A stretch of DNA of 64,000 bases from Candidatus Latescibacterota bacterium (lineage in GTDB: Bacteria > Krumholzibacteriota > Krumholzibacteriia > WVZY01): the NCBI GenBank assembly GCA_963791045.1, contig CAWBQK010000009.1, positions 234,493 through 298,492 of the forward strand, written 5' to 3'. Each line of letters starts with the position of its first letter. Position 1 is the first letter of the stretch. This document shows, one piece after another, positions 1 through 64,000 of the stretch. The notes under the pieces are model-generated. The model searched no databases and was not told the origin of the DNA. It was given only the letters and a program-made list of their open reading frames with translations. A program made the translations under genes and the position numbers.

Positions 1-1987
1 TTGTTCATCTCGGCTAGAAGAAGCCCCAGCGAGTACGCCGATTCGTAGTGTTCGGGATAATCCTCGACGATTTCGCGCAGCAGCTTTTCGGCTTCGTTGT
101 TGCGGCCCTGAGTGTTGTAGAGTACGGCAAGGTTGACTTTAGCCGGATAGAAAAGATGGTCGATCTCGATCGCCGCTTTGTAGGACGCCTCAGCCCGTTC
201 AGGATCACCCAGAGTTGTATAGAGATTACCAAGGTTGTGGCCCGCGAATGAAAAATCGAGCGAGTACGTCATTGCCGCTTCATACTCTTCGATCGTTTCT
301 TCCAGCGCCTCCCTCTGATACGGTTTGAACAGTTCATCGGGCAAAGGGGCGAGCCGCACCGCCGCCTGCATTCGAACCGCGCGAATGGGATCGAAGAGAA
401 GCGGCGACACCAGTTCGAAGAGCCGTCTCGGGTTCGAGGATGTTGGCGTTGAGCACCGCCGTATACCGCATAAGCGCCTCGGGATCGGACAGCGCACGGT
501 TGAATGCCGCCGTCGTCGCGTCACCGGGATAAGCGCCGAGCAAGTTGGAGCGCCGTTGCGCGGACGATTGTCGGGATAGAGTTCGTCACCGGCAAGGCGT
601 ATCAATTTGCCTCCGGCCTCGGGAAGGCGTTCGCGGCCCGCCGCGAGGATCGTTCCGTAATGAGGTTTCTTGGCCTGGCCGTACCACTTCGCGTAGTGAT
701 GCGCCGACCACTGTCGGGCTTGTCGTTGTGACACCGCGCCTGGCTGCACGCGTTGGGCGTTCCGGTCTCGAGCGTGAGATCGGGACGCGGCACGCGCAGA
801 CTGTGATCCGCCCGCCAGTCAACCACCATGTACGGCTGCTCGGCCATATGGCATTTCACGCAGAGATATCCGTCGCTCGGTTTGCCCTCGTGCTCTCGCT
901 TGTGAAAGTGATGATCGTAACTGTCGTACACCTCGGCCTGGTGGCACTGAAGACAGAGGTCGTTGCCTTCTTTGACGAGCTTCGAGGCTATGAACGTCGT
1001 GACAGTCCGCGCAGCGAACATCGTTCTTGTACATTTTGCTCTGCGTGAAAGAACCGTAGACATAGACTTCGTCGAGGATCTGCCCGTCGGCATAGTACAG
1101 ACCCTCTTCGAGAACCGACGGGACGACATTGTCCAGGATATCGGAACGCGTGTGATCGTAGTCGCCGATTTCCATCCGCCTCGAATGACACGGCGCGCAA
1201 AGTTCGACCTGTTGGCGCGATTCGATATTGCCGGTACGAATCACAAGCTCGTAGTTCTCCGTGTCGGGCCGGGCCATCGGCGGAATTTCCGCCCACTCGA
1301 CATGCCGCGACCCGGGCCCGTGACACGCCTCGCAGCTCACATTTATCTCGGACCACGTCGTTGCGAACGTTTGTGTCGCGGCGTCATAGTTTTTCTTGAG
1401 ATTTGTGGAATGACACTCGGCGCACATCCCGTTCCAGTTCTGCGCGCCGCGCGTCCAGTGGAGCCAGTCGTCGGGCGGAACGATCGAATCCGGGTAGAGG
1501 TAGAACCACCTGGACTCGCTCGGTGTCCCAGGCGATCGTCAGGCACTGGAGACTGCCGCCCGGGAAATGGGATCAAATACTGCTGGAGCGGCTCCACACC
1601 GAAGGTGTGTGTGATCTCGAAGTCGCCCGGCTCTCCCCCAGGGCCCTCTGTGTGAACAAAAAACTTCCCGTCTTTTTTGAAAAAACGGGCCGTGACGCTT
1701 TCATAGCGCAAAAACACTATTATTGAAGTCACCCCGTACCGTACTGTCCGCCGCCACCGCCATCGCGTTATCGTGATCGGAGCCCCGCCACGATTCGTAC
1801 GCCTTCTCGTGGCACTTGATGCACTTTTCCTTGCCGACAAATGCCGCCTCCGGACCCGGCTCCGCATCACGCGCTCGTTCGACAAAGGCCTCTTTGAGCG
1901 ACATAAACGGGAACCGAGAGACCACGATGACCAGTGGTGGCGATGAGGCCGGCGACTTCCACTTATGCAAGGTGTGTCGGGGGTCAC
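1..1987 (-). CDS. Multiheme cytochrome c with C-terminal HEAT/TPR-like helical region (several frameshifts; runs off window start)
   Basis: Heme motifs across consecutive frames: CIKCH, CAECH, CEACH, CAPCH, CADCH, CLQCH, CVKCH, plus atypical CSQARCH. N-terminal TM segment. The GTG start (1985-1987) overlaps the presumed Rieske TGA. Confidence 0.85.
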
Positions 1988-2569
1988 GCGTGGTGTCAGC
2001 CTGCGCGGCGTCAGAAGGATTGCGTTTGATCGGGTCGACCGTATCGACTTTCACGATCCCGTTTTCGATCCGCACCGGGTGCAGATCGAGCGCGCGAGGC
2101 GCCGGCGGGCTCAAGACCTCGCCCGTGATGTCAAACGAGGACGAGTGACACGGGCACACAAACCGTCCTTTCTTCGTCGTCCCAGGGAACGGTGCAGCCG
2201 AGGTGGGTGCATTCGCGAGACAAGCGCCAGAAATCCACCGTCTCTCAAACACACCAAATAAAACTTCCCATGCGGAAAAGCCGTCACCGACTCGGGCTCG
2301 AACCGTTCGAGCGGCCCGGCCACCACGACCGCCGCTTCGCCGGCGCCCTTTTGCCTTCCCGCGGGCGGAGAAAATTGAGCGCGATCACGATATACTCGAC
2401 GAGGGCAATCCCGCCAATCACGATCCACAGCTTAAGAAGAACGAGCGGCGGGAGGATTCGCGGAGGCGCAGGCCCGTCACCGGCACCGCATCATCGTTCC
2501 CCGGCCGTCGCTTCCGCGGACATCGCCGGTCTTGCCCGGGTCGGGCTTTTTCTTTTTGTCTTTTGCCAT
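1984..2569 (-). CDS. Rieske 2Fe-2S protein (frameshifted)
   Basis: CTHLGC (shifted frame, ~2190-2212) and FVCPCHSSSFDITGEVLSPPAPRAL. RRSFL twin-arginine-like motif followed by a TM helix. ATG at 2569. Confidence 0.88.
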
Positions 2570-2594
2570 TGTAGTCACTTCACTCTGGATACGA

Positions 2595-4052
2595 TCATCG
2601 CATCCACGGCCACACAAGCGCCATTCCCTCCCCGCGGAACCAGACACCAGCGATCGTCAGAATCACGAAAGCCGTCGCGAAAAAAATAAACAACCGCCTG
2701 GACCGCTTCGTTGTTCGTCGCACCGTATCGTCTTCTTGAAAAAAATGTAAAACGCCATGCGAGCGCCGAGAAAGAATCCCGCCGTGAATCAGACCGTTGC
2801 TCACCGCGGCAGGCAGCTGGGAAACCACGCGGCAAAGTCGACCCAGTACTCCCCCGTCACAACGGCGATCGAAGTCGCGATCGCGGCGATCGGAAGGCCG
2901 CCAGCGCCATCCGCCGCCCCTTGTGCGACATCAGGAAAACACCCGATGTGTCCTCGTCATACCGCAGGTACGGAATGAGAAGCGAGACCGAGCGCCGCCG
3001 GCAAGCGGAATAATCAACACGGCGGCCACCGGATGGAAATGGAGCAGGAGTTCCTGAAAACCCATGAAGTACCACGGCGCCTTGGCGGGGTTGGGGCTCA
3101 TCCCCGGGTTCGCCGCGTCGACCGAGCGGCGCGTCAAACAACACCGCAACGGCCATCACGACGGCGATGAGCACCATCGCGGCCGATACTTCGCGGAGAA
3201 ACAAGTTCGGCAGAAACAAAACGCGCTCGGGTTTCTCCTCCGGCGCCTCCCCAGGCGAGAGCGGAACGACAACCCCGCGGGCCCGCCGTACCCGCCAAAA
3301 ATGAAACGCCATGAGAACGATCGACGAGAACTGGCACCACGGTTGTATGAACCGTATAAAATATAATGAGCGTCGAGGACCCGATCTCTGCGCCGCCGCG
3401 AATCGTATTGACCAGCCAGATCCCCCGCCAACGGGATGTACCCCAGCATCCCGGTTACTATGGTAATAGCCCAGTACGAGAGCTGATCCCACGGCAAAAG
3501 ATACCCGGTGAAATTCGATACCAGGACACAGCAGAGAAGCAGGAGTCCCAGGATCCAGTTGAACTGGCGGGGCGCATAGAATCCGCCGGTGAAGAAAACC
3601 CTCAACAAATGCAGCAAAACTATCGCAATCAGAAAATTGGCGCTCCAGTGGTGGATGTTGCGAACAAGCTTTCCAAAAAGAACGCTGGTCTGGAGCGTGA
3701 CGATCGACTCGTATGCGAGCCCCGGCGACGGCTCGTAAACAAACATGAGAAGAACGCCGGTCGCGACGAGAAGTCCGAAGAGGACGGCCGACATCCCGCC
3801 CAATCCAAAAGTGTGGGTGTACCGAAGCGTCCGCGCGTCAACACGAACCGGGCGGTTGTGGAGAATTAGATTGTTGACGACGATCAACTTGCGATCCGTG
3901 TCGTCCTTCGGAACCACGGGGCCGCGCGTCACCGATTGACCGATGCGCTCGAACATACCGGAGCGTTTTTTCTGAGTGTCTCGATCGTCTTTGTTGCTCA
4001 AATCCGGATCCTGAAGTGCGGAAAAAGGTAATTTCTCAAAGGGATCAGACAT
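2595..4052 (-). CDS. Cytochrome b (b6 plus subunit IV-like, fused; frameshifted)
   Basis: RNIHHWSAN, LHLLRVFFTG, FTGYLLPWDQLSYWA, and PNPAKAPWYFMGFQELL (PEWY-equivalent) in a downstream frame. Confidence 0.88.
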
Positions 4053-4225
4053 CAACCATACCGATCGAATCGACAAGCGTCAAGAGTCTCGACACTCGAC
4101 CGGCGGCAATGCGTTCGAACATCGCGAAACTGAAAGAGACATATCGACAGTGATTTCCGGGGCTGAATGTGTTATAATAGATGGACAAACCCACCTCTCG
4201 TTGACTATTTTCCCCGGAGTCTGAT

Positions 4226-6038
4226 ATGCGCCGCTCCGCCACACTCTCGTGTCTTTGCATCGGTGTCTTCTCCCTGATTACCGTCCTTGCGAACCTTGTA
4301 AGCCCCGTGTACGTCCAGGCGCAGCTTATCGGCCCTGAATTCATGGTCAACACATACGTCACCGGCGACCAGGCATTCCCAGCCGTGGCGATGAACGCAT
4401 CGGGGGATTTTGTCGTCGCATGGGAGAGCACCGACCAGGACGGAGACGGGCTTGGGGTGTACGGGCAGCGGTTTGATGCGATGGGCAACAAGGTCGGCCT
4501 CGAGTTCCAGGCAAACACATACACCGCCCTCGATCAGAGTTTTGCGGGTGTCGCGCTTCGTGACGACGGGGCGTTTCTCATTGTGTGGCAGAGCACGGGC
4601 CAGGATGGCAGCGGCCGGGGGATCTTCGCCCGGTTGTACGACTCCGCCGGCGCTCCGACGGGGCCCGAATTTCAGGCCAACACAACTACATTCAGTAACC
4701 AGGCCTTTCCCGATGTGGCGGTCAACCCGGTGACAGATGGGTTCGTCGTGACGTGGAGTAGCGCGTTCCAGGACGGCAGCAGCGACGCGGTCATCGTGAG
4801 AAAGTTCAACGCCGACGGGGTTCCGACACGCCCCGAAGTCATGGCAAACGACTTCACATATGGTTTTCAGGGTTATTCGCGCGCCGACTGCGACGCGGCG
4901 GGCAACTTCGCCGTTGCCTACACGAGCTTTGAGTATGACGGCGACCAGTACGCGATAGGCGCGAGACGTTTCCGCGCCGATGCTGTCCCACAGGGACCCG
5001 AGTTTCTCGTCAATACGTTCTCCACATCTCACCAGGATTACCCCGATGTCGCCACCGCTCCCGACGGGAGCTTTGTCGTGGTGTGGCACAGCGCGATCCA
5101 GGACGGCGACGGCTACGGCATTTACAAGAAGAGATATACGAGCGCCGGTGTTGCGCTAACCGGAGACGTCCAGGTCAACACGCACACGGCATCGAGCCAG
5201 TGGTGGCCCAAGATCGAAATGAACGACTTTGGCAGTTACACGATTGTCTGGCAAAGCGACTCGCAGGACGGAAGCGGCCGCGGCGTATACGGAAGACGCT
5301 ACCAGTTCGACGGCACGCCCCATACATCGGAATTCCGGATCAACACAACGACGGCCGGAAATCAGGATCGTCCCGCAATCGCGTCGGATCCCCTGGGTAA
5401 CCTGGTGGTGGTTTGGCAGAGCACAAATATCGACGGCAGCGGCACGGACATTTTTGCGCAGAGAATGTCGAGCGGGCACCGTCCCGGTCGCGTTTTCCGC
5501 CGTTTCCGCCGAGGCGTTCGACGGATCGGTCCTCGTGCAGTGGGACGTCTCCTCGGATATCCGAATCGCCGGGATAAATGTTTACAGAGATGACGACACG
5601 CGTGACGACATAAAGATCGCGTCGATGCTTCCGAGTAACATAACCGAATTCACCGACCACACTGCCGAGCCCGGCAAAGAGTATGTGTACACGGTTGGTG
5701 TCGTCGACGCCGACGGACGCGAGACGCATTCCCGTAGCGTCACCGCGGCTGTTGATGCTTTCACATATCGCCTTCTTCAGAACCACCCCAACCCGTTCAA
5801 CCCGTCCACCACAATCGAGTACGTGCTCCCCACACCGGGCCATGTCGACCTTCGCGTGTACGACCCGCGCGGGCGCCTGGTGACGACACTCGTATCCGGC
5901 GACAAAACCGCCGGGCGTCACACAACCTCCTGGAACGGCCGCGATGCCGTGGGAACTCCGATGACCACGGGCATGTACTTTTATCGGCTGCAAACCGATA
6001 CGTTTACCCAAACCAGGAAAATGCTCTTACTGAAGTAA
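4226..6038 (+). CDS. Secreted repeat (GPEFxVNT) beta-propeller-like protein with C-terminal FlgD-Ig/T9SS-like domain (frameshift ~5475)
   Basis: Signal peptide; about seven repeats of EFxVNTxT..Q..PxVA...G.FVVxW.S..QDG; C-terminus QNHPNPFNPSTTIEY...TRKMLLLK in frame 5229..6038. Confidence 0.8.
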
Positions 6039-6104
6039 ATGCGCGCGCCCGGGGCAGATCGTCGCATAAGATGTTCTAGCGCTTGATGTTGCCCGCCAAT
6101 AACT

Positions 6105-6134
6105 TTGCCAATACGGGCCCGTTTGTGCTATTCT
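6105..6134 (+). promoter_or_regulatory. Candidate sigma70 promoter of arn operon
   Basis: TTGCCA-18 nt-TATTCT with extended -10 TG. Confidence 0.35.
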
Positions 6135-6239
6135 TGGTGCAAGCGATTTTCTATCCTGTATATGACAAAGGGACCGTGCGATTCCCGTGAATCGTATGTA
6201 AACACCTGTATATCTCGCGACCGCTGGGGGTTCCGGACG

Positions 6240-7391
6240 TTGAGGAACGAATTCCTTCCATTTTCACGCCCATCGATAACCGAAGGGGACATCTCCGCCG
6301 TTGTCGACGTGCTCCGGTCCGGCTGGATCACCACCGGGCAGAAGTGCGCCGAGTTCGAACAGGCGTTTTGTGAATACACCGGCGTGCCCGGGGCCGTCGC
6401 GGTCTCGTCGGCGACCGGGGGGATGCATCTCGCCCTTCACGCCCTCGGGATCGGGCCGGGTGACGAAGTCATCACTCCGTCGCTCACATGGGTGTCGACG
6501 GTCAACATGATCGTCCTCGCCGGCGCCACTCCTGTGTTCGCGGACGTCGACAGGGACACACTCAATGTCACGCCCGAGTCGCTAAGCGCGTGTATCACCC
6601 CAAAAACAAAATTGATAATACCGGTTCATTTTGCCGGCGCCCCCGCCGATATCGGCGCCATCCGGCGAATCGCCGCGGACAAAGGCATCCCGATTATTGA
6701 AGACGCGGCGCACGCCCTCGGAACCGAGTACGACGACCGCCCCGTCGGCGCTTCCGGAACATCGATCTTTTCATTCCACCCAATAAAAAACATTACGACC
6801 GCCGAAGGCGGGATGGTGTGCTCCGATGACGCTGATTTTATCGAACGAATCCGACGTCTCAAGTTCCACGGACTTGGGCTTGACGCCTATGACCGTGCAA
6901 CGCAGGGCCGCTCACCGCAGGCGGAAGTCCTCGAACCGGGCTACAAATACAACATGACCGACATTTCGGCGGTTCTTGGGATCGAACAGCTCAAACGAAT
7001 CGAGACATTCAACCTCAAGAGAACGCAACTGGCGCTGAGATACCGGCAACAGCTCACCCATATGGACGGGATTCTGCCCCTCGCCGACCCCGGCTACCCC
7101 ATGACCCACGCGTGGCATCTCTTTGTCATTCGGGTGGATACGGACAAGTTGGGATTGAGCCGCGCGGAATTCATGGACAGGCTCAAGACCCGCAACATCG
7201 GAACGGGAATTCACTTTCTTGCGGTTCACAATCAGAAATACTATAGAGAAAAGATGGGCGCCGGGCCGGGGATGCTTCCCCACACCGAATGGAACTCCGA
7301 AAGGATCTGTTCGCTCCCGCTCTTCCCCGCCATGTCGGTGGAAGATGTCGACGATGTCGTGGACGCCATCAAAAAAGTAATCAGCGAGTAA
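6240..7391 (+). CDS. arnB: UDP-4-amino-4-deoxy-L-arabinose aminotransferase
   Basis: TTG start gives [21 protein letters not shown] and [15 protein letters not shown] (PLP Lys); first gene of arn cluster. Confidence 0.92.
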
Positions 7392-7415
7392 AGTACATAC
7401 ACAAAACGGAACATC

Positions 7416-8423
7416 ATGCACAAGATCTTGTCCCTATCAATAGTCATCCCTGTTTTCAACGAGGAAGAAAGCCTCCACGAGCTCATCGACCGCTGTCTGG
7501 CCGTGTGCCGGGATATGGCGCGGCCCACCGAACTCATCCTCGTCGATGATGGAAGCATGGACAACTCGATGGAGATCATCTCCGAAGCGGCGATCAAACA
7601 CGACGGTGACATCGTCGGTGTGTTTCTCAATCGAAATTACGGACAGCACGCGGCGGTTATGGCCGGTCTCGGCGAATCGAGGGGCGATATCGTGGTCACG
7701 CTCGACGCCGATCTCCAGAATCCGCCCGAAGAGATCCCGCGACTCGTGGCCAAAATGGAAGAGGGTTACGATGTCGTCGGGACCATTCGCGTGCCGCGAA
7801 ACGACACTGCATTCCGCCGCCTGTCATCGCATCTCGTGAACAAGGTCGTCCAGAAATCGACCGGCGTGATGATGCACGACTACGGATGCATGCTTCGCGC
7901 GTACAAACGCACGATCGTCGATGCGATGCTCTCGTGCCACGAACGGAGCACATTCATCCCCGTTCTCGCAAACAGCTTTGCCCGCAAGACGGCGGAGATC
8001 GAAGTCAAGCACGAGAGCCGCACGCAGGGCACTTCGAAGTACAGTCTCTGGAAACTCGTCAATCTCCAGTTCGATCTCCTGACGAGCATGACCACATCGC
8101 CGCTCCGTATCTTGAGTCTTTTGGGAGCCGTCATTTCATTTGTCGGAATCGCGTTCGGGGTGTACCTGTTCGTGGGACGACTGATCTACGGAGCCGAATG
8201 GGCCGCCGGCGGGGTTTTTACCCTGTTCGCCGTTCTATTTGTTTTTATCGGAGCGCTTTTTATCGGCATGGGACTCCTCGGCGAATATATCGGACGTGTC
8301 TATCACGACGTAAGGGCGCGGCCGCGGTATTTTGTCGAGCGGGTTGTCGGACGTCCGGCGTCGAGACGAACGGACTCCGAACACACATCACGGAAGTTCG
8401 ACGGTTCCGGAACATCGCGTTGA
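7416..8423 (+). CDS. arnC: Undecaprenyl-phosphate 4-deoxy-4-formamido-L-arabinose transferase (GT2)
   Basis: [40 protein letters not shown], two C-terminal TM helices. Confidence 0.92.
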
Positions 8424-8434
8424 AGGATTCAAAA

Positions 8435-10447
8435 ATGAAAGCTGTCGTTCTCGCTTACCATGACATCGGCTGTGTCGGCATCGAGTCGCTCCTCAAGAAC
8501 GGATTCGACATCGCCGCCGTGTTCACGCACAGGGATGACCCATACGAAAACACGTGGTTCGGATCGGTGGCGGAGACCGCCGCCTCGCACGGCATCCCCG
8601 TATTCGCCCCCGATGATGTCAACCACCCCATCTGGGTGGAGAAGATCAAGTCGATCGAGCCCGACATCATCTTCTCCTTTTATTACCGAAACCTTGTCGG
8701 CGAGGAGATTCTCGCCATTCCGGAGGCGGGAGGACTCAACCTCCACGGCTCGCTTCTGCCCGCGTACAGGGGCCGCGCGCCCGTGAACTGGGTTCTCGTC
8801 AAAGGTGAAACCGAAACCGGCGTCACGCTTCATTACATGACCCGGCGACCCGATGCCGGAGACATCGTCGCGCAGAAGAAGGTCGCCATCGCGGACGATG
8901 ACACGGCGCTGACACTCCACAAAAAAACCGCCGCCGCTGCGGGCGAAATGCTCGACAACATTCTCCCGCAGATCAAAGCGGGGACGGCGCCGCGCACGCC
9001 ACAGAGCGACACCGGCGCATCGTATTTTGGCCGCCGCTCGCCCGAAGACGGCGAAATCGACTGGACGCTAACTGCATCAGACGTGCGCAACCTCGTAAGG
9101 GCCGTGACACATCCGTACCCGGGGGCCTTTAGTTTTGTCGGCGAGAGAAAATGCTTCTTCTGGTCTGTAAAAGACGTCCATAACGGCGGTCCCGCGATGC
9201 ACCCCGGGACGATTCTGTCGACCGATCCTCTCGTCATCGCCTGCGGAGAGGGCTCTGTGGAGGTTGAGTTTGGACAACCCGACGATGGCATCCATGTCGC
9301 GGGATCCCAGTTGGCAAGCGAGCTTCATCTCACCGTCGGCATGAGTTTTGGCAAGAGCATGGTGTCGCGAGCGGAAACGGTGAGAAAAAAGAAAGTCCTG
9401 ATCCTCGGTGTCGACGGTTTTATAGGCAATGCGCTCGGCGAACGGCTCCTCGAGAGCGACGACTATGAAGTCCACGGCATGGATATCCGCTCGGAGTATA
9501 TTGAGCGGCTCATGGACCGGCCGGGTTTTAATTTCACCGAAGGCGACATATCGATTCACAGGGAATGGATCGAGTATCACATCCGCAAATGCGATATTAT
9601 CGTCCCTCTCGTCGCCATAGCGACGCCGGCGGAGTACACGCGGAACCCTCTGCGCGTGTTCGAACTGGACTTCGAAGAAAATCTGCGCGTGGTGCGCTAC
9701 TGCGTAAAATACAATAAGCGGATCATCTTCCCTTCGACATCGGAAGTTTACGGGATGTGCCAGGAGGACGAGTTCGATGAGGATAACTCGCAGCTCGTCC
9801 TGGGACCGATTCGCATGCAGCGGTGGATCTATTCGTGCAGCAAGCAGCTTCTCGACCGGGTTATCTGGGCATACGGGCAGAAAGTCGGCACGCGGTTCAC
9901 GCTTTTCCGGCCCTTCAACTGGATCGGCCCGCGGCTCGACAGCCTCGAATCCGCGCGGATCGGCAGCTCGCGCGCAATCACGCAGCTGATTTTGAATCTT
10001 GTCGAGGGCACACCAATCAAACTCGTCGACGGCGGCGACCAGAAACGCTGCTTCACCGACGTGACCGACGGGATTGAAGGACTATTCAGAGTAATAGAAA
10101 ACAAGAATCACAACTGTGACGGCCGGATAATCAACATCGGCAACCCGGACAATGAGATCAGCATCAAGGATCTTGCCCATATGCTGGTCGACATGTTCAA
10201 ACAACATCCCCTGCGGTCGCAGTTTCCTCCGTTTGCCGGGTTCCGCGAGATCGAAAGCCGCTCGCACTACGGTGTGGGTTATGAGGACATCCAACACAGA
10301 CGTCCGAGCATTAGAAACGCAAAGAAACTTCTCAAATGGGCGCCGACGGTGCCGCTCGAAGTGTCGGTTGAAAAAACCCTCGACTTCTTTCTCCGGCAGG
10401 CGGTGGAGAGCGAAGGGTTCGACACGGGACCGGTCAACAAGGCATGA
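8435..10447 (+). CDS. arnA: Bifunctional UDP-L-Ara4N formyltransferase / UDP-glucuronate decarboxylase
   Basis: [13 protein letters not shown] start, [53 protein letters not shown]. Confidence 0.96.
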
Positions 10448-10514
10448 TGAAACGTCGATAGCTGTAATTCGAGTCGCGACTTCGTTTCAACCGCGAGCCC
10501 ATTGAAATTTGTCT

Positions 10515-11405
10515 ATGAGAATTGGCCTGAGAATTGATGTCGATACCCACCGGGGCACGCAAAGGGGCGTCCCGAATCTTCTGCGGCTGCTTGACGATCA
10601 CCATATCGCGGCCACGTTCTTCTTCTCCGTCGGCCCCGACAATATGGGACGTCATCTCTGGCGGCTGCTTCGGCCGCAATTTCTCTTCAAAATGCTGAGA
10701 ACGCGGGCGGCCAGTCTCTACGGCCCGGACATTATCCTCCGGGGGACATTCGGCCGCGGACCACTTCTCGGGGAAAAGTTCGGCGATATCATGAAAGCGG
10801 CCGCGGACGCCGGGCACGAGGCGGGGCTGCACGACTGGGACCACTACACCTGGCAGACACATCTCGACAAGATGGACAGAAGCGTGATACGCGCCACACT
10901 AAAACAGGGTGTCGACACGCTCACGAGCATTCTCGGAACAACACCGGTGTGTTCGGCCGTTCCGGCCTGGAAATGCAACGATACGGTGCTTCTTGAAAAG
11001 AACAGATTCCCGTTCCGGTTCAACAGCGACTGCCGGGGGAAAAACGTCTTCCGGCCCGTCGTCGACGGAAAATCTCTCGACCAGCCCCAGATCCCGGTGA
11101 CCCTACCGACATACGATGAAGTGATCGGTCGCAACGGGATCAACAACAAAAACTTTAATCATTTTATGATCGAACAGCTCGACCTGAACGGTTTGAATGT
11201 GCTGACAATTCACGCCGAATCCGAGGGCATATCCTGTCTGGGGCTCTTTAAAGAGTTCGTCGAAAAAGTCCAGTCACTTGGCGGATCGTTCTGTCCGTTG
11301 GGAGAACTCGTAGAACATGTCGAACCGCTTCCACGAGCGAGCGTGTCGCGGGGATCGCTTCCCGGCCGCGAGGGATGGCTTTCGCTTCAATCGCTCTATG
11401 AGTAG
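10515..11405 (+). CDS. arnD: 4-deoxy-4-formamido-L-arabinose-phosphoundecaprenol deformylase
   Basis: GLRIDVDTHRGT, FFFSVGPDNMGRHLWRL, LPTYDEVIG, TIHAESEG. Confidence 0.93.
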   Translation: MRIGLRIDVDTHRGTQRGVPNLLRLLDDHHIAATFFFSVGPDNMGRHLWRLLRPQFLFKMLRTRAASLYGPDIILRGTFGRGPLLGEKFGDIMKAAADAGHEAGLHDWDHYTWQTHLDKMDRSVIRATLKQGVDTLTSILGTTPVCSAVPAWKCNDTVLLEKNRFPFRFNSDCRGKNVFRPVVDGKSLDQPQIPVTLPTYDEVIGRNGINNKNFNHFMIEQLDLNGLNVLTIHAESEGISCLGLFKEFVEKVQSLGGSFCPLGELVEHVEPLPRASVSRGSLPGREGWLSLQSLYE

Positions 11406-11426
11406 CGGCGTTTTTCGAACACCCAA

Positions 11427-13070
11427 ATGAATAAATCTCTTTCAATACTCGTTCTTCTTTTTGTCCTCGTGTATATGCTCCCCCTGGGTGCGCGGCTGTT
11501 TATTATCCCCGACGAAACCCGTTACGCTGAAATCCCGCGAGAAATGCTCGTGTCGGGAGACTGGATGTCTCCGCGTCTTGCGGGGGTCCGCTACTTCGAA
11601 AAACCCGTTCTCGGTTACTGGATGAACGCCGCGTCGATGGTGGTTTTGGGGGACAACCGATTCGCGGCGCGCCTGCCGTCCGTGTTGTCGGTTGGTCTGA
11701 CGGCGCTTCTACTCCTCTTGTTCACAAGGCGTTTCACGGGCGACAGATTTGCCGGACCGCTCGCCGCGGCGGCGTTCCTGACGTGCCCGATGGTGTTTGC
11801 ATTCGGAGTGTTCAATATTCTCGACAATGCGTTGACGTTGTACCTGACCGCCGCAATGGTGGCTTTCTTCTGTGCGCATACGGCCGACACGCGCCGTTCT
11901 CGATTAATATTCCTCGCCCTTTTTGGCGTGTCGTGCGCCGCCGCGTTTCTCACCAAGGGGTTTCTCGCATTTGCCATCCCCGTGGTTTCCATAATTCCCT
12001 TTATGTTGTGGGAGCGCCGATGGCGCGAATTCCTCACAATGCCGTGGATTCCGATCCTTGCCGTTCTCGTCGTCGCAGCGCCGTGGGCCATCGCGATCCA
12101 TCTGCGCGAGCCGACGTACTGGCATTATTTCTTCTGGGTGGAGCACATCAGACGTTTTATGTCCGAAGGCGCGCAGCACCCGGAACCGTTTCATTTCTTT
12201 ATCCCGCACATCGCGTGGGGAATCCTCCCATGGCTCGCGCTCATTCCCGCCGCGGTCATGGGCTTCAATCGAGAGGACTTCAAGACGGCGCCGGTTCGGT
12301 TCGCCTTGTGCTGGTTTTTGTTTCCGTTTCTCTTCTTTTCGATGTCCGAGGGAAAAATCGCCACGTACATCCTGCCGTGTTTCCCGCCGCTCATTTTTCT
12401 CATCACGGTGGGGATCGTCGGATATATAGATAGCTGTCGGCGAAAAATGATCACCGCGGGGGTGTCCCTGCTCGCCTTATTGACCGGGGGCGCGGCGGTG
12501 GTCTTGCTTCTCAGCCAGTACACGGATTTCATGGGATTCAAGATTTACGAAGATCAGGAAGCGTCGAAGATTCTGATTCTCGGAGGTGGGATACTCGCGT
12601 GGGCGTTGATCCTCCTGTCCGCACTCCGAGCCGGGACCACCCGGCGGGCGGTTGTGCTGTTTTGCGCCGCACCGGTGGTGGTGATGTTCGGCATGCACTT
12701 CATCTTCCCCATCGAGTTCGAAGGCAAAAAGATGCCGGGACGCTTTCTGGAGTCGAACGCCGGCCGGATCGGACCCCGGACGATCATCATCTCCGAAGGC
12801 GAACTTGCCGTCGCGGCATGCTACTACTACAAACGCGACGATGTTTATCTGTACAGGGGAAAGGGCGAACTCGCATGGGGGCTCGATTATGAAGACGCCG
12901 ACGGACGCTTTCTGAGTGATGAAGATCTTCGCGAGCTCTTCGACACGTATCGCGGCGCAAGCCGGATCGTCCTCGTGGTCCGACGCGGCCACTACGAGGA
13001 GTACCGCGACAAGTTCCCGCCTCCGGTCTACGAAGACACCTTCGGCCGCTTCACATTCGTAGAGTTCTAA
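11427..13070 (+). CDS. arnT: L-Ara4N transferase (GT83)
   Basis: PDETRYAEIPREML, RYFEKP, FLTKG, FFWVEHIRRF, GKIATYILP; multiple TM helices. Confidence 0.92.
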   Translation: MNKSLSILVLLFVLVYMLPLGARLFIIPDETRYAEIPREMLVSGDWMSPRLAGVRYFEKPVLGYWMNAASMVVLGDNRFAARLPSVLSVGLTALLLLLFTRRFTGDRFAGPLAAAAFLTCPMVFAFGVFNILDNALTLYLTAAMVAFFCAHTADTRRSRLIFLALFGVSCAAAFLTKGFLAFAIPVVSIIPFMLWERRWREFLTMPWIPILAVLVVAAPWAIAIHLREPTYWHYFFWVEHIRRFMSEGAQHPEPFHFFIPHIAWGILPWLALIPAAVMGFNREDFKTAPVRFALCWFLFPFLFFSMSEGKIATYILPCFPPLIFLITVGIVGYIDSCRRKMITAGVSLLALLTGGAAVVLLLSQYTDFMGFKIYEDQEASKILILGGGILAWALILLSALRAGTTRRAVVLFCAAPVVVMFGMHFIFPIEFEGKKMPGRFLESNAGRIGPRTIIISEGELAVAACYYYKRDDVYLYRGKGELAWGLDYEDADGRFLSDEDLRELFDTYRGASRIVLVVRRGHYEEYRDKFPPPVYEDTFGRFTFVEF

Positions 13071-13113
13071 ACCGGCTGACGCGCTGATGACCCGGTACGG
13101 GTCCTGTCGCCGA

Positions 13114-14940
13114 TTATTCCGCGTCGATCACGTCTTCGAGTGTGTCCGCCGTGGCTGCGTTGACGAGCCACTTCTCAAGCGTGGCCGGCGTCTCGGTCTC
13201 GAGTATCTTCGTCCGGGCCGCGGCGTCCACGGCGATTCCCCGTGCGTCGAGCAGCGAGAGCAGGCTCTCGGCCGTCTTCTTCGCTTTTTCTTTCGTGGCG
13301 GCCTCCGCGGCGCGTTCGCCCGAAAGCTGGTGGACCTTCAACTGATCGCCGGTCGCGGCGGCGACCTTTTCATACCACTCTTTCGGATAGCCCGGGTGCG
13401 TGACCTCTCCGTGCTCATCCTTCACATTCCCGTCGAGATACTTATAGAGAAGGAATTTTCCAAGTTCCCGCCACCGCTCAACCACGGCATCGCCCGTCCG
13501 CGTGCTGTAATCGGTCAGATAATCGCACGCGAGCTGCGGCGACTTTTCGTGGAGCGCCAGGGCGGCGGAGTCGATTCCCCGAACCTCGGCGATAAACTTG
13601 TTTTCCAGCTCGCTCTGAACAAGCTGGACGTCTTTTATCATGTCGCTGTACCGGAGATACGTAAAGTTCGACACATAATTGAAAACCCAAAAAGCCGATT
13701 CCCACGTGACATGGTCGAAGTCGCCCGTCCCCACTGCATAGCTCTTCGGCACGTCCGTCGAACCGCAGTACATAGGGAAATAGACCGTGCTGTACGCGTC
13801 ATCGACACTGAACCAAAAAATCCCGCCGATCGGATCGGGGAGCCACGAACGCGCCTGCGCGACAAACGAAAAACCCGTTTGCTGTGTTGACGTCGCACGT
13901 TCGTTGAGGAAGCTGCCGTCCCCCGCCTTCCACGTCAGCGGCCGCCAGCGGTACGGAAGTTCAAACGGACCGGCGCCGATGTCCTGCGTCATATCGAGCG
14001 GCGTTCCCTCGAAGTGGTCCCTCATGAACGACATGATGTCGGCGACGGTGAGTTTGCGGTCTGGCTTGATCCACAGCGGGATCGGCTCGGCATCCTCTTC
14101 CACACCGAGCGACCAATTGATGGGAAGCTCAAGCGACGGAGCGGCGCGGTTGAACATGCACCACACACGCGCATCGCAAAAACGCCGGGACCCAAAACGC
14201 GGCGGGTTGTATACCTCGGCGAAATTGAAATCCTCGTCGCTGCCTTCGTAGAATCCCATGTCGCGCGCAAACGAGATAACGTCCGGAGCATAAAGCGTGT
14301 TTTTGTCCTTTTTGGGAAACTGCGTGATCCGCGCGGCATTGGCGTGAGCTGCAATGTACCCATCGGGCACCCGGCGCGCGACCCAAACGGCGCCCTTGTT
14401 TCCGGGTCCCTTACCGATCATGTCCATGATCCACACTTCGTTGGCATCAGCGACTGAGAAGGTCTCACCCGAGCTGTAGTACCCGTACTCCGCAACGAGT
14501 TTTCCCATGATCTCGACGGCCTCGCGGGCCGTCTTTGCGCGTTGGAGTGTGATGTACATCAGGCTGCCGTAATCGACGATCGCGTCGGGGTCGTGCAGCT
14601 CGTGCCGCCCGCCCCACGTGGTTTCACCGATCGAGACCTGGTGCTCGTTCATGTTTCCGACAACGGTATACGTCTCCTCCACCTGGGCGATCTGTCCGAG
14701 ATGAGTACCCGTATCCCACTCGTAGACGTCGAGCATCGCCCCAGGGGGGTGAATCCGCGCGGGCGTATAATAAAGCTCACCGTAGAGCACATGCGAGTCG
14801 GCCGCATACGTGATCATGGTTGATCCGTCGGCGCTTGCGCCTTTCGTTATCAAAAAGTTGGTGCACGCCAGAACCGCCGGCGCGGCGGCGACGAGCGCCG
14901 CTACAAAGATGGCTGTGAAAGCAATAACGGCCTTTTTCAT
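13114..14940 (-). CDS. Secreted C69-family dipeptidase (Ntn hydrolase) with extra C-terminal helical domain
   Basis: Signal peptide ending at A-CTNFLITKGASADGS (N-terminal nucleophile Cys), NMNEHQVSIGETT, LQRAKTAREA, PYRWRPLTW. Confidence 0.88.
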   Translation of the reverse strand: MKKAVIAFTAIFVAALVAAAPAVLACTNFLITKGASADGSTMITYAADSHVLYGELYYTPARIHPPGAMLDVYEWDTGTHLGQIAQVEETYTVVGNMNEHQVSIGETTWGGRHELHDPDAIVDYGSLMYITLQRAKTAREAVEIMGKLVAEYGYYSSGETFSVADANEVWIMDMIGKGPGNKGAVWVARRVPDGYIAAHANAARITQFPKKDKNTLYAPDVISFARDMGFYEGSDEDFNFAEVYNPPRFGSRRFCDARVWCMFNRAAPSLELPINWSLGVEEDAEPIPLWIKPDRKLTVADIMSFMRDHFEGTPLDMTQDIGAGPFELPYRWRPLTWKAGDGSFLNERATSTQQTGFSFVAQARSWLPDPIGGIFWFSVDDAYSTVYFPMYCGSTDVPKSYAVGTGDFDHVTWESAFWVFNYVSNFTYLRYSDMIKDVQLVQSELENKFIAEVRGIDSAALALHEKSPQLACDYLTDYSTRTGDAVVERWRELGKFLLYKYLDGNVKDEHGEVTHPGYPKEWYEKVAAATGDQLKVHQLSGERAAEAATKEKAKKTAESLLSLLDARGIAVDAAARTKILETETPATLEKWLVNAATADTLEDVIDAE

Positions 14941-15149
14941 AATAGCTGCAAAACTCCCGCGTGTGCGCGCCGGCTGCCGCCGCCGCGTCGTGACAGAACA
15001 CCCTGTTTCAAATATGGTTTTGTGTGTGGCTGACGATTCTACAGTCAAAACACCCGATTTTCCAGCGCGAATCATTCTCACCATCGGTTCGGTCTTTGGC
15101 CTGCCCGCTGGAGCGCAATCGTGAGCGCCTGCCACTATTGAAGTTAACT

Positions 15150-15178
15150 TTGAATCCCAAGCACGGATATGATACACT
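15150..15178 (+). promoter_or_regulatory. Candidate sigma70 promoter
   Basis: TTGAAT-17 nt-TACACT with extended -10 TG, upstream of the 15251 gene. Confidence 0.45.
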
Positions 15179-15250
15179 TATATAAGGAGTGCAGCTCAGG
15201 CAACCGCAGCGGATCTGTATTCTACATTTGTCAAACCCGGGGGGGGCGTC

Positions 15251-18200
15251 ATGACGCGCAAACGGATCGGACTGCTCGTACTGGTCGGTTCTCTGCTTCT
15301 TCTCCTTGTTGTTCCTCTATCACACGCAATCACAAACTCATACTTTGAAGATTTCACCACGACGGCCAAAAAAGATGGCGACTTCACCGACGCGTGGTGG
15401 GACACGGCGACCGGCAAACTCAAATTGAGGTCTTTCAACTCGTCGCTCGTCGGGTACTACATTACGTCGGAAAATGCGCTGGGCATCGACGTCGATGGGG
15501 ATTACGCCTATGTCGCCGCGGGGAGTGAAGGGCTCATCGTGTTCGATATCACCACGAATACTCCTGGGCCGGGATACATCGGCGCGTACGACACGCCGGG
15601 GTCGGCCTGGGGCGTGAAAGCGGATGGAGACCTGGTTTACGTGGCGGATCTCAATACGGGGCTCATGGTAATCGATGTGACCGACCCGTCGACGCCGACA
15701 CTGTACGGCAGCTACGACACGCCGGGATGGGCGCGCGACGTCGTTCTCGACGGCAAGTACGCATACGTCGCCGATGGAACCGACGGTGGAATCCAGGTTA
15801 TCGACGTGAGCGACCCGTCGACGCCGGTCGGGATGGGAAGCTATAACACACCGGGGGAAGCGATCAGTGTCGACGTCAAAGGCCATTACGCGTACATCGC
15901 CGACCGCGGCTCGGGTCTTGTCGTGGTGGATATCGCGAACAAATCATGGCCGATACTTGCTGATTTCTATGATACGACCGGCGACTGCTGGGGCGTCGCC
16001 GTGTCCGGTGACTACGCATTCACTGGCAACGCGTTGCAGGGAATCCGCGTCTTCGACATCAGCAATCCACTCGACATCGGATATGTCACGACAATCACCC
16101 CGGCGGGATCCCACCGGCGGTTGTCCGTCCAGGGGGATTACCTTTACGCCGCCGCGTACGGACAGCTCTACACTATTGATATCAACGACCCGTCCCTCCC
16201 CGTTGTCGTCGGCTCGTACACGTCCATGTATATCGCGACGACCGCTGTCGTCGACGGAGAACACGCATACGTGGCGGATGGGTCCGGGGGACTGAGGGTC
16301 CTCGATGTAAACGAATCGTTTCCGCCCTTCCGTATCGCGGAGCGAGCATCGACGGGCAGTTGCGAAGCGGTTCATGCCGAGGGCGACCTGTTGTACATGG
16401 TTCAATCAAGCGGCGCCACGCCGTTCAAGGTATTTGATATTCGCTTTCCCGACGGCCCCACTGAGATCGGGAGTTGTGATGTGGGCGGGTACGATTTGTT
16501 CGTGGCAGGCGACCTCGCTTACACAGCGGATGGGTCGTCCGGCCTCCAGATTGTAGACATTTCAGATCCTGTCAACCCGGTCGCGATCGGAAATTACAAT
16601 ACATCCGACAACGCCACAGGCGTAGCCGTTCATGGGAATTATGCGTATGTCGCTGAAAACTTCGCGGGACTCCGGGTGATCGATGTTTCGGATCCGATGA
16701 ATCCAAGCGTGGTCGGTACCTACAACACGCCTGACCGCGCAACTGACGTCGTGGTCAAAGGAAATCTCGCGTACGTCGCCGATGGGAGCAGCGGCCTCCA
16801 GATCATTGACATATCGACACCGTCCAGCCCGACGCTGGTCGGATCGTACGATACGCCTGGGTTCGCGGTCGAACTCGCCGTCGCCGGAAACCTCGTGCTT
16901 GTCGCCGACTCTGACGATGGACTGGCCGTCATCAAGGTATTGAATCCATCGGTTCCTCAACATCTTGCACAGATGTCCACGCCCGCGTGGGCGGTCTCGG
17001 TGGTAATTTCCGGCAACTACGCGTTTGTCGGAACTGGGGCGAGTGTTCAGCGGGTGGATATCCAAAACCCATCTTTTCCGACGCCTGTTGACGACGCGCC
17101 GGTCGATGACTATGCGCGCGGACTGTGCGTATTCGGAGATTATATTTTTGTTGCGGACGCGGACGACGGACTCAAAACGTTCCGTGCTTTCCACCACAAA
17201 TTCACAAATGCCAACAGCGCCCGGTCGTACCCGGTCAACGATACGGACGATACAATCGTCCGTGCGCGGCTGACCACGACAGAGATCGAAATCATCGACT
17301 GGGAGTTGTCCTCCGACGGCGGCGGTCACTTCGAGTCGGCAGACCCCGGGGAATGGGTACGTTTTTCGTCGCCGGGCGCAAGCCTCGCCTGGCGCTCGAC
17401 GCTCTTCCCGAAAGGCATGGGAACCCCCTATTGTTCGGAACTCACCCTCGATTGGCTCTACGAATTCCCCGCGATCGAGTACGTCGAAGACGTGCCCGAT
17501 GATGAGGGAGGGACGGTCAAACTGAAATTTGCGCCATCGGGTTACGATTTTGCCGACGAAACCGAACACCCAATCGATGAGTACATCGTGTGGCGGCGAG
17601 TGTTGGAAACAAGCACGGGGATCGAAACTTCATCGGCAAAAGAAAACCCCGCGTTCTTCGCGGAAATGCCGCCGGGAACCTGGGAAGAACAAATTACAAT
17701 CACGGCCTCCAACGCCGCGGGACACATCTCGTATCTGAACACGGCGGTTGATCTCGGCGCCCCCGGCGCCGCCCCATCGGTCTTTGTCGTGTCCGCCCAC
17801 ACCGCGGAACCTTCGACGTGGTGGGTAAGTCCGCCGGAGAGCGCGTATTCCGTCGACAATATCGCCCCGGCCGCTCCAACCAATTTCTCGGTAACGTACA
17901 ACACACCCAAAGGCAACCACCTTCACTTCAGCCGGAGCGTGTCGCCAGACGTCCATTACCATGCGGTCTACCGTGGCGAGACCGAGGATTTCTCGATCGA
18001 CGGACTCACTCCCGTGACCAAACGAGGAGGCACGAACTGGGACGACCCGATCCTGGAAGGTTGGCGGTACCATTACAAAATCACCGCCGTCGACATTGCG
18101 GGCAACGAGAGCGACGCCGTCATGCCGGGGACCGTATCGGGAATCGACACTCCGGTTAACCCTGAGCATTTCGCTCTCCACGCCAACACGCCGAATCCGT

Positions 18201-18445
18201 TCAACCCGTCAACGGTCATCCACTATGATGTTCCCGCCGGCGGCGGACACGTGACAATCAAGGTGTATGACGTGACCGGACGATTTGTGCGATCGCTCGT
18301 CGCCGAGCATCGCCCGGCGGGCACACACGAAATCGAGTGGGATGGAAACGACGGCAGCGGCGTAATGACATCAAGCGGTGTTTATTTTTGTCGTCTCGAA
18401 GCACGCGGAATCGTCCAGACGAGACGCATGGTTCTCTTAAAATAG
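15251..18445 (+). CDS. Secreted LVIVD-repeat protein with FN3-like and C-terminal FlgD-Ig/T9SS-like domain
   Basis: Signal peptide; many YAYVAD..GLxVIDVSDPxxP..GxYDTPG repeats; HANTPNPFNPSTVIHY...TRRMVLLK. Confidence 0.88.
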   Translation: MTRKRIGLLVLVGSLLLLLVVPLSHAITNSYFEDFTTTAKKDGDFTDAWWDTATGKLKLRSFNSSLVGYYITSENALGIDVDGDYAYVAAGSEGLIVFDITTNTPGPGYIGAYDTPGSAWGVKADGDLVYVADLNTGLMVIDVTDPSTPTLYGSYDTPGWARDVVLDGKYAYVADGTDGGIQVIDVSDPSTPVGMGSYNTPGEAISVDVKGHYAYIADRGSGLVVVDIANKSWPILADFYDTTGDCWGVAVSGDYAFTGNALQGIRVFDISNPLDIGYVTTITPAGSHRRLSVQGDYLYAAAYGQLYTIDINDPSLPVVVGSYTSMYIATTAVVDGEHAYVADGSGGLRVLDVNESFPPFRIAERASTGSCEAVHAEGDLLYMVQSSGATPFKVFDIRFPDGPTEIGSCDVGGYDLFVAGDLAYTADGSSGLQIVDISDPVNPVAIGNYNTSDNATGVAVHGNYAYVAENFAGLRVIDVSDPMNPSVVGTYNTPDRATDVVVKGNLAYVADGSSGLQIIDISTPSSPTLVGSYDTPGFAVELAVAGNLVLVADSDDGLAVIKVLNPSVPQHLAQMSTPAWAVSVVISGNYAFVGTGASVQRVDIQNPSFPTPVDDAPVDDYARGLCVFGDYIFVADADDGLKTFRAFHHKFTNANSARSYPVNDTDDTIVRARLTTTEIEIIDWELSSDGGGHFESADPGEWVRFSSPGASLAWRSTLFPKGMGTPYCSELTLDWLYEFPAIEYVEDVPDDEGGTVKLKFAPSGYDFADETEHPIDEYIVWRRVLETSTGIETSSAKENPAFFAEMPPGTWEEQITITASNAAGHISYLNTAVDLGAPGAAPSVFVVSAHTAEPSTWWVSPPESAYSVDNIAPAAPTNFSVTYNTPKGNHLHFSRSVSPDVHYHAVYRGETEDFSIDGLTPVTKRGGTNWDDPILEGWRYHYKITAVDIAGNESDAVMPGTVSGIDTPVNPEHFALHANTPNPFNPSTVIHYDVPAGGGHVTIKVYDVTGRFVRSLVAEHRPAGTHEIEWDGNDGSGVMTSSGVYFCRLEARGIVQTRRMVLLK

Positions 18446-18653
18446 CGAATCGGCGGTAAACAATACCGCGCTCGACTCCTCCCCTTGCGAGCCCAGGGCT
18501 TGCTTGCTATCAAACGGCCATTGTTTGACACGACGATCGAATCGGTGTTAGATTCACTCGATCTTGTAAACTCTATTACTATCAAATGCTTCCGCCTGCG
18601 CCGCTCCATTCGAACCACCAATGGAGACTGGCGACGGGTTTTGAAAGCACAAA

Positions 18654-21175
18654 ATGGACGCCGATTACTCCATAGAAATCCAAAACCGTCTCGCGGGCGA
18701 AGTCCGAAAGGCCGAACTTCACCGCCCGCCGCGGGTGAGCAAATACGAACCCGGAACGGAACTCGTCTACGACGTCACGGCGCTCGATACGGGGCTAACC
18801 GGCCGCGCGCGGCTCGTCATCGAAAAGTTTGTCGGCGGCGGATTCGCCGGGCAGGTGTACCGGGTAAAGGTCCTGGCTATCGAGGCGAACGGTGGGACGG
18901 TCGGGGCGCCCCTCGGCGGACTCGAAATCGGCGCCGTCTACGCGATGAAGATCCTCATTCCGCCTTCCGGGTTTTCGCGCATCTTCCGCAATGTTCTCTA
19001 CCGGATCGGCTTCCAGGGACCATTCCAGCTCCAGGTAAACCCCACGGCCGCGCGCGCCGGCGCACTGTGGCAGAAGTTCATCCGCCGCGCCGCCTCGCGC
19101 CGTTTCGGCGACGACGGATCGGTCAACGACATCCACGCGACCTTTGTCGATCACACCATGGGAAGCTGCGGCGAATTGAGCGACTGGGTCGACGGGAGGA
19201 CATGGCGCCTCGAAGTCGATGACCGTCTCGATCTGCTTCGAAAATGGCTGCAGGCGAAAACCGGTAGACGAAGCGGCCGTCGGCTCGCCCGAATTCCGCG
19301 CCAAACGAGTGTTCATGCGCACCTTTGTCGACCTCCTCCACGAGATGGGCGGACACGAGTTCGCCCGCCAGTACGAGTGGACGACATGGAAGAGCCAGCC
19401 AAACTGCCTGAAGAGAAACGACGCCGACGACAACCCGGCGGAAGGGCTCGTCGCCGTCGATTTCCGCGCGGGACTCGCACTGCTGCCGTTCCTTCCGATG
19501 AGCCCCGGTGATTTCAAACTCATATTCCAGGGAATCGGCCGCGGGAGCCTCGTCCAGTTCGACCGCGGCGATACGGCCAGGCTCGAACGGTATGTCGACG
19601 CGCACGCGGAAGATTTCAAAGACATGCGAGCGATGCTCGATGAGCTCAAAAAGGACGAAGAGGTATACAGAAACTCGATCCCCGACATCACGCACAACCA
19701 CGTTCGTCTTCTTTACAGCCGGACGTTGTGGTCGACTATTTTTTCGAGCGCCGTCACCGGCTGGGCCGTCACGAATCTCGTCGGCAAAAACGCAGAGGCG
19801 CGGCTGCGCAAGAGCGGCCTGCTCACATTTCTCTTTGGTCTCATTGGAATCATCCCGTTTCTTGGGAACGTTCATCCGGCGAATATGGGGCCAGGACTAC
19901 TGGCGAAAGCACTACGCGGCCTTGTTTTCGAGCCCCGCTTACTTCAGACGGGCCGTCCGCGCGAGGCTGCTTGAAAAAACTATGGGCTGGCACAGGGCGG
20001 GGAGACTGAGCGACGGAAATGCGGACAGGGCCTCGCGCGGCTTATGGCGGATCGGGTTACAACTTCCGTTCTCGATACTCCCCGCTCGGCTTCATCGATT
20101 TCTTACCGATGGGGAATATGCGAGGGATCGACTCGGCTATTATCTTCTTCGACCGGTCCGGTTGTATTTTAAAGCGGATCTCCGCGAACAGTGGCTCCGC
20201 GACATGGTCACCGACGGCAAGAAGGAACACCTTCTTAGCAACGACGATGCCAATGTGATCCTTTCGCGGATCGACGAACCGTTTATTCAAAAATATCTCA
20301 AGAGCCTCGCCGTTCATGTGTGCACGCTCCCCGTCACACAGATCGTCTCGGTTCTCATCGCCGTCATCTATGTGCTGACGCACCCCGACATGCCGCGGGC
20401 CCAGGCGTACAGTATCGGTGTGGGGATCATCGCACTCTTCCAGGTTGTCCCAATCTCGCCGGGATCGCTGGCGCGCGGTCTTTACGTGGTGTATCTCGTC
20501 ATTCGCGAGAGGAATTTCAAGGATTACAATATTGCCGTCTTTCTCTCGTTCTTCAAATATGTGGGGTACCTCGCGTTTCCGATCCAGATGGCGTATCGCT
20601 ACCCCACACTGGCCCGTTTTATGGCGGCGCACTGGGCGACGGGTGCCGTCCACACGGTTCCTGTGTTTGGCGAGCGGGGCGCCCTCCTCGAACACTGGGT
20701 ATTCAGCGCCTTCTACAACTGGCCGCTCACGATCCGGCGCCGAATGAGACGCCGGGCCGAACTGCGCGCGACACTGACGCCGCGATTCTGGCACGTGGTG
20801 CCAATCGGGATTTTGGGCGCGGGCCTGTTTGGGCTTGCCGATTATCTTTATCTCAACCAGGCCGGCACCATTCCCGCACTCAAGCAGGTTTGGTGGCTGG
20901 TGATAGTCGTCCCATTCGTCTGCGGATCACTGGTCACATTCGGGGCCGGCGGGGCGTCACTCACCCGGCGCGTGGGCGCCGCCGCCGTATGCGGGAGCCT
21001 GATTGGGATTCTCTCCCTCCTCCCGCCGACGCTTCTCGGCGCAAATACACTCACCGGGGCGGGCGACCTGATTTCAAATGGTCTGTGGCGGGTCTTTCTT
21101 TTTGGACTCGTATCGACAGTCGGAGTTCTCCTCACAGAGCTGAGACTCCCCGAACCGGCGGATCCGGGGCGTTAA
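18654..21175 (+). CDS. Hypothetical membrane protein with kinase-like N-terminal region (frameshifts ~19260, ~19870)
   Basis: Three overlapping ORFs (18654, 19219, 19508) join into one coherent protein. Motifs GGGFAGQVY, YAMK, KSQPN, VAVDF; multiple C-terminal TM helices. Confidence 0.7.
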
Positions 21176-21310
21176 ACGGCGGCACCCGCTCCGCTTTCGC
21201 CTATTGCGCCGGGCAACCCGACGTAGTATCTTCTCGCATGGGTTCGCGTGTCGGATGCGAGCCCCATTTTATGCCCACAATCGATCATGTGCCCGAACAA
21301 GGACCCCCGA

Positions 21311-23138
21311 ATGCCGAATCAAAGACGAAGAAAAGACGTCCGCAATGTAGCCATCATCGCCCATGTCGACCACGGCAAAACCACACTCGTCGACGCGCTG
21401 CTCAAGCAAACGGGCGCATATGATTTTCGCGATGGCGAAACCACAATCATGGATTCCAATCCCCTCGAAAGAGAACGTGGGATTACCATTTTCTCGAAGA
21501 ATGCGTCCTTCATCTGGCGGGATACGACGTTCAACATCGTGGACACACCGGGGCACGCCGACTTTGGTAGCGAGGTCGAACGTATTCTCAAGATGGTCGA
21601 TGGTGTGCTGCTCCTCGTCGATGCGTTCGAAGGTCCGATGCCGCAAACAAAATTCGTCCTCAAGAAATCACTCGAGCTTCACCTGAAACCCATCGTCGTC
21701 ATCAACAAACTCGATCGCCCCAATTCCAGGCCGGCCGAAGTGGCCGACATGACGTTCGATCTTTTTTGCGAATTGAACGCGACCGACGAACAGCTCGACT
21801 TCCCCATCGTCTACGCATCGGGCAAAGACGGTTATGCAAAATTCGAAATCGAGGATGACAATACCGACATAACGCCGCTTCTTGACACAATGTTTCACCG
21901 GGTGCTTCCACCCGTCGGGGATATCGAGAATGATTTCCAGATGCTGGTTACAATGATCGATTACGACAACTATGTGGGGCGTATCGCCGTCGGAAGGATC
22001 TCTCACGGAACGATCAGAACCAATGAACCGGTGGTCCTGGTCAAGCGCGACGGCAAACATGAACGCGGCAAGGTCACGAAGATCTTGAAATACCGCGGAC
22101 TTCTCCGCGTCGAAACGGATATCGCGATGGCCGGAGATATCGTCTCGATCGCCGGGATGGAAAACGCCAAAGTCGGCTCCACAATCGCCGCGCCGGAAAA
22201 CCCCGAGCTCGTTCCCATGGTCAAAATCGATGAGCCGACGATCTCGATGAATTTCTCGCACAACACGAGCCCGCTGACCGGCAAAGACGGTGGACGCTTT
22301 CTCACATCACGTCATATCCGCGAACGGCTCCAACACGAAGCAATGATAAACGTCGGAATCCGCGTCGAGGAGACTCAGGGCGGAGAACGTTTCAAAGTGT
22401 CGGGGCGCGGCGAACTCCATCTGTCGATCCTCATAGAAACGATGCGGCGCGAGGGGTACGAAGTCGAGGTATCGCGTCCCGAGGTGATTCTCAAGAAAGT
22501 CGACGACGATGTGCTCGAACCCGTCGAAGAGGTGGTGATCGAGGTCGATCCCGATTTCCAGGGTCCGGTAATGCAGGCGATCGGGCGAGCGCAAGGGCGA
22601 CATCGAGAACATCACGGTAAGCACCGTCGGAACGGTGCGGATTGAGTTCTACATTGCGTCGCGCGCGCTCATCGGTTTCCGCGGCGAGTTTTTGATGATG
22701 ACGCGGGGAACGGGGATCATGTACCAGAATTTCTACCAGTATCAAAAATACAAGGGTGAGCTGCCCAAGCGGAAGACAGGCGTAATGGTGTCGATGAGCC
22801 CCGGCAATGCCGTTGCCTACGCACTTTGGGGACTGCAGGAACGCGGTGAGATTTTCGCCCACCCGGGCGACGCCCTTTACGAGGGAATGATCGTGGGCGT
22901 CAACAACAAGGGCAGCGACATGGTGGTCAATGCGATTAAAGGCAAAAAGCTCACAAATATTCGCGCCGCCAGCGCGGACGATGCCATCCAGTTGACGCCG
23001 CCGCGCGAGATGACCCTGGAGTTTGCTTTGGAGTTCATTGCCGACGACGAACTCGTCGAGGTCACGCCGAAGAATCTCCGGCTGCGCAAGATGAACCTCA
23101 CTGAAAACGCGCGGAAGCAGGCGGCAAAAGGCCGCTGA
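21311..23138 (+). CDS. typA: Translational GTPase TypA/BipA (frameshift ~22590)
   Basis: [67 protein letters not shown]. Confidence 0.95.
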
Positions 23139-23196
23139 CAACCGTTCAATTCCACCTCGGGCCGGGGAGCCCCGGCCCACATACTACAGCTTAACT

Positions 23197-23472
23197 TTAC
23201 AAGTTAACCGCAAAACCGACGAGAAAGGTGAACTGGCGGTAGTCGGCCTGCACCTCATCACCCCCCCCAATCACCGCGCCTTCGTCACCCGGATTTAAAT
23301 CTATCTCCTGGACAAACGTCTGGCTGCCCCACCCATACCGAAGCCCCAGCATGATCTCGGTTCGCTTGAGCGCAAAATTCGCTCCCCCCGCCGCATGATA
23401 GTCTCCCGCGCCCATGGAAGCTCGTTTGGGAAATTCACCCGCCATTTCGGGCATCCTATCATGAAACAGCAC
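23197..23472 (-). pseudogene. Short C-terminal fragment resembling an outer-membrane beta-barrel protein
   Basis: Amphipathic strands EIMLGLRYGWG and terminal FTFLVGFAVNL; no signal peptide and no room for an N-terminal part. Confidence 0.4.
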
Positions 23473-23650
23473 CCGCTTTCAACTTCTCCCTGACACACGA
23501 AATCCTCATAACTTATCTATTTTTAGAGCGGTTACATCGATACTGCCAATATTTTGTCCCACCCGGTAGTACTCAAAACGCCCAAATAGTGGTATGGTGG
23601 TAGAACGCCCCCAGATTAAATTGGGGCAACTCGAGCGTTGGGAGAGAATT

Positions 23651-25591
23651 ATGTCGAAATCAGATTCAATTAAAGATGAGAAAGCCCGGGCCAAACCGCG
23701 CAAAGAGCCCGGACAACGGTCCACACGGATCGCTGAAGACGTCATAGCCGACGTTCTCTCGGGGGTAAAACCCCGGTTCGTCGTCGACCCGGACAAGTAT
23801 TTGCAGATGCTCTGGGACGCCAATCCACAAATTTATGAGATTCTCAAGGCAGCCGGATCCATCGAAGACGCACGCGACAAAGTATTTACATATCTCGATC
23901 ATACCGAACGGGCCGTTTTCTCGCTGGAAGACCCCTACCACGAGCTCGAGAAAGCGATCGTCCGGGACTGCATCCGGGTGTTCAAGAGCGTCATCGGACC
24001 CATCAACGAAAAACGGACAGAATTCAGCGCGCTGAACTGTCTCTGGAGGCTGGCCAGGGGGGACGCCCAGAATGCACAGTGTGAGATTTCACTCGGTTTC
24101 TTGATGGAATTCATCAATCTGTTCCGCGGTGTCGCGGGGAACAGCAACGTTTACCTTGAGCAGGAAGAGGTGCGGAAGGGCATTCCCGATTTTCTCCGGC
24201 TCGACGGCCGGGAGGCGGCCCTCTCGCGGTCCGAGACGCTCGACGAGATGGGCGGCACGGTCCGTAAGTATTTCAAACGATACCCATCGGGTCTCGACAA
24301 AGAGGTCATGGCCTGGCGCCAGCGCAACCGCGAACGGATTCTCAAGTATTTCGACGCATCCGATGACGACTGGAACGACTATCGTTGGCATCTCAAGCAT
24401 GTCATCCGAACCGCCGACGTTGTTTTCGATCTGATCCAACTGTCGAGAGTGCGGCGCGACGCGGTGAGAAAAGCGCTCGAGACACGTCTTCCCTTCGGAA
24501 TCACACCATACTATCTCAGTCTCATGGACAGGAACCCGGCGGTAGGGTACGACCATGCCGTCCGCGCCCAGGTTCTCCCACCACCCAACTATGTCGAGCA
24601 GGTGTCGATGTTCAAAGAGGATCGGAGCATGCACCTCGACTTTATGGGCGAGCACGATACGTCTCCCATCGACCTGGTCACACGACGCTACCCGCTCATC
24701 TGTATCCTTAAACCCTTCAACACCTGCTCGCAGATATGCGTGTACTGCCAGCGGAACTGGGAACTCGACGAGGTCCTCTCCCCCGATGCACAAGCCGGGT
24801 GGGAAGAAATTGAGAAAGCAATAGAGTGGATCGCCGGACAAAAAGCAATTGGTGACGTACTGGTGACGGGGGGCGATCCCGGTATAATGAACAACACCAT
24901 GGTCGAAAAGATCCTCGAGCGGCTCTCCGCAATCGATCACGTGTACCGTATCCGTTTCGGGACTCGGACACCGGTGGTGCTGCCAATGCGGTTCGACGAC
25001 GAGTTCTGCGACCTGCTCGCCCGATACCACGAACCGGGCAGACGAGAGATTGCCCTCATTACACATTTCGAACACAGTTATGAAATCACACCCGAGGCCC
25101 GCGATGCAGTCCAACGCATTCGCCGCCGCACGATCGGTGTTTACAACCAGTGCGTATTCACGGTCGAGAACTCGCGGCGTTTCGAGCTCGCCAAGCTGCG
25201 CCGCGACCTCCGCCGGATCGGCGTCGACCCGTATTACACCTTCAATATGAAGGGAAAGAGGGAGACCGGCGACTACATGGTGCCGATCGCCCGGCTCCTC
25301 CAGGAACGCAAGGAAGAGGCACGGCTTTTACCCGGTCTCGACCGCACCGATGAACCGGTATTCAATGTGCCGCGAATGGGCAAGAACCACCTGCGTGCGA
25401 TGCAGGATCACCGGATCGTTATGATTCTCGCGGACGGCTCCCGAGTGTACGAGTTCCATCCGTGGGAGAAGAACATCACACCAATGCCACCGTACAACTA
25501 CGTCGATGTTCCAATATACGAGTACCTCGAAGAGCTCGCTGCCCGCGGAGAGAAGATCCGCGATTACCGGACGATCTGGTACTACTACTAA
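23651..25591 (+). CDS. KamA-family (lysine 2,3-aminomutase-like) radical SAM protein with long N-terminal extension
   Basis: WNDYRWHL, ITPYYLSL, VTRRYP, CSQICVYCQR (CxxxCxxC), VTGGDP, IRFGTRTPVVLPMR, PYYTF. Confidence 0.88.
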   Translation: MSKSDSIKDEKARAKPRKEPGQRSTRIAEDVIADVLSGVKPRFVVDPDKYLQMLWDANPQIYEILKAAGSIEDARDKVFTYLDHTERAVFSLEDPYHELEKAIVRDCIRVFKSVIGPINEKRTEFSALNCLWRLARGDAQNAQCEISLGFLMEFINLFRGVAGNSNVYLEQEEVRKGIPDFLRLDGREAALSRSETLDEMGGTVRKYFKRYPSGLDKEVMAWRQRNRERILKYFDASDDDWNDYRWHLKHVIRTADVVFDLIQLSRVRRDAVRKALETRLPFGITPYYLSLMDRNPAVGYDHAVRAQVLPPPNYVEQVSMFKEDRSMHLDFMGEHDTSPIDLVTRRYPLICILKPFNTCSQICVYCQRNWELDEVLSPDAQAGWEEIEKAIEWIAGQKAIGDVLVTGGDPGIMNNTMVEKILERLSAIDHVYRIRFGTRTPVVLPMRFDDEFCDLLARYHEPGRREIALITHFEHSYEITPEARDAVQRIRRRTIGVYNQCVFTVENSRRFELAKLRRDLRRIGVDPYYTFNMKGKRETGDYMVPIARLLQERKEEARLLPGLDRTDEPVFNVPRMGKNHLRAMQDHRIVMILADGSRVYEFHPWEKNITPMPPYNYVDVPIYEYLEELAARGEKIRDYRTIWYYY

Positions 25592-25614
25592 AAAATTCCG
25601 TTCCGCACAGAATT

Positions 25615-25655
25615 AAAAAACCGAAGGGCCGTGTCTCGCGACACGGCCCATTCGG
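25615..25655 (-). terminator. Intrinsic terminator after the 25764..26816 gene
   Basis: Minus strand CCGAATGGGCCGTGTC-GCGA-GACACGGCCCTTCGG followed by T6. Confidence 0.75.
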
Positions 25656-25763
25656 CTCCAGTGAGGACATTCACAAAGTTGTGCCGCCGAAGAAGGTCAG
25701 GCTCTATCAATAGGCGGCCCTTTTCACTGTGATGCGACCCCACGGATATGTCGTTCCCGGCAA

Positions 25764-26816
25764 TCAGCCGTTGCCCTGACCGCCATCGCCGGTACCTCCA
25801 CCCTTGCCTTTGTCATGATCTCCATTGCCCTGTCCGCCCGGTCCTCCGCCCGTCCCATTATCCATCGGGTTGTGGCCGCCGCGTCCGTCATGCTGGTCGG
25901 CGGGACCCATCCAGCCGTGCTGCCACATATTCTGCATCATCTCTCCCAGTTGTTGCTGGTTGCGGATGCCACGCTCGAGTTCGTCGCATACGTCGTCGTT
26001 CTGGCCGCCGTGCATGTGCGCCGTCATTACCATCCAGCCGAGCTGGCGCATCTCGCGAGAGGTATAGCCGTTCTGGAGCGCGTCGCCGGAGAGGTTGACG
26101 GCCCGTTTGCGCTCGACACCCATCTCTTTGAGTTTAGCGGCGGTTTCGGATGCCGCGACCAGGTCTTCTGTCGTACACGATCCGTCGCGGAGACGGCGTC
26201 TCGCACGTTCACGCAGCTGATCTATATCGCCCTCTTCGAGACCGTGCCACATGTGCATCGCCATTTCGCCTGTCCGCCGGCGTTCGACGTCCGCGTCACC
26301 GGGAACCACACCGTCTTCCCTCGCCCGTTCCATCACCCGGTTGGCGGTGCGAACATGAGCCTCCATCTTGTCACAAACCTGGTTCAACACTTCTTCGTTT
26401 GCACCCTTGCGCCGGCCTTCCCGGAGCTTTTGCATAAGCGGGTCGACGGGCAGCCCATCATGCGCCATCGCAAGCACCCGTTCTTGCGTGCGGATCTGTT
26501 TCTTCAAAGGCTGCGATTCGTCGAAGAGCGCGGCGACATCCTCGTCACTCAGGCCAAGATCGCCGCAATCGCCCAGATGTTTGCGCAGCTGTTCGCGCTC
26601 CTGGGTCTGGAGTCCGTCTTCGTTCTGGATGCGATCGCGAATCTGCTGACGAAGCATATCGCCCTGCGGATCCGAGTCCATATCCCGCACCTGTTCGCGC
26701 GTCCGCGTCTGCGCCGGATCGTCGTCCTGCGCAAAGGCAGTGGCTACCGTCATCCCGGTGAGCATGAGTGTCACCAGAACAACCATCGCTGCCACGGACA
26801 AACATTTCCCTGTCAT
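25764..26816 (-). CDS. Secreted alpha-helical hypothetical protein with Gly/His/Met-rich tail
   Basis: Signal peptide (AFA-QDD), charged helical body, G-rich C-terminus; RBS GGAGG. Confidence 0.75.
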   Translation of the reverse strand: MTGKCLSVAAMVVLVTLMLTGMTVATAFAQDDDPAQTRTREQVRDMDSDPQGDMLRQQIRDRIQNEDGLQTQEREQLRKHLGDCGDLGLSDEDVAALFDESQPLKKQIRTQERVLAMAHDGLPVDPLMQKLREGRRKGANEEVLNQVCDKMEAHVRTANRVMERAREDGVVPGDADVERRRTGEMAMHMWHGLEEGDIDQLRERARRRLRDGSCTTEDLVAASETAAKLKEMGVERKRAVNLSGDALQNGYTSREMRQLGWMVMTAHMHGGQNDDVCDELERGIRNQQQLGEMMQNMWQHGWMGPADQHDGRGGHNPMDNGTGGGPGGQGNGDHDKGKGGGTGDGGQGNG

Positions 26817-26882
26817 GATGTAATCCTCCGTTGGTATGGGCCTGTGGTGGCCTGACGCACAGGCTCTCTCCTCACCTTTTTA

Positions 26883-26908
26883 GACGACCGAAGGGGGTGA
26901 GGGTTACA
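26883..26908 (-). promoter_or_regulatory. ECF-type promoter copy 2
   Basis: TGTAAC-CCTCACCCCCTTCGGT(16)-CGTC; same motif as upstream of the ECF sigma gene. Confidence 0.7.
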
Positions 26909-28208
26909 GTCCGGGGGGCAAAACCTCAAGAATTCCGTTCCGCCCACCAAATCCATCATTTACAATGAGTTTCGCCTCTGGAGGCGTGGTCCATTCGCCG
27001 TCAATAATGTAGATATATTCGTATGTTCCCGGCGAGATTACGAGCCGCGCCTCCCACCAACCATCTGCGGCTCTCGAGAGCGCCGTTCCCGTGGAATTCC
27101 ACTGGTTGAAGCTCCCCGCGACCGACACCGATTTCGCTCCTGGGGCCTTTATCCGGAAAACAACTCGATCATCAGGACCGGGCTGCTGAACCGAACCGGC
27201 GCTGTCCCGGGTCAGTGTCGCGATGTCCACTCGCGGCGGCGGCGCCGTTTTTGGGCGCCCCCACGCATACTGAAATCCTATGGCCATGCGATGGGTGTCC
27301 TCGTCGCTCCCATCCGTCCACGTATAGTTCGAGAACCCGTAGCGAACCAGGGCCGTCCACCCAGGGAGCATGTTGTATCGGAGTCCGATGCCCGCCGAGA
27401 GGTAGTCATCTCGGTTCTCTCCCGTTGGCTGGTTGACAAACTCCCGTTCCTGGTATGTGCCTGAAACCGTCAAGAAAAGTGTCGAAACGATGCGCGTGTC
27501 GATGCTTCCCCCGAGTGTCCAGGAGTTCGAATTCGAATATGGATCGTTGGCCTCGGTACCCTGGAGAATACCATCCAATCGAACGCCCACCCGTTCGATC
27601 GGCGCCGTCCGTATAATGAGTCCGCCACTCCACCCAACCTCTTCGTACGACCCGGTCGTGTTGTGAGTAGTGGTGACTTCGAGGTTCGGGTAACTCCTGC
27701 CGCGAACACCACCCCACAGTTCGGTGTTCCATTTTCGTCTGACCAGTCCGATGCCGAGTTCTCCACCGAGCCCAAGCCGGCGGATGGCGCTCCGCTCCGA
27801 GTCGTCGAAGTAGTCAAAGGAAGCAGAAAAGCGGCCTCGGAAACCCTTTCCAAAATTCTGGAGGAGATTTCCCCATACCGTTTGACCGTACAAAAAGCGG
27901 GATTCACTGTTGAAGTAGCGTTGGAGCGAGACAAATGTTCCGAAGTCGAGCAGCCCGCCGTTGCCGACAAATCCGCGGGCGGCGATGGCCGGCGTCAGTT
28001 CAATAAACGCTCCACCGGGAACGATCGTCCGTGTTAACCCGGGATCGATCACCAGATCCGACTCGTCGCCGCCGGTGAAGCGCACCTCGGGGTTCACCCG
28101 CCACTGCGACACCGCCGGCGTAACCGCCGCACACACGAAAACCGCTCCCACAAACAACAAGAGAGCGATTTTCAAAAGGTTGACTCGGACGGTCAAAATA
28201 TTGACCAA
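26904..28208 (-). CDS. Outer-membrane beta-barrel-like protein with C-terminal glycogen-binding (CBM48/AMPK-beta-like) domain
   Basis: Signal peptide, alternating beta-strand pattern; C-terminal VSVAGSFNQW...PGTYEYIYIIDGEW...DGFGGRNGILEV. Start (TTG) uncertain. Confidence 0.75.
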   Translation of the reverse strand: MVNILTVRVNLLKIALLLFVGAVFVCAAVTPAVSQWRVNPEVRFTGGDESDLVIDPGLTRTIVPGGAFIELTPAIAARGFVGNGGLLDFGTFVSLQRYFNSESRFLYGQTVWGNLLQNFGKGFRGRFSASFDYFDDSERSAIRRLGLGGELGIGLVRRKWNTELWGGVRGRSYPNLEVTTTHNTTGSYEEVGWSGGLIIRTAPIERVGVRLDGILQGTEANDPYSNSNSWTLGGSIDTRIVSTLFLTVSGTYQEREFVNQPTGENRDDYLSAGIGLRYNMLPGWTALVRYGFSNYTWTDGSDEDTHRMAIGFQYAWGRPKTAPPPRVDIATLTRDSAGSVQQPGPDDRVVFRIKAPGAKSVSVAGSFNQWNSTGTALSRAADGWWEARLVISPGTYEYIYIIDGEWTTPPEAKLIVNDGFGGRNGILEVLPPGL

Positions 28209-28209
28209 C

Positions 28210-28920
28210 TCACAGCTCCACATCAATAACGGCGTTCGTACCGCCAAACCCATCGTCACGTGTTTGAACGGCAAGCGGGTCGGTGACCCAGCGCTCACCG
28301 TCCTCGATAAACATGTACTCGTAACTTCCCGGCGGGAGAACGAGGATCGTACTCCACGCGCCGCCCTGCTTCACCAGCGGTGTGACGTCCGGATTCCAGT
28401 TGTTAAAATTCCCCACCACCGTCACCCGCTTCACATCGGAAGATGACGAAACGTAGGCAAACCGGACATATTGATAACCGTCATCCGACGCGCCCGCCTG
28501 GCTTACGAATGTCGGTGACGCGTCTTCCATGACAACTTCCATCGACTGAGATGCGTCCTCCTGTGTGAGCGGCCCGATGTCGCGGTTGATTCCCGCCCAC
28601 CATCCTCCGACGTAGGCAACAATGGCGACGGCGGCGGCCGCGGCGAGTCCGATCCATCGTGTATTTCGGTCAGCTCGTTTTTGGCGGATGATTACCGGGC
28701 GTTCATCGTCGGCGGCGACACTCTTCATCACCCGTTCGGTGAAGCCTTTCGGCGCGCCAGGTGTTGGAAGGGTCTTGCCGAGCACGAGCAGTTGTTCGTA
28801 TGCGCGGAGGTCCTTCGCCAGTGCGGGATCTTCCCCGACCCTGTCGAGAAACTCGCGTGCTTCGCGCTCATCGAGGTCACCATCAAAATAACGTGCCAGC
28901 AGGGCGTCCATCGTTCTCAC
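28210..28920 (-). CDS. Anti-sigma factor with TM helix and extracytoplasmic CBM48-like domain
   Basis: N-terminal LLARYFDGDL (ASD-like), TM WIGLAAAAAVAIVAYVGGWW, then VTVVGNFNNW...PGSYEYMFIEDGERWVTDP...DDGFGGTNAVI. Confidence 0.8.
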   Translation of the reverse strand: MRTMDALLARYFDGDLDEREAREFLDRVGEDPALAKDLRAYEQLLVLGKTLPTPGAPKGFTERVMKSVAADDERPVIIRQKRADRNTRWIGLAAAAAVAIVAYVGGWWAGINRDIGPLTQEDASQSMEVVMEDASPTFVSQAGASDDGYQYVRFAYVSSSSDVKRVTVVGNFNNWNPDVTPLVKQGGAWSTILVLPPGSYEYMFIEDGERWVTDPLAVQTRDDGFGGTNAVIDVEL

Positions 28921-28926
28921 CTTTCC

Positions 28927-29559
28927 TCATTCCACGATGTCTTCGGGTGTCATCCGCGTTGCATCGGGAAAAAGCTTATCTTTTAAAATAGCGCGGGCGC
29001 GGTGCGCCCTCACTTTGAGCGAACCAACCGTGTCGCCGGTAATCTTACTGATTTCGTCGTATGGAATATTCTGTATATGGTGAAGGACGAACACTTCGCG
29101 GTACCCGGGGGGGAGTTCCTGGAGCGCGGTTTCGAGTTGCTTTCGCATCTCGCGCTCGCTGATCTCGGCAAGGGGATCGTACTGCGGACGCCTGTCCTCG
29201 AGTACCGCCGTATCCGTGTCCTGTTCCAGCAACGCGTCTAGCGACACCACATTGGACCGCTTGCGCGCCCGGATGTGATCCCGGGCGAGATTGACGGCGA
29301 TCTGGATGAGCCAGGTACCAAATTGCGACTGGCCCCTGAAGCCGTCGAGCCCCCGGTAGGCGCGGACAAACGCCTCGTGCGCGAGTTCTTCGGCGACCTG
29401 GCCATCAGCCATCAGCCGAAGAAGAACGCCGTACACACGATCCTTGTGACGGTTGACCAGGGTCGCAAATGCTTCCCTGTCACCGGCTTGAACTGCCTTG
29501 ACTGTTGTCTGGTCGTTATTGGTCATAATCCGATCGCCATCTTGAAAGATAGGGTCCAT
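28927..29559 (-). CDS. ECF RNA polymerase sigma-70 factor
   Basis: GDREAFATLVNRH, AEELAHEAFVRAY, FGTWLIQIAVN, region 4 LPPGYREVFVL...GSLKVRAHRAR. Start at 29559 or 29526. Confidence 0.92.
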   Translation of the reverse strand: MDPIFQDGDRIMTNNDQTTVKAVQAGDREAFATLVNRHKDRVYGVLLRLMADGQVAEELAHEAFVRAYRGLDGFRGQSQFGTWLIQIAVNLARDHIRARKRSNVVSLDALLEQDTDTAVLEDRRPQYDPLAEISEREMRKQLETALQELPPGYREVFVLHHIQNIPYDEISKITGDTVGSLKVRAHRARAILKDKLFPDATRMTPEDIVE

Positions 29560-29566
29560 CAGGTTG

Positions 29567-29592
29567 GACGACCAGAAGCATACAGGGTTACA
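29567..29592 (-). promoter_or_regulatory. ECF-type autoregulatory promoter copy 1
   Basis: TGTAAC-CCTGTATGCTTCTGGT(16)-CGTC; the -35 element overlaps the cysE stop codon. Confidence 0.7.
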
Positions 29593-30328
29593 ACACTTTT
29601 TCTCGACTATTTTCTGGTGCGTCCGGTTGGGGGCCGCCCGACGCCGAACCGTTCTTGACCTGGAACTCGAGCTGCTCGACTTTGTCGAGAAGCACCTCGA
29701 GCACACGGACATCGTGATCGCCTTTACTCTCGCTGAGATTGACGTCCATTTTACGCGGCGCGCCATCGCGCTTGCGGTCGAGGACACGGCCGACAAGTCC
29801 AACCACGGTGGCGCCGGCAGGAACGTCCTTCACGACAATCGCGCCCGCGCCGATGCGCGCATCATCGTCAACGGTGACCGCACCGAGCACTTTGGCGCCG
29901 GCACCGACCACGACGCCATTGCCAAGCGTCGGATGCCGCTTCTTTTTCTCGAGACTCGTTCCCCCCAATGTGACCGCCTGGTACAACGTAACATCGTTGC
30001 CGATCTCCGTGGTCTCGCCAATAACCACACCCATGCCATGATCGATAAAGAAACGTCTGCCGATCGTGGCGCCCGGGTGGATCTCGATCCCGGTGAGCGC
30101 GCGATTGACATGGCTCAGCAGCCGGGCAAGGAGCCGTATGTTCGACGTCCACAATCGGTGCGCGATCCGGTGCATGACGATCGCGTGGAGGCCCGGATAG
30201 CAGAGAATGACTTCGAGAACGCTTCGCGCCGCGGGATCCCGCCGGAAAATCGTCCGTATGTCTTCCGCGATTCTCGCGAACGGACCGGAGCGCCCGGCGG
30301 TCTGTGTGGTGTCGTGTACGTGTTCCAT
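29588..30328 (-). CDS. cysE: Serine O-acetyltransferase
   Basis: [48 protein letters not shown]. Confidence 0.96.
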
Positions 30329-30345
30329 TGTAGTCTCCTCTGACC

Positions 30346-31308
30346 CTATGATGTTTGTGCGGCGGTTTTCTGGTCTTCTTCGAACTGAAAAAGCGGTGTC
30401 GACAGATACCGCTCACCGGTGTCGCAGAGTATGGTCACAATTAGCTTGCCCGCGTTTTCGGGGCGCTTCGCCACCTCGACGGCGGCGTGAACATTGGCTC
30501 CCGCCGAAATGCCCGCGAGGATTCCCTCGGAGCGTGCGAGCTCGCGCGCCATTGCGAACGCTTGTTCGTTGGTAACCTGCACTATTTCATTAATGATTTC
30601 AGTGTTGAGCACGCCGGGGATAAATCCCGCTCCGATCCCCTGGATCTTGTGCGGTCCGGGCGCGCCACCCGAGATGACCGGTGAATCGACTGGTTCTACG
30701 GCGATGGCCTGAAACGCTGGGTTGCGCTCGCGGATAACTTCGGTCACTCCGGTAATGGTCCCGCCGGTGCCGACTCCAGCGACGAAAATATCGACCTTGC
30801 CGTCGGTGTCTATCCAGATTTCCTCGGCCGTCGTGCGTCTGTGTACTTCGGGGTTCGCCGGATTCTCGAACTGCTGGAGGATCACGGCGCCGGGGGTTCG
30901 TTCGGCGATAACGCCGGCTTCGGCGATGGCGCCCTTCATCCCATCAGCCCCGGGTGTGAGGATCAACTCGGCGCCAAGCGCGCGCAGCATGTTGCGCCGT
31001 TCGACACTCATGGTGTCGGGCATCGTGAGAATCAACCGGTAACCCTTGGCGGCGGCGACAAACGCGAGCGCGATTCCCGTGTTGCCGCTGGTCGGTTCGA
31101 CGAGCACCGTCTCGCCGGGACGGATGCGGCCGTCGCGCTCGGCGGTCTCGACCATGCTGACGCCGATCCGGTCCTTAACGCTCGAAAGAGGGTTGCAGAA
31201 TTCGGCCTTCCCGAGGACACGACCGCCGCCCTTTGGCGAGAGACGCCCCAGTTCGATAAGCGGCGTTCGCCCGATAGCCTGTGTGATGTCAGAGAAAATC
31301 CGTCCCAT
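30346..31308 (-). CDS. cysK: Cysteine synthase A
   Basis: [17 protein letters not shown] (PLP Lys), [45 protein letters not shown]. Confidence 0.97.
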
Positions 31309-31349
31309 TTTGTTGATTCCTTTCGAGTGTCGTTCGACGAGTCTGTGGC

Positions 31350-31379
31350 AAAAAAAAACCCGCGGCAAGGCCGCGGGTT
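31350..31379 (-). terminator. Attenuator intrinsic terminator in cysK leader
   Basis: Minus strand AACCCGCGGC-CTT-GCCGCGGGTT with a run of 9 T, about 40 nt upstream of the cysK ATG. Confidence 0.9.
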
Positions 31380-31408
31380 GGTATTCGTTCGAATGATATT
31401 AAAGTACT

Positions 31409-31492
31409 CTATTCGATAATAAATACACCCCGGCCCATGGCGCTTCTACAAGCGCAACAACAGCAGCAGAATTCTTGGGTTCGGGACGTCAA
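31409..31492 (-). CDS. Poly-cysteine leader peptide MTSRTQEFCCCCCACRSAMGRGVFIIE (27 aa)
   Basis: TTG start 7 nt after AAAAGG; codons TGC TGC TGT TGT TGC GCT TGT; TAG stop; lies between promoter and terminator ahead of cysK. Confidence 0.82.
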   Translation of the reverse strand: MTSRTQEFCCCCCACRSAMGRGVFIIE

Positions 31493-31523
31493 ATTATCGC
31501 CTTTTTCGATAGATGTTTGATTA

Positions 31524-31552
31524 AGTATATAGGTATCGGAAGGCATTGTCAA
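31524..31552 (-). promoter_or_regulatory. Sigma70 promoter of leader-cysK-cysE
   Basis: TTGACA-17 nt-TATACT on the minus strand. Confidence 0.85.
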
Positions 31553-31586
31553 GCCGCCTGGGGCGATTTGCCATGTGAATCGGTTA

Positions 31587-32489
31587 TCAAGCGTTCGTCG
31601 GCAGCGGCTTCTGACGGCGCCGCTCGTGGAACACACCCATCACACCCAGAACGATGAGCACCGATCCGCCGATCGTCCACCGCGTGATCGGTTCGTCGAG
31701 GAGCACGCGGCCAAGCAACACCGCGACGACAGGATTCACATAGGCGTACGTCATCACGATGTTGGTGGGCAGGAGACGGAGCGCTTTTACAAATGATGTG
31801 AAAGCAAAAACCGACCCAAAGATGACGAGATACCCCCACGCAACCCATGCTTCCGGAATCGGTGTCGGTGCCGGTTCGTTTACAAGGAGCGCCACCGTAA
31901 ATAGTCCGATCCCCCCGAACATATGCTGATATCCTGAACTCACTTCGGGTCCGAGCGAGAGCGCCTTTCGTTTCTGGAAAATCGCGCCCATCCCCCAAAA
32001 AACCACGGCGGCGATTATCGCAATGGCGGCAAAAATATCCAGGATGTTGCCGGCAAGAATCACGGGGCCGTTCAACACGCCGACACCGACAAGACCGACA
32101 AGGAGTGCGCCGAGGAGACGAAGCGACGGAGGTCGCCTGTCGACAATCGCTTCCATAATGGTCACCCAGATGGGAAGCGCACCGACGAGAAGCGCCGCGT
32201 AGCCCGAATCCGCCCGTCGTTCCGCCCACGACACCAGACCGTTCCCTCCCACCCACAGAAGAACCCCCGATACGGCGAGCACGCCGAGTTCACGCTTGCC
32301 AACCTTGAGGTTTTCTTTGGAGAGTTTCGCCCATGCAAAAAGAATGATGCACGCGGCAAAGACACGCATCCCCGCCATCGTAAACGCGGGAAACCCGGAG
32401 CCGTCGCGTACCGCGACACGAATCGCGAGGTACGTGCTTCCCCACACGATGTAGACAACGATGAGATGAAATATTCCACGGAGGTTCAC
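31587..32489 (-). CDS. EamA/DMT family transporter
   Basis: VYIVWGSTYLAIR, 10 TM helices, YAYVNPVVAVLLG (YedA-like). Confidence 0.9.
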   Translation of the reverse strand: MNLRGIFHLIVVYIVWGSTYLAIRVAVRDGSGFPAFTMAGMRVFAACIILFAWAKLSKENLKVGKRELGVLAVSGVLLWVGGNGLVSWAERRADSGYAALLVGALPIWVTIMEAIVDRRPPSLRLLGALLVGLVGVGVLNGPVILAGNILDIFAAIAIIAAVVFWGMGAIFQKRKALSLGPEVSSGYQHMFGGIGLFTVALLVNEPAPTPIPEAWVAWGYLVIFGSVFAFTSFVKALRLLPTNIVMTYAYVNPVVAVLLGRVLLDEPITRWTIGGSVLIVLGVMGVFHERRRQKPLPTNA

Positions 32490-32506
32490 GCGGTGGAGCC
32501 TAGTCG

Positions 32507-33181
32507 TTAATAGGTGTTGATAAATGTCTCTGTGTCGATGACCGTGGCGTAATTGCCGCCCAGGGTTTTCAGGGTCGAGAGATGGACATCCACGGAGTCG
32601 ATTACTTTGTCGTCATACTCTAAGGAACGTGTCGCGCACGCATCACCCACCAGGATACATTCGAAACCGAGATCGTAGGCAGCCCGGACGGCGCCCTCGA
32701 CACACATGTGTGTCTGCATCCCACAGATCACCAGACGATCGATGCCGGCGCCCTTGAGATAGTCGAGAAGGTCCGTGCCGTTGAACGCGCTGACCTCATC
32801 CTTCATTACAACCTTCTCGCCGTCGATCGGTACGACGTCCGGATGAAAGTCTCCACCTTTGGACACATTGTGCCCAACATGAACGACGGTGAGGTTCCCA
32901 CCTCTGAATTTCTCGATCAGCTTTTTGCAGTTGGCGCTCGCCTTTTCGGGCTCGGCGAGCGGCATGAATCCGTCTGGAAAATAGAAGGCCTGGACGTCTA
33001 TGACGACAAGCGCCGTCTTCGCATCCAACGGCCGGGGCCCTTCCGCGTCGGCGGCGACCGCCGCGGCGGGGATTGCGGCGAGAACCAACATGAAAACCGC
33101 GACGACCATCGTCTTTAGCTTCCGGATTCGCGCGAACCCTCGTGTTTGCCCATCGATAAATTGAATTGGCTTGTTTTTCAT
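32507..33181 (-). CDS. Isochorismatase-family cysteine hydrolase, probably exported
   Basis: ALVVIDVQ, K..SAF, GMQTHMCVE; hydrophobic signal-like N-terminus. Start at 33181 or 33109. Confidence 0.85.
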   Translation of the reverse strand: MKNKPIQFIDGQTRGFARIRKLKTMVVAVFMLVLAAIPAAAVAADAEGPRPLDAKTALVVIDVQAFYFPDGFMPLAEPEKASANCKKLIEKFRGGNLTVVHVGHNVSKGGDFHPDVVPIDGEKVVMKDEVSAFNGTDLLDYLKGAGIDRLVICGMQTHMCVEGAVRAAYDLGFECILVGDACATRSLEYDDKVIDSVDVHLSTLKTLGGNYATVIDTETFINTY

Positions 33182-33498
33182 TTTTTGCCTCTTAGCGCCG
33201 TCGCGCCCGCCGACTTCGTTGGAGATTTCCCGGGGGCAGTTTGTGATGGGGCCCCCCTCGCGCCCCATCGTACCAGAAAACCCCAAACGGTCAAGGAAGG
33301 TACTCCGTCGGACAACTTATCGACTCGTCGTCGGACTCTCCCGTGATTGAACGTCCTTTAATGGACGGCCGGGGGCGTAATGTGGTATCTTCGCTTCGGC
33401 GCATGCTCCTCTCCGACACCCTGCATCCCAGCTATACCACCTGCCGGACGGGAGCCTTCCTTTTTGGAAAACTCAAACTGTTGACGGAAGGATTACCG

Positions 33499-34959
33499 AT
33501 GGGCGGCTTTTTTGGTGTTGCTTCAAGAGAAGACTGTATCACAAGCCTCTTTTATGGAACCGACTACCACAGTCATCTCGGCACCAAACGCGGCGGACTA
33601 GCGACGACGAACGGGGGAGGCTTTGTCAGGTACATCCACGACATCACAAACGCCCAGTTCCGGAGCAAATTCGAAACGGACATTCAGTCTATGAAAGGCC
33701 GCCTGGGTATCGGTGTCATTAGCGATTACGAAGACCAGCCGCTTCTCATCAACTCGCATCTCGGGAGCTATGCAATCGTGACCGTTGGCGTTGTCAAAAA
33801 CGCGGACGAACTCGTTCGAAAAGCGTTCAGCAAACGAGGTGTTCATTTCTCGGAAATGAGCGGGGAGGAGATCAACCCGACCGAGCTGGTGGCGTCACTC
33901 ATAGACCAGGAAGAGAGTTTTGTAGAAGGAATCAAGAACGCGCAATCGCATATCGAGGGCTCGTGCTCCATATTGCTCCTCACAAAGGACGGCATCTACG
34001 CGGCGAGAGACAAGCTGGGACGGACGCCGGTAATTGTTGGCGAGGGCCCCGAGGGGTATGCCGCGACGATGGAAACATGCGCCTTCCCCAACCTGGGGTT
34101 TAAAACCACAAAGTATCTGGGACCCGGCGAAACCGTGCTCATGACCCCCGACGGCATCGAACAGAAAACCCCGCCGGGGCCTGACATGCAGATCTGTAGT
34201 TTTCTCTGGGTGTATTATGGTTACCCCGCGTCAAGCTACGAGGGCTTGAATGTCGAGGCGGCGCGTTACCGGTGCGGCGCCGCGCTTGCCGACGCCGACA
34301 ATGTTGAAATCGATTACGTGGCAGGCGTCCCCGACTCGGGCACCGCCCACGCGCTCGGCTATTCCGACCGTGCAAACGTCCGCTACCGCAGACCGTTTGT
34401 CAAATACACGCCGACTTGGCCGCGAAGTTTTATGCCGCAAAACCAGTCGATCCGTGACCTGGTTGCAAAAATGAAACTCATCCCGATCCAGGAACTCACC
34501 GAGGGGCAGAGGCTTCTCTTTTGTGAGGACTCCATCGTCCGAGGAACCCAACTCAAAGACACCATACAGAGGATGTACGAGTACGGGGCGAAAGAAGTCC
34601 ACATGCGCCCCGCGTGCCCACCGCTAGTATTCGGCTGCAAATTCCTCAACTTCTCGCGTTCGCGTTCCGAACTCGATCTTGCCGGAAGAAAAGCGATCGC
34701 CGAAATGGAAAACGGCAGGGAACCCAATCTCGACGAATACACCGATGAAACATCGGACAAGTACCATGCGATGGTCGACCGGATCGGAGAAACCATCGGC
34801 GTGACATCGCTTAAGTATCAAAAGCTCGATGACATGGTGAAAGCAATCGGGGTCGCCCGGGAGAAGGTCTGCACCTACTGCTGGAACGGCTGCGACAAAC
34901 CTGGAATCTGCAGCGCGCCCGTGGATGAATCGCGGGCGGCGGTCACGGAAGAATTGTAA
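33499..34959 (+). CDS. purF: Amidophosphoribosyltransferase (variant lacking N-terminal Cys)
   Basis: MGGFFGV start, ARDKLGRTP, GVPDSG, EDSIVRGT (PRPP loop), CTYCWNG. Confidence 0.88.
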   Translation: MGGFFGVASREDCITSLFYGTDYHSHLGTKRGGLATTNGGGFVRYIHDITNAQFRSKFETDIQSMKGRLGIGVISDYEDQPLLINSHLGSYAIVTVGVVKNADELVRKAFSKRGVHFSEMSGEEINPTELVASLIDQEESFVEGIKNAQSHIEGSCSILLLTKDGIYAARDKLGRTPVIVGEGPEGYAATMETCAFPNLGFKTTKYLGPGETVLMTPDGIEQKTPPGPDMQICSFLWVYYGYPASSYEGLNVEAARYRCGAALADADNVEIDYVAGVPDSGTAHALGYSDRANVRYRRPFVKYTPTWPRSFMPQNQSIRDLVAKMKLIPIQELTEGQRLLFCEDSIVRGTQLKDTIQRMYEYGAKEVHMRPACPPLVFGCKFLNFSRSRSELDLAGRKAIAEMENGREPNLDEYTDETSDKYHAMVDRIGETIGVTSLKYQKLDDMVKAIGVAREKVCTYCWNGCDKPGICSAPVDESRAAVTEEL

Positions 34960-35048
34960 CCATGTTGCGGGCACCGGAGTCAGAACGGGCCCTGACTTGC
35001 ATCACAACATCGAGAGTCGTTGACCCCACGCACCGGAACCAAAACAGA

Positions 35049-35094
35049 GAACCCCGTAACGGAACTCGGCACTCGAGCCCCGCTACGGGGTTTC
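35049..35094. terminator. Hairpin between convergent purF and ferritin-like gene
   Basis: GAACCCCGTAACGG...CCGCTACGGGGTTTC imperfect inverted repeat. Confidence 0.45.
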
Positions 35095-35120
35095 TTCAAA
35101 CAAAGTGAGGAGCAGCGGGG

Positions 35121-35624
35121 CTACGGCCCCATCGACAACAGACCGTCACTCTCGAGAAACGTCTTCGCGTCCTCAGAGTTTCGCATCTCGATCTGATTCC
35201 ATTCGGCCTCGAGAATCGCGTAGTGGCTCTTCTCCATATTGGCCATGTATGTCAAAACCTGCCGGGCATTGAGGTCATTTGTCTTCTGGGCGAGACTCGA
35301 GTAAAACTCCTCGGCCATTTTCTCCGCCGTCATTCCGGCATCAAAGAGTTCCTTGAGACTCGCTTCCCTGCTAAGGACCTCATCGATCATCGGGACGATC
35401 GATTTGGGCGGCAGGGCAAGATCAACCTCGGGGAATTTCTTGTTGTAAACTTCCGTCAAGATCTGCTCGTGTTTTTCTTCCTGTGAAATCAAGAAGGCCA
35501 TTTTTTCCTTGAGATCGTCCGCGTCGACGACTTCCTTCATTCTTGTGTAGAGCTTCACAGCGTCGATCTCGGATTTGATCGCGATGCTCAGGACCTCCAG
35601 AGTGGTGAGATCGTCTTTTGCCAT
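35121..35624 (-). CDS. Rubrerythrin/ferritin-like diiron protein
   Basis: AIKSEIDA..LY, EEKH, AEKMAEEFY, EKSH (two ExxH). Confidence 0.85.
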   Translation of the reverse strand: MAKDDLTTLEVLSIAIKSEIDAVKLYTRMKEVVDADDLKEKMAFLISQEEKHEQILTEVYNKKFPEVDLALPPKSIVPMIDEVLSREASLKELFDAGMTAEKMAEEFYSSLAQKTNDLNARQVLTYMANMEKSHYAILEAEWNQIEMRNSEDAKTFLESDGLLSMGP

Positions 35625-35813
35625 TTTGTTTCCTTTCTGATTCTCTCTCGCGAATTGTCACAGTTGAGGCCGGCCGCGGGGACACCCGTCGCGTCGACCG
35701 ATCCTTGATATTGGTTCGTGTCAAAACCATACCATAAATCGAGGTTTCGGGGAATCGCAAACCTAAGCCGGGCGGACGCAACCGGGTCAAACAAGGAATC
35801 AAACACGCTCCTC

Positions 35814-37949
35814 TCAACTCTGTCTTTCGAGAAGGGCCTTGAAGCGCGGATGCTCGCGGAGCGCATCGAGGTCTGTATCCTTTTCTATCCAATCGGAGTG
35901 ACAACAACCCTGGCTCAAGGCTTTTTCGAGCTGGTCGATCGCCTCTTCTTCACGTCCCGTCAGCGCATAAACACACGCAGCGCCGTAGAGAATCATCGGA
36001 TCGTCGACGTCGATCGCAAGCGCCCTGTCGATCACCTCGAATGCTTCTTCCCTCACCCCGTTATTGGCCAGGCCGATGGCATACATGTATAAGGCGCGGG
36101 CATGTTCCGGATGGAGTTTCGCATATTTCTTGGCGTTCGCAAGCCCGCGCTCGTGCTGCTCCACCGCTTCGTCTTCTCGCCCCAGTGCTTTGAGAGTCTG
36201 CGCGAGAAGAATCGGTGAATCAAAATTATCGGGATCTTTCTCCACCGCGACGGCAAAAAGCACGGCGGCCTTTTCGAGACCACCCCAGCTGTAGCTGTTC
36301 CTCGCGTATGCCTCAAACGCCCCTGGATGATCGGGGTTCAATTTGATAGCCATCTCAAATTCTGTTTCCGCCTCGGCGTAGCACCTGTCATGGTAAAACG
36401 CTCGTCCACGCGCAACATGCCCATCCGCCGCTTCGGGATCCAGGTCGATTGCTTTTTGCCCCAGCGCCATTGCTTTGTCGATGTTTGCCCTGTCGGCGTC
36501 GTGAAAGCTGTAAATATATGAATAACAATCCGCCATTCCAGCATACGCAGGCGCGTAGTGTGGATCCCTTTCGATCGCGTGTTCGTACATTTCGATCGCG
36601 TAACCGATCCCCTTGCGGTGGGTCTGCCTGTAGAACTGCCGGCCGCGAAGATAAAAATCATACGCCTCGTAAATCTGCGTTGCGGATTTTGCGAGGACGC
36701 GTTCATCCTTCGGCGTCAATTTTACTTTTAGGGCCTGGACGACGTTTTCCGCGATCTCATCCTGAATGGCGAAAACATCCCTCAACCGGCGATCGTAACG
36801 CTCGGACCACAGGGGCGCTCCCTCGGCGGCATCGGTCAGTTGAACGGTGATTCTCAACGCGTCGCCGACTTTTCGCACGCTTCCCTCGAGGAGATTGCGC
36901 ACACCCAGCTTCCTCCCAATCTCCTGGACATCTCCGTGCTTACCTTTGAAGGCATACGTCGAGGTTCTTGCCGCAACACTCAAACCGTCGATTTGAATGA
37001 GCTCGTTCATGATTTCTTCGGCGATACCGTCGCAAAAATACTCCTGATCCTTGCCCGGGCTCAAGTCCTCGAACGGAAACACGGCAATAGAGGGGTGAAG
37101 CTTGCTCTCTCGCCGGGTGGCCGCCGCGCCCGGATGCCGGGCGGACCTGGGGTTCTTCAGTTGGGCGAGGAATTCACTCATCCGCTGATACCTGTCATCG
37201 GGGTTCTTGGCCAGGGCTCGTGACACGATAGCGTCCAGGTCGGCGGACACCTCCGGCCGGATTCTCGACGGCGCCTTGAAGTCTTCATTAAGAATCGAAT
37301 ACACAACGGCCGCGGCAATGTCGCCCCTGAAGGGCAGCTCGCCGGTAAGCATTTCGTAGAGGCAAACCCCGAGCGACCAGATATCGGTTCTGTGATCGAC
37401 TTCCTCACTCCTCGCCTGTTCGGGAGACATGTAGGCGGGGGTGCCGACACCGGTGGTCGTTTTCGAAATCTCCTTGCCGCCGCCCATCCGGGCGATACCA
37501 AAATCAGTTATTCTGACCCCGCCGTCTTTCGTCACCATGATGTTGGAGCATTTGATATCGCGGTGAACGATTCCCTTCGCGTGAGCGGCGGCGAGACCGC
37601 TGCCGACCTTGATGGCAATATCGAGCGCACGATCGATCTCCAGCGCCCCGGAAGCGAGAAGTTCCTTCAGGTCGGCGCCATCGACATAGACCATCGCGAT
37701 AAAAGTCTTATCGTCCGATTCCTCAATCTCGTAAACGGTGCAGATGCTGGGGTGGTCCAGCGCCGCCGCCGTCTGGGCTTCGCGGATGAACCGTTGTTTT
37801 TGTTCCTCGCTCCCCACGGCGGCCGGCAGGAGGAACTTGAGCGCGACGATTCGCCTCAGGTTGACATCCTCCGCCTTGTAAACCATACCTACGGCGCCCT
37901 CACCAAGCGGCTCGAGGATACGGTAATGGGAGATGGTCCTGCCGATCAT
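35814..37949 (-). CDS. Ser/Thr protein kinase with TolB-like N domain and TPR repeats
   Basis: LGEGAVGMVY, VALK, HRDIKCSN, DFG, GTPAYMSPEQ, SIAVFPF..YFCDGIAEE, TPRs. Confidence 0.93.
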   Translation of the reverse strand: MIGRTISHYRILEPLGEGAVGMVYKAEDVNLRRIVALKFLLPAAVGSEEQKQRFIREAQTAAALDHPSICTVYEIEESDDKTFIAMVYVDGADLKELLASGALEIDRALDIAIKVGSGLAAAHAKGIVHRDIKCSNIMVTKDGGVRITDFGIARMGGGKEISKTTTGVGTPAYMSPEQARSEEVDHRTDIWSLGVCLYEMLTGELPFRGDIAAAVVYSILNEDFKAPSRIRPEVSADLDAIVSRALAKNPDDRYQRMSEFLAQLKNPRSARHPGAAATRRESKLHPSIAVFPFEDLSPGKDQEYFCDGIAEEIMNELIQIDGLSVAARTSTYAFKGKHGDVQEIGRKLGVRNLLEGSVRKVGDALRITVQLTDAAEGAPLWSERYDRRLRDVFAIQDEIAENVVQALKVKLTPKDERVLAKSATQIYEAYDFYLRGRQFYRQTHRKGIGYAIEMYEHAIERDPHYAPAYAGMADCYSYIYSFHDADRANIDKAMALGQKAIDLDPEAADGHVARGRAFYHDRCYAEAETEFEMAIKLNPDHPGAFEAYARNSYSWGGLEKAAVLFAVAVEKDPDNFDSPILLAQTLKALGREDEAVEQHERGLANAKKYAKLHPEHARALYMYAIGLANNGVREEAFEVIDRALAIDVDDPMILYGAACVYALTGREEEAIDQLEKALSQGCCHSDWIEKDTDLDALREHPRFKALLERQS

Positions 37950-38220
37950 CGGCTTCCTCTCACACGATCGAGATATTTGGATTCGGGGTTCTTCTCGGAC
38001 AAAACGCACACCATCTCTAATATTAGCAAAGAACGCCCGATGGTCAAGGAAAGCGACGAAAATCCGGTTTTTCGTCCGGCCGGCGTAACCCGTCGGAGCG
38101 AGTTCCCGTAGTACTAACAGAGATTGGAAGCCACTTTCTACAGACCCCACCTCTTACAACCCACACCGGCCGCGGGCCGTTACGGGTACGACTCGCGGCC
38201 GGCCTTCCTATCAAAGCAAG

Positions 38221-38259
38221 AAAGTGCCGCGGACCATTTGGCTCCGCGGCACTTTTTTT
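38221..38259. terminator. Intrinsic terminator-like hairpin
   Basis: AAAGTGCCGCGGA-9 nt-TCCGCGGCACTTT followed by T's on + strand. Confidence 0.65.
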
Positions 38260-38283
38260 ATCTATTGTCGGTACGGAAGACGC

Positions 38284-38951
38284 TTAGGGAGCGCTCCCAA
38301 GAAGAATACCAATACCGGCATACAGGTCGAACTGGGTGATTCCCGTTCCGCCAACGCTAAGCCCGCCGGTGCCGACACCGACAAACCCGTCGGTGATGCT
38401 TATCGGAATGTTGCCCTGGACGCGGAGCGAGATCTTCTCGTTGAGATACATCTTCGCGCCCAAACCAAAGATCACCGCGAACTTCCACGAATCGTCATAA
38501 TCTTTGAAGGCGAACCGCGACGCCCCGAGCGTCACTGATGTGAACGGGCGAACGTTTCCGCGCTGAACTCCCGTGATAGCGCCGATCTGGTAATACTCAA
38601 GAGCCAGGTCGGTCAGGGGCTCGGTCCGGCCTCCGGTCTTGAAGGTAAGTTCACTGTCCTGGCGGCGGTAGAGAAGCGTGAGCTGCGCTTCCGGGCGAAC
38701 GTTGATGTCCGCGGCAATTCCCCAGAGCCCGCTGTTCTTGATATCGATGGAACCGGGCTGGTCGCCGACCCATGCATCCTGAGAGAGCGTCCAGGCATAC
38801 CCGCCGATAAAGTAGACTTCCGCTTTGTGCGACGGCGCATTACCGTACCAATTGCCGCCACCGCCACCGCCACCCCACCGCGCTGAGCCATCGCGGCCGT
38901 AAAGTCGAGCGCGATCACGAGGGTGACAACGATCATTAACATCCGCTTCAT
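38284..38951 (-). CDS. Small outer-membrane beta-barrel protein (frameshift ~38880)
   Basis: Signal peptide MKRMLMIVVTLVIAL..AMA in one frame; barrel strands (RPFTSVTLGA, FAVIFGLGAKMY) in the next. Confidence 0.75.
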
Positions 38952-39171
38952 GGTTTCCTCCTGCCTTAGGGGAGCATCCGATGTGCTTACGTTTCGGAAA
39001 ACAAAAAATTGTCGACGCCACGATCCTATCCAGGTCGATCACCGCCGCGCCAATATGCGGTAATACTAAGCGATGAAATTTCAGTAATCAAGCAAGAAAC
39101 GGCCGGCATCACCCGGGCTCCGGGTGGCGCGGGGGTTGCAATCCGGCTCCGGGTGTGCATAATTATACTTC

Positions 39172-39528
39172 ATGGAAATCTTCAAGGAGTTCACTTTCGA
39201 GGCGGCCCACCGGCTTCCCAACGTCCCCGAGGGCCACAAGTGCCACCGGCTTCACGGGCATTCCTTCCGTGTCCGGGTCTACGTCGAGGGCGAATTGGAT
39301 CCGAGTCTCGGGTGGATCATGGATTTCGCCGAAATCAAGACGGCGGTCGACCCCGTCATCAAACAGCTCGATCATTACTATCTCAACGAGATCGATGGGC
39401 TTGAGAACCCCACGAGCGAGGTTCTCGCGAGGTGGATATGGAAACGGCTGGAACCGGTGCTCCCGGCCCTCAGCCGTATCGATATCAGTGAGACCTGTTC
39501 CTCGGGGTGTGTCTACAGGGGCGACTGA
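39172..39528 (+). CDS. queD: 6-carboxy-5,6,7,8-tetrahydropterin synthase
   Basis: [34 protein letters not shown]. Confidence 0.96.
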
Positions 39529-39589
39529 GCCCCCCCGGCAGCCACCTATCCTCCCTGCGCCGAAGTACTCCACCCTTGCCTCGCCCGGA

Positions 39590-39919
39590 CTATCCAAAAT
39601 TTCCCAGAAACCCTATTGCGACGAGTATTATCAATAACAGAACGATAAGCGACCCGGATATGAGCGACGCGAAGAATACGGTCTTGAGAAACATCAGTCG
39701 TCTGGCTTCCTTGTACGCTTCCATTTTATCCTCCTTCGTGAGCGGGACCGGGATATCCCCCGGCAGTTCGCCCACTTCCATTTTCATTACGAGTTCCGAC
39801 AGTTCGGGATCGGTCCCCATTCGTTCCTCGATCAGCCTGCGCGTGTCTTCGCTCGCCTCACCGGCGACATAGAGGGGCAGAAGATCGAGTATGACGTTTC
39901 GTGTGATTTCCATGATCAA
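39590..39919 (-). CDS. Short membrane-anchored anti-sigma factor
   Basis: VILDLLPLYVAGEASEDT (zf-HC2-like ASD without Cys ligands), C-terminal TM; overlaps sigma stop. Confidence 0.75.
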   Translation of the reverse strand: MIMEITRNVILDLLPLYVAGEASEDTRRLIEERMGTDPELSELVMKMEVGELPGDIPVPLTKEDKMEAYKEARRLMFLKTVFFASLISGSLIVLLLIILVAIGFLGNFG

Positions 39920-40401
39920 GACGCCTCTCTTTTGATACGCATATCGAGCAGCTTCTTTCTGACCCGGTGTATTTTGACCCTGGTCGCGGCCAGCGTCAGA
40001 TCGAGAACGCGCGCGATCTCGGCGTACGGCAGGTCGTGCTGGACGCGCATGACAAAAGCGGCACGGTCGATCTCCGGGAGCGTCTGGAGCACCCGATGAA
40101 TTTCGAGAAGTTCAAGACGGGTTTCCGCGCGGACGTCGGGGCCCGGCGCGGTGTCCTTATGGACATCTTCAAGCTCGACCTGTCGACTCTCCCGCCTCTT
40201 CTGCTGCAAATACACGTTCCGTGAAATGGCGAAGAGATATGCTTTCAGCGTTTCGGTGCGGATCGTACTCCTCCTTGCCCACGCGCGGACGAACGTCTCG
40301 GACGTTATGTCCTCCGCGTCAGTGCTGTTACCGGAGAGCCAAAATGCAAACCGGTACACGTCCGGCGCATATGACTCGTAGAGTTCCTGGAAATTCATCA
40401 T
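39916..40401 (-). CDS. ECF RNA polymerase sigma factor
   Basis: DAEDITSETFVRAW, YLFAISRN, LPYAEIA..VKIHRVR. Confidence 0.92.
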   Translation of the reverse strand: MMNFQELYESYAPDVYRFAFWLSGNSTDAEDITSETFVRAWARRSTIRTETLKAYLFAISRNVYLQQKRRESRQVELEDVHKDTAPGPDVRAETRLELLEIHRVLQTLPEIDRAAFVMRVQHDLPYAEIARVLDLTLAATRVKIHRVRKKLLDMRIKREAS

Positions 40402-40420
40402 GACTGCTCTCCGGACACAA

Positions 40421-40446
40421 TATGCGCGGGGACCGGAAAAGTTACA
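40421..40446 (-). promoter_or_regulatory. Candidate autoregulatory ECF promoter
   Basis: TGTAAC-16 nt-CATA directly upstream of the sigma gene. Confidence 0.5.
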
Positions 40447-40512
40447 AAGTATCCAGGGGAAACAAAAGAAATGCGACGGGAGCTTGTTCGGCTTGTCCGG
40501 GAGGACGAAGGA

Positions 40513-42324
40513 TCAGTCCTTCCAACGGATAAGGCACTTCCCGTTCATGTTGCGGATATCGGCTTTGCCGTCGACGAAGCTGCCGTTGATCGATACAACG
40601 TGTAGCGTGGCGTGGAGGCGGTCGTTCTCCAGACGCAAACAAGCTTGTTCGGAGGTCATGGTGCCCCCACCGCCGGGACCAGAAATTTTTGGCAGCAGCC
40701 CACCGACCCATTCGCGCAAACCGATGACAAGCGTATCCCCATCGGCGCAAATCAAGAGCGCTTGATCGATGCCGTTCCACGATATGGTTCGTGCGCTCCC
40801 ATCGATTTCAATTGAACTCATGCACGCCTCGACGCGAACCAGAATGTCGGCGTCTTCCAGAGGGAGGACATCGGGGTCGGGAGAAACCGAGAGGTGGAAA
40901 TCCTCGCTGTCGGAGAGCGGCTGGTTCCATTTGGAGATATACTCGACATTCATCTCTTTCATTATCCCACGGACGAGTACTTTCCCTTTGTTGAACTCGT
41001 ACGTGTGGGAACCGTCGACGGAGAACGTGTCGATCTCCGTCCACCGCTCGCCAAACCACGGAGCAATGTCGCCGGCGCCATGCGTGGTCACCACGTAGTC
41101 GAGCACCGCGCTGATCTCTTTGCGATCCGCAAATTCAATATCGCCGGCGGCGGGCTGGATGACCCCGTCGGAGAGAAGTTGGTTGGCCTCGAGAAGACCG
41201 GTCAGGCGGTTCATCTGGCTTTTTTTCGACACGGCGAAAGCGCCCCACGGGCCAAACGACGTCACAAACGCCAGACCGCAAAGCGTGATCGGTATCAATT
41301 TTATGTTCCGCGTGCGGCTCACCACAAAATAGACGGACATTACCGCAAGCCATACGGCAAGAACGGCGAGCAGATATCGGTTCTCGGTGACGCCATATTG
41401 ATCGATCCGCTTGCCAACGGCGAGAAGCAGCATCCCAATTGCCGGAATCATGGCCGCATAGTACCAGCGCGAATAGTTGCGAACCCACTGACTCCCGCCT
41501 TCGCTGCGCATCGGGTACACGAGAAGATGGGCGAGGATCCCCACAACGGCGACGCTCGATACCAGATATCCTATCCAGCCGCTCGGCCACACCCGTGTGG
41601 CGATGACTTTCCCGAGATAGATCGTGAGTATGATGAGATAGATGATGACGAGTGGAACGAGAATATACTGGGCGAACACCCTTAGTCCCTTTGTGTACTC
41701 GGTGACATCTTCGAGTCCAAGAATATCCTTCGGCACGCCCGCGATGAATACCCAGGTATTGAAGATCGCGACGATGACAATCCACAAACGAATGTAGACA
41801 TCCTCATCCACATGGATTCCAAGAAGTTTGTCTATCGCGAGGAGCGCGACGGAGAGCCCGGCATAAAGCACTACCGAGTAGAGCGCCGACAGGCAGAAAC
41901 GGAGGAAGAGCACCCGGTTGTACTGCCAGAACCCGTTCAGCCGACCCGCGCCGGCAAACGGAGTGAACGCGACGAGAAGGTGCAGACCGATGGTGAACTG
42001 GACGTGCCGCGTAATGGCGACCGGCGTGAACGCATCGGGCAGCGTTAAAGCGTAAGCGGCCAGTGCGCCGCCCGCGACGGCGACCCCGACAAAACGAAGC
42101 GGGCGCAGGCGGTCATTCGACTCTGCCTTTACCGCGATAGCTAACATGAAAGCAATACCGAGCTGGCCGGCGAGCAGGATCTTCAGCCAGATCATCTCTT
42201 CGCTGTGATCGACGAGGATATTGGCGGCAATTGCCGCCGTGACCGCAGCAAGGAGGACAAACGGGAAGCGCGTGATAGACTCGCGCGCGCCGTGACGAAG
42301 ATTGTCGAATGTGGGGATTCGCAT
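40513..42324 (-). CDS. DUF4153-like polytopic membrane protein
   Basis: RFPFVL, FWQYNR, RIDQYGVTENRY, SFGPWGA, SQMNRL motifs. Confidence 0.75.
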   Translation of the reverse strand: MRIPTFDNLRHGARESITRFPFVLLAAVTAAIAANILVDHSEEMIWLKILLAGQLGIAFMLAIAVKAESNDRLRPLRFVGVAVAGGALAAYALTLPDAFTPVAITRHVQFTIGLHLLVAFTPFAGAGRLNGFWQYNRVLFLRFCLSALYSVVLYAGLSVALLAIDKLLGIHVDEDVYIRLWIVIVAIFNTWVFIAGVPKDILGLEDVTEYTKGLRVFAQYILVPLVIIYLIILTIYLGKVIATRVWPSGWIGYLVSSVAVVGILAHLLVYPMRSEGGSQWVRNYSRWYYAAMIPAIGMLLLAVGKRIDQYGVTENRYLLAVLAVWLAVMSVYFVVSRTRNIKLIPITLCGLAFVTSFGPWGAFAVSKKSQMNRLTGLLEANQLLSDGVIQPAAGDIEFADRKEISAVLDYVVTTHGAGDIAPWFGERWTEIDTFSVDGSHTYEFNKGKVLVRGIMKEMNVEYISKWNQPLSDSEDFHLSVSPDPDVLPLEDADILVRVEACMSSIEIDGSARTISWNGIDQALLICADGDTLVIGLREWVGGLLPKISGPGGGGTMTSEQACLRLENDRLHATLHVVSINGSFVDGKADIRNMNGKCLIRWKD

Positions 42325-42610
42325 AATTCAGCCTGTCGATGTCATCACTCTGACATCTCGCCCCCCCCCCTGCAAGCGGGAAATTTGACTATGCGGTTTG
42401 TTCTACGCGTGCGCCCTTGGTGCAGAACGCCGGGTCAAGTTTGTCGCTCATTCTTGGATAGACTCCCGCCGTGGGGGGATTGGCAGAAATACAACACCAA
42501 GCTCATCAAGACGCAACCTGTGTTTTATCTATGACTTGCGAACTACTTTGCAGGAGTCGGCCCAATGTGATGGTACCCGTCAACCACGGGCGAGAGATCA
42601 CGCCGACGTC

Positions 42611-43690
42611 TCAATAGTCGGCAAAATATTCCTGAATTTGTTTGGGGGAGCTGGTTTTTGTTAGTGCCAGCCGAAGCAGAATGCGAGCCTTTTGAGGACT
42701 TAGATCGTACGATGCGACAAAGCCCAATTTGTCGTCGTCGAGTTCAACATTGCGACCGACATAGCCGGTAGGAACACGCGAGGCGCGTACAACGACAACT
42801 CCCTTTTCCACCGCCTTCGAAAGGGCCTCAACGGCGGCATCAGTCATGTTTCCATTTCCCACACCCGAAGTGACGATTCCCATCGCGCCCAGTTTGACCA
42901 CCGCGTCAATAACATCGCCGGGAACATCTTCATAAATAGCGATGATGTCAACACGTGGAAGTTCAACGATATCCTTTACCGAAAACTCGCTTTCGCGCGT
43001 ATGCCGCCCGGTGGGCCTTCGGAAAAAGGCCACATCACCGTAAGTTACCGTCCCGACCAGGCCAAAAGTGGGAGAGATAAATGATTGAACGTCGGACGTG
43101 TTTGACTTCGTGACCGCGCGTGCCGAGTGAATATCATCATTGATCGCGACGAGCACACCACGCCCCACGGCATCGGGATTCCCCGCGACAGCCACGGCAT
43201 TATAAATGTTGAGCGGTCCGTCGGCGCTGAGCGCCGTCGAGGGGCGAAGCGATCCCGTCAAGACGACGGGTTTCTCTGATTTCACCACGAGGTTGAGAAA
43301 GTACGCCGTCTCCTCCATCGTGTCGGTACCGTGGGTTATGACGACGCCATCCACATCTTCCGATCCAAGCAAGTCATTTATTCGGCGTGCGAGCTCGATC
43401 CAAATGGCATCGCTCATGTTCTGGCTGCCGACGTTGGAAACCTGCTCGCCGGAAACTCTGGCGATCTTTTTCAGTTCGGGCACGGCGTCGAGAAGAACGT
43501 CCACGCTCAACTGGCCGGAATCGTAATTCGGCTGCGTCCCGGTCTCAGCCGATCCCGCGATGGTGCCGCCGGTCGCCAGAATGACGACGCGGGGAAGATT
43601 CTCTTTTTTGGCAGACACGTCCCCAGTTAAACAGAAAGCAAGTACAACCGCCAGCAATATCCAGAAATTGAGAACTGATCGGGCGAACAT
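42611..43690 (-). CDS. ansB: Type II (periplasmic) L-asparaginase
   Basis: Signal peptide, ATGGTIAG, GSQNM, HGTDTMEETAYFL, SADGPLN, GNGN. Confidence 0.92.
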   Translation of the reverse strand: MFARSVLNFWILLAVVLAFCLTGDVSAKKENLPRVVILATGGTIAGSAETGTQPNYDSGQLSVDVLLDAVPELKKIARVSGEQVSNVGSQNMSDAIWIELARRINDLLGSEDVDGVVITHGTDTMEETAYFLNLVVKSEKPVVLTGSLRPSTALSADGPLNIYNAVAVAGNPDAVGRGVLVAINDDIHSARAVTKSNTSDVQSFISPTFGLVGTVTYGDVAFFRRPTGRHTRESEFSVKDIVELPRVDIIAIYEDVPGDVIDAVVKLGAMGIVTSGVGNGNMTDAAVEALSKAVEKGVVVVRASRVPTGYVGRNVELDDDKLGFVASYDLSPQKARILLRLALTKTSSPKQIQEYFADY

Positions 43691-43806
43691 GGCAACCTCA
43701 CAGGATAGAGGAATTGTCTGGTCCGGTTCGAATCATTACATCTCGCGGAACTGTTTGTAAATGCTGTATTGATCGGACGGCGGGACGGGAGCATGTCCTG
43801 TCCGGC

Positions 43807-43835
43807 TTGACAAACCGACCCCGGCAGTCTTTAAT
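43807..43835 (+). promoter_or_regulatory. Sigma70 promoter
   Basis: TTGACA-17 nt-TTTAAT upstream of the 43898 gene. Confidence 0.7.
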
Positions 43836-43897
43836 TTGATGATACAAATCAAATCAACGCACCACCCAGATCCCACTTCGAGCAGCGAGGAAAACCC

Positions 43898-45715
43898 ATG
43901 AACAGACGATGGTTATTAACAGCTATCATTGTGTTGTGCGGAATCGGGCTTGTGGCGGTCTGGGCTGGGGAGCTCACCGCCGCCACTCCCCCGAGCGACG
44001 CCGATCCGTTTCCGCGCACGCTCGAAAGCTATCATGATGACGACATGGGGAACATCGGCTCCATTCTCAAAAACCGTGTGACGCAAGAGCCCTTCAATCT
44101 GGTCGCCACGCTGATTTTTGTTTTCGCGATCATCCATACATTCCTGACCGCCAGGTTTATGACCATCTCCCACAAGTGGGAACACAAACACCGGCAAAAG
44201 ATCGACAACGGCGAAGTCCCCCGCGATTCGGTACATCATGGCGCCGAGTTGTTTCATTTCCTTGGTGAGGTTGAGGCTGTTTTCGGCATCTGGGCCGTCG
44301 CCCTGATCGTCGCCATCGTTGGATTCTATGACTGGCACACCGTCGTGGACTACATCGGCCACACAGTCAACTTCACCGAACCGGCATTTGTCGTCGTCAT
44401 CATGACACTCGCAGCCACGCGGCCGATTCTCAGGCTCTCCGAGAACATGATAAATAGCATCGCGAAAGCGCTCGGGGGGAGTCTCACCGCCCGCTGGCTT
44501 ACTACCCTAACCATCGGCCCCATTCTCGGATCGTTTATCACCGAGCCCGCCGCGATGACAATCACGGCCCTGGTCCTGGCCAGGACATTTTTCGAGCTCG
44601 AGCCCAGCAACAAGTTCAAATACGCCACGCTGGGGCTGCTGTTCGTGAACATCTCCGTGGGGGGAACCCTCACGCACTTCGCCGCCCCACCGGTGCTCAT
44701 GGTCGCCAGCCCGTGGGACTGGGGTATGGGGCATATGATGCTCAATTTCGGCTGGAAAGCCATTATCGGGATTCTGCTTTCAAACACGCTTTACTTCCTC
44801 GTGTTCCGCAGAGAGATGGCCGGACTCGAAGAGAAGTCAGCGCTGGTCAATCTCAAGGATGAGATCCAGAGAACCTACCTCAAGCGGCGCGACGTTGATG
44901 CACGTTTTGAGGAACTCGCCAAACAGGCGAACAAGGACGAAGGTGTGTTCGAGGCGTTTAACGCACAGATCGACAAAATGTCGAATGACATCCGTTCGCG
45001 TCTCGAAGAGCACTTCGTCCCCGAACTTCTCGAACAAGGGATCGAAAAGGATCTCGTCAGCAAGGCCTTCGCGAAGAGATTCGAGGAGATCAAGCTGCGC
45101 GAGATGCGGCGGCTCTTTCCGGGATTGTTGCCCGCCGAAAGGCGCGGGGAGTTCTTCGACCCCGACTGGGATAAACGCGACGACCCCGTGCCCGTCTGGG
45201 TGACACTCATCCACGTCTTTTTTATGGCGTGGACAATTGTGAACGCCCATTATCCGCCGCTCTTTGTTGTTGGCATGCTGTTCTTCCTCGGGTTCGCCCA
45301 GGTGACGCGTCCGTACCAGAACCGCGTCGATCTCAAACCGGCGATGCTCGTCGGTTTCTTCCTCGCCGGACTGGTGATTCACGGTGGAGTCCAGGCATGG
45401 TGGATCGCGCCGATCCTGGGGAGTCTTGCCGAGGTCCCGCTCATGATCGGGGCGACTGTGCTGACCGCCTTCAACGACAACGCGGCGATCACTTTTCTCG
45501 CGACGCTCGTTCCCAATCTCACCGACAGTCTTAAGTATGCGGTGGTGGCGGGCGCTGTGGCCGGCGGCGGTTTGACCATCATCGCCAACGCTCCCAACCC
45601 GGCGGGCGTATCGCTTCTCAAAAAGTACTTCAACAACGAGGTTTCCCCCGGGGGAATCCTGGCCGGCGCACTGGTGCCGACAGTTATTGTGTTTCTGATG
45701 TACCTGTTGTTGTAG
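43898..45715 (+). CDS. Putative Na+/H+ antiporter (DUF1504-like, IT superfamily) with soluble insertion
   Basis: HFLGEVE, GSFITEPAAMT, NISVGGTLTHFAAPP, DNAAIT, GGGLTIIANAPNPAG. Confidence 0.82.
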   Translation: MNRRWLLTAIIVLCGIGLVAVWAGELTAATPPSDADPFPRTLESYHDDDMGNIGSILKNRVTQEPFNLVATLIFVFAIIHTFLTARFMTISHKWEHKHRQKIDNGEVPRDSVHHGAELFHFLGEVEAVFGIWAVALIVAIVGFYDWHTVVDYIGHTVNFTEPAFVVVIMTLAATRPILRLSENMINSIAKALGGSLTARWLTTLTIGPILGSFITEPAAMTITALVLARTFFELEPSNKFKYATLGLLFVNISVGGTLTHFAAPPVLMVASPWDWGMGHMMLNFGWKAIIGILLSNTLYFLVFRREMAGLEEKSALVNLKDEIQRTYLKRRDVDARFEELAKQANKDEGVFEAFNAQIDKMSNDIRSRLEEHFVPELLEQGIEKDLVSKAFAKRFEEIKLREMRRLFPGLLPAERRGEFFDPDWDKRDDPVPVWVTLIHVFFMAWTIVNAHYPPLFVVGMLFFLGFAQVTRPYQNRVDLKPAMLVGFFLAGLVIHGGVQAWWIAPILGSLAEVPLMIGATVLTAFNDNAAITFLATLVPNLTDSLKYAVVAGAVAGGGLTIIANAPNPAGVSLLKKYFNNEVSPGGILAGALVPTVIVFLMYLLL

Positions 45716-45770
45716 GCAATCGAACATCGGAAACGGGAACGAGTCGACGACAGCGCGACTACCTGCAAAG

Positions 45771-45817
45771 AAGCCCGGCCCGAGGAGTGTTCATCCTCAC
45801 GATGGCCGGGCTTTTTT
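45771..45817 (+). terminator. Intrinsic terminator
   Basis: AAGCCCGGCC...GGCCGGGC followed by T6. Confidence 0.7.
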
Positions 45818-45843
45818 ACACATGATTTCAAACAAGCCACAGA

Positions 45844-47607
45844 TTACTTCAAAAACACGACCTTTCTCGTCTGGATGCCACCGCCCGATTCGAGACGCAC
45901 GAAGTAAACACCACTGCTCACCTCCGCGCCCCCGTCATCCCGGCCGTTCCATGTAGCCGTAGTGCGGACCCGCCGTCTCGTCCGCGTCAACCAGGGCCTT
46001 GATCATACGGCCCGCCGCGTCATAAACACGAAGGTTCACGCGCCCCGCTTCCGGCAAAGTATATGCGATGGTCGTCTGTGGATTGAACGGGTTGGGATAA
46101 TTCGGGTGCAGCGAGAGCGAACTGCTCGCCGGCCCGTCCTTTATTCCCGATGCTTCGCAGTTAACCAGCGTAAACGTGCCGCCGGGACACTCGCTGCAGT
46201 CGACACCAAAGGTTCCCGTCATCATCACGTCGCTGATGAGTGTCGCATCGCGGATATTGATTTCATTCCACGGCGCGGCCTCACCCGTAACGATGTGTCC
46301 CGCGAGATAAGGAGGCTCAAAGAGAATCCGCCCCGTCACCGGTGGCGCGAGCCCCGTGCTGCTCGTAATGACGCCCATGTCATCTATGTTAAGGGTCACG
46401 TTGTACGTCGTCGCCATTTCCGCATGAACGAACGAGCCTTCCCAGCACCCACTGGTGTACACAGGAGCCATTACCTTGTGGGTTGCCCACGGCCCCAGAG
46501 CACCCAAGGAGAGCTGCGCCAGGGTATCTGCGTCGAAATACCCCGTGAACGGCGCATAGCCGTCGCTCCAGAGAAACCCGGTGATGTCACAGTTGGTATC
46601 AATCGAATACTCACCCGCCGAATCGGGGACGCCGAACGAGCCCAGCTCGTCGATCGTTCCCTGCCCATCGAAGTTCATATACACCGAATAGTCGTAAGCC
46701 TCCACGCCGGTAATCCGGATGATCCACGGGCCGTCGAGCGCGGACTCGTCGCACTCGCGCGTTTCCGGTCCAAGCGACAAACCGTAGCATGACCGATGCC
46801 CCCGGCGATGAGATCGACAACGCCGGTGCCGTCGAGATTGCAACGCTTGATCTTTGCGTACGAGTCGCCCGTATCCGAAAAATAAATGTATCCGGCGCTC
46901 ACGTCGAGATCGATCCCGACGGCGAGATCAAGCCCCGTGGCCACGAGATCCTGTACACTCGTCCCATCGAGATTGGCGCGCTGGACTTTGTGCGTACCGA
47001 GGTCGGTCCAGTACATTTTACCGCCGGCGAGGTCGAGCGCGATCTCCATCGGCGCGGACAAACCCGCTGTCACGAGAGTTTCAACATTCGATCCGTCCAG
47101 ATCGGCCCGTTGGATCGTTCCCGTTAGAGCCCCCATCGTCCAGTACATCTTGCCGCCGGCAAGATCGAGGGCGATTCCGTTTGGATGGTTGAGTCCCGTG
47201 GTCACAAGATCCTCAAGGGAGAAGCCCGTCAACGTGCACCGCCGGATCTTGTTCGTCGCAAATTCGGTCCAGTAAAGTTTGTTGCCGGGGACGTCGAGCG
47301 CGACACCGTACGGCCCACCCAACCCATTGGCCAACGTGAAGACGTCGGTCCCGTCGAGCCTGGCCCGCTTGATGTCCGACGTTCCCCAATCGGCCCAGTA
47401 CATATAGCCCCCCGCCCGGTCGATCGCGACGCTCCCAACAGCATCAAGCCCCGTGGTCACGAGTTCCTCGATACTCGAACCCGTCAACGTGCAGCGTCTG
47501 ATCTTGTTGTGTCCAACATCGCCAAAGTAGATCTTCTCCGCCGCCGACGCGCAAACCGCAAGCACGAGTACGGCGGCCAGGATCCAAAGAACCAGCTGCT
47601 TCCTCAT
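45844..47607 (-). CDS. Secreted YWTD (LDL-receptor class B) repeat protein with FlgD-Ig/T9SS-like C-terminus (frameshifts ~46790, ~45960)
   Basis: Signal peptide; MYWAD, LYWTE, MYWTD repeats; PNYPNPFNPQTTIAY; shifted tail WNGRDDGG..SGVYFVRL..TRKVVFLK stop at 45844. Confidence 0.8.
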
Positions 47608-47777
47608 TTTGATGCCCCCCTGTCAAGAATTCATAGCAGTAACCCTGTCCTCCCAGAATCCGCATACGGACGGGGCAATTATACCACAAATAGTGTTTAA
47701 CTAACACGGTTGATAAGGGATATGGGGGCTCTGCGGGGCGGGCAATCTTCTAATGAAATCAAATTCGCGCGCGGAGA

Positions 47778-48221
47778 TCAGAACTTCATTCTGACCTGGA
47801 GACCCGCTTTGGCCGAGTCGTCGGAACCGAAGGGGTTGACCAGCGGGGCGACAGTGAGATCCTGCCCGGCGGGGCTGGAGAAGCGAATCGACATGAGCCC
47901 GGTCGCCGCCGATGCGAGCCCGGAAAAACCGAGCATGATCGAGAAATCGTGGGTCTGGTCCGTGTCCGCAACCATCAGCGCAACAGCCGAAATCGCCATC
48001 GTCGTCGACCCGAGAACAACGCCAAACATCCCGCTTCGTCTGTTTGTGGTGCCGGCGGCCAGAGACCATGTGTTGGCGAAGGCGACACCACTGTTCACAG
48101 CCAGAGCGCCGGCGCCCAGCCAGGAGACATTGTTGGCCGGTTCCCCGGTGAATTCGTCGGCGGCTGCACCCACAGGGATAAGTGCAATGATGACAATTAA
48201 TAATATCGTTCGAGTGGCCAT
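47778..48221 (-). CDS. Hypothetical exported/membrane protein
   Basis: Signal-like N-terminus, Gly/Ala-rich hydrophobic helices, ends GLQVRMKF. Confidence 0.55.
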   Translation of the reverse strand: MATRTILLIVIIALIPVGAAADEFTGEPANNVSWLGAGALAVNSGVAFANTWSLAAGTTNRRSGMFGVVLGSTTMAISAVALMVADTDQTHDFSIMLGFSGLASAATGLMSIRFSSPAGQDLTVAPLVNPFGSDDSAKAGLQVRMKF

Positions 48222-48334
48222 ATTGATGTATTGAGCTCCCGAAGATGGAATTCGGTCCATTTTTCCATGCGACCCCTTAAAGAAAAGCCCGTGGCGGTGC
48301 CGAGTCAAGCGATTTTGCGGGCTGAGAACCCGGC

Positions 48335-48377
48335 AAAAAAAGCGAAGAGAAGGGTCGTGAACACCCTCTCTTCGCTT
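48335..48377 (-). terminator. Intrinsic terminator of S9 peptidase gene
   Basis: Minus strand AAGCGAAGAGAGGGT-loop-ACCCTTCTCTTCGCTT plus T run. Confidence 0.8.
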
Positions 48378-48404
48378 AAGTTACACTGTTTTGCCCGAAT
48401 TCGG

Positions 48405-51145
48405 CTATTTGACAGCCTGAAGCTCGGACGTCACGGTGCCGCCGCCCATCATAGCAGGCAGCTGCATCTCAGAACGGACCTTTTGATGGCCCTCTGCGGT
48501 GCTGACAAATACAGTGCCGCCACCCGGCTCGCCGTCCATGTTGGCGAGCTCGACCTTGAACGCTTCGAAGGTCCCCGCTGGAACGGTTACCTCTTCGATA
48601 CCGACAACCTCGAGCGTCATGATCTTGGTCGACTGGGTCAAGATATCGAATGTCCTGAATGTCGTGGCATACCCCGGCGCGAGGGGAAGCGACGCCAGCA
48701 CGAGATCAAGCGCCGTCTCGCTTCCGTACACGGGAGCAATGAGCTCGCTCGCCAACGGCATTTCCCTGCCGGGCATATTGATCGAACCACTGATCTCGGT
48801 CTCCGAGTAGTTGACAACCACGGTCGTGCCACCCTGTTTCACCCCACGGTACACGGGGAGAAGCGAGTTGTAATCGACATCGAACGTATCGATGGCCGCG
48901 CCCATCGGGCCGGTCTGCTCGGAGATAATCCGCCACACATCCTGGTCGCCACGCTTGGCCTTCGCGCATCCAACGGCGACGACCATCTCGACTTCCTGCC
49001 CCTCACAGCCGCGGTGCTCGCGTACTCGAGGTTCATGGGCTTCAAGTTGCTCGTGTCGACAACCGGCAGCGGAGCGGTCTTCGCCGCCTCGATATCACCC
49101 TTGGGCTCTTCGATGACGACGGTTTCGACCGGCACCCACATCGCGTCGAGCGCTTCCTGAACACTCGGTGTGACTTCCTCCTGGAAACGTCCGCCGAGGT
49201 GCTTGGACCAGAATTTCTCCATCGCCACCTGGAAGGCGGTCCGGTTGTCGACACCGGCGAACCCGTGACCCTCATCGGCCGCCACCAGGTACTCGACATC
49301 ACGATCGAGGTCGCGCAACGCGATCACGATCTGCTGTGATTCGGGCATCTTGCAGCGCGGATCATTGGCACCCTGGACGATAAGAATCGGCGCGGTGATC
49401 TTGTCCGCCGAAAACAGCGGGGACTGCCGTTTCATCCGTTCGACATCTTCCGGGTTTTCGGGATCACCGACATGCTCGTTAAAAAACTTTCTCGCCGTTT
49501 CCCAGTAAGGCGGAATCGACTGAAGCAAGGTGATCAGGTTGCACACACCAACGTAGTCGACTCCGCAGGCATAGAGATCCGGCGTATACGCAAGACCGGC
49601 GAGCGTGGCATACCCACCGTACGAGCCCCCGTAAATCGCGACCTTGTTCGGATCGGCGATGCCTTCATCGATGAGATACTTGACACCGTCGGTGATGTCG
49701 TTCTGCATCTCTTCGCCCCACTTCTTTTTCCCGGCATTGAAGAATGCCTTGCCGTAACCGGTCGACGAGCGGAAGTTGATCTGGAAAACACCATAACCGC
49801 GATTTGCGAAGAACTGCGCCTCGGGGTTGTATCCCCAGCTGTCGCGCGCCCACGGCCCGCCGTGCGGATTGATGATCACAGGAATGTTCTTGGCCTTGAT
49901 TCCCTTCGGCGTCGTCAAATAACCGTGAATGGTCAAACCGTCGCGCGAGGTGAACTTCACGGGCTTCATATTCGCCAGGTGCTCACTCGGGAGTTTCGGT
50001 CGCGGTTTGTACAGGAATTCGGTCTTCCCGTCCTTCATATCGAACAGATATGCGACGCCGGGGTTGGTGTCGCTCGTCACCGCGATAGTGTGGTAGCGGT
50101 CATCATTGGTCGACGACGTGATATAGATATCGCCGTCTCCAACTTCTTTTTTAAGATCTTTCTTGAGCTTTTTGTAGGCTTTTTCAAATTCTTTGTTTTT
50201 CCAATAGATTCGGACTCTCGAGCCCTCATAAGTCGTTGCGATGAGTTCATCGGTCGCCCTGGAGAACAATGCGCCTCCAAAATCGACTTCTTTTTCAGGG
50301 TCCGTTTCAATGAGTTCGGTTTTCCCCGTTTTGGGGTCGAAGAAAACAAGCTGAGACAAGTCGTTCTCGGCGCCTTTGTTGGTCACCATATAAGCGCGTT
50401 TGCCGTCCTCGTGATATCGGACGATGTAGGCCTGTTCTTCGTTGGTAACCGTGTACACGGACACAAGGTCTTTGCCCTCGACGCGGAAGAACTCTGTCCC
50501 GCCGTCTTCGGTCTCGCGCGTGGCCATCCGCAGCTTACCCTCACGGTCGAACTCAAAGCCACTCATCGCTTCGGTGTTCTCCCATACGAGTTCGCGTTCG
50601 CCGGTCGAGATCGTTACACGGTAGACATCGTGGTAGCGTTCGTCCCGGTCGTTGAGACCAAGATAAAGAATGTCCGGTTCGCTTTTCGGGAACGAGTAGA
50701 ACGTCACCCTGATGCCATCTACCGGCGTCAGGTCGCGCGCTGCTGGAACGTCCATGCCCTCTTCTGGTTTTTCGGTGGGATCGATGACATAGGCGTGGAA
50801 GTTTTCGTTCCCGCCTTTGTCCTGAATGTACATCAGGTATTTGCCGTCGCGCGTCCAGAAATAACGAAAGACGGGGCGCGTCGTATCCGCACTCATCGGC
50901 CGGGCCATTTCGAACGCTTCATCGACACCTTTGACCCAGATATTGAGATGGCCTTTATATGTTTTCAGGAACGAAATGTGTTTTCCGTCCGGTGAAATTC
51001 GCCCGGCGGCGATTTCCGGATCGCCAAAGAACACATCGCGATCAATAAGCGGCGGCAGCTTATCGAGATAATCGAGTTTCTCGGCCGCCCCGGCAATGCC
51101 GCTAACGAGCATCACCGCGACCAGCAACAACAGAAATCTCCTCAT
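48405..51145 (-). CDS. Secreted S9-family peptidase with extra C-terminal beta domain (frameshift ~48995)
   Basis: HGGPWARD, GGSYGG nucleophile, QGANDPR, DEGHGF; C-terminal EVTVPAGTFEAFKV (DUF3108-like). Confidence 0.88.
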
Positions 51146-51213
51146 CTAACTTCCTCCCTTTCGGTACAGACAAAATGTTGAGGGATTAAACACCTAAGAA
51201 GGCTTCTATTCTA

Positions 51214-51239
51214 TACGGTTCCGTGCGAAAATCGTTACG
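51214..51239 (-). promoter_or_regulatory. Candidate ECF-type promoter of S9 peptidase
   Basis: CGTAAC-16 nt-CGTA about 70 nt upstream of the ATG. Confidence 0.45.
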
Positions 51240-51440
51240 AAAAAATGGGGTGGCCCCATAACCCATATAATTATAATGAGTTGCGTGGCAACAAAAAATA
51301 AGGCTCGTCAAAGAATCGCTCTTCGGCGCGCCATCTTTGCCACCTTGTCACCGGGCTTTTTTTGATATAGTCTCAGGCCACCCAGCAGTCGTCTTACCAT
51401 TTTTGTCTGTGCTCCAACATCATATACCGGCCGGGTTCCT

Positions 51441-52106
51441 ATGAAAGACGCGTACTTTTTGGACAGTTCGATTCAAGAGAAATCCAGTAAAATGCTAGGA
51501 CGAGTGAGCCCGTTGCGAAAAGACCGTGGGGGCGGGTTTGACGCCACGCGGTCGGCGCTCCTTGTGCTCGATATGCAGGACTATTTCCTCGAGCCAACAT
51601 CGCACGCTTTTGTGCCCAGCGCCCCCGCGATCATTCCCGGCATTCGCAATCTCATTGACGCCTTTTCCGGCCGCGGCCGCCCTGTGATTTTCACACGGCA
51701 CGTAAACACCGGCGCGGATGCGGGCACGATGGCGACATGGTGGGGCGAGTTGATTCGAGACGAGGATCCGAGAAGCGCCATTACCGCCGACCTGGATCTG
51801 TCACATGGCAAGTTGATAAACAAAACCCAATATGACGCGTTCTACGACACCGGGCTTGAAAAAGAACTAAACGAAAGCACCAGCGACCAGGTGGTAATTT
51901 GCGGCGTAATGACCCATCTCTGTTGCGAGACAACAGCGCGGTCGGCTTTCGTGCGGGGGTTCAACGTCTTTTTTACTATCGACGGAACGGCTACCTATAA
52001 TGAGGAATTCCACATGGGGACACTTCTCAATCTGGCGCATGGCGCGGCGGTTCCCATGCTGGTCGAGGAACTGGTTTTGAAGTTAACCAACGATAATGAC
52101 AACTGA
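51441..52106 (+). CDS. Isochorismatase-family amidohydrolase
   Basis: LLVLDMQDYF, KTQYDAF, GVMTHLCCETTARSAF (Asp-Lys-Cys triad). Confidence 0.88.
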   Translation: MKDAYFLDSSIQEKSSKMLGRVSPLRKDRGGGFDATRSALLVLDMQDYFLEPTSHAFVPSAPAIIPGIRNLIDAFSGRGRPVIFTRHVNTGADAGTMATWWGELIRDEDPRSAITADLDLSHGKLINKTQYDAFYDTGLEKELNESTSDQVVICGVMTHLCCETTARSAFVRGFNVFFTIDGTATYNEEFHMGTLLNLAHGAAVPMLVEELVLKLTNDNDN

Positions 52107-52986
52107 GAAAGTCGCAATAATAGGGGCGGGGCCGGCGGGACTTTCCGCCGCGCTCCAACTCAAACGCCACGGGATCGATGCGCTCGTTCTTGAACGGGAC
52201 TCGATCGGCGGAGTGCTTCGAAACGCAAACCGGGTCGAAAACTATCCGGGGTTTCCCGATGGAATCACCGGCCCGGCTCTGGTTCGCCTCTTCACAGAGC
52301 AGGCCGCCCGCGCGGGTGTCGTTGTAACCCATGACGAGGTTCGGACGCTCGACTTCAATGATGGCGTGTTTGTCATCGGCGGCCGGGATGAAAAGTACCG
52401 TTCGCGGGTGGTTGTTATTGCGTCTGGAACCCGGCCCAGGACATTCACCGGGCTCGATATTCCCGAAGAGGCCCGGGACAAGGTGTTGTACGAGGTCTAC
52501 CCTCTCCTCGGTGAGTCCGGCAAAACAATCGCGATAGTCGGCGCGGGCGATGCCGCATTTGACTACGCGCTCAACCTTGCCCGTCGGAACTCCGTTGTCA
52601 TTCTGAACCGCGGTAGTGAGCTCAAGTGCCTTCCGCTTCTCCGGGACCGGGTCAGCGCCACCCCCGGAATCGAGTATATTGAAGGTATTTCGATTACAGC
52701 CATCGCGTGGAATGACTCGAACGGACTTCGGCTTGAATGCGTTGGTCCCGCGGCCCGGACCAACATCGACGCCGATTACCTTATCGGGGCCATCGGCAGG
52801 GCCCCCAACCTTGACTTTGTGTCAAAAAATGTTCACGACAGGATTGCGCAGTTGGGGGAGAAAGCATTACTCTACTTTGCCGGCGACATCCGGCATGGAC
52901 GGCTCAGGCAAACGGCGATCGCCGTCGGGGACGGAATCCTGACGGCAATGACAATCCATCACGGGCGAGAGGAAGCTTCACGTTGA
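52096..52986 (+). CDS. Thioredoxin-reductase-like FAD/NAD(P) oxidoreductase lacking CxxC
   Basis: IIGAGPAGLSAA, VENYPGFPDGITG, IASG, IVGAGDAA, YFAGD; no CxxC before the second Rossmann motif. Confidence 0.82.
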   Translation: MTTEKVAIIGAGPAGLSAALQLKRHGIDALVLERDSIGGVLRNANRVENYPGFPDGITGPALVRLFTEQAARAGVVVTHDEVRTLDFNDGVFVIGGRDEKYRSRVVVIASGTRPRTFTGLDIPEEARDKVLYEVYPLLGESGKTIAIVGAGDAAFDYALNLARRNSVVILNRGSELKCLPLLRDRVSATPGIEYIEGISITAIAWNDSNGLRLECVGPAARTNIDADYLIGAIGRAPNLDFVSKNVHDRIAQLGEKALLYFAGDIRHGRLRQTAIAVGDGILTAMTIHHGREEASR

Positions 52987-53951
52987 ACATCGTGGCATCA
53001 TCGGGCAGAGACGACATTGCCGTCGTCTACATCGCGGAGTTCGGAGACGGCAAATGGGTCGAGTGCGTCGAGGCCGTCCAACCGCCGGCGCCCCGCGAAG
53101 ACAAGTGGATTCTCCTCGTCTCCACATTGTACGGTTGTCCCGTCGGTTGCTCGATGTGCGATGCCGGCGGGTTCTATCACGGTCGTGTGTCAAAAGAGGA
53201 TTTGTTTGCCCAGATCGATTTCCTTGTTCGCAAGCGGTTCCCCTCGGGTGACATCCCCAGCAAGCAGTTCAAGATCCAATTTGCGCGGATGGGCGATCCC
53301 GCATTCAACCCCGCCGTTCTCGATGTCATCGAAGAACTCCCCGATCACTACGGGGTTCCGGGGTTCTTACCGTCGCTGTCGACGGTGGCTCCGATGGGCG
53401 TCGACGCTTTCTTTGAAAGACTCGAACAAATCAAGCACGATCGATTCCCCGGCGGACGCTTCCAATTCCAGTTCTCGATCCACACCACCGACGAGAAGCG
53501 CAGGGATGAAATCATTCCCACAAAAAAATGGAGCTTCGCGCGGATGGCGGAGTACGGGCGGCGTTTCTACAAAGAAGGCGACCGCAAAATCACTTTGAAC
53601 TTTGCGCTCATGCAGGACGCGCCGATCGACCCGGCAGTTCTTCTCGATCATTTTGACCCCGACTACTTTCTAATAAAGATCACACCGTTAAATGTGACTT
53701 ACCGCGCGGCGGAGCATAGCCTCACGTCTTACATCGATCCGCTTCGCGCCGACGACGATTATCCGATAGTCAACGATCTGCGCACAGCGGGCTATCAGGT
53801 CATCGTGAGCATTGGCGATTCCGAAGAAAACTTTATCGGAAGCAACTGCGGGCAGTATCTCCAGCGACACCTCAACGCCTCGAAGCCCGTGCAGGGCGCC
53901 TACACATACACCATCGATCCGGCCGAAACGAGCGCCATCAAAAAACAATAA
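52983..53951 (+). CDS. RlmN/Cfr-like radical SAM protein (short, divergent)
   Basis: VST.YGCPVGCSMCD, RMGDP, SIH, C-terminal SNCGQ; TTG start overlapping upstream TGA. Confidence 0.82.
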   Translation: MNIVASSGRDDIAVVYIAEFGDGKWVECVEAVQPPAPREDKWILLVSTLYGCPVGCSMCDAGGFYHGRVSKEDLFAQIDFLVRKRFPSGDIPSKQFKIQFARMGDPAFNPAVLDVIEELPDHYGVPGFLPSLSTVAPMGVDAFFERLEQIKHDRFPGGRFQFQFSIHTTDEKRRDEIIPTKKWSFARMAEYGRRFYKEGDRKITLNFALMQDAPIDPAVLLDHFDPDYFLIKITPLNVTYRAAEHSLTSYIDPLRADDDYPIVNDLRTAGYQVIVSIGDSEENFIGSNCGQYLQRHLNASKPVQGAYTYTIDPAETSAIKKQ

Positions 53952-53991
53952 CGCCGCATCAGACAGCTAATTCCCGAAGGAGGTTGACGTC

Positions 53992-55215
53992 GTGAGCGAT
54001 AAATCCTCGAAGACTCGAAGGGAATTCTTACAGATGGGAACGGCCGCCCTTGCCGGAGCAGCCCTCGCCGGCTCCGGCGCGTGCTCTTCGTCATCGCATG
54101 ATGAAACAAAGGGTGACAGGGCAATCATTCGACGCACACTCGGGCGGACAGGACTAGAGCTGCCAATCATAAGCATGGGATCCGCCTATGCGATAGACCT
54201 GGTACGGACGGCACTCGACGAAGGCATCGTCTATATTCACACATCAAGTGGTTACTCCGAAAACCGTCACGAGAAGATGCTTGGCAAAGTCTTTCGCGGA
54301 CGCCCGAGGGACTCCTTCGTTGTCGCGACGAGCCCCGACCTTCCCTACGAGGTCGACAGGGCAAGCGGGAATTCGAACGATGTCGGTACCGCGGTCGACC
54401 CCGGCCTCATCGCGAAATCTATGGAGGGCAGTCTCGACCGTCTCGGGCTCGAGTATGTCGACATTTACTACCTCTGTTCGGTCTCGACTCGCGCCGCCGC
54501 AATGCATCAGCCGTATATCGAGGCGCTCGACACACTCAAACGCGACGGCAAGACTCGGTTCACCGGCATCGCGACACACGCAAACGAACCCGAAGTAATT
54601 CGAGCCGCCGCCGATAGTGGTTTTTGGGATGTAATTCTCACCGCATACAACTTCAGACAATCGCATCGCGCCGATGTCCGGTCCGCAATCGAATACGCGG
54701 CGGGCAAGGGACTCGGCGTGGTGGCAATGAAAACGCAGGCAGGTGTCTACTGGGACAGCCGCCATGAACAAATGATCAATATGAAAGCCGCGCTCAAATG
54801 GGTTCTCGAGGATAAAAACGTCCACACGACCATTCCCGCGTTCATGAATTTCAAAGAGATGGAAGAAGACCTGTCGGTCATGCAGGATCTTTCGCTGACT
54901 CCCGAAGAAGAGCGCGATCTAACAATGGGCGACCGGTTGGGTTTTTCGGGGCACTACTGCGACCAGTGCGGCCGGTGTATCGCCCAATGCCCGTCGAAAG
55001 TGGATATCCCCACCCTCATGCGTAGTCACATGTATGCGTACGGTCATCGCAAGCCGGCAAAGGCGAAAGAGACCCTGACTCATTGGTCGGCATCGGATAT
55101 CGCATGCACGGATTGCGGCGACTGTGTGGTCGAGTGTACGAAAGGTTTCGATGTCAGGACGAGAGCCGTCGAAATCGGCCGCATACTGGACGTCCCCGGC
55201 GAGTTTTTGGGATGA
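53992..55215 (+). CDS. Tat-signal aldo/keto reductase with C-terminal 4Fe-4S dicluster domain
   Basis: TRREFLQ, RRTLGRTGL, SLDRLGLEYVDIY, AMKT, CDQCGRCIAQCP, CTDCGDCVVEC. Confidence 0.87.
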   Translation: MSDKSSKTRREFLQMGTAALAGAALAGSGACSSSSHDETKGDRAIIRRTLGRTGLELPIISMGSAYAIDLVRTALDEGIVYIHTSSGYSENRHEKMLGKVFRGRPRDSFVVATSPDLPYEVDRASGNSNDVGTAVDPGLIAKSMEGSLDRLGLEYVDIYYLCSVSTRAAAMHQPYIEALDTLKRDGKTRFTGIATHANEPEVIRAAADSGFWDVILTAYNFRQSHRADVRSAIEYAAGKGLGVVAMKTQAGVYWDSRHEQMINMKAALKWVLEDKNVHTTIPAFMNFKEMEEDLSVMQDLSLTPEEERDLTMGDRLGFSGHYCDQCGRCIAQCPSKVDIPTLMRSHMYAYGHRKPAKAKETLTHWSASDIACTDCGDCVVECTKGFDVRTRAVEIGRILDVPGEFLG

Positions 55216-55476
55216 TCGACGCCGTCTCGTCCTACGGGCGAGGGGCTTGTGACGTCTTTCACAAGAATATTCGCGTGCCCACCGCGGCGTTGATATATTG
55301 CAATCTACTTAGGAAGACCAAACAAATCGCGACACACCCAATCACTCAAATATGCTCCGGCGGTGGCGACCCAAGAATCACCACATTAACAGACAGTAAA
55401 CCAACAAGTTATCACACCGTCAATTGCGCGGTTCACGATAGTTGTCTGGCATGATATATGCGGATCTGCCCGGTTC

Positions 55477-57324
55477 ATGAGTGCAGCGAAAACTCATACG
55501 GTCGGAAATAACATTCACGCTACGGAAAGCGCAAACAAGAACCTTGCACATCTTGATAAGGTTCGCGCGATCTTCGCGTCGTTATCCAAATACATTCACG
55601 CCAAAACCATCTACGCGAGCAACAACCCACACGTTGGAAAATTCGCCGGGGTCTTTTACGATTCGTTTAAGACGATTTTTAAACACGAGAAAGAACTCGT
55701 TCTAACGATCGAGCAGTATCAAATTCGGTGGAACGACGAAGTCGTATATAACAACACCGAAAAGAACACGAGCATCGCTTTTCTTCTCTTCAAAGACGGG
55801 GTCGGCGAGATCACTATATATTCGGCCGTAAAACAGACCGAACTCGACCACTTCGTTGACTTGATCAAGAACGAGATATACAACCCGTCGGCACATCTCG
55901 ACATCGTCAGCAGACTTTGGCAGGCGGAGTTCAAGGACATACACTACCGTGTATTCGACGAGTGTACGGACGGCGCGTCGGGGGAAGGCGGAAAAACCGG
56001 CAGTGACTCCCAGGAGCAGCCGCTTCGCGTTAACGACCACCGCAATACCGACTCGACGGGCGATGAGGCCAACGGTGCCGCCGCCCGCGCCAATAATCCG
56101 TTCAATTCACTCGGCTCATACCTTGCCGGCGTCGTCGAGAACGGCCGGCCCGGCGCTTCGACTTTGCAAAAAGAGGAGTTCCTTCAAAGCACCCTGGATT
56201 CGATGTTCAAAACGAGTTCCGAGGAGCTGGAATCGTGGAGAGAGGAATTCTTCTCCTCGAACGACCAGGATAAACTTCTCTGGCTTCTCGACACGATGGT
56301 CGATTTCACACAGGTCCGCAGCACTCCGGCCAAAACCCGCGACATCCTGGACGTGATCGATCGGGTGGTACGCTACATCATTGCCGAGGCGAAGATTCCC
56401 GCGCTCATTACCCTGCTCGAAGTCAAAGAGAAAATTGAACAGAGTCCTGCAACCGTCCAGGAATTTCAGATCCTCCCCGAGCGAATTTATCGGGAACTGA
56501 CGAACAACGCCTTTCTTTTATTGCTGGGCAAGAACACCAGCACATCACGCGATGGCGCGCGTGAGGCGTTGCGATTCTTTCATCTGATCGGAAAAGTCGC
56601 CGTGCCCGGCATTCGGGAACTATTGAAAAACTCGAGAGATCCGCTGGTTCACAAGGATGCGTGCGACGCGTTGCTCGCCATCACCGGCCCCGACATTATG
56701 CCCGTGGTGGAAGATTTCGACCTTGAAAATCACCATGACGCCAGAGATGCCGTCTATCTTCTCCAGCGCGCGTTTCCCGCAGAGGTTCCGCCGGCGGTCA
56801 ATAAAATTGCATCTTCACCCGACCCGCAGATTCGCCATCTGGCAATCGAACTTCTCATAAAAGCTAAATCCGATGAAGCCGCGGCATTGCTGTGCCGGCT
56901 CATGGAAGACCCGGACAGCGACGTCCGCGTCAAAGCGTATGCCGGTGTGGAGAAGGTATCGCACCCGGCTGTCGTCAAAAAGATGATTTCTTTGTGTTTT
57001 GGCGATATCAATCCCGCCAGAAGTGTCGATGAGCTCGAACGCATGTTCCGGACGCTTGGAATTCTGGCGGGCGAGAAGGCGCTTCCCTCGCTAAAACAAA
57101 TGATCAAGAAAAAAGGCTGGATTCCTTTGGGAAAGAGCCGCGGCAAGCAGGATAAATTGCTCGTCATTACTGCCTTGAGGCATATCCCGGGCAGGACGTC
57201 GGTCGAGCTTTTGCGGAAGTTGGCCGACGATCGTGACAGTCACGTCAGGACGAAAGCGTCGTACGTACTGAAACGCATCGGCAAACCAGAAGACGAGCCT
57301 GTATTGCAGGAAGTCGAATCATGA
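55477..57324 (+). CDS. HEAT-repeat protein
   Basis: C-terminal HEAT-like repeats (DPQIRHLAI, DSDVRVKA, DSHVRTKA); coupled to the next gene by an ATGA overlap. Confidence 0.75.
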   Translation: MSAAKTHTVGNNIHATESANKNLAHLDKVRAIFASLSKYIHAKTIYASNNPHVGKFAGVFYDSFKTIFKHEKELVLTIEQYQIRWNDEVVYNNTEKNTSIAFLLFKDGVGEITIYSAVKQTELDHFVDLIKNEIYNPSAHLDIVSRLWQAEFKDIHYRVFDECTDGASGEGGKTGSDSQEQPLRVNDHRNTDSTGDEANGAAARANNPFNSLGSYLAGVVENGRPGASTLQKEEFLQSTLDSMFKTSSEELESWREEFFSSNDQDKLLWLLDTMVDFTQVRSTPAKTRDILDVIDRVVRYIIAEAKIPALITLLEVKEKIEQSPATVQEFQILPERIYRELTNNAFLLLLGKNTSTSRDGAREALRFFHLIGKVAVPGIRELLKNSRDPLVHKDACDALLAITGPDIMPVVEDFDLENHHDARDAVYLLQRAFPAEVPPAVNKIASSPDPQIRHLAIELLIKAKSDEAAALLCRLMEDPDSDVRVKAYAGVEKVSHPAVVKKMISLCFGDINPARSVDELERMFRTLGILAGEKALPSLKQMIKKKGWIPLGKSRGKQDKLLVITALRHIPGRTSVELLRKLADDRDSHVRTKASYVLKRIGKPEDEPVLQEVES

Positions 57325-58830
57325 ATGATGCCCTGAAAAATCCTTACCTCGCGATGGCGGACACTATTGATTCACCGGACGATCATGACGGCATCGACAT
57401 GCCCCTTTCGATCGATCACAATGAGCGGCTGGGGCCGACCCTTATCCAATGTCTTTTCAGCGTCGCCAAAACAATTCAAATCTACGATGCCACGAATCGC
57501 GCCACCAAAAAAGTAATCTCCAGGCTGCGCCTTTGCCTTGAAGAACTCGCCAATATCGAGGGACGCGTAACCGTGGCGGTATCCACGGACTTGCTCCTGA
57601 TCAACGACGTACGAATCATCGTTGAGTCCCAGAGCATGGGACCGGTCTTGTATCTCATAGATGAGATGAAGAAAAGAAGAATCGAGGAAATCGATTTTGC
57701 GCTTGAAGTTAGCGAAGAGGATACTGGCGAAGTTCTTTACGCTGTTTACGAGTGATCCGAACGAAGAGGACGCTTTTGGCGCGCTCGAGCGGGGGCTTGA
57801 AGCGGCGAGGATAAAGCACATTCGACTCACCGAGTGGATCGAACGCGTAAAGTATCTCAGGGCGGCGAAGGTTGAAAGACAGGAGATCAGGGAGGAAAGC
57901 AACAGGGCAATGTCCAGGGCAATCCTCTTTATGAGCGAAGTAATGAGATCGATCGAACAACGGCGACCGATTCAAATGCCAAAGGCACACCGCATCACCC
58001 AGCAAATAGCCGACATCATTCAAGCGGACGAAACGGTTCTCGTCGGTCTAGCGAGTATTAAGGACTATGACGAGTACACTTTTTCCCATTCGGTTAACGT
58101 CAGTGTCCTGTCGATGTTGATCGCCGACAGGATGGGACTCCCTAAAAACGAAACCGCGCAGCTAGGCGTCGCGGCCCTTTTCCACGACATCGGCAAAACC
58201 CACGTTCCTCAGTCTATTCTGAACAAACCCGCGACATTGACGGACGACGAGTGGATGCTCATGGAGCGCCACTCTATGCTCGGTGTTATCGAGTTATCCC
58301 GCGTGAGGTCTCTGCGGGCGGTAATCGACCCGATCTTTGTCGCGCTGCAGCACCACCTCGGATACGGCGGGCAGGGGTATCCCAAAAAGCCCGGCGGGTG
58401 GGTGTTTCATCCGTATACGCAGATCGTGGCGATAGCGGACGTTTTTGACGCGATGTCAACACCGAGGGTTTACAGGAAGAATACGTTGACCCAGGACAGA
58501 GTGTTGAATTTCATTCTCCACAAAGGCGGCGAACTGTTCGATCCGTTAATTACGAAAGTATTCGTCAAAGCGATGGGCGTGTATCCCACGGGCGCGGTCG
58601 TCGAACTGGATACCGGGGAAAGAGCCGTCGTCGTCCGTCAAAACGATAAAACATGCTGCTCTTGCATCGCCCCGTGGTTACCATACTCGGAACCGAAGGA
58701 CCGCAAGGCGACCCTGTCGATCTCTCCCGGCCGGAATCCGGACGGGGTATCATATGCGCGCACAATCGTCAAATCGGTGCACGAGCACGACACCGAGGCA
58801 CAGAAGGCGGAATGCTTCGTGATGAAGTAA
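57321..58830 (+). CDS. HD-GYP domain phosphodiesterase (frameshifts ~57720 and ~58650-58730)
   Basis: DEYTFSHSVNV, ALFHDIGK, HH..GQGYP, ADVFDAM..RVYR, GVYPTG. Confidence 0.85.
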
Positions 58831-58893
58831 GTCTCATCCAGTAACGCGCATCGCGGCCCCGACCGTCGTCTTTATCGCAACGCCACTTTTTTC

Positions 58894-59940
58894 TCACAGC
58901 GTCGCCATCTCGACATTGTCGAAATTGCGCTGATAGAACTCCATGTACTGGACCTTGCGTTCAAGCGCGTGAATGACCTCGCGGCTGAAATTGACCCCGG
59001 TGAATTTCTGGGCGCTCCCCAAACCGCCGGGACTGAACACATTGATCTCCATCAACTTGTCCCCGACGATGTCGAGACCCACGAGAAACATTCCGTCAAC
59101 AACCAGTTTTGGACGAACGATCTCAGCGATTCGAAGGGCCTGTTCCCCTACTTCAGCGGCCTGCAAACGGCCGCCGGCGTGAATATTCGATCGCATGTCG
59201 CCGCCCGATCGGACGCGCCGGAATGCGGCATACTTGCCCTTGTGACGGAGCGGCTGACCGTTCATCAAAAACAGCCGCATGTCCCCCTCCGCCGCAGCCG
59301 GCAGATACTCCTGGGCGATAACATAACCGTCACGGCTGACGGCATCGATCATCTGATTGAGGTTTGGAACGTCGTCGGGACGCACCAGGAATACACTCTG
59401 CCCACCCGATCCCTGCAAAGGCTTGAGAACGATCGTCCCGCCTTCCTCTTTTGCGAACGCTTTTATCTCATCCCGGTCGCGCGTAATGAGCGTGCGCGGC
59501 CGAACCTCTTCCGGAAACGCCTGGAAATACATTTTCGACATCGCTTTGGCAAGGCCGTTCGGATCGTTCAAGACAATGACGCCGTGACGGGCCGCCATTC
59601 TGCCAAATAGGAGTCCTGCCGTCGCCGCCCACGGACGAGACACCGCATCGGGGGAGGGATCGTTCCGCAACATAAGCACGTCGAGATCATCGACACAAAT
59701 CCGCTCGACGATCGCACTCTTTCCCTGCAAATCCTTCAGGTATCCCGCGGTGGTTTTGTATCGTGTTTTCGGCACACGCCTCGCACGCGCACTTATGTGA
59801 TCGCTTGGGTCATAAGCGAGTTCCCCAACGCCCATCACCCAAACTTCGTGATCGAGGTTGACGCCGGCCACGCCGAGGCGGGTCGTCGTGAATCCGGCTT
59901 CTTCGGTCATTATGTCATTAACAACAAGTCCTATTTTCAA
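58894..59940 (-). CDS. Glutathione synthetase-like ATP-grasp ligase
   Basis: MLRNDP, VLKPLQGSGG, QEYLP..EGDMR, RSNIHAGG, GLDIVG..EINVFSPGG. Confidence 0.88.
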   Translation of the reverse strand: MKIGLVVNDIMTEEAGFTTTRLGVAGVNLDHEVWVMGVGELAYDPSDHISARARRVPKTRYKTTAGYLKDLQGKSAIVERICVDDLDVLMLRNDPSPDAVSRPWAATAGLLFGRMAARHGVIVLNDPNGLAKAMSKMYFQAFPEEVRPRTLITRDRDEIKAFAKEEGGTIVLKPLQGSGGQSVFLVRPDDVPNLNQMIDAVSRDGYVIAQEYLPAAAEGDMRLFLMNGQPLRHKGKYAAFRRVRSGGDMRSNIHAGGRLQAAEVGEQALRIAEIVRPKLVVDGMFLVGLDIVGDKLMEINVFSPGGLGSAQKFTGVNFSREVIHALERKVQYMEFYQRNFDNVEMATL

Positions 59941-61914
59941 CGGTATTCCTCCATGACAAGTTTCGAAACAGATTCATATCGCCGCACGCGATCCAGCCGC
60001 GCGCTCGTTTTGGGCATTTCCATATAGCGAGGCTTGAGAGGCGCATCGCGAAGAACACGACGCCATAAGAGTTCTTTGATAATTGGAACGTGCTCGTCCG
60101 CCATCTTGCCAACAAAAAGCGGATGGAATTCACCCCCATCATTCAGATAATCCAGCAACTGGTCGAGTCCGCTCAAATATATAGCATCTTTTGTGAATCC
60201 ACCACCACGAAACACACGCATGGTCACGGTGAAGGCACTGTATTGCGCCAATCCGAAATCACTGTTGAGCTTTCGATAACAATCGATAAATGTGGCGCCT
60301 TCGATCATCATTCGGACGGCAAGGACTCTCGCGGAGAGGAGGCGCAATCGAGGCCGGCTCAGCCCGCCAACAAGGTACTCGGCCAAAACGGCGAGGCCTT
60401 CCTGAAGCGCCTCGTATCCGGCCAGCCCGGAGTACAGTAGTTTGAGAGGTTGGGCCTTTCCATTATAATATGTCAGTATGTGCGTTCCGACCTCGTGCTG
60501 CAGGAGCGCCTCCACCCTCGAGGTCGGGATTCGGGCCTGGCTCCCGACGAGCAATGATCCGCGGGACACGATCAATCCACTGTTGAGATCATCCCTGACC
60601 GTAACTGTTGCTTTCACATCCTTCCACTGCTTGCGGTACCAGGCGATCTCGTCCGCGGCGCGGCGTGCAAATGCATGAGCATCCAGAACCCCACCTCCCG
60701 CGACTTCGCGTGCTCGCGACGGAAGCCGTTCGAGAACTTCGACCGCAGTTTCCATCAGACTGTCCCCAACTCCCCCGTACAACTGGATACTACCGTGGAC
60801 AAACCGATTCGTGTTCAAATCAAGAAGCATCGTTATCTGCCGATCGAGTTCATGCTGTTTCTGACGGAGCAGGAAAGCAATGGCTGGGTCCTCCACGCGT
60901 TCGAGCGGCGCGCTGAAAAGGGACCGTTTGAGCATCGAAGGATCAACCGGGACCGGCCGATACTTGAATACCGGTGGCTTTTCGAAGTGATTCCTCCTGA
61001 ATTGATTCCAGGCCGGCAGTGCATTGATCGGCGTGGTCTGCAGGATGAGATCAAACTTGTCCGACACGTCGCCAAAGCGGCTATCCACTTCCCAGACAGC
61101 CTTGGCCACGGCGCGTCTGCCGAGCATGTGGTAATGCCTTGGCCGATGGGTGGTGTACTTCCGTGAAAATTCGAATAAGGAACGCTTGAGCGCCAGACTG
61201 CAACTGTCGTCGGAACGGCCGCATGCGCAGGGGATACAACTGCTCACCCGCTGGATCACGATAGACGGGGCGAACCTCGATGCCGGCGACTATGCAATGT
61301 CCCTCGTTCTCGGAGCCCGCACCGATGATGGGAGACATCCGCGGCGGGTGCGGTCGCCGGCTTCGCACAACTGTCACTTCCGCGCGCCGCCTCATCAACC
61401 TGACCCTTTGGAGCGCGGACTCGAGGGAATCCGCCAGAGTATCGAATTTCTTGTCCGGCGGCAGAAAAATTCGAAATCCCGGAACTATATTAGTACCGGA
61501 AGAGGCCGCCGTTTGTGACGTTTCCGCCGCGGCCTCCGAATCCGTAACCGCCAACACCGCCGGTTCCGTGTGTGCGGCCCAGATTTCAAGAACGAGAAAC
61601 GTGCCGAATTGCTCGCCAATTGTCTTGGCAATACTGCCAACCAGCTTCGAAATACCCTTTTGGTGCTTTGCGAGTCCCGTTGCCCTTACGTACGCCGCTT
61701 CGGTGGTCACCAATCGGTCGGTTCCTTCATCATTCGAAACCCTTGGCTTGCGATAAACACACAAGAAAGGCAGAGCCCGATCGACGTGCACACGTCCCCA
61801 CACCGGCAAACGCCGTCTCACGGGTTTGTTTGCGGTCAGGCGCTCGCAAATGTCCTGGATATTTCGGTCGGTAATCTCGGTTGGCCTTTTGCCGGCGGTA
61901 GTTTTTACAGGCAC
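59937..61914 (-). CDS. QEGLA-motif (DUF1704/MATCAP-like) zinc peptidase (frameshift ~61195)
   Basis: HEVGTH, LQEGLA, RVFRGGGFTKDAIYL; N-terminal half in frame 61081..62001; GTG start overlapping upstream gene end. Confidence 0.85.
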
Positions 61915-62687
61915 ATCAGTTCCTCCAAAACTCCCGGGACGGTAGTTTCCAGTGCCTCGCCTATCACTCGAACCATTTCCGTGTCGGGCGCGCCGGTCCA
62001 TTCATCCATAAAGAATTTCTTAAACTCGATTGCCAGCGAACAACCTGATAGCGGAAACGTTTCGTGTATCCACCGTGAAAACTGCCCGCCCTTGAACTTC
62101 ACGTTCTCGCGGACATCGAGTGATCCTCCCGGAAAATCGAATGATCGGAGATCGCGAATGAAACGGTCAACAACCGGCGCCCAAAGCGTGCGATCCATTG
62201 TTCCCGTACCAATATTGACCTGGGGATTTGTCTCGGAATCCGCCGGCGCTGCGTCCGGCCCGTTTCGCCGGTGGTTGTAACTGTGCAGGTCAAAAACAAC
62301 AAATCGGCCGTGACGCTCCGCGATATCGCGGAGCACATCTCCAACGGTGTTATAAAAAGCGTCGTACTCGGCGCGCGATCGTTTGATCAGATCATCGTCA
62401 GGCCTTTGCCGCCAGACCTCGAGCCCCCATGCGTCGGAAGGTTCGACATACACTGCTGTGTCCCGGGGCCGGTTCAGGTCCACCTCGAAACGAGAGCCGG
62501 TGCCCACAATTCGTGTCGGAGCCACAGCCGTCCACGTGGACGTAAACGGATCTTCCTCGCGAAGACGATCGCCTTCGGTTATGGCAAACAAGGCTGCAAC
62601 CTCATCGCGGACGGCGTGGCCGTCGTGAATCGCGGCGGCCACGAGCGGTCCTTCGCCCTTAGCCAGTTCCCAGATTCGATCGACCAT
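61905..62687 (-). CDS. N-formylglutamate amidohydrolase family protein
   Basis: AIHDGH, REEDPFT, SRFEVDLNR, DLHSYNHRR, AIEFKKFFMDEW. Confidence 0.88.
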   Translation of the reverse strand: MVDRIWELAKGEGPLVAAAIHDGHAVRDEVAALFAITEGDRLREEDPFTSTWTAVAPTRIVGTGSRFEVDLNRPRDTAVYVEPSDAWGLEVWRQRPDDDLIKRSRAEYDAFYNTVGDVLRDIAERHGRFVVFDLHSYNHRRNGPDAAPADSETNPQVNIGTGTMDRTLWAPVVDRFIRDLRSFDFPGGSLDVRENVKFKGGQFSRWIHETFPLSGCSLAIEFKKFFMDEWTGAPDTEMVRVIGEALETTVPGVLEELMCL

Positions 62688-62827
62688 CGTGTTCTCCTCA
62701 ATATGACCGGATACCGTGGAAGCGCACCGAGCATGATTCCCGAGACCTGGCTTCCGGCAGATTCATGTGTGCTGCCAACTAAGGATAGTCGTACAGGAAC
62801 GCTTTCGAAAGATATTTCGATACGGTG

Positions 62828-64000
62828 TCAATCCGCCCGGCGGCGGCCCACGAGGGACCGACCCGCTTTGCGCCCCGTCACCCACGCCCACAAAAAATTG
62901 TATCCACCGAGCCGGCCGGCAACATCGAGGATTTCACCACAGAAATAGAGCCCCGGCACGAAGCGGCTTTCAAGCGTCGCGGGTTTGATTTCATCGAGTG
63001 GGATTCCCCCCCCTGTGACTTCGGCTGTGGCGTATCCTTCGCTGCCCGTGACCGGGAGTTCATACCGTTCGAGATTGTCGACCAGCCATCGACGCGCCTC
63101 GCGTTTGAGTTCGCTCAAACGTATCGATGGCGCGACGTTCGCTCGCGCCGCGAGCATTGCCGCAAGCCGTTCCGGAAGATGGCGTCGAAGCGCGGATCCG
63201 ACTGTCGCCTTGCCGCCTTCGCGCAATACTCTCTCCCAGTCTTCAACACTGCTTCCTCCCCATTTGACCTTCAGGGCAACGTCACTGTCGCCCTCGGTCG
63301 CACACCGGCTGACATTCAGAACGACCGGGCCGCTGAATCCGCGATGTGTGAAAAGAAAGTCGCCCTCGCGCTCTTCCACACGACGGCCTTCCCGTTCGAC
63401 AACAATACTCACGCGCACCGAGAGACCGCTCAACGCCCGCCAGCGGTGATCGCCGGAGAGAAGCGGAACGAGCGCGGGATACGGGGACAACACACGATGA
63501 CCAAGGCCCTCTGCCATATTGAGCCCGGCGCCGTCGCTTCCGCTTTTTGGAAGCGCGAGCCCCCCGGTCGCAAGTACAAGTTGTTCGCATTCGAACCTCT
63601 CGCCTTCCGACACGGCGACTTCGAATCGCCCGTCATCACGACGACCGATGTCAGTGACACGTGATGACGTTCGCAGCTCGGCGCCGCTTTTCCTCAGAGC
63701 ATCGAGAAGCGCTTCTACAACATCTTTGGATCTGTCGCTTCGGGGAAACACCTTGCCGGATGATTCTACCTTGAGCGGAATACCAAGGTCCTTTTCGAAG
63801 AATGCGCGCACGTCATCGAGCGGCCATGAGAAGAGGATATTGCGCAGGGTGTTGACCGAGCCGGCGGTGTGAAAGTCACCGAGTTCGACCTTCGATGGCA
63901 GGAAGTTGCAGCGGCCGCCGCCGCTCACGCGTATCTTGGCTCCAGGACGCGGGCGCGTTTCCAGAACGACGACGGACGCGCCGGATCTTGCGGCGAAAAT
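62828..64000 (-). CDS. HI0933/YhiN-family flavoprotein (5' end outside window)
   Basis: SGGGRCN, GKVFP, LATGG, FTHRGFSGP, AEVTGGG, GEILDVAGRLGGYN. Confidence 0.9.
   Translation of the reverse strand: MFAARSGASVVVLETRPRPGAKIRVSGGGRCNFLPSKVELGDFHTAGSVNTLRNILFSWPLDDVRAFFEKDLGIPLKVESSGKVFPRSDRSKDVVEALLDALRKSGAELRTSSRVTDIGRRDDGRFEVAVSEGERFECEQLVLATGGLALPKSGSDGAGLNMAEGLGHRVLSPYPALVPLLSGDHRWRALSGLSVRVSIVVEREGRRVEEREGDFLFTHRGFSGPVVLNVSRCATEGDSDVALKVKWGGSSVEDWERVLREGGKATVGSALRRHLPERLAAMLAARANVAPSIRLSELKREARRWLVDNLERYELPVTGSEGYATAEVTGGGIPLDEIKPATLESRFVPGLYFCGEILDVAGRLGGYNFLWAWVTGRKAGRSLVGRRRAD

Follow-up and report, generated by a model that had tools for sequence, protein, structure and literature searches.

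A predicted cysteine-sensing leader-peptide attenuator upstream of cysK-cysE in a Candidatus Latescibacterota genome

The classical leader-peptide attenuators of amino-acid operons are trpL, hisL, leuL, thrL and pheL of Enterobacteria. Cysteine is the odd one out in leader-peptide control, the studied cases being translational and mycobacterial. Leader peptides with Cys runs were described before actinobacterial cys operons by Seliverstov et al. (2005), in whose accessible text no obvious terminators accompany them (PMC1262725). The mycobacterial poly-Cys small ORFs (Ms5788A type) are leaderless and hide the Shine-Dalgarno sequence of the next gene, with no transcription termination in the available part of the account by Canestrari et al. 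(2020), who stated there that uORF attenuation for cysteine was previously undescribed (10.1101/834739). A predicted terminator-type two-Cys uORF upstream of cysS in Rhodobacterales is uORFC-8-2, in which a U run is present and the first of two stems encloses the tandem Cys codons, at about codons 14-15, according to the available portion of Brewer et al. (2021) (PMC8632094). For cysS of Deinococcus deserti, the accessible part of a further report gives a 10-codon leader with two Cys codons (PMC4007540). A Cys-sensing uORF of the terminator type is thus one with precedent as a prediction for cysS. An earlier note on the present locus, made from its letters, had stated that poly-Cys leaders are known for actinobacterial cys genes, which the accessible text of two of these publications confirms (PMC1262725; 10.1101/834739). 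The note had named no classical terminator-type Cys attenuator for this kind of lineage. A Cys-codon leader with an intrinsic terminator upstream of cysK or cysE was not found in a full-text search that most subscription journals lay outside; for cysS there is the Rhodobacterales prediction in the portion of that paper cited above (PMC8632094).

The locus described here lies within the 64,000-nucleotide stretch of contig CAWBQK010000009.1 that was analysed, henceforth referred to as the window. The promoter, the ribosome-binding site, the 27-residue TTG-started ORF with five Cys codons and a sixth, the terminator, and the ribosome-binding site and ATG of cysK were all located on the minus strand as the earlier note had claimed. 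The features are as follows, in the direction of transcription.

31552-31524, minus strand: sigma-70-type promoter read from the sequence, TTGACA (31552-31547), 17 bases, TATACT (31529-31524)
31506-31500, minus strand: Shine-Dalgarno-like AAAAAGG of the leader, 7 bases 5' of the TTG at 31492
31492-31409, minus strand: leader ORF of 27 codons and TAG, reading (M)TSRTQEFCCCCCACRSAMGRGVFIIE and then stop, with the Cys pattern CCCCC-A-C
31489-31476, minus strand: region 1, ACGUCCCG..CCCA, predicted to pair with region 2 (31437-31425)
31468-31448, minus strand: five-codon Cys run TGC TGC TGT TGT TGC (31468-31454), then GCT and the sixth Cys codon (31450-31448), by our own count
31455-31440, minus strand: small hairpin GCGCUU-GUAG-AAGCGC, present in folds with the ribosome on the first Cys codon
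31435-31369, minus strand: antiterminator hairpin, 5' arm 31435-31411 and 3' arm 31394-31369
31378-31350, minus strand: intrinsic terminator ACCCGCGGC-CUU-GCCGCGGGU (31378-31358) with a G+C-rich stem of 9-10 bp and a 3-base loop, followed by U9 (31358-31350)
31323-31317, minus strand: cysK Shine-Dalgarno sequence AAAGGAA, read from the sequence, 27 bases past the U tract and similar to the leader's site
30346-31308, minus strand: cysK, cysteine synthase A, 320 aa, ATG at 31308 (PALP; TIGR01139)
29588-30328, minus strand: cysE, serine O-acetyltransferase, 246 aa, 17 bases 3' of cysK (TIGR01172)

The promoter agrees with the consensus at 11 of 12 positions and ranked first among the five promoter-like sites returned by a consensus scan of 29000-33500, a region for which shuffled sequence gave a mean of 1.5 such sites. 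Transcription would probably start near 31517. The end of the -10 box is separated from the TTG by 31 bases, within which the Shine-Dalgarno site lies. The leader start is a TTG and its Shine-Dalgarno site is weak, of the AAGG type; because the frame stays open further upstream, to 31636, the promoter and Shine-Dalgarno positions were used to assign the start. The Cys run occupies the middle of the frame, its fifth codon lying 14 codons before the stop. When both strands and every frame of the 3,656,870-base genome (3.66 Mb) were searched, the leader held the only run of at least five TGY codons. Runs of at least four such codons numbered 12 genome-wide, and a T7 was found within 150 bases of none of the other 11.

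The U tract of the terminator ends 41 bases before the cysK ATG. The CysK protein scored 449 bits against TIGR01139 (curated NCBIfam cut-off 351) and CysE scored 244.5 bits against TIGR01172 (cut-off 210.65). The EamA-family gene upstream has a normal end at 31587, where its product finishes in an ordinary basic tail; from there it is 209 bases to the terminator stem. As the consensus scan of 29000-33500 showed the interval from the terminator to cysK (31350-31308) to be free of promoter-like sites and the EamA gene has already ended, cysK would be reached solely by read-through of the terminator.

The terminator, at -18.1 kcal/mol, was the strongest terminator-like site in a scan of 29000-33500. 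The 5' arm of the antiterminator is made up of the leader's final 8 codons plus the first base of its stop codon. The segment ACCCGCGGCC (31378-31369) belongs both to the antiterminator and to the 5' arm of the terminator, so the two hairpins are mutually exclusive, as the earlier note had proposed. The antiterminator folds at -24.1 kcal/mol, compared with -12.1 +/- 2.6 kcal/mol for dinucleotide shuffles of its 5' half, and only 1 of 2000 shuffles was as stable; a duplex of the terminator 5' arm with the region upstream was equalled by 61 of 2000. Pairing of region 1 with region 2 was predicted at -22.9 kcal/mol, a value reached equally well by 261 of 2000 shuffles, and would make a possible anti-antiterminator. 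Neither this pairing nor the small hairpin, which had been put forward as a pause site, has statistical support, since they are not distinguishable from shuffles (261/2000).

Nascent-transcript folds were computed on the RNA up to the terminator loop with 31 bases masked around the ribosome. The antiterminator was the minimum-energy nascent fold when no ribosome was present and when the A site was placed on any of the six Cys codons, and it was absent when the A site was placed on the stop codon. These predicted folds agree with the suggestion that stalling at the Cys codons would leave the antiterminator free and that translation to the stop codon would favour the terminator. In equilibrium folds of the full-length leader, the terminator was present in 7 of 8 ribosome states, so antitermination would have to be kinetic, as in textbook cases. 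For the RNA downstream of a stalled ribosome, the terminator form (-26.9 kcal/mol) and the antiterminator form (-26.2 kcal/mol) were nearly isoenergetic, which would be expected of a switch governed by folding order. The cysK Shine-Dalgarno site (31323-31317) lay outside all predicted structures.

The element is probably a ribosome-mediated (leader-peptide) transcription attenuator of the classical kind, with charged tRNA-Cys as its signal and cysK-cysE under its control. The elements are in place, the hairpins exclude one another, the antiterminator is more stable than its shuffles, the arms are placed with respect to the stop and Cys codons, and the design recurs in relatives. The following scheme further supposes that the leader is translated from its TTG, that transcription starts where predicted, that ribosome and polymerase are coupled and that the system responds to cysteine. 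Transcription would begin at the promoter (31552-31524), and a ribosome would load at the TTG (31492) and trail the polymerase. When Cys-tRNA is plentiful, the ribosome would reach the TAG (31411-31409) and cover the antiterminator 5' arm (31435-31411); ACCCGCGGCC would then be freed to pair with GCCGCGGGU, the terminator would form, and transcription would stop at the U9 tract, 41 bases 5' of cysK. When Cys-tRNA is scarce, the ribosome would stall at the Cys codons (31468-31448), just 5' of the antiterminator arm. The antiterminator (31435-31369) would form once transcribed and capture the 5' arm of the terminator, and the polymerase would read through into cysK-cysE. Read-through of this kind would be cysteine-dependent.

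With the classical attenuators, the locus shares a promoter, a short and putatively translated ORF rich in codons for the end product, a U tract, a pair of alternative hairpins (antiterminator and terminator) and, by prediction, control by ribosome position. The features found here by sequence analysis are an upstream promoter, a cluster of Cys codons, an intrinsic terminator and an antiterminator that is mutually exclusive with it in silico. It differs in that cysteine is sensed, cysK-cysE is controlled and the host belongs to an uncultured phylum. There is also no sequence relation: the Rfam models Leu_leader and Trp_leader scored 18 bits, far below threshold and through the terminator alone. 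The element would be new in its amino acid, the genes controlled and the lineage, and its probable mechanism is the textbook one.

Like the mycobacterial leaders as the accessible text describes them, the window's leader is a small ORF upstream of cysteine-metabolism genes, has Cys codons in succession and is proposed to sense Cys-tRNA by stalling. The mycobacterial ORFs are, in that description, leaderless, with a Cys run at the ORF 3' end that pairs with the next Shine-Dalgarno sequence and with no terminator, whereas the leader in the window is an ORF led by a Shine-Dalgarno sequence that has its Cys run in mid-frame, is accompanied by a strong terminator and an antiterminator, and falls outside that type. 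The comparison bears on a second reading, in which ribosome movement over the poly-Cys codons alters access to the cysK Shine-Dalgarno sequence, as in mycobacteria, with transcriptional polarity as a secondary effect. Translational attenuation is the sole poly-Cys leader mechanism studied by experiment, going by the available text of that report (10.1101/834739). It is nonetheless very improbable here: the mycobacterial leaders lack a strong intrinsic terminator such as this one, the cysK Shine-Dalgarno sequence lies 27 bases past the U tract and outside the predicted structures, the Cys run is not at the 3' end of its frame, and the leader ORF, which is not leaderless, is preceded by a Shine-Dalgarno site of its own.

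According to the parts of the two reports cited above, uORFC-8-2 and the D. deserti leader of cysS both resemble the window's leader in having neighbouring Cys codons within what is predicted to be a ribosome-mediated attenuator, and uORFC-8-2 does so also in its terminator stem and U run. Both differ in controlling cysS, in having two Cys codons and in coming from other phyla. With its cysK-cysE gene context, the window's leader falls outside the uORFC-8-2 type, a comparison made by published description, the motif not being in Rfam; the D. deserti cysS leader is likewise not in Rfam. No Cys leader was found before cysS in this genome or in G039, G047 and G056.

Relatives were compared within the phylum, which is represented by one class of 208 species genomes, this genome being alone in its genus there. 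The earlier note had proposed a search of related genomes for poly-Cys small ORFs with matching stems. Such elements were absent in three genomes of the same family (G007, G010 and G012), which have orthologous cysK followed by cysE and an upstream region without a Cys-rich small frame or terminator, but analogues were present in all nine cysE-cysK loci of a second family, f6. In G036, from another family, an Rrf2/CymR-like gene lies upstream of cysK instead.

In family f6, a cysE of the type used as the query (from G039) was found in 9 of 12 genomes, and in all nine loci (L138-L146) the gene order is cysE-cysK, opposite to the cysK-cysE of the window. In each of the nine, a promoter TTGAC[AC]-17-TAnnnT is followed by a small frame in which 2-4 Cys codons are adjacent, then by a terminator and cysE-cysK. 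The start codon is ATG in eight and GTG in one, each leader either having a Shine-Dalgarno site or being leaderless, and the terminators are perfect G+C-rich hairpins followed by six to nine U. The leader peptides are as follows.

MTATYLSSLLCCCCPAHPGAREG: family f6 leader in two genomes, with a GTG start in G039
MTAKNLSSFISCCCSPRHIAREG: family f6 leader, one genome
MTVKNLSSFISCCCPARHSAREG: family f6 leader, one genome
MDCILHKSARCCSPLHTRKVG: family f6 leader, one genome
MDRLLSNPTCCCRPVHITDRREGL: family f6 leader, one genome
MDRLLSSSFCCCRPLHNRDRREEL: family f6 leader, one genome
MDHMHHNLLCCCCPVHIMDKRKGM: family f6 leader, one genome
MKRTRMHLCCCRHLHRGRPGRAYR: family f6 leader, one genome

The only invariant block in the alignment of these frames is TGTTG within the Cys codons, and Pro/His is conserved after the Cys run. 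Compensatory changes were read directly from the sequences, the MAFFT leader alignment being out of register in the terminator and giving no pair counts. Across four species, a single terminator pair reads G-C (two species), G-U (one) or A-U (one), and between genera the terminator stem takes three markedly different sequences. When the family f6 leaders were folded with the ribosome on the first Cys codon, an antiterminator joining the 3' end of the frame to the 5' arm of the terminator was predicted in 6 of 8 distinct leaders and was lost in those six with the ribosome on the stop codon. No antiterminator appeared in the folds of the other two (L142 and L144). What the family f6 loci have in common with the window is a leader with a Cys run between a promoter and an intrinsic terminator, ahead of genes for cysteine synthesis. 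They differ in the cysE-cysK order, the 2-4 Cys codons, the Pro/His after the run and the hairpin sequences. As there is no clear similarity of sequence between these leaders and that of the window, conservation appears to be by analogy and not by orthology.

A scan of the 208 genomes for four TGY codons with a T7 matched 17 genomes, among which the real leaders are those of this genome, G039, G051 and G047. The remaining matches were rejected as leaders, being coding regions in another frame or the 3' ends of genes (for example, L119). One match, L118, was ambiguous. A crude scan of this genome for poly-X leaders with terminators returned 136 candidates, and in the ten inspected no matching biosynthetic gene followed any candidate other than the cysK leader.

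In a wider sampling, 160 loci around CysK relatives (80 from species genomes and 80 from metagenomes, 58-71% identity) were scanned. The highest CysK identities were 71% for genome contigs and 69% for metagenome contigs, with no close relative, and the matches came from many phyla. A Cys-run frame with a correctly oriented terminator was found in 1 of the 160 loci, L031, from a Smithellaceae genome. Its order is a CymR-like gene, the leader MNLKLIKLNNATQIMCCCMEMRNSWKWGDSFM and its stop, a terminator, an O-acetylhomoserine/O-acetylserine sulfhydrylase, cysK and cystathionine beta-synthase. A second Smithellaceae genome (L234) has kept the leader, as MNLKLIKLNNVTQMMCCCMGMRKSREWGGSFM and stop. 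The Smithellaceae leader shares the promoter, Cys-run leader, intrinsic terminator and downstream cysteine-synthesis genes of the window's locus and differs in its three Cys codons, in having the sulfhydrylase as first gene and in the CymR-like gene upstream. Two actinobacterial loci, L085 and L109, had Cys-run leaders of the known type; their frames carry 5 and 9 Cys codons at the 3' end.

The relatives also bear on whether the ribosome supplies the signal. The attenuator could be real and yet respond to a protein, small RNA or metabolite binding the leader RNA, with the Cys frame untranslated. The TTG start and weak Shine-Dalgarno site fit such a signal, translation of the frame being predicted, as does the presence of other regulators at relatives' cysteine genes, such as the CymR/Rrf2-like gene before cysK in G036; a CymR-like gene also precedes the Smithellaceae leader. 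This explanation is unlikely, as it leaves unexplained the genome's sole run of five Cys codons, the Cys codons as the only invariant part of the leader in nine other genomes and the stop codon at the end of the antiterminator 5' arm. Nor does any Rfam family match: with Rfam release 15, the best scores for the leader were 25 bits or less against gathering thresholds of 33-79, and across seven loci (the window's leader and six analogous loci) no family reached threshold. Gene callers and Rfam miss such elements, as had been foreseen for the leader ORF. A run of Cys codons with a terminator before cys genes could serve as an annotation rule.

If the locus is the tRNA-Cys-sensing attenuator preferred here, it may belong to a wider class. 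Terminator-type Cys-tRNA attenuators might constitute an unrecognised, recurrent control of cysteine synthesis with at least three independent origins (this genome, the sister family and Smithellaceae), a reading held tentatively, at somewhat less than even chances. Classical biosynthetic attenuation would in that case extend to cysteine as well as to Trp, His, Leu, Thr, Phe and Ile/Val. A clean terminator-type Cys attenuator would extend the classical mechanism to cysteine biosynthesis and to an uncultured phylum, an extension suggested by the same design in a second family and an unrelated phylum, and would show the mechanism to evolve readily and repeatedly. The leader is also a compact natural part and a potential reporter of cysteine or Cys-tRNA status.

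After cysE, the same strand carries an ECF sigma and anti-sigma pair, which the read-through transcript may include; a stress regulon would in that case be tied to cysteine supply.

The assembly contains frame breaks elsewhere: typA is truncated, and rpoB and cysS are each divided among frames. None was seen at the leader. Because the assembly is prone to such breaks, an independent contig over the region is of value. A 324-base contig from the sediment metagenome X1 spans 31243-31561 at about 95% identity, with 15 differences and one gap. Among the differences listed, the second Cys codon is changed synonymously from TGC to TGT (31463), Met19 of the leader is replaced by Arg (31437), and the antiterminator loop is changed at 31403. 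In the terminator, again among those listed, a G-C pair of the stem becomes G-U (31362) with the stem kept, and the loop is altered and longer (31367; insertion at 31369). The leader frame and U tract are free of indels among the 8 of 15 differences listed. The contig lends modest support, by sequence comparison, to the leader frame and the terminator.

These changes are also informative for a last explanation, that the frame encodes a functional Cys-rich micro-protein with a metal or redox role, or that the upstream gene's terminator has met a cryptic frame by chance. The openness of the frame up to 31636 and the frame breaks elsewhere in the assembly would suit it. The EamA gene, however, has its own normal end, with the promoter lying between that end and the terminator stem; the peptides of the analogues are unconserved outside the Cys codons; and the related contig carries the Met19 replacement, yet its change in the Cys run is synonymous among the differences listed. 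Chance is further contradicted by the unique run of five Cys codons and by the 1/2000 shuffle result. Both versions of this explanation are most improbable.

The sequencing runs containing this DNA numbered 20, all with shares of 0.15 or less, and the habitats of these runs do not count as evidence. The only RNA contig found, from run X11, is identical to 30955-31191, inside cysK and outside the leader.

A Pro/Ser-x-(x)-His pattern is kept 3′ of the Cys run in the leader peptides of family f6, a family of the same phylum represented by nine cysE-cysK leader loci (L138-L146). Examples of Cys run plus pattern are CCCCPAH, CCCSPRH, CCSPLH, CCCRPVH and CCCRHLH. The leader peptide in the window, unlike those of f6, is devoid of this pattern, which may merely reflect RNA pairing. 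A GAGG-type Shine-Dalgarno site was observed in eight of the f6 leaders, the exception being L146 (genome G049, locus positions 1300-1345). In L146 the -10 box, TATCAT, ends 7 bases before the leader ATG, and the leader peptide may thus be made from a leaderless mRNA.

Control of cysK appears to differ among relatives, as an Rrf2/CymR-like regulator gene lies immediately 5′ of cysK in G036, a genome from another family of the phylum (L006, locus positions 920-1390 in cysK orientation). A CymR-like gene also precedes a leader with a terminator in two Smithellaceae genomes, suggesting that double control, by protein and by attenuation, is possible for the following operon.

L031 862-3924 (G208), and L234 (G258): CymR-like Rrf2 gene, three-Cys leader with terminator, O-acetylhomoserine/O-acetylserine sulfhydrylase, cysK, cystathionine beta-synthase, in this order

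A further match to the Cys-codon pattern, L118 (G157, contig C67), has four TGY codons plus a hairpin and U run resembling a terminator, 5′ of a gene whose product resembles a class II aminoacyl-tRNA synthetase or an EpmA-type protein at its N-terminus. This arrangement may be due to chance, because the frame that holds the Cys codons runs for 253 codons without a stop and the DNA is rich in G+C.

In the window, two regulatory genes are located 3′ of cysE on the same strand.

28210-29802, minus strand: ECF sigma factor and anti-sigma factor

The pair may be on the same transcript as cysK-cysE and thereby come under the proposed cysteine control as well, since the only terminator-like site in between (29569-29554) is weak.

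The assembly of the source genome, G000, probably contains insertion/deletion errors, which may account for its completeness estimate of 81%. On contig C5 (L147, L231), matches to rpoB are distributed across three reading frames and cysS is split between two frames, and the TypA/BipA gene (window 21248-22645) ends after 465 of ~600 residues.

The window also carries an Arn-type lipid A modification cluster.

6105-13070, plus strand: DegT-family aminotransferase, bifunctional ArnA, polysaccharide deacetylase and ArnT-like transferase
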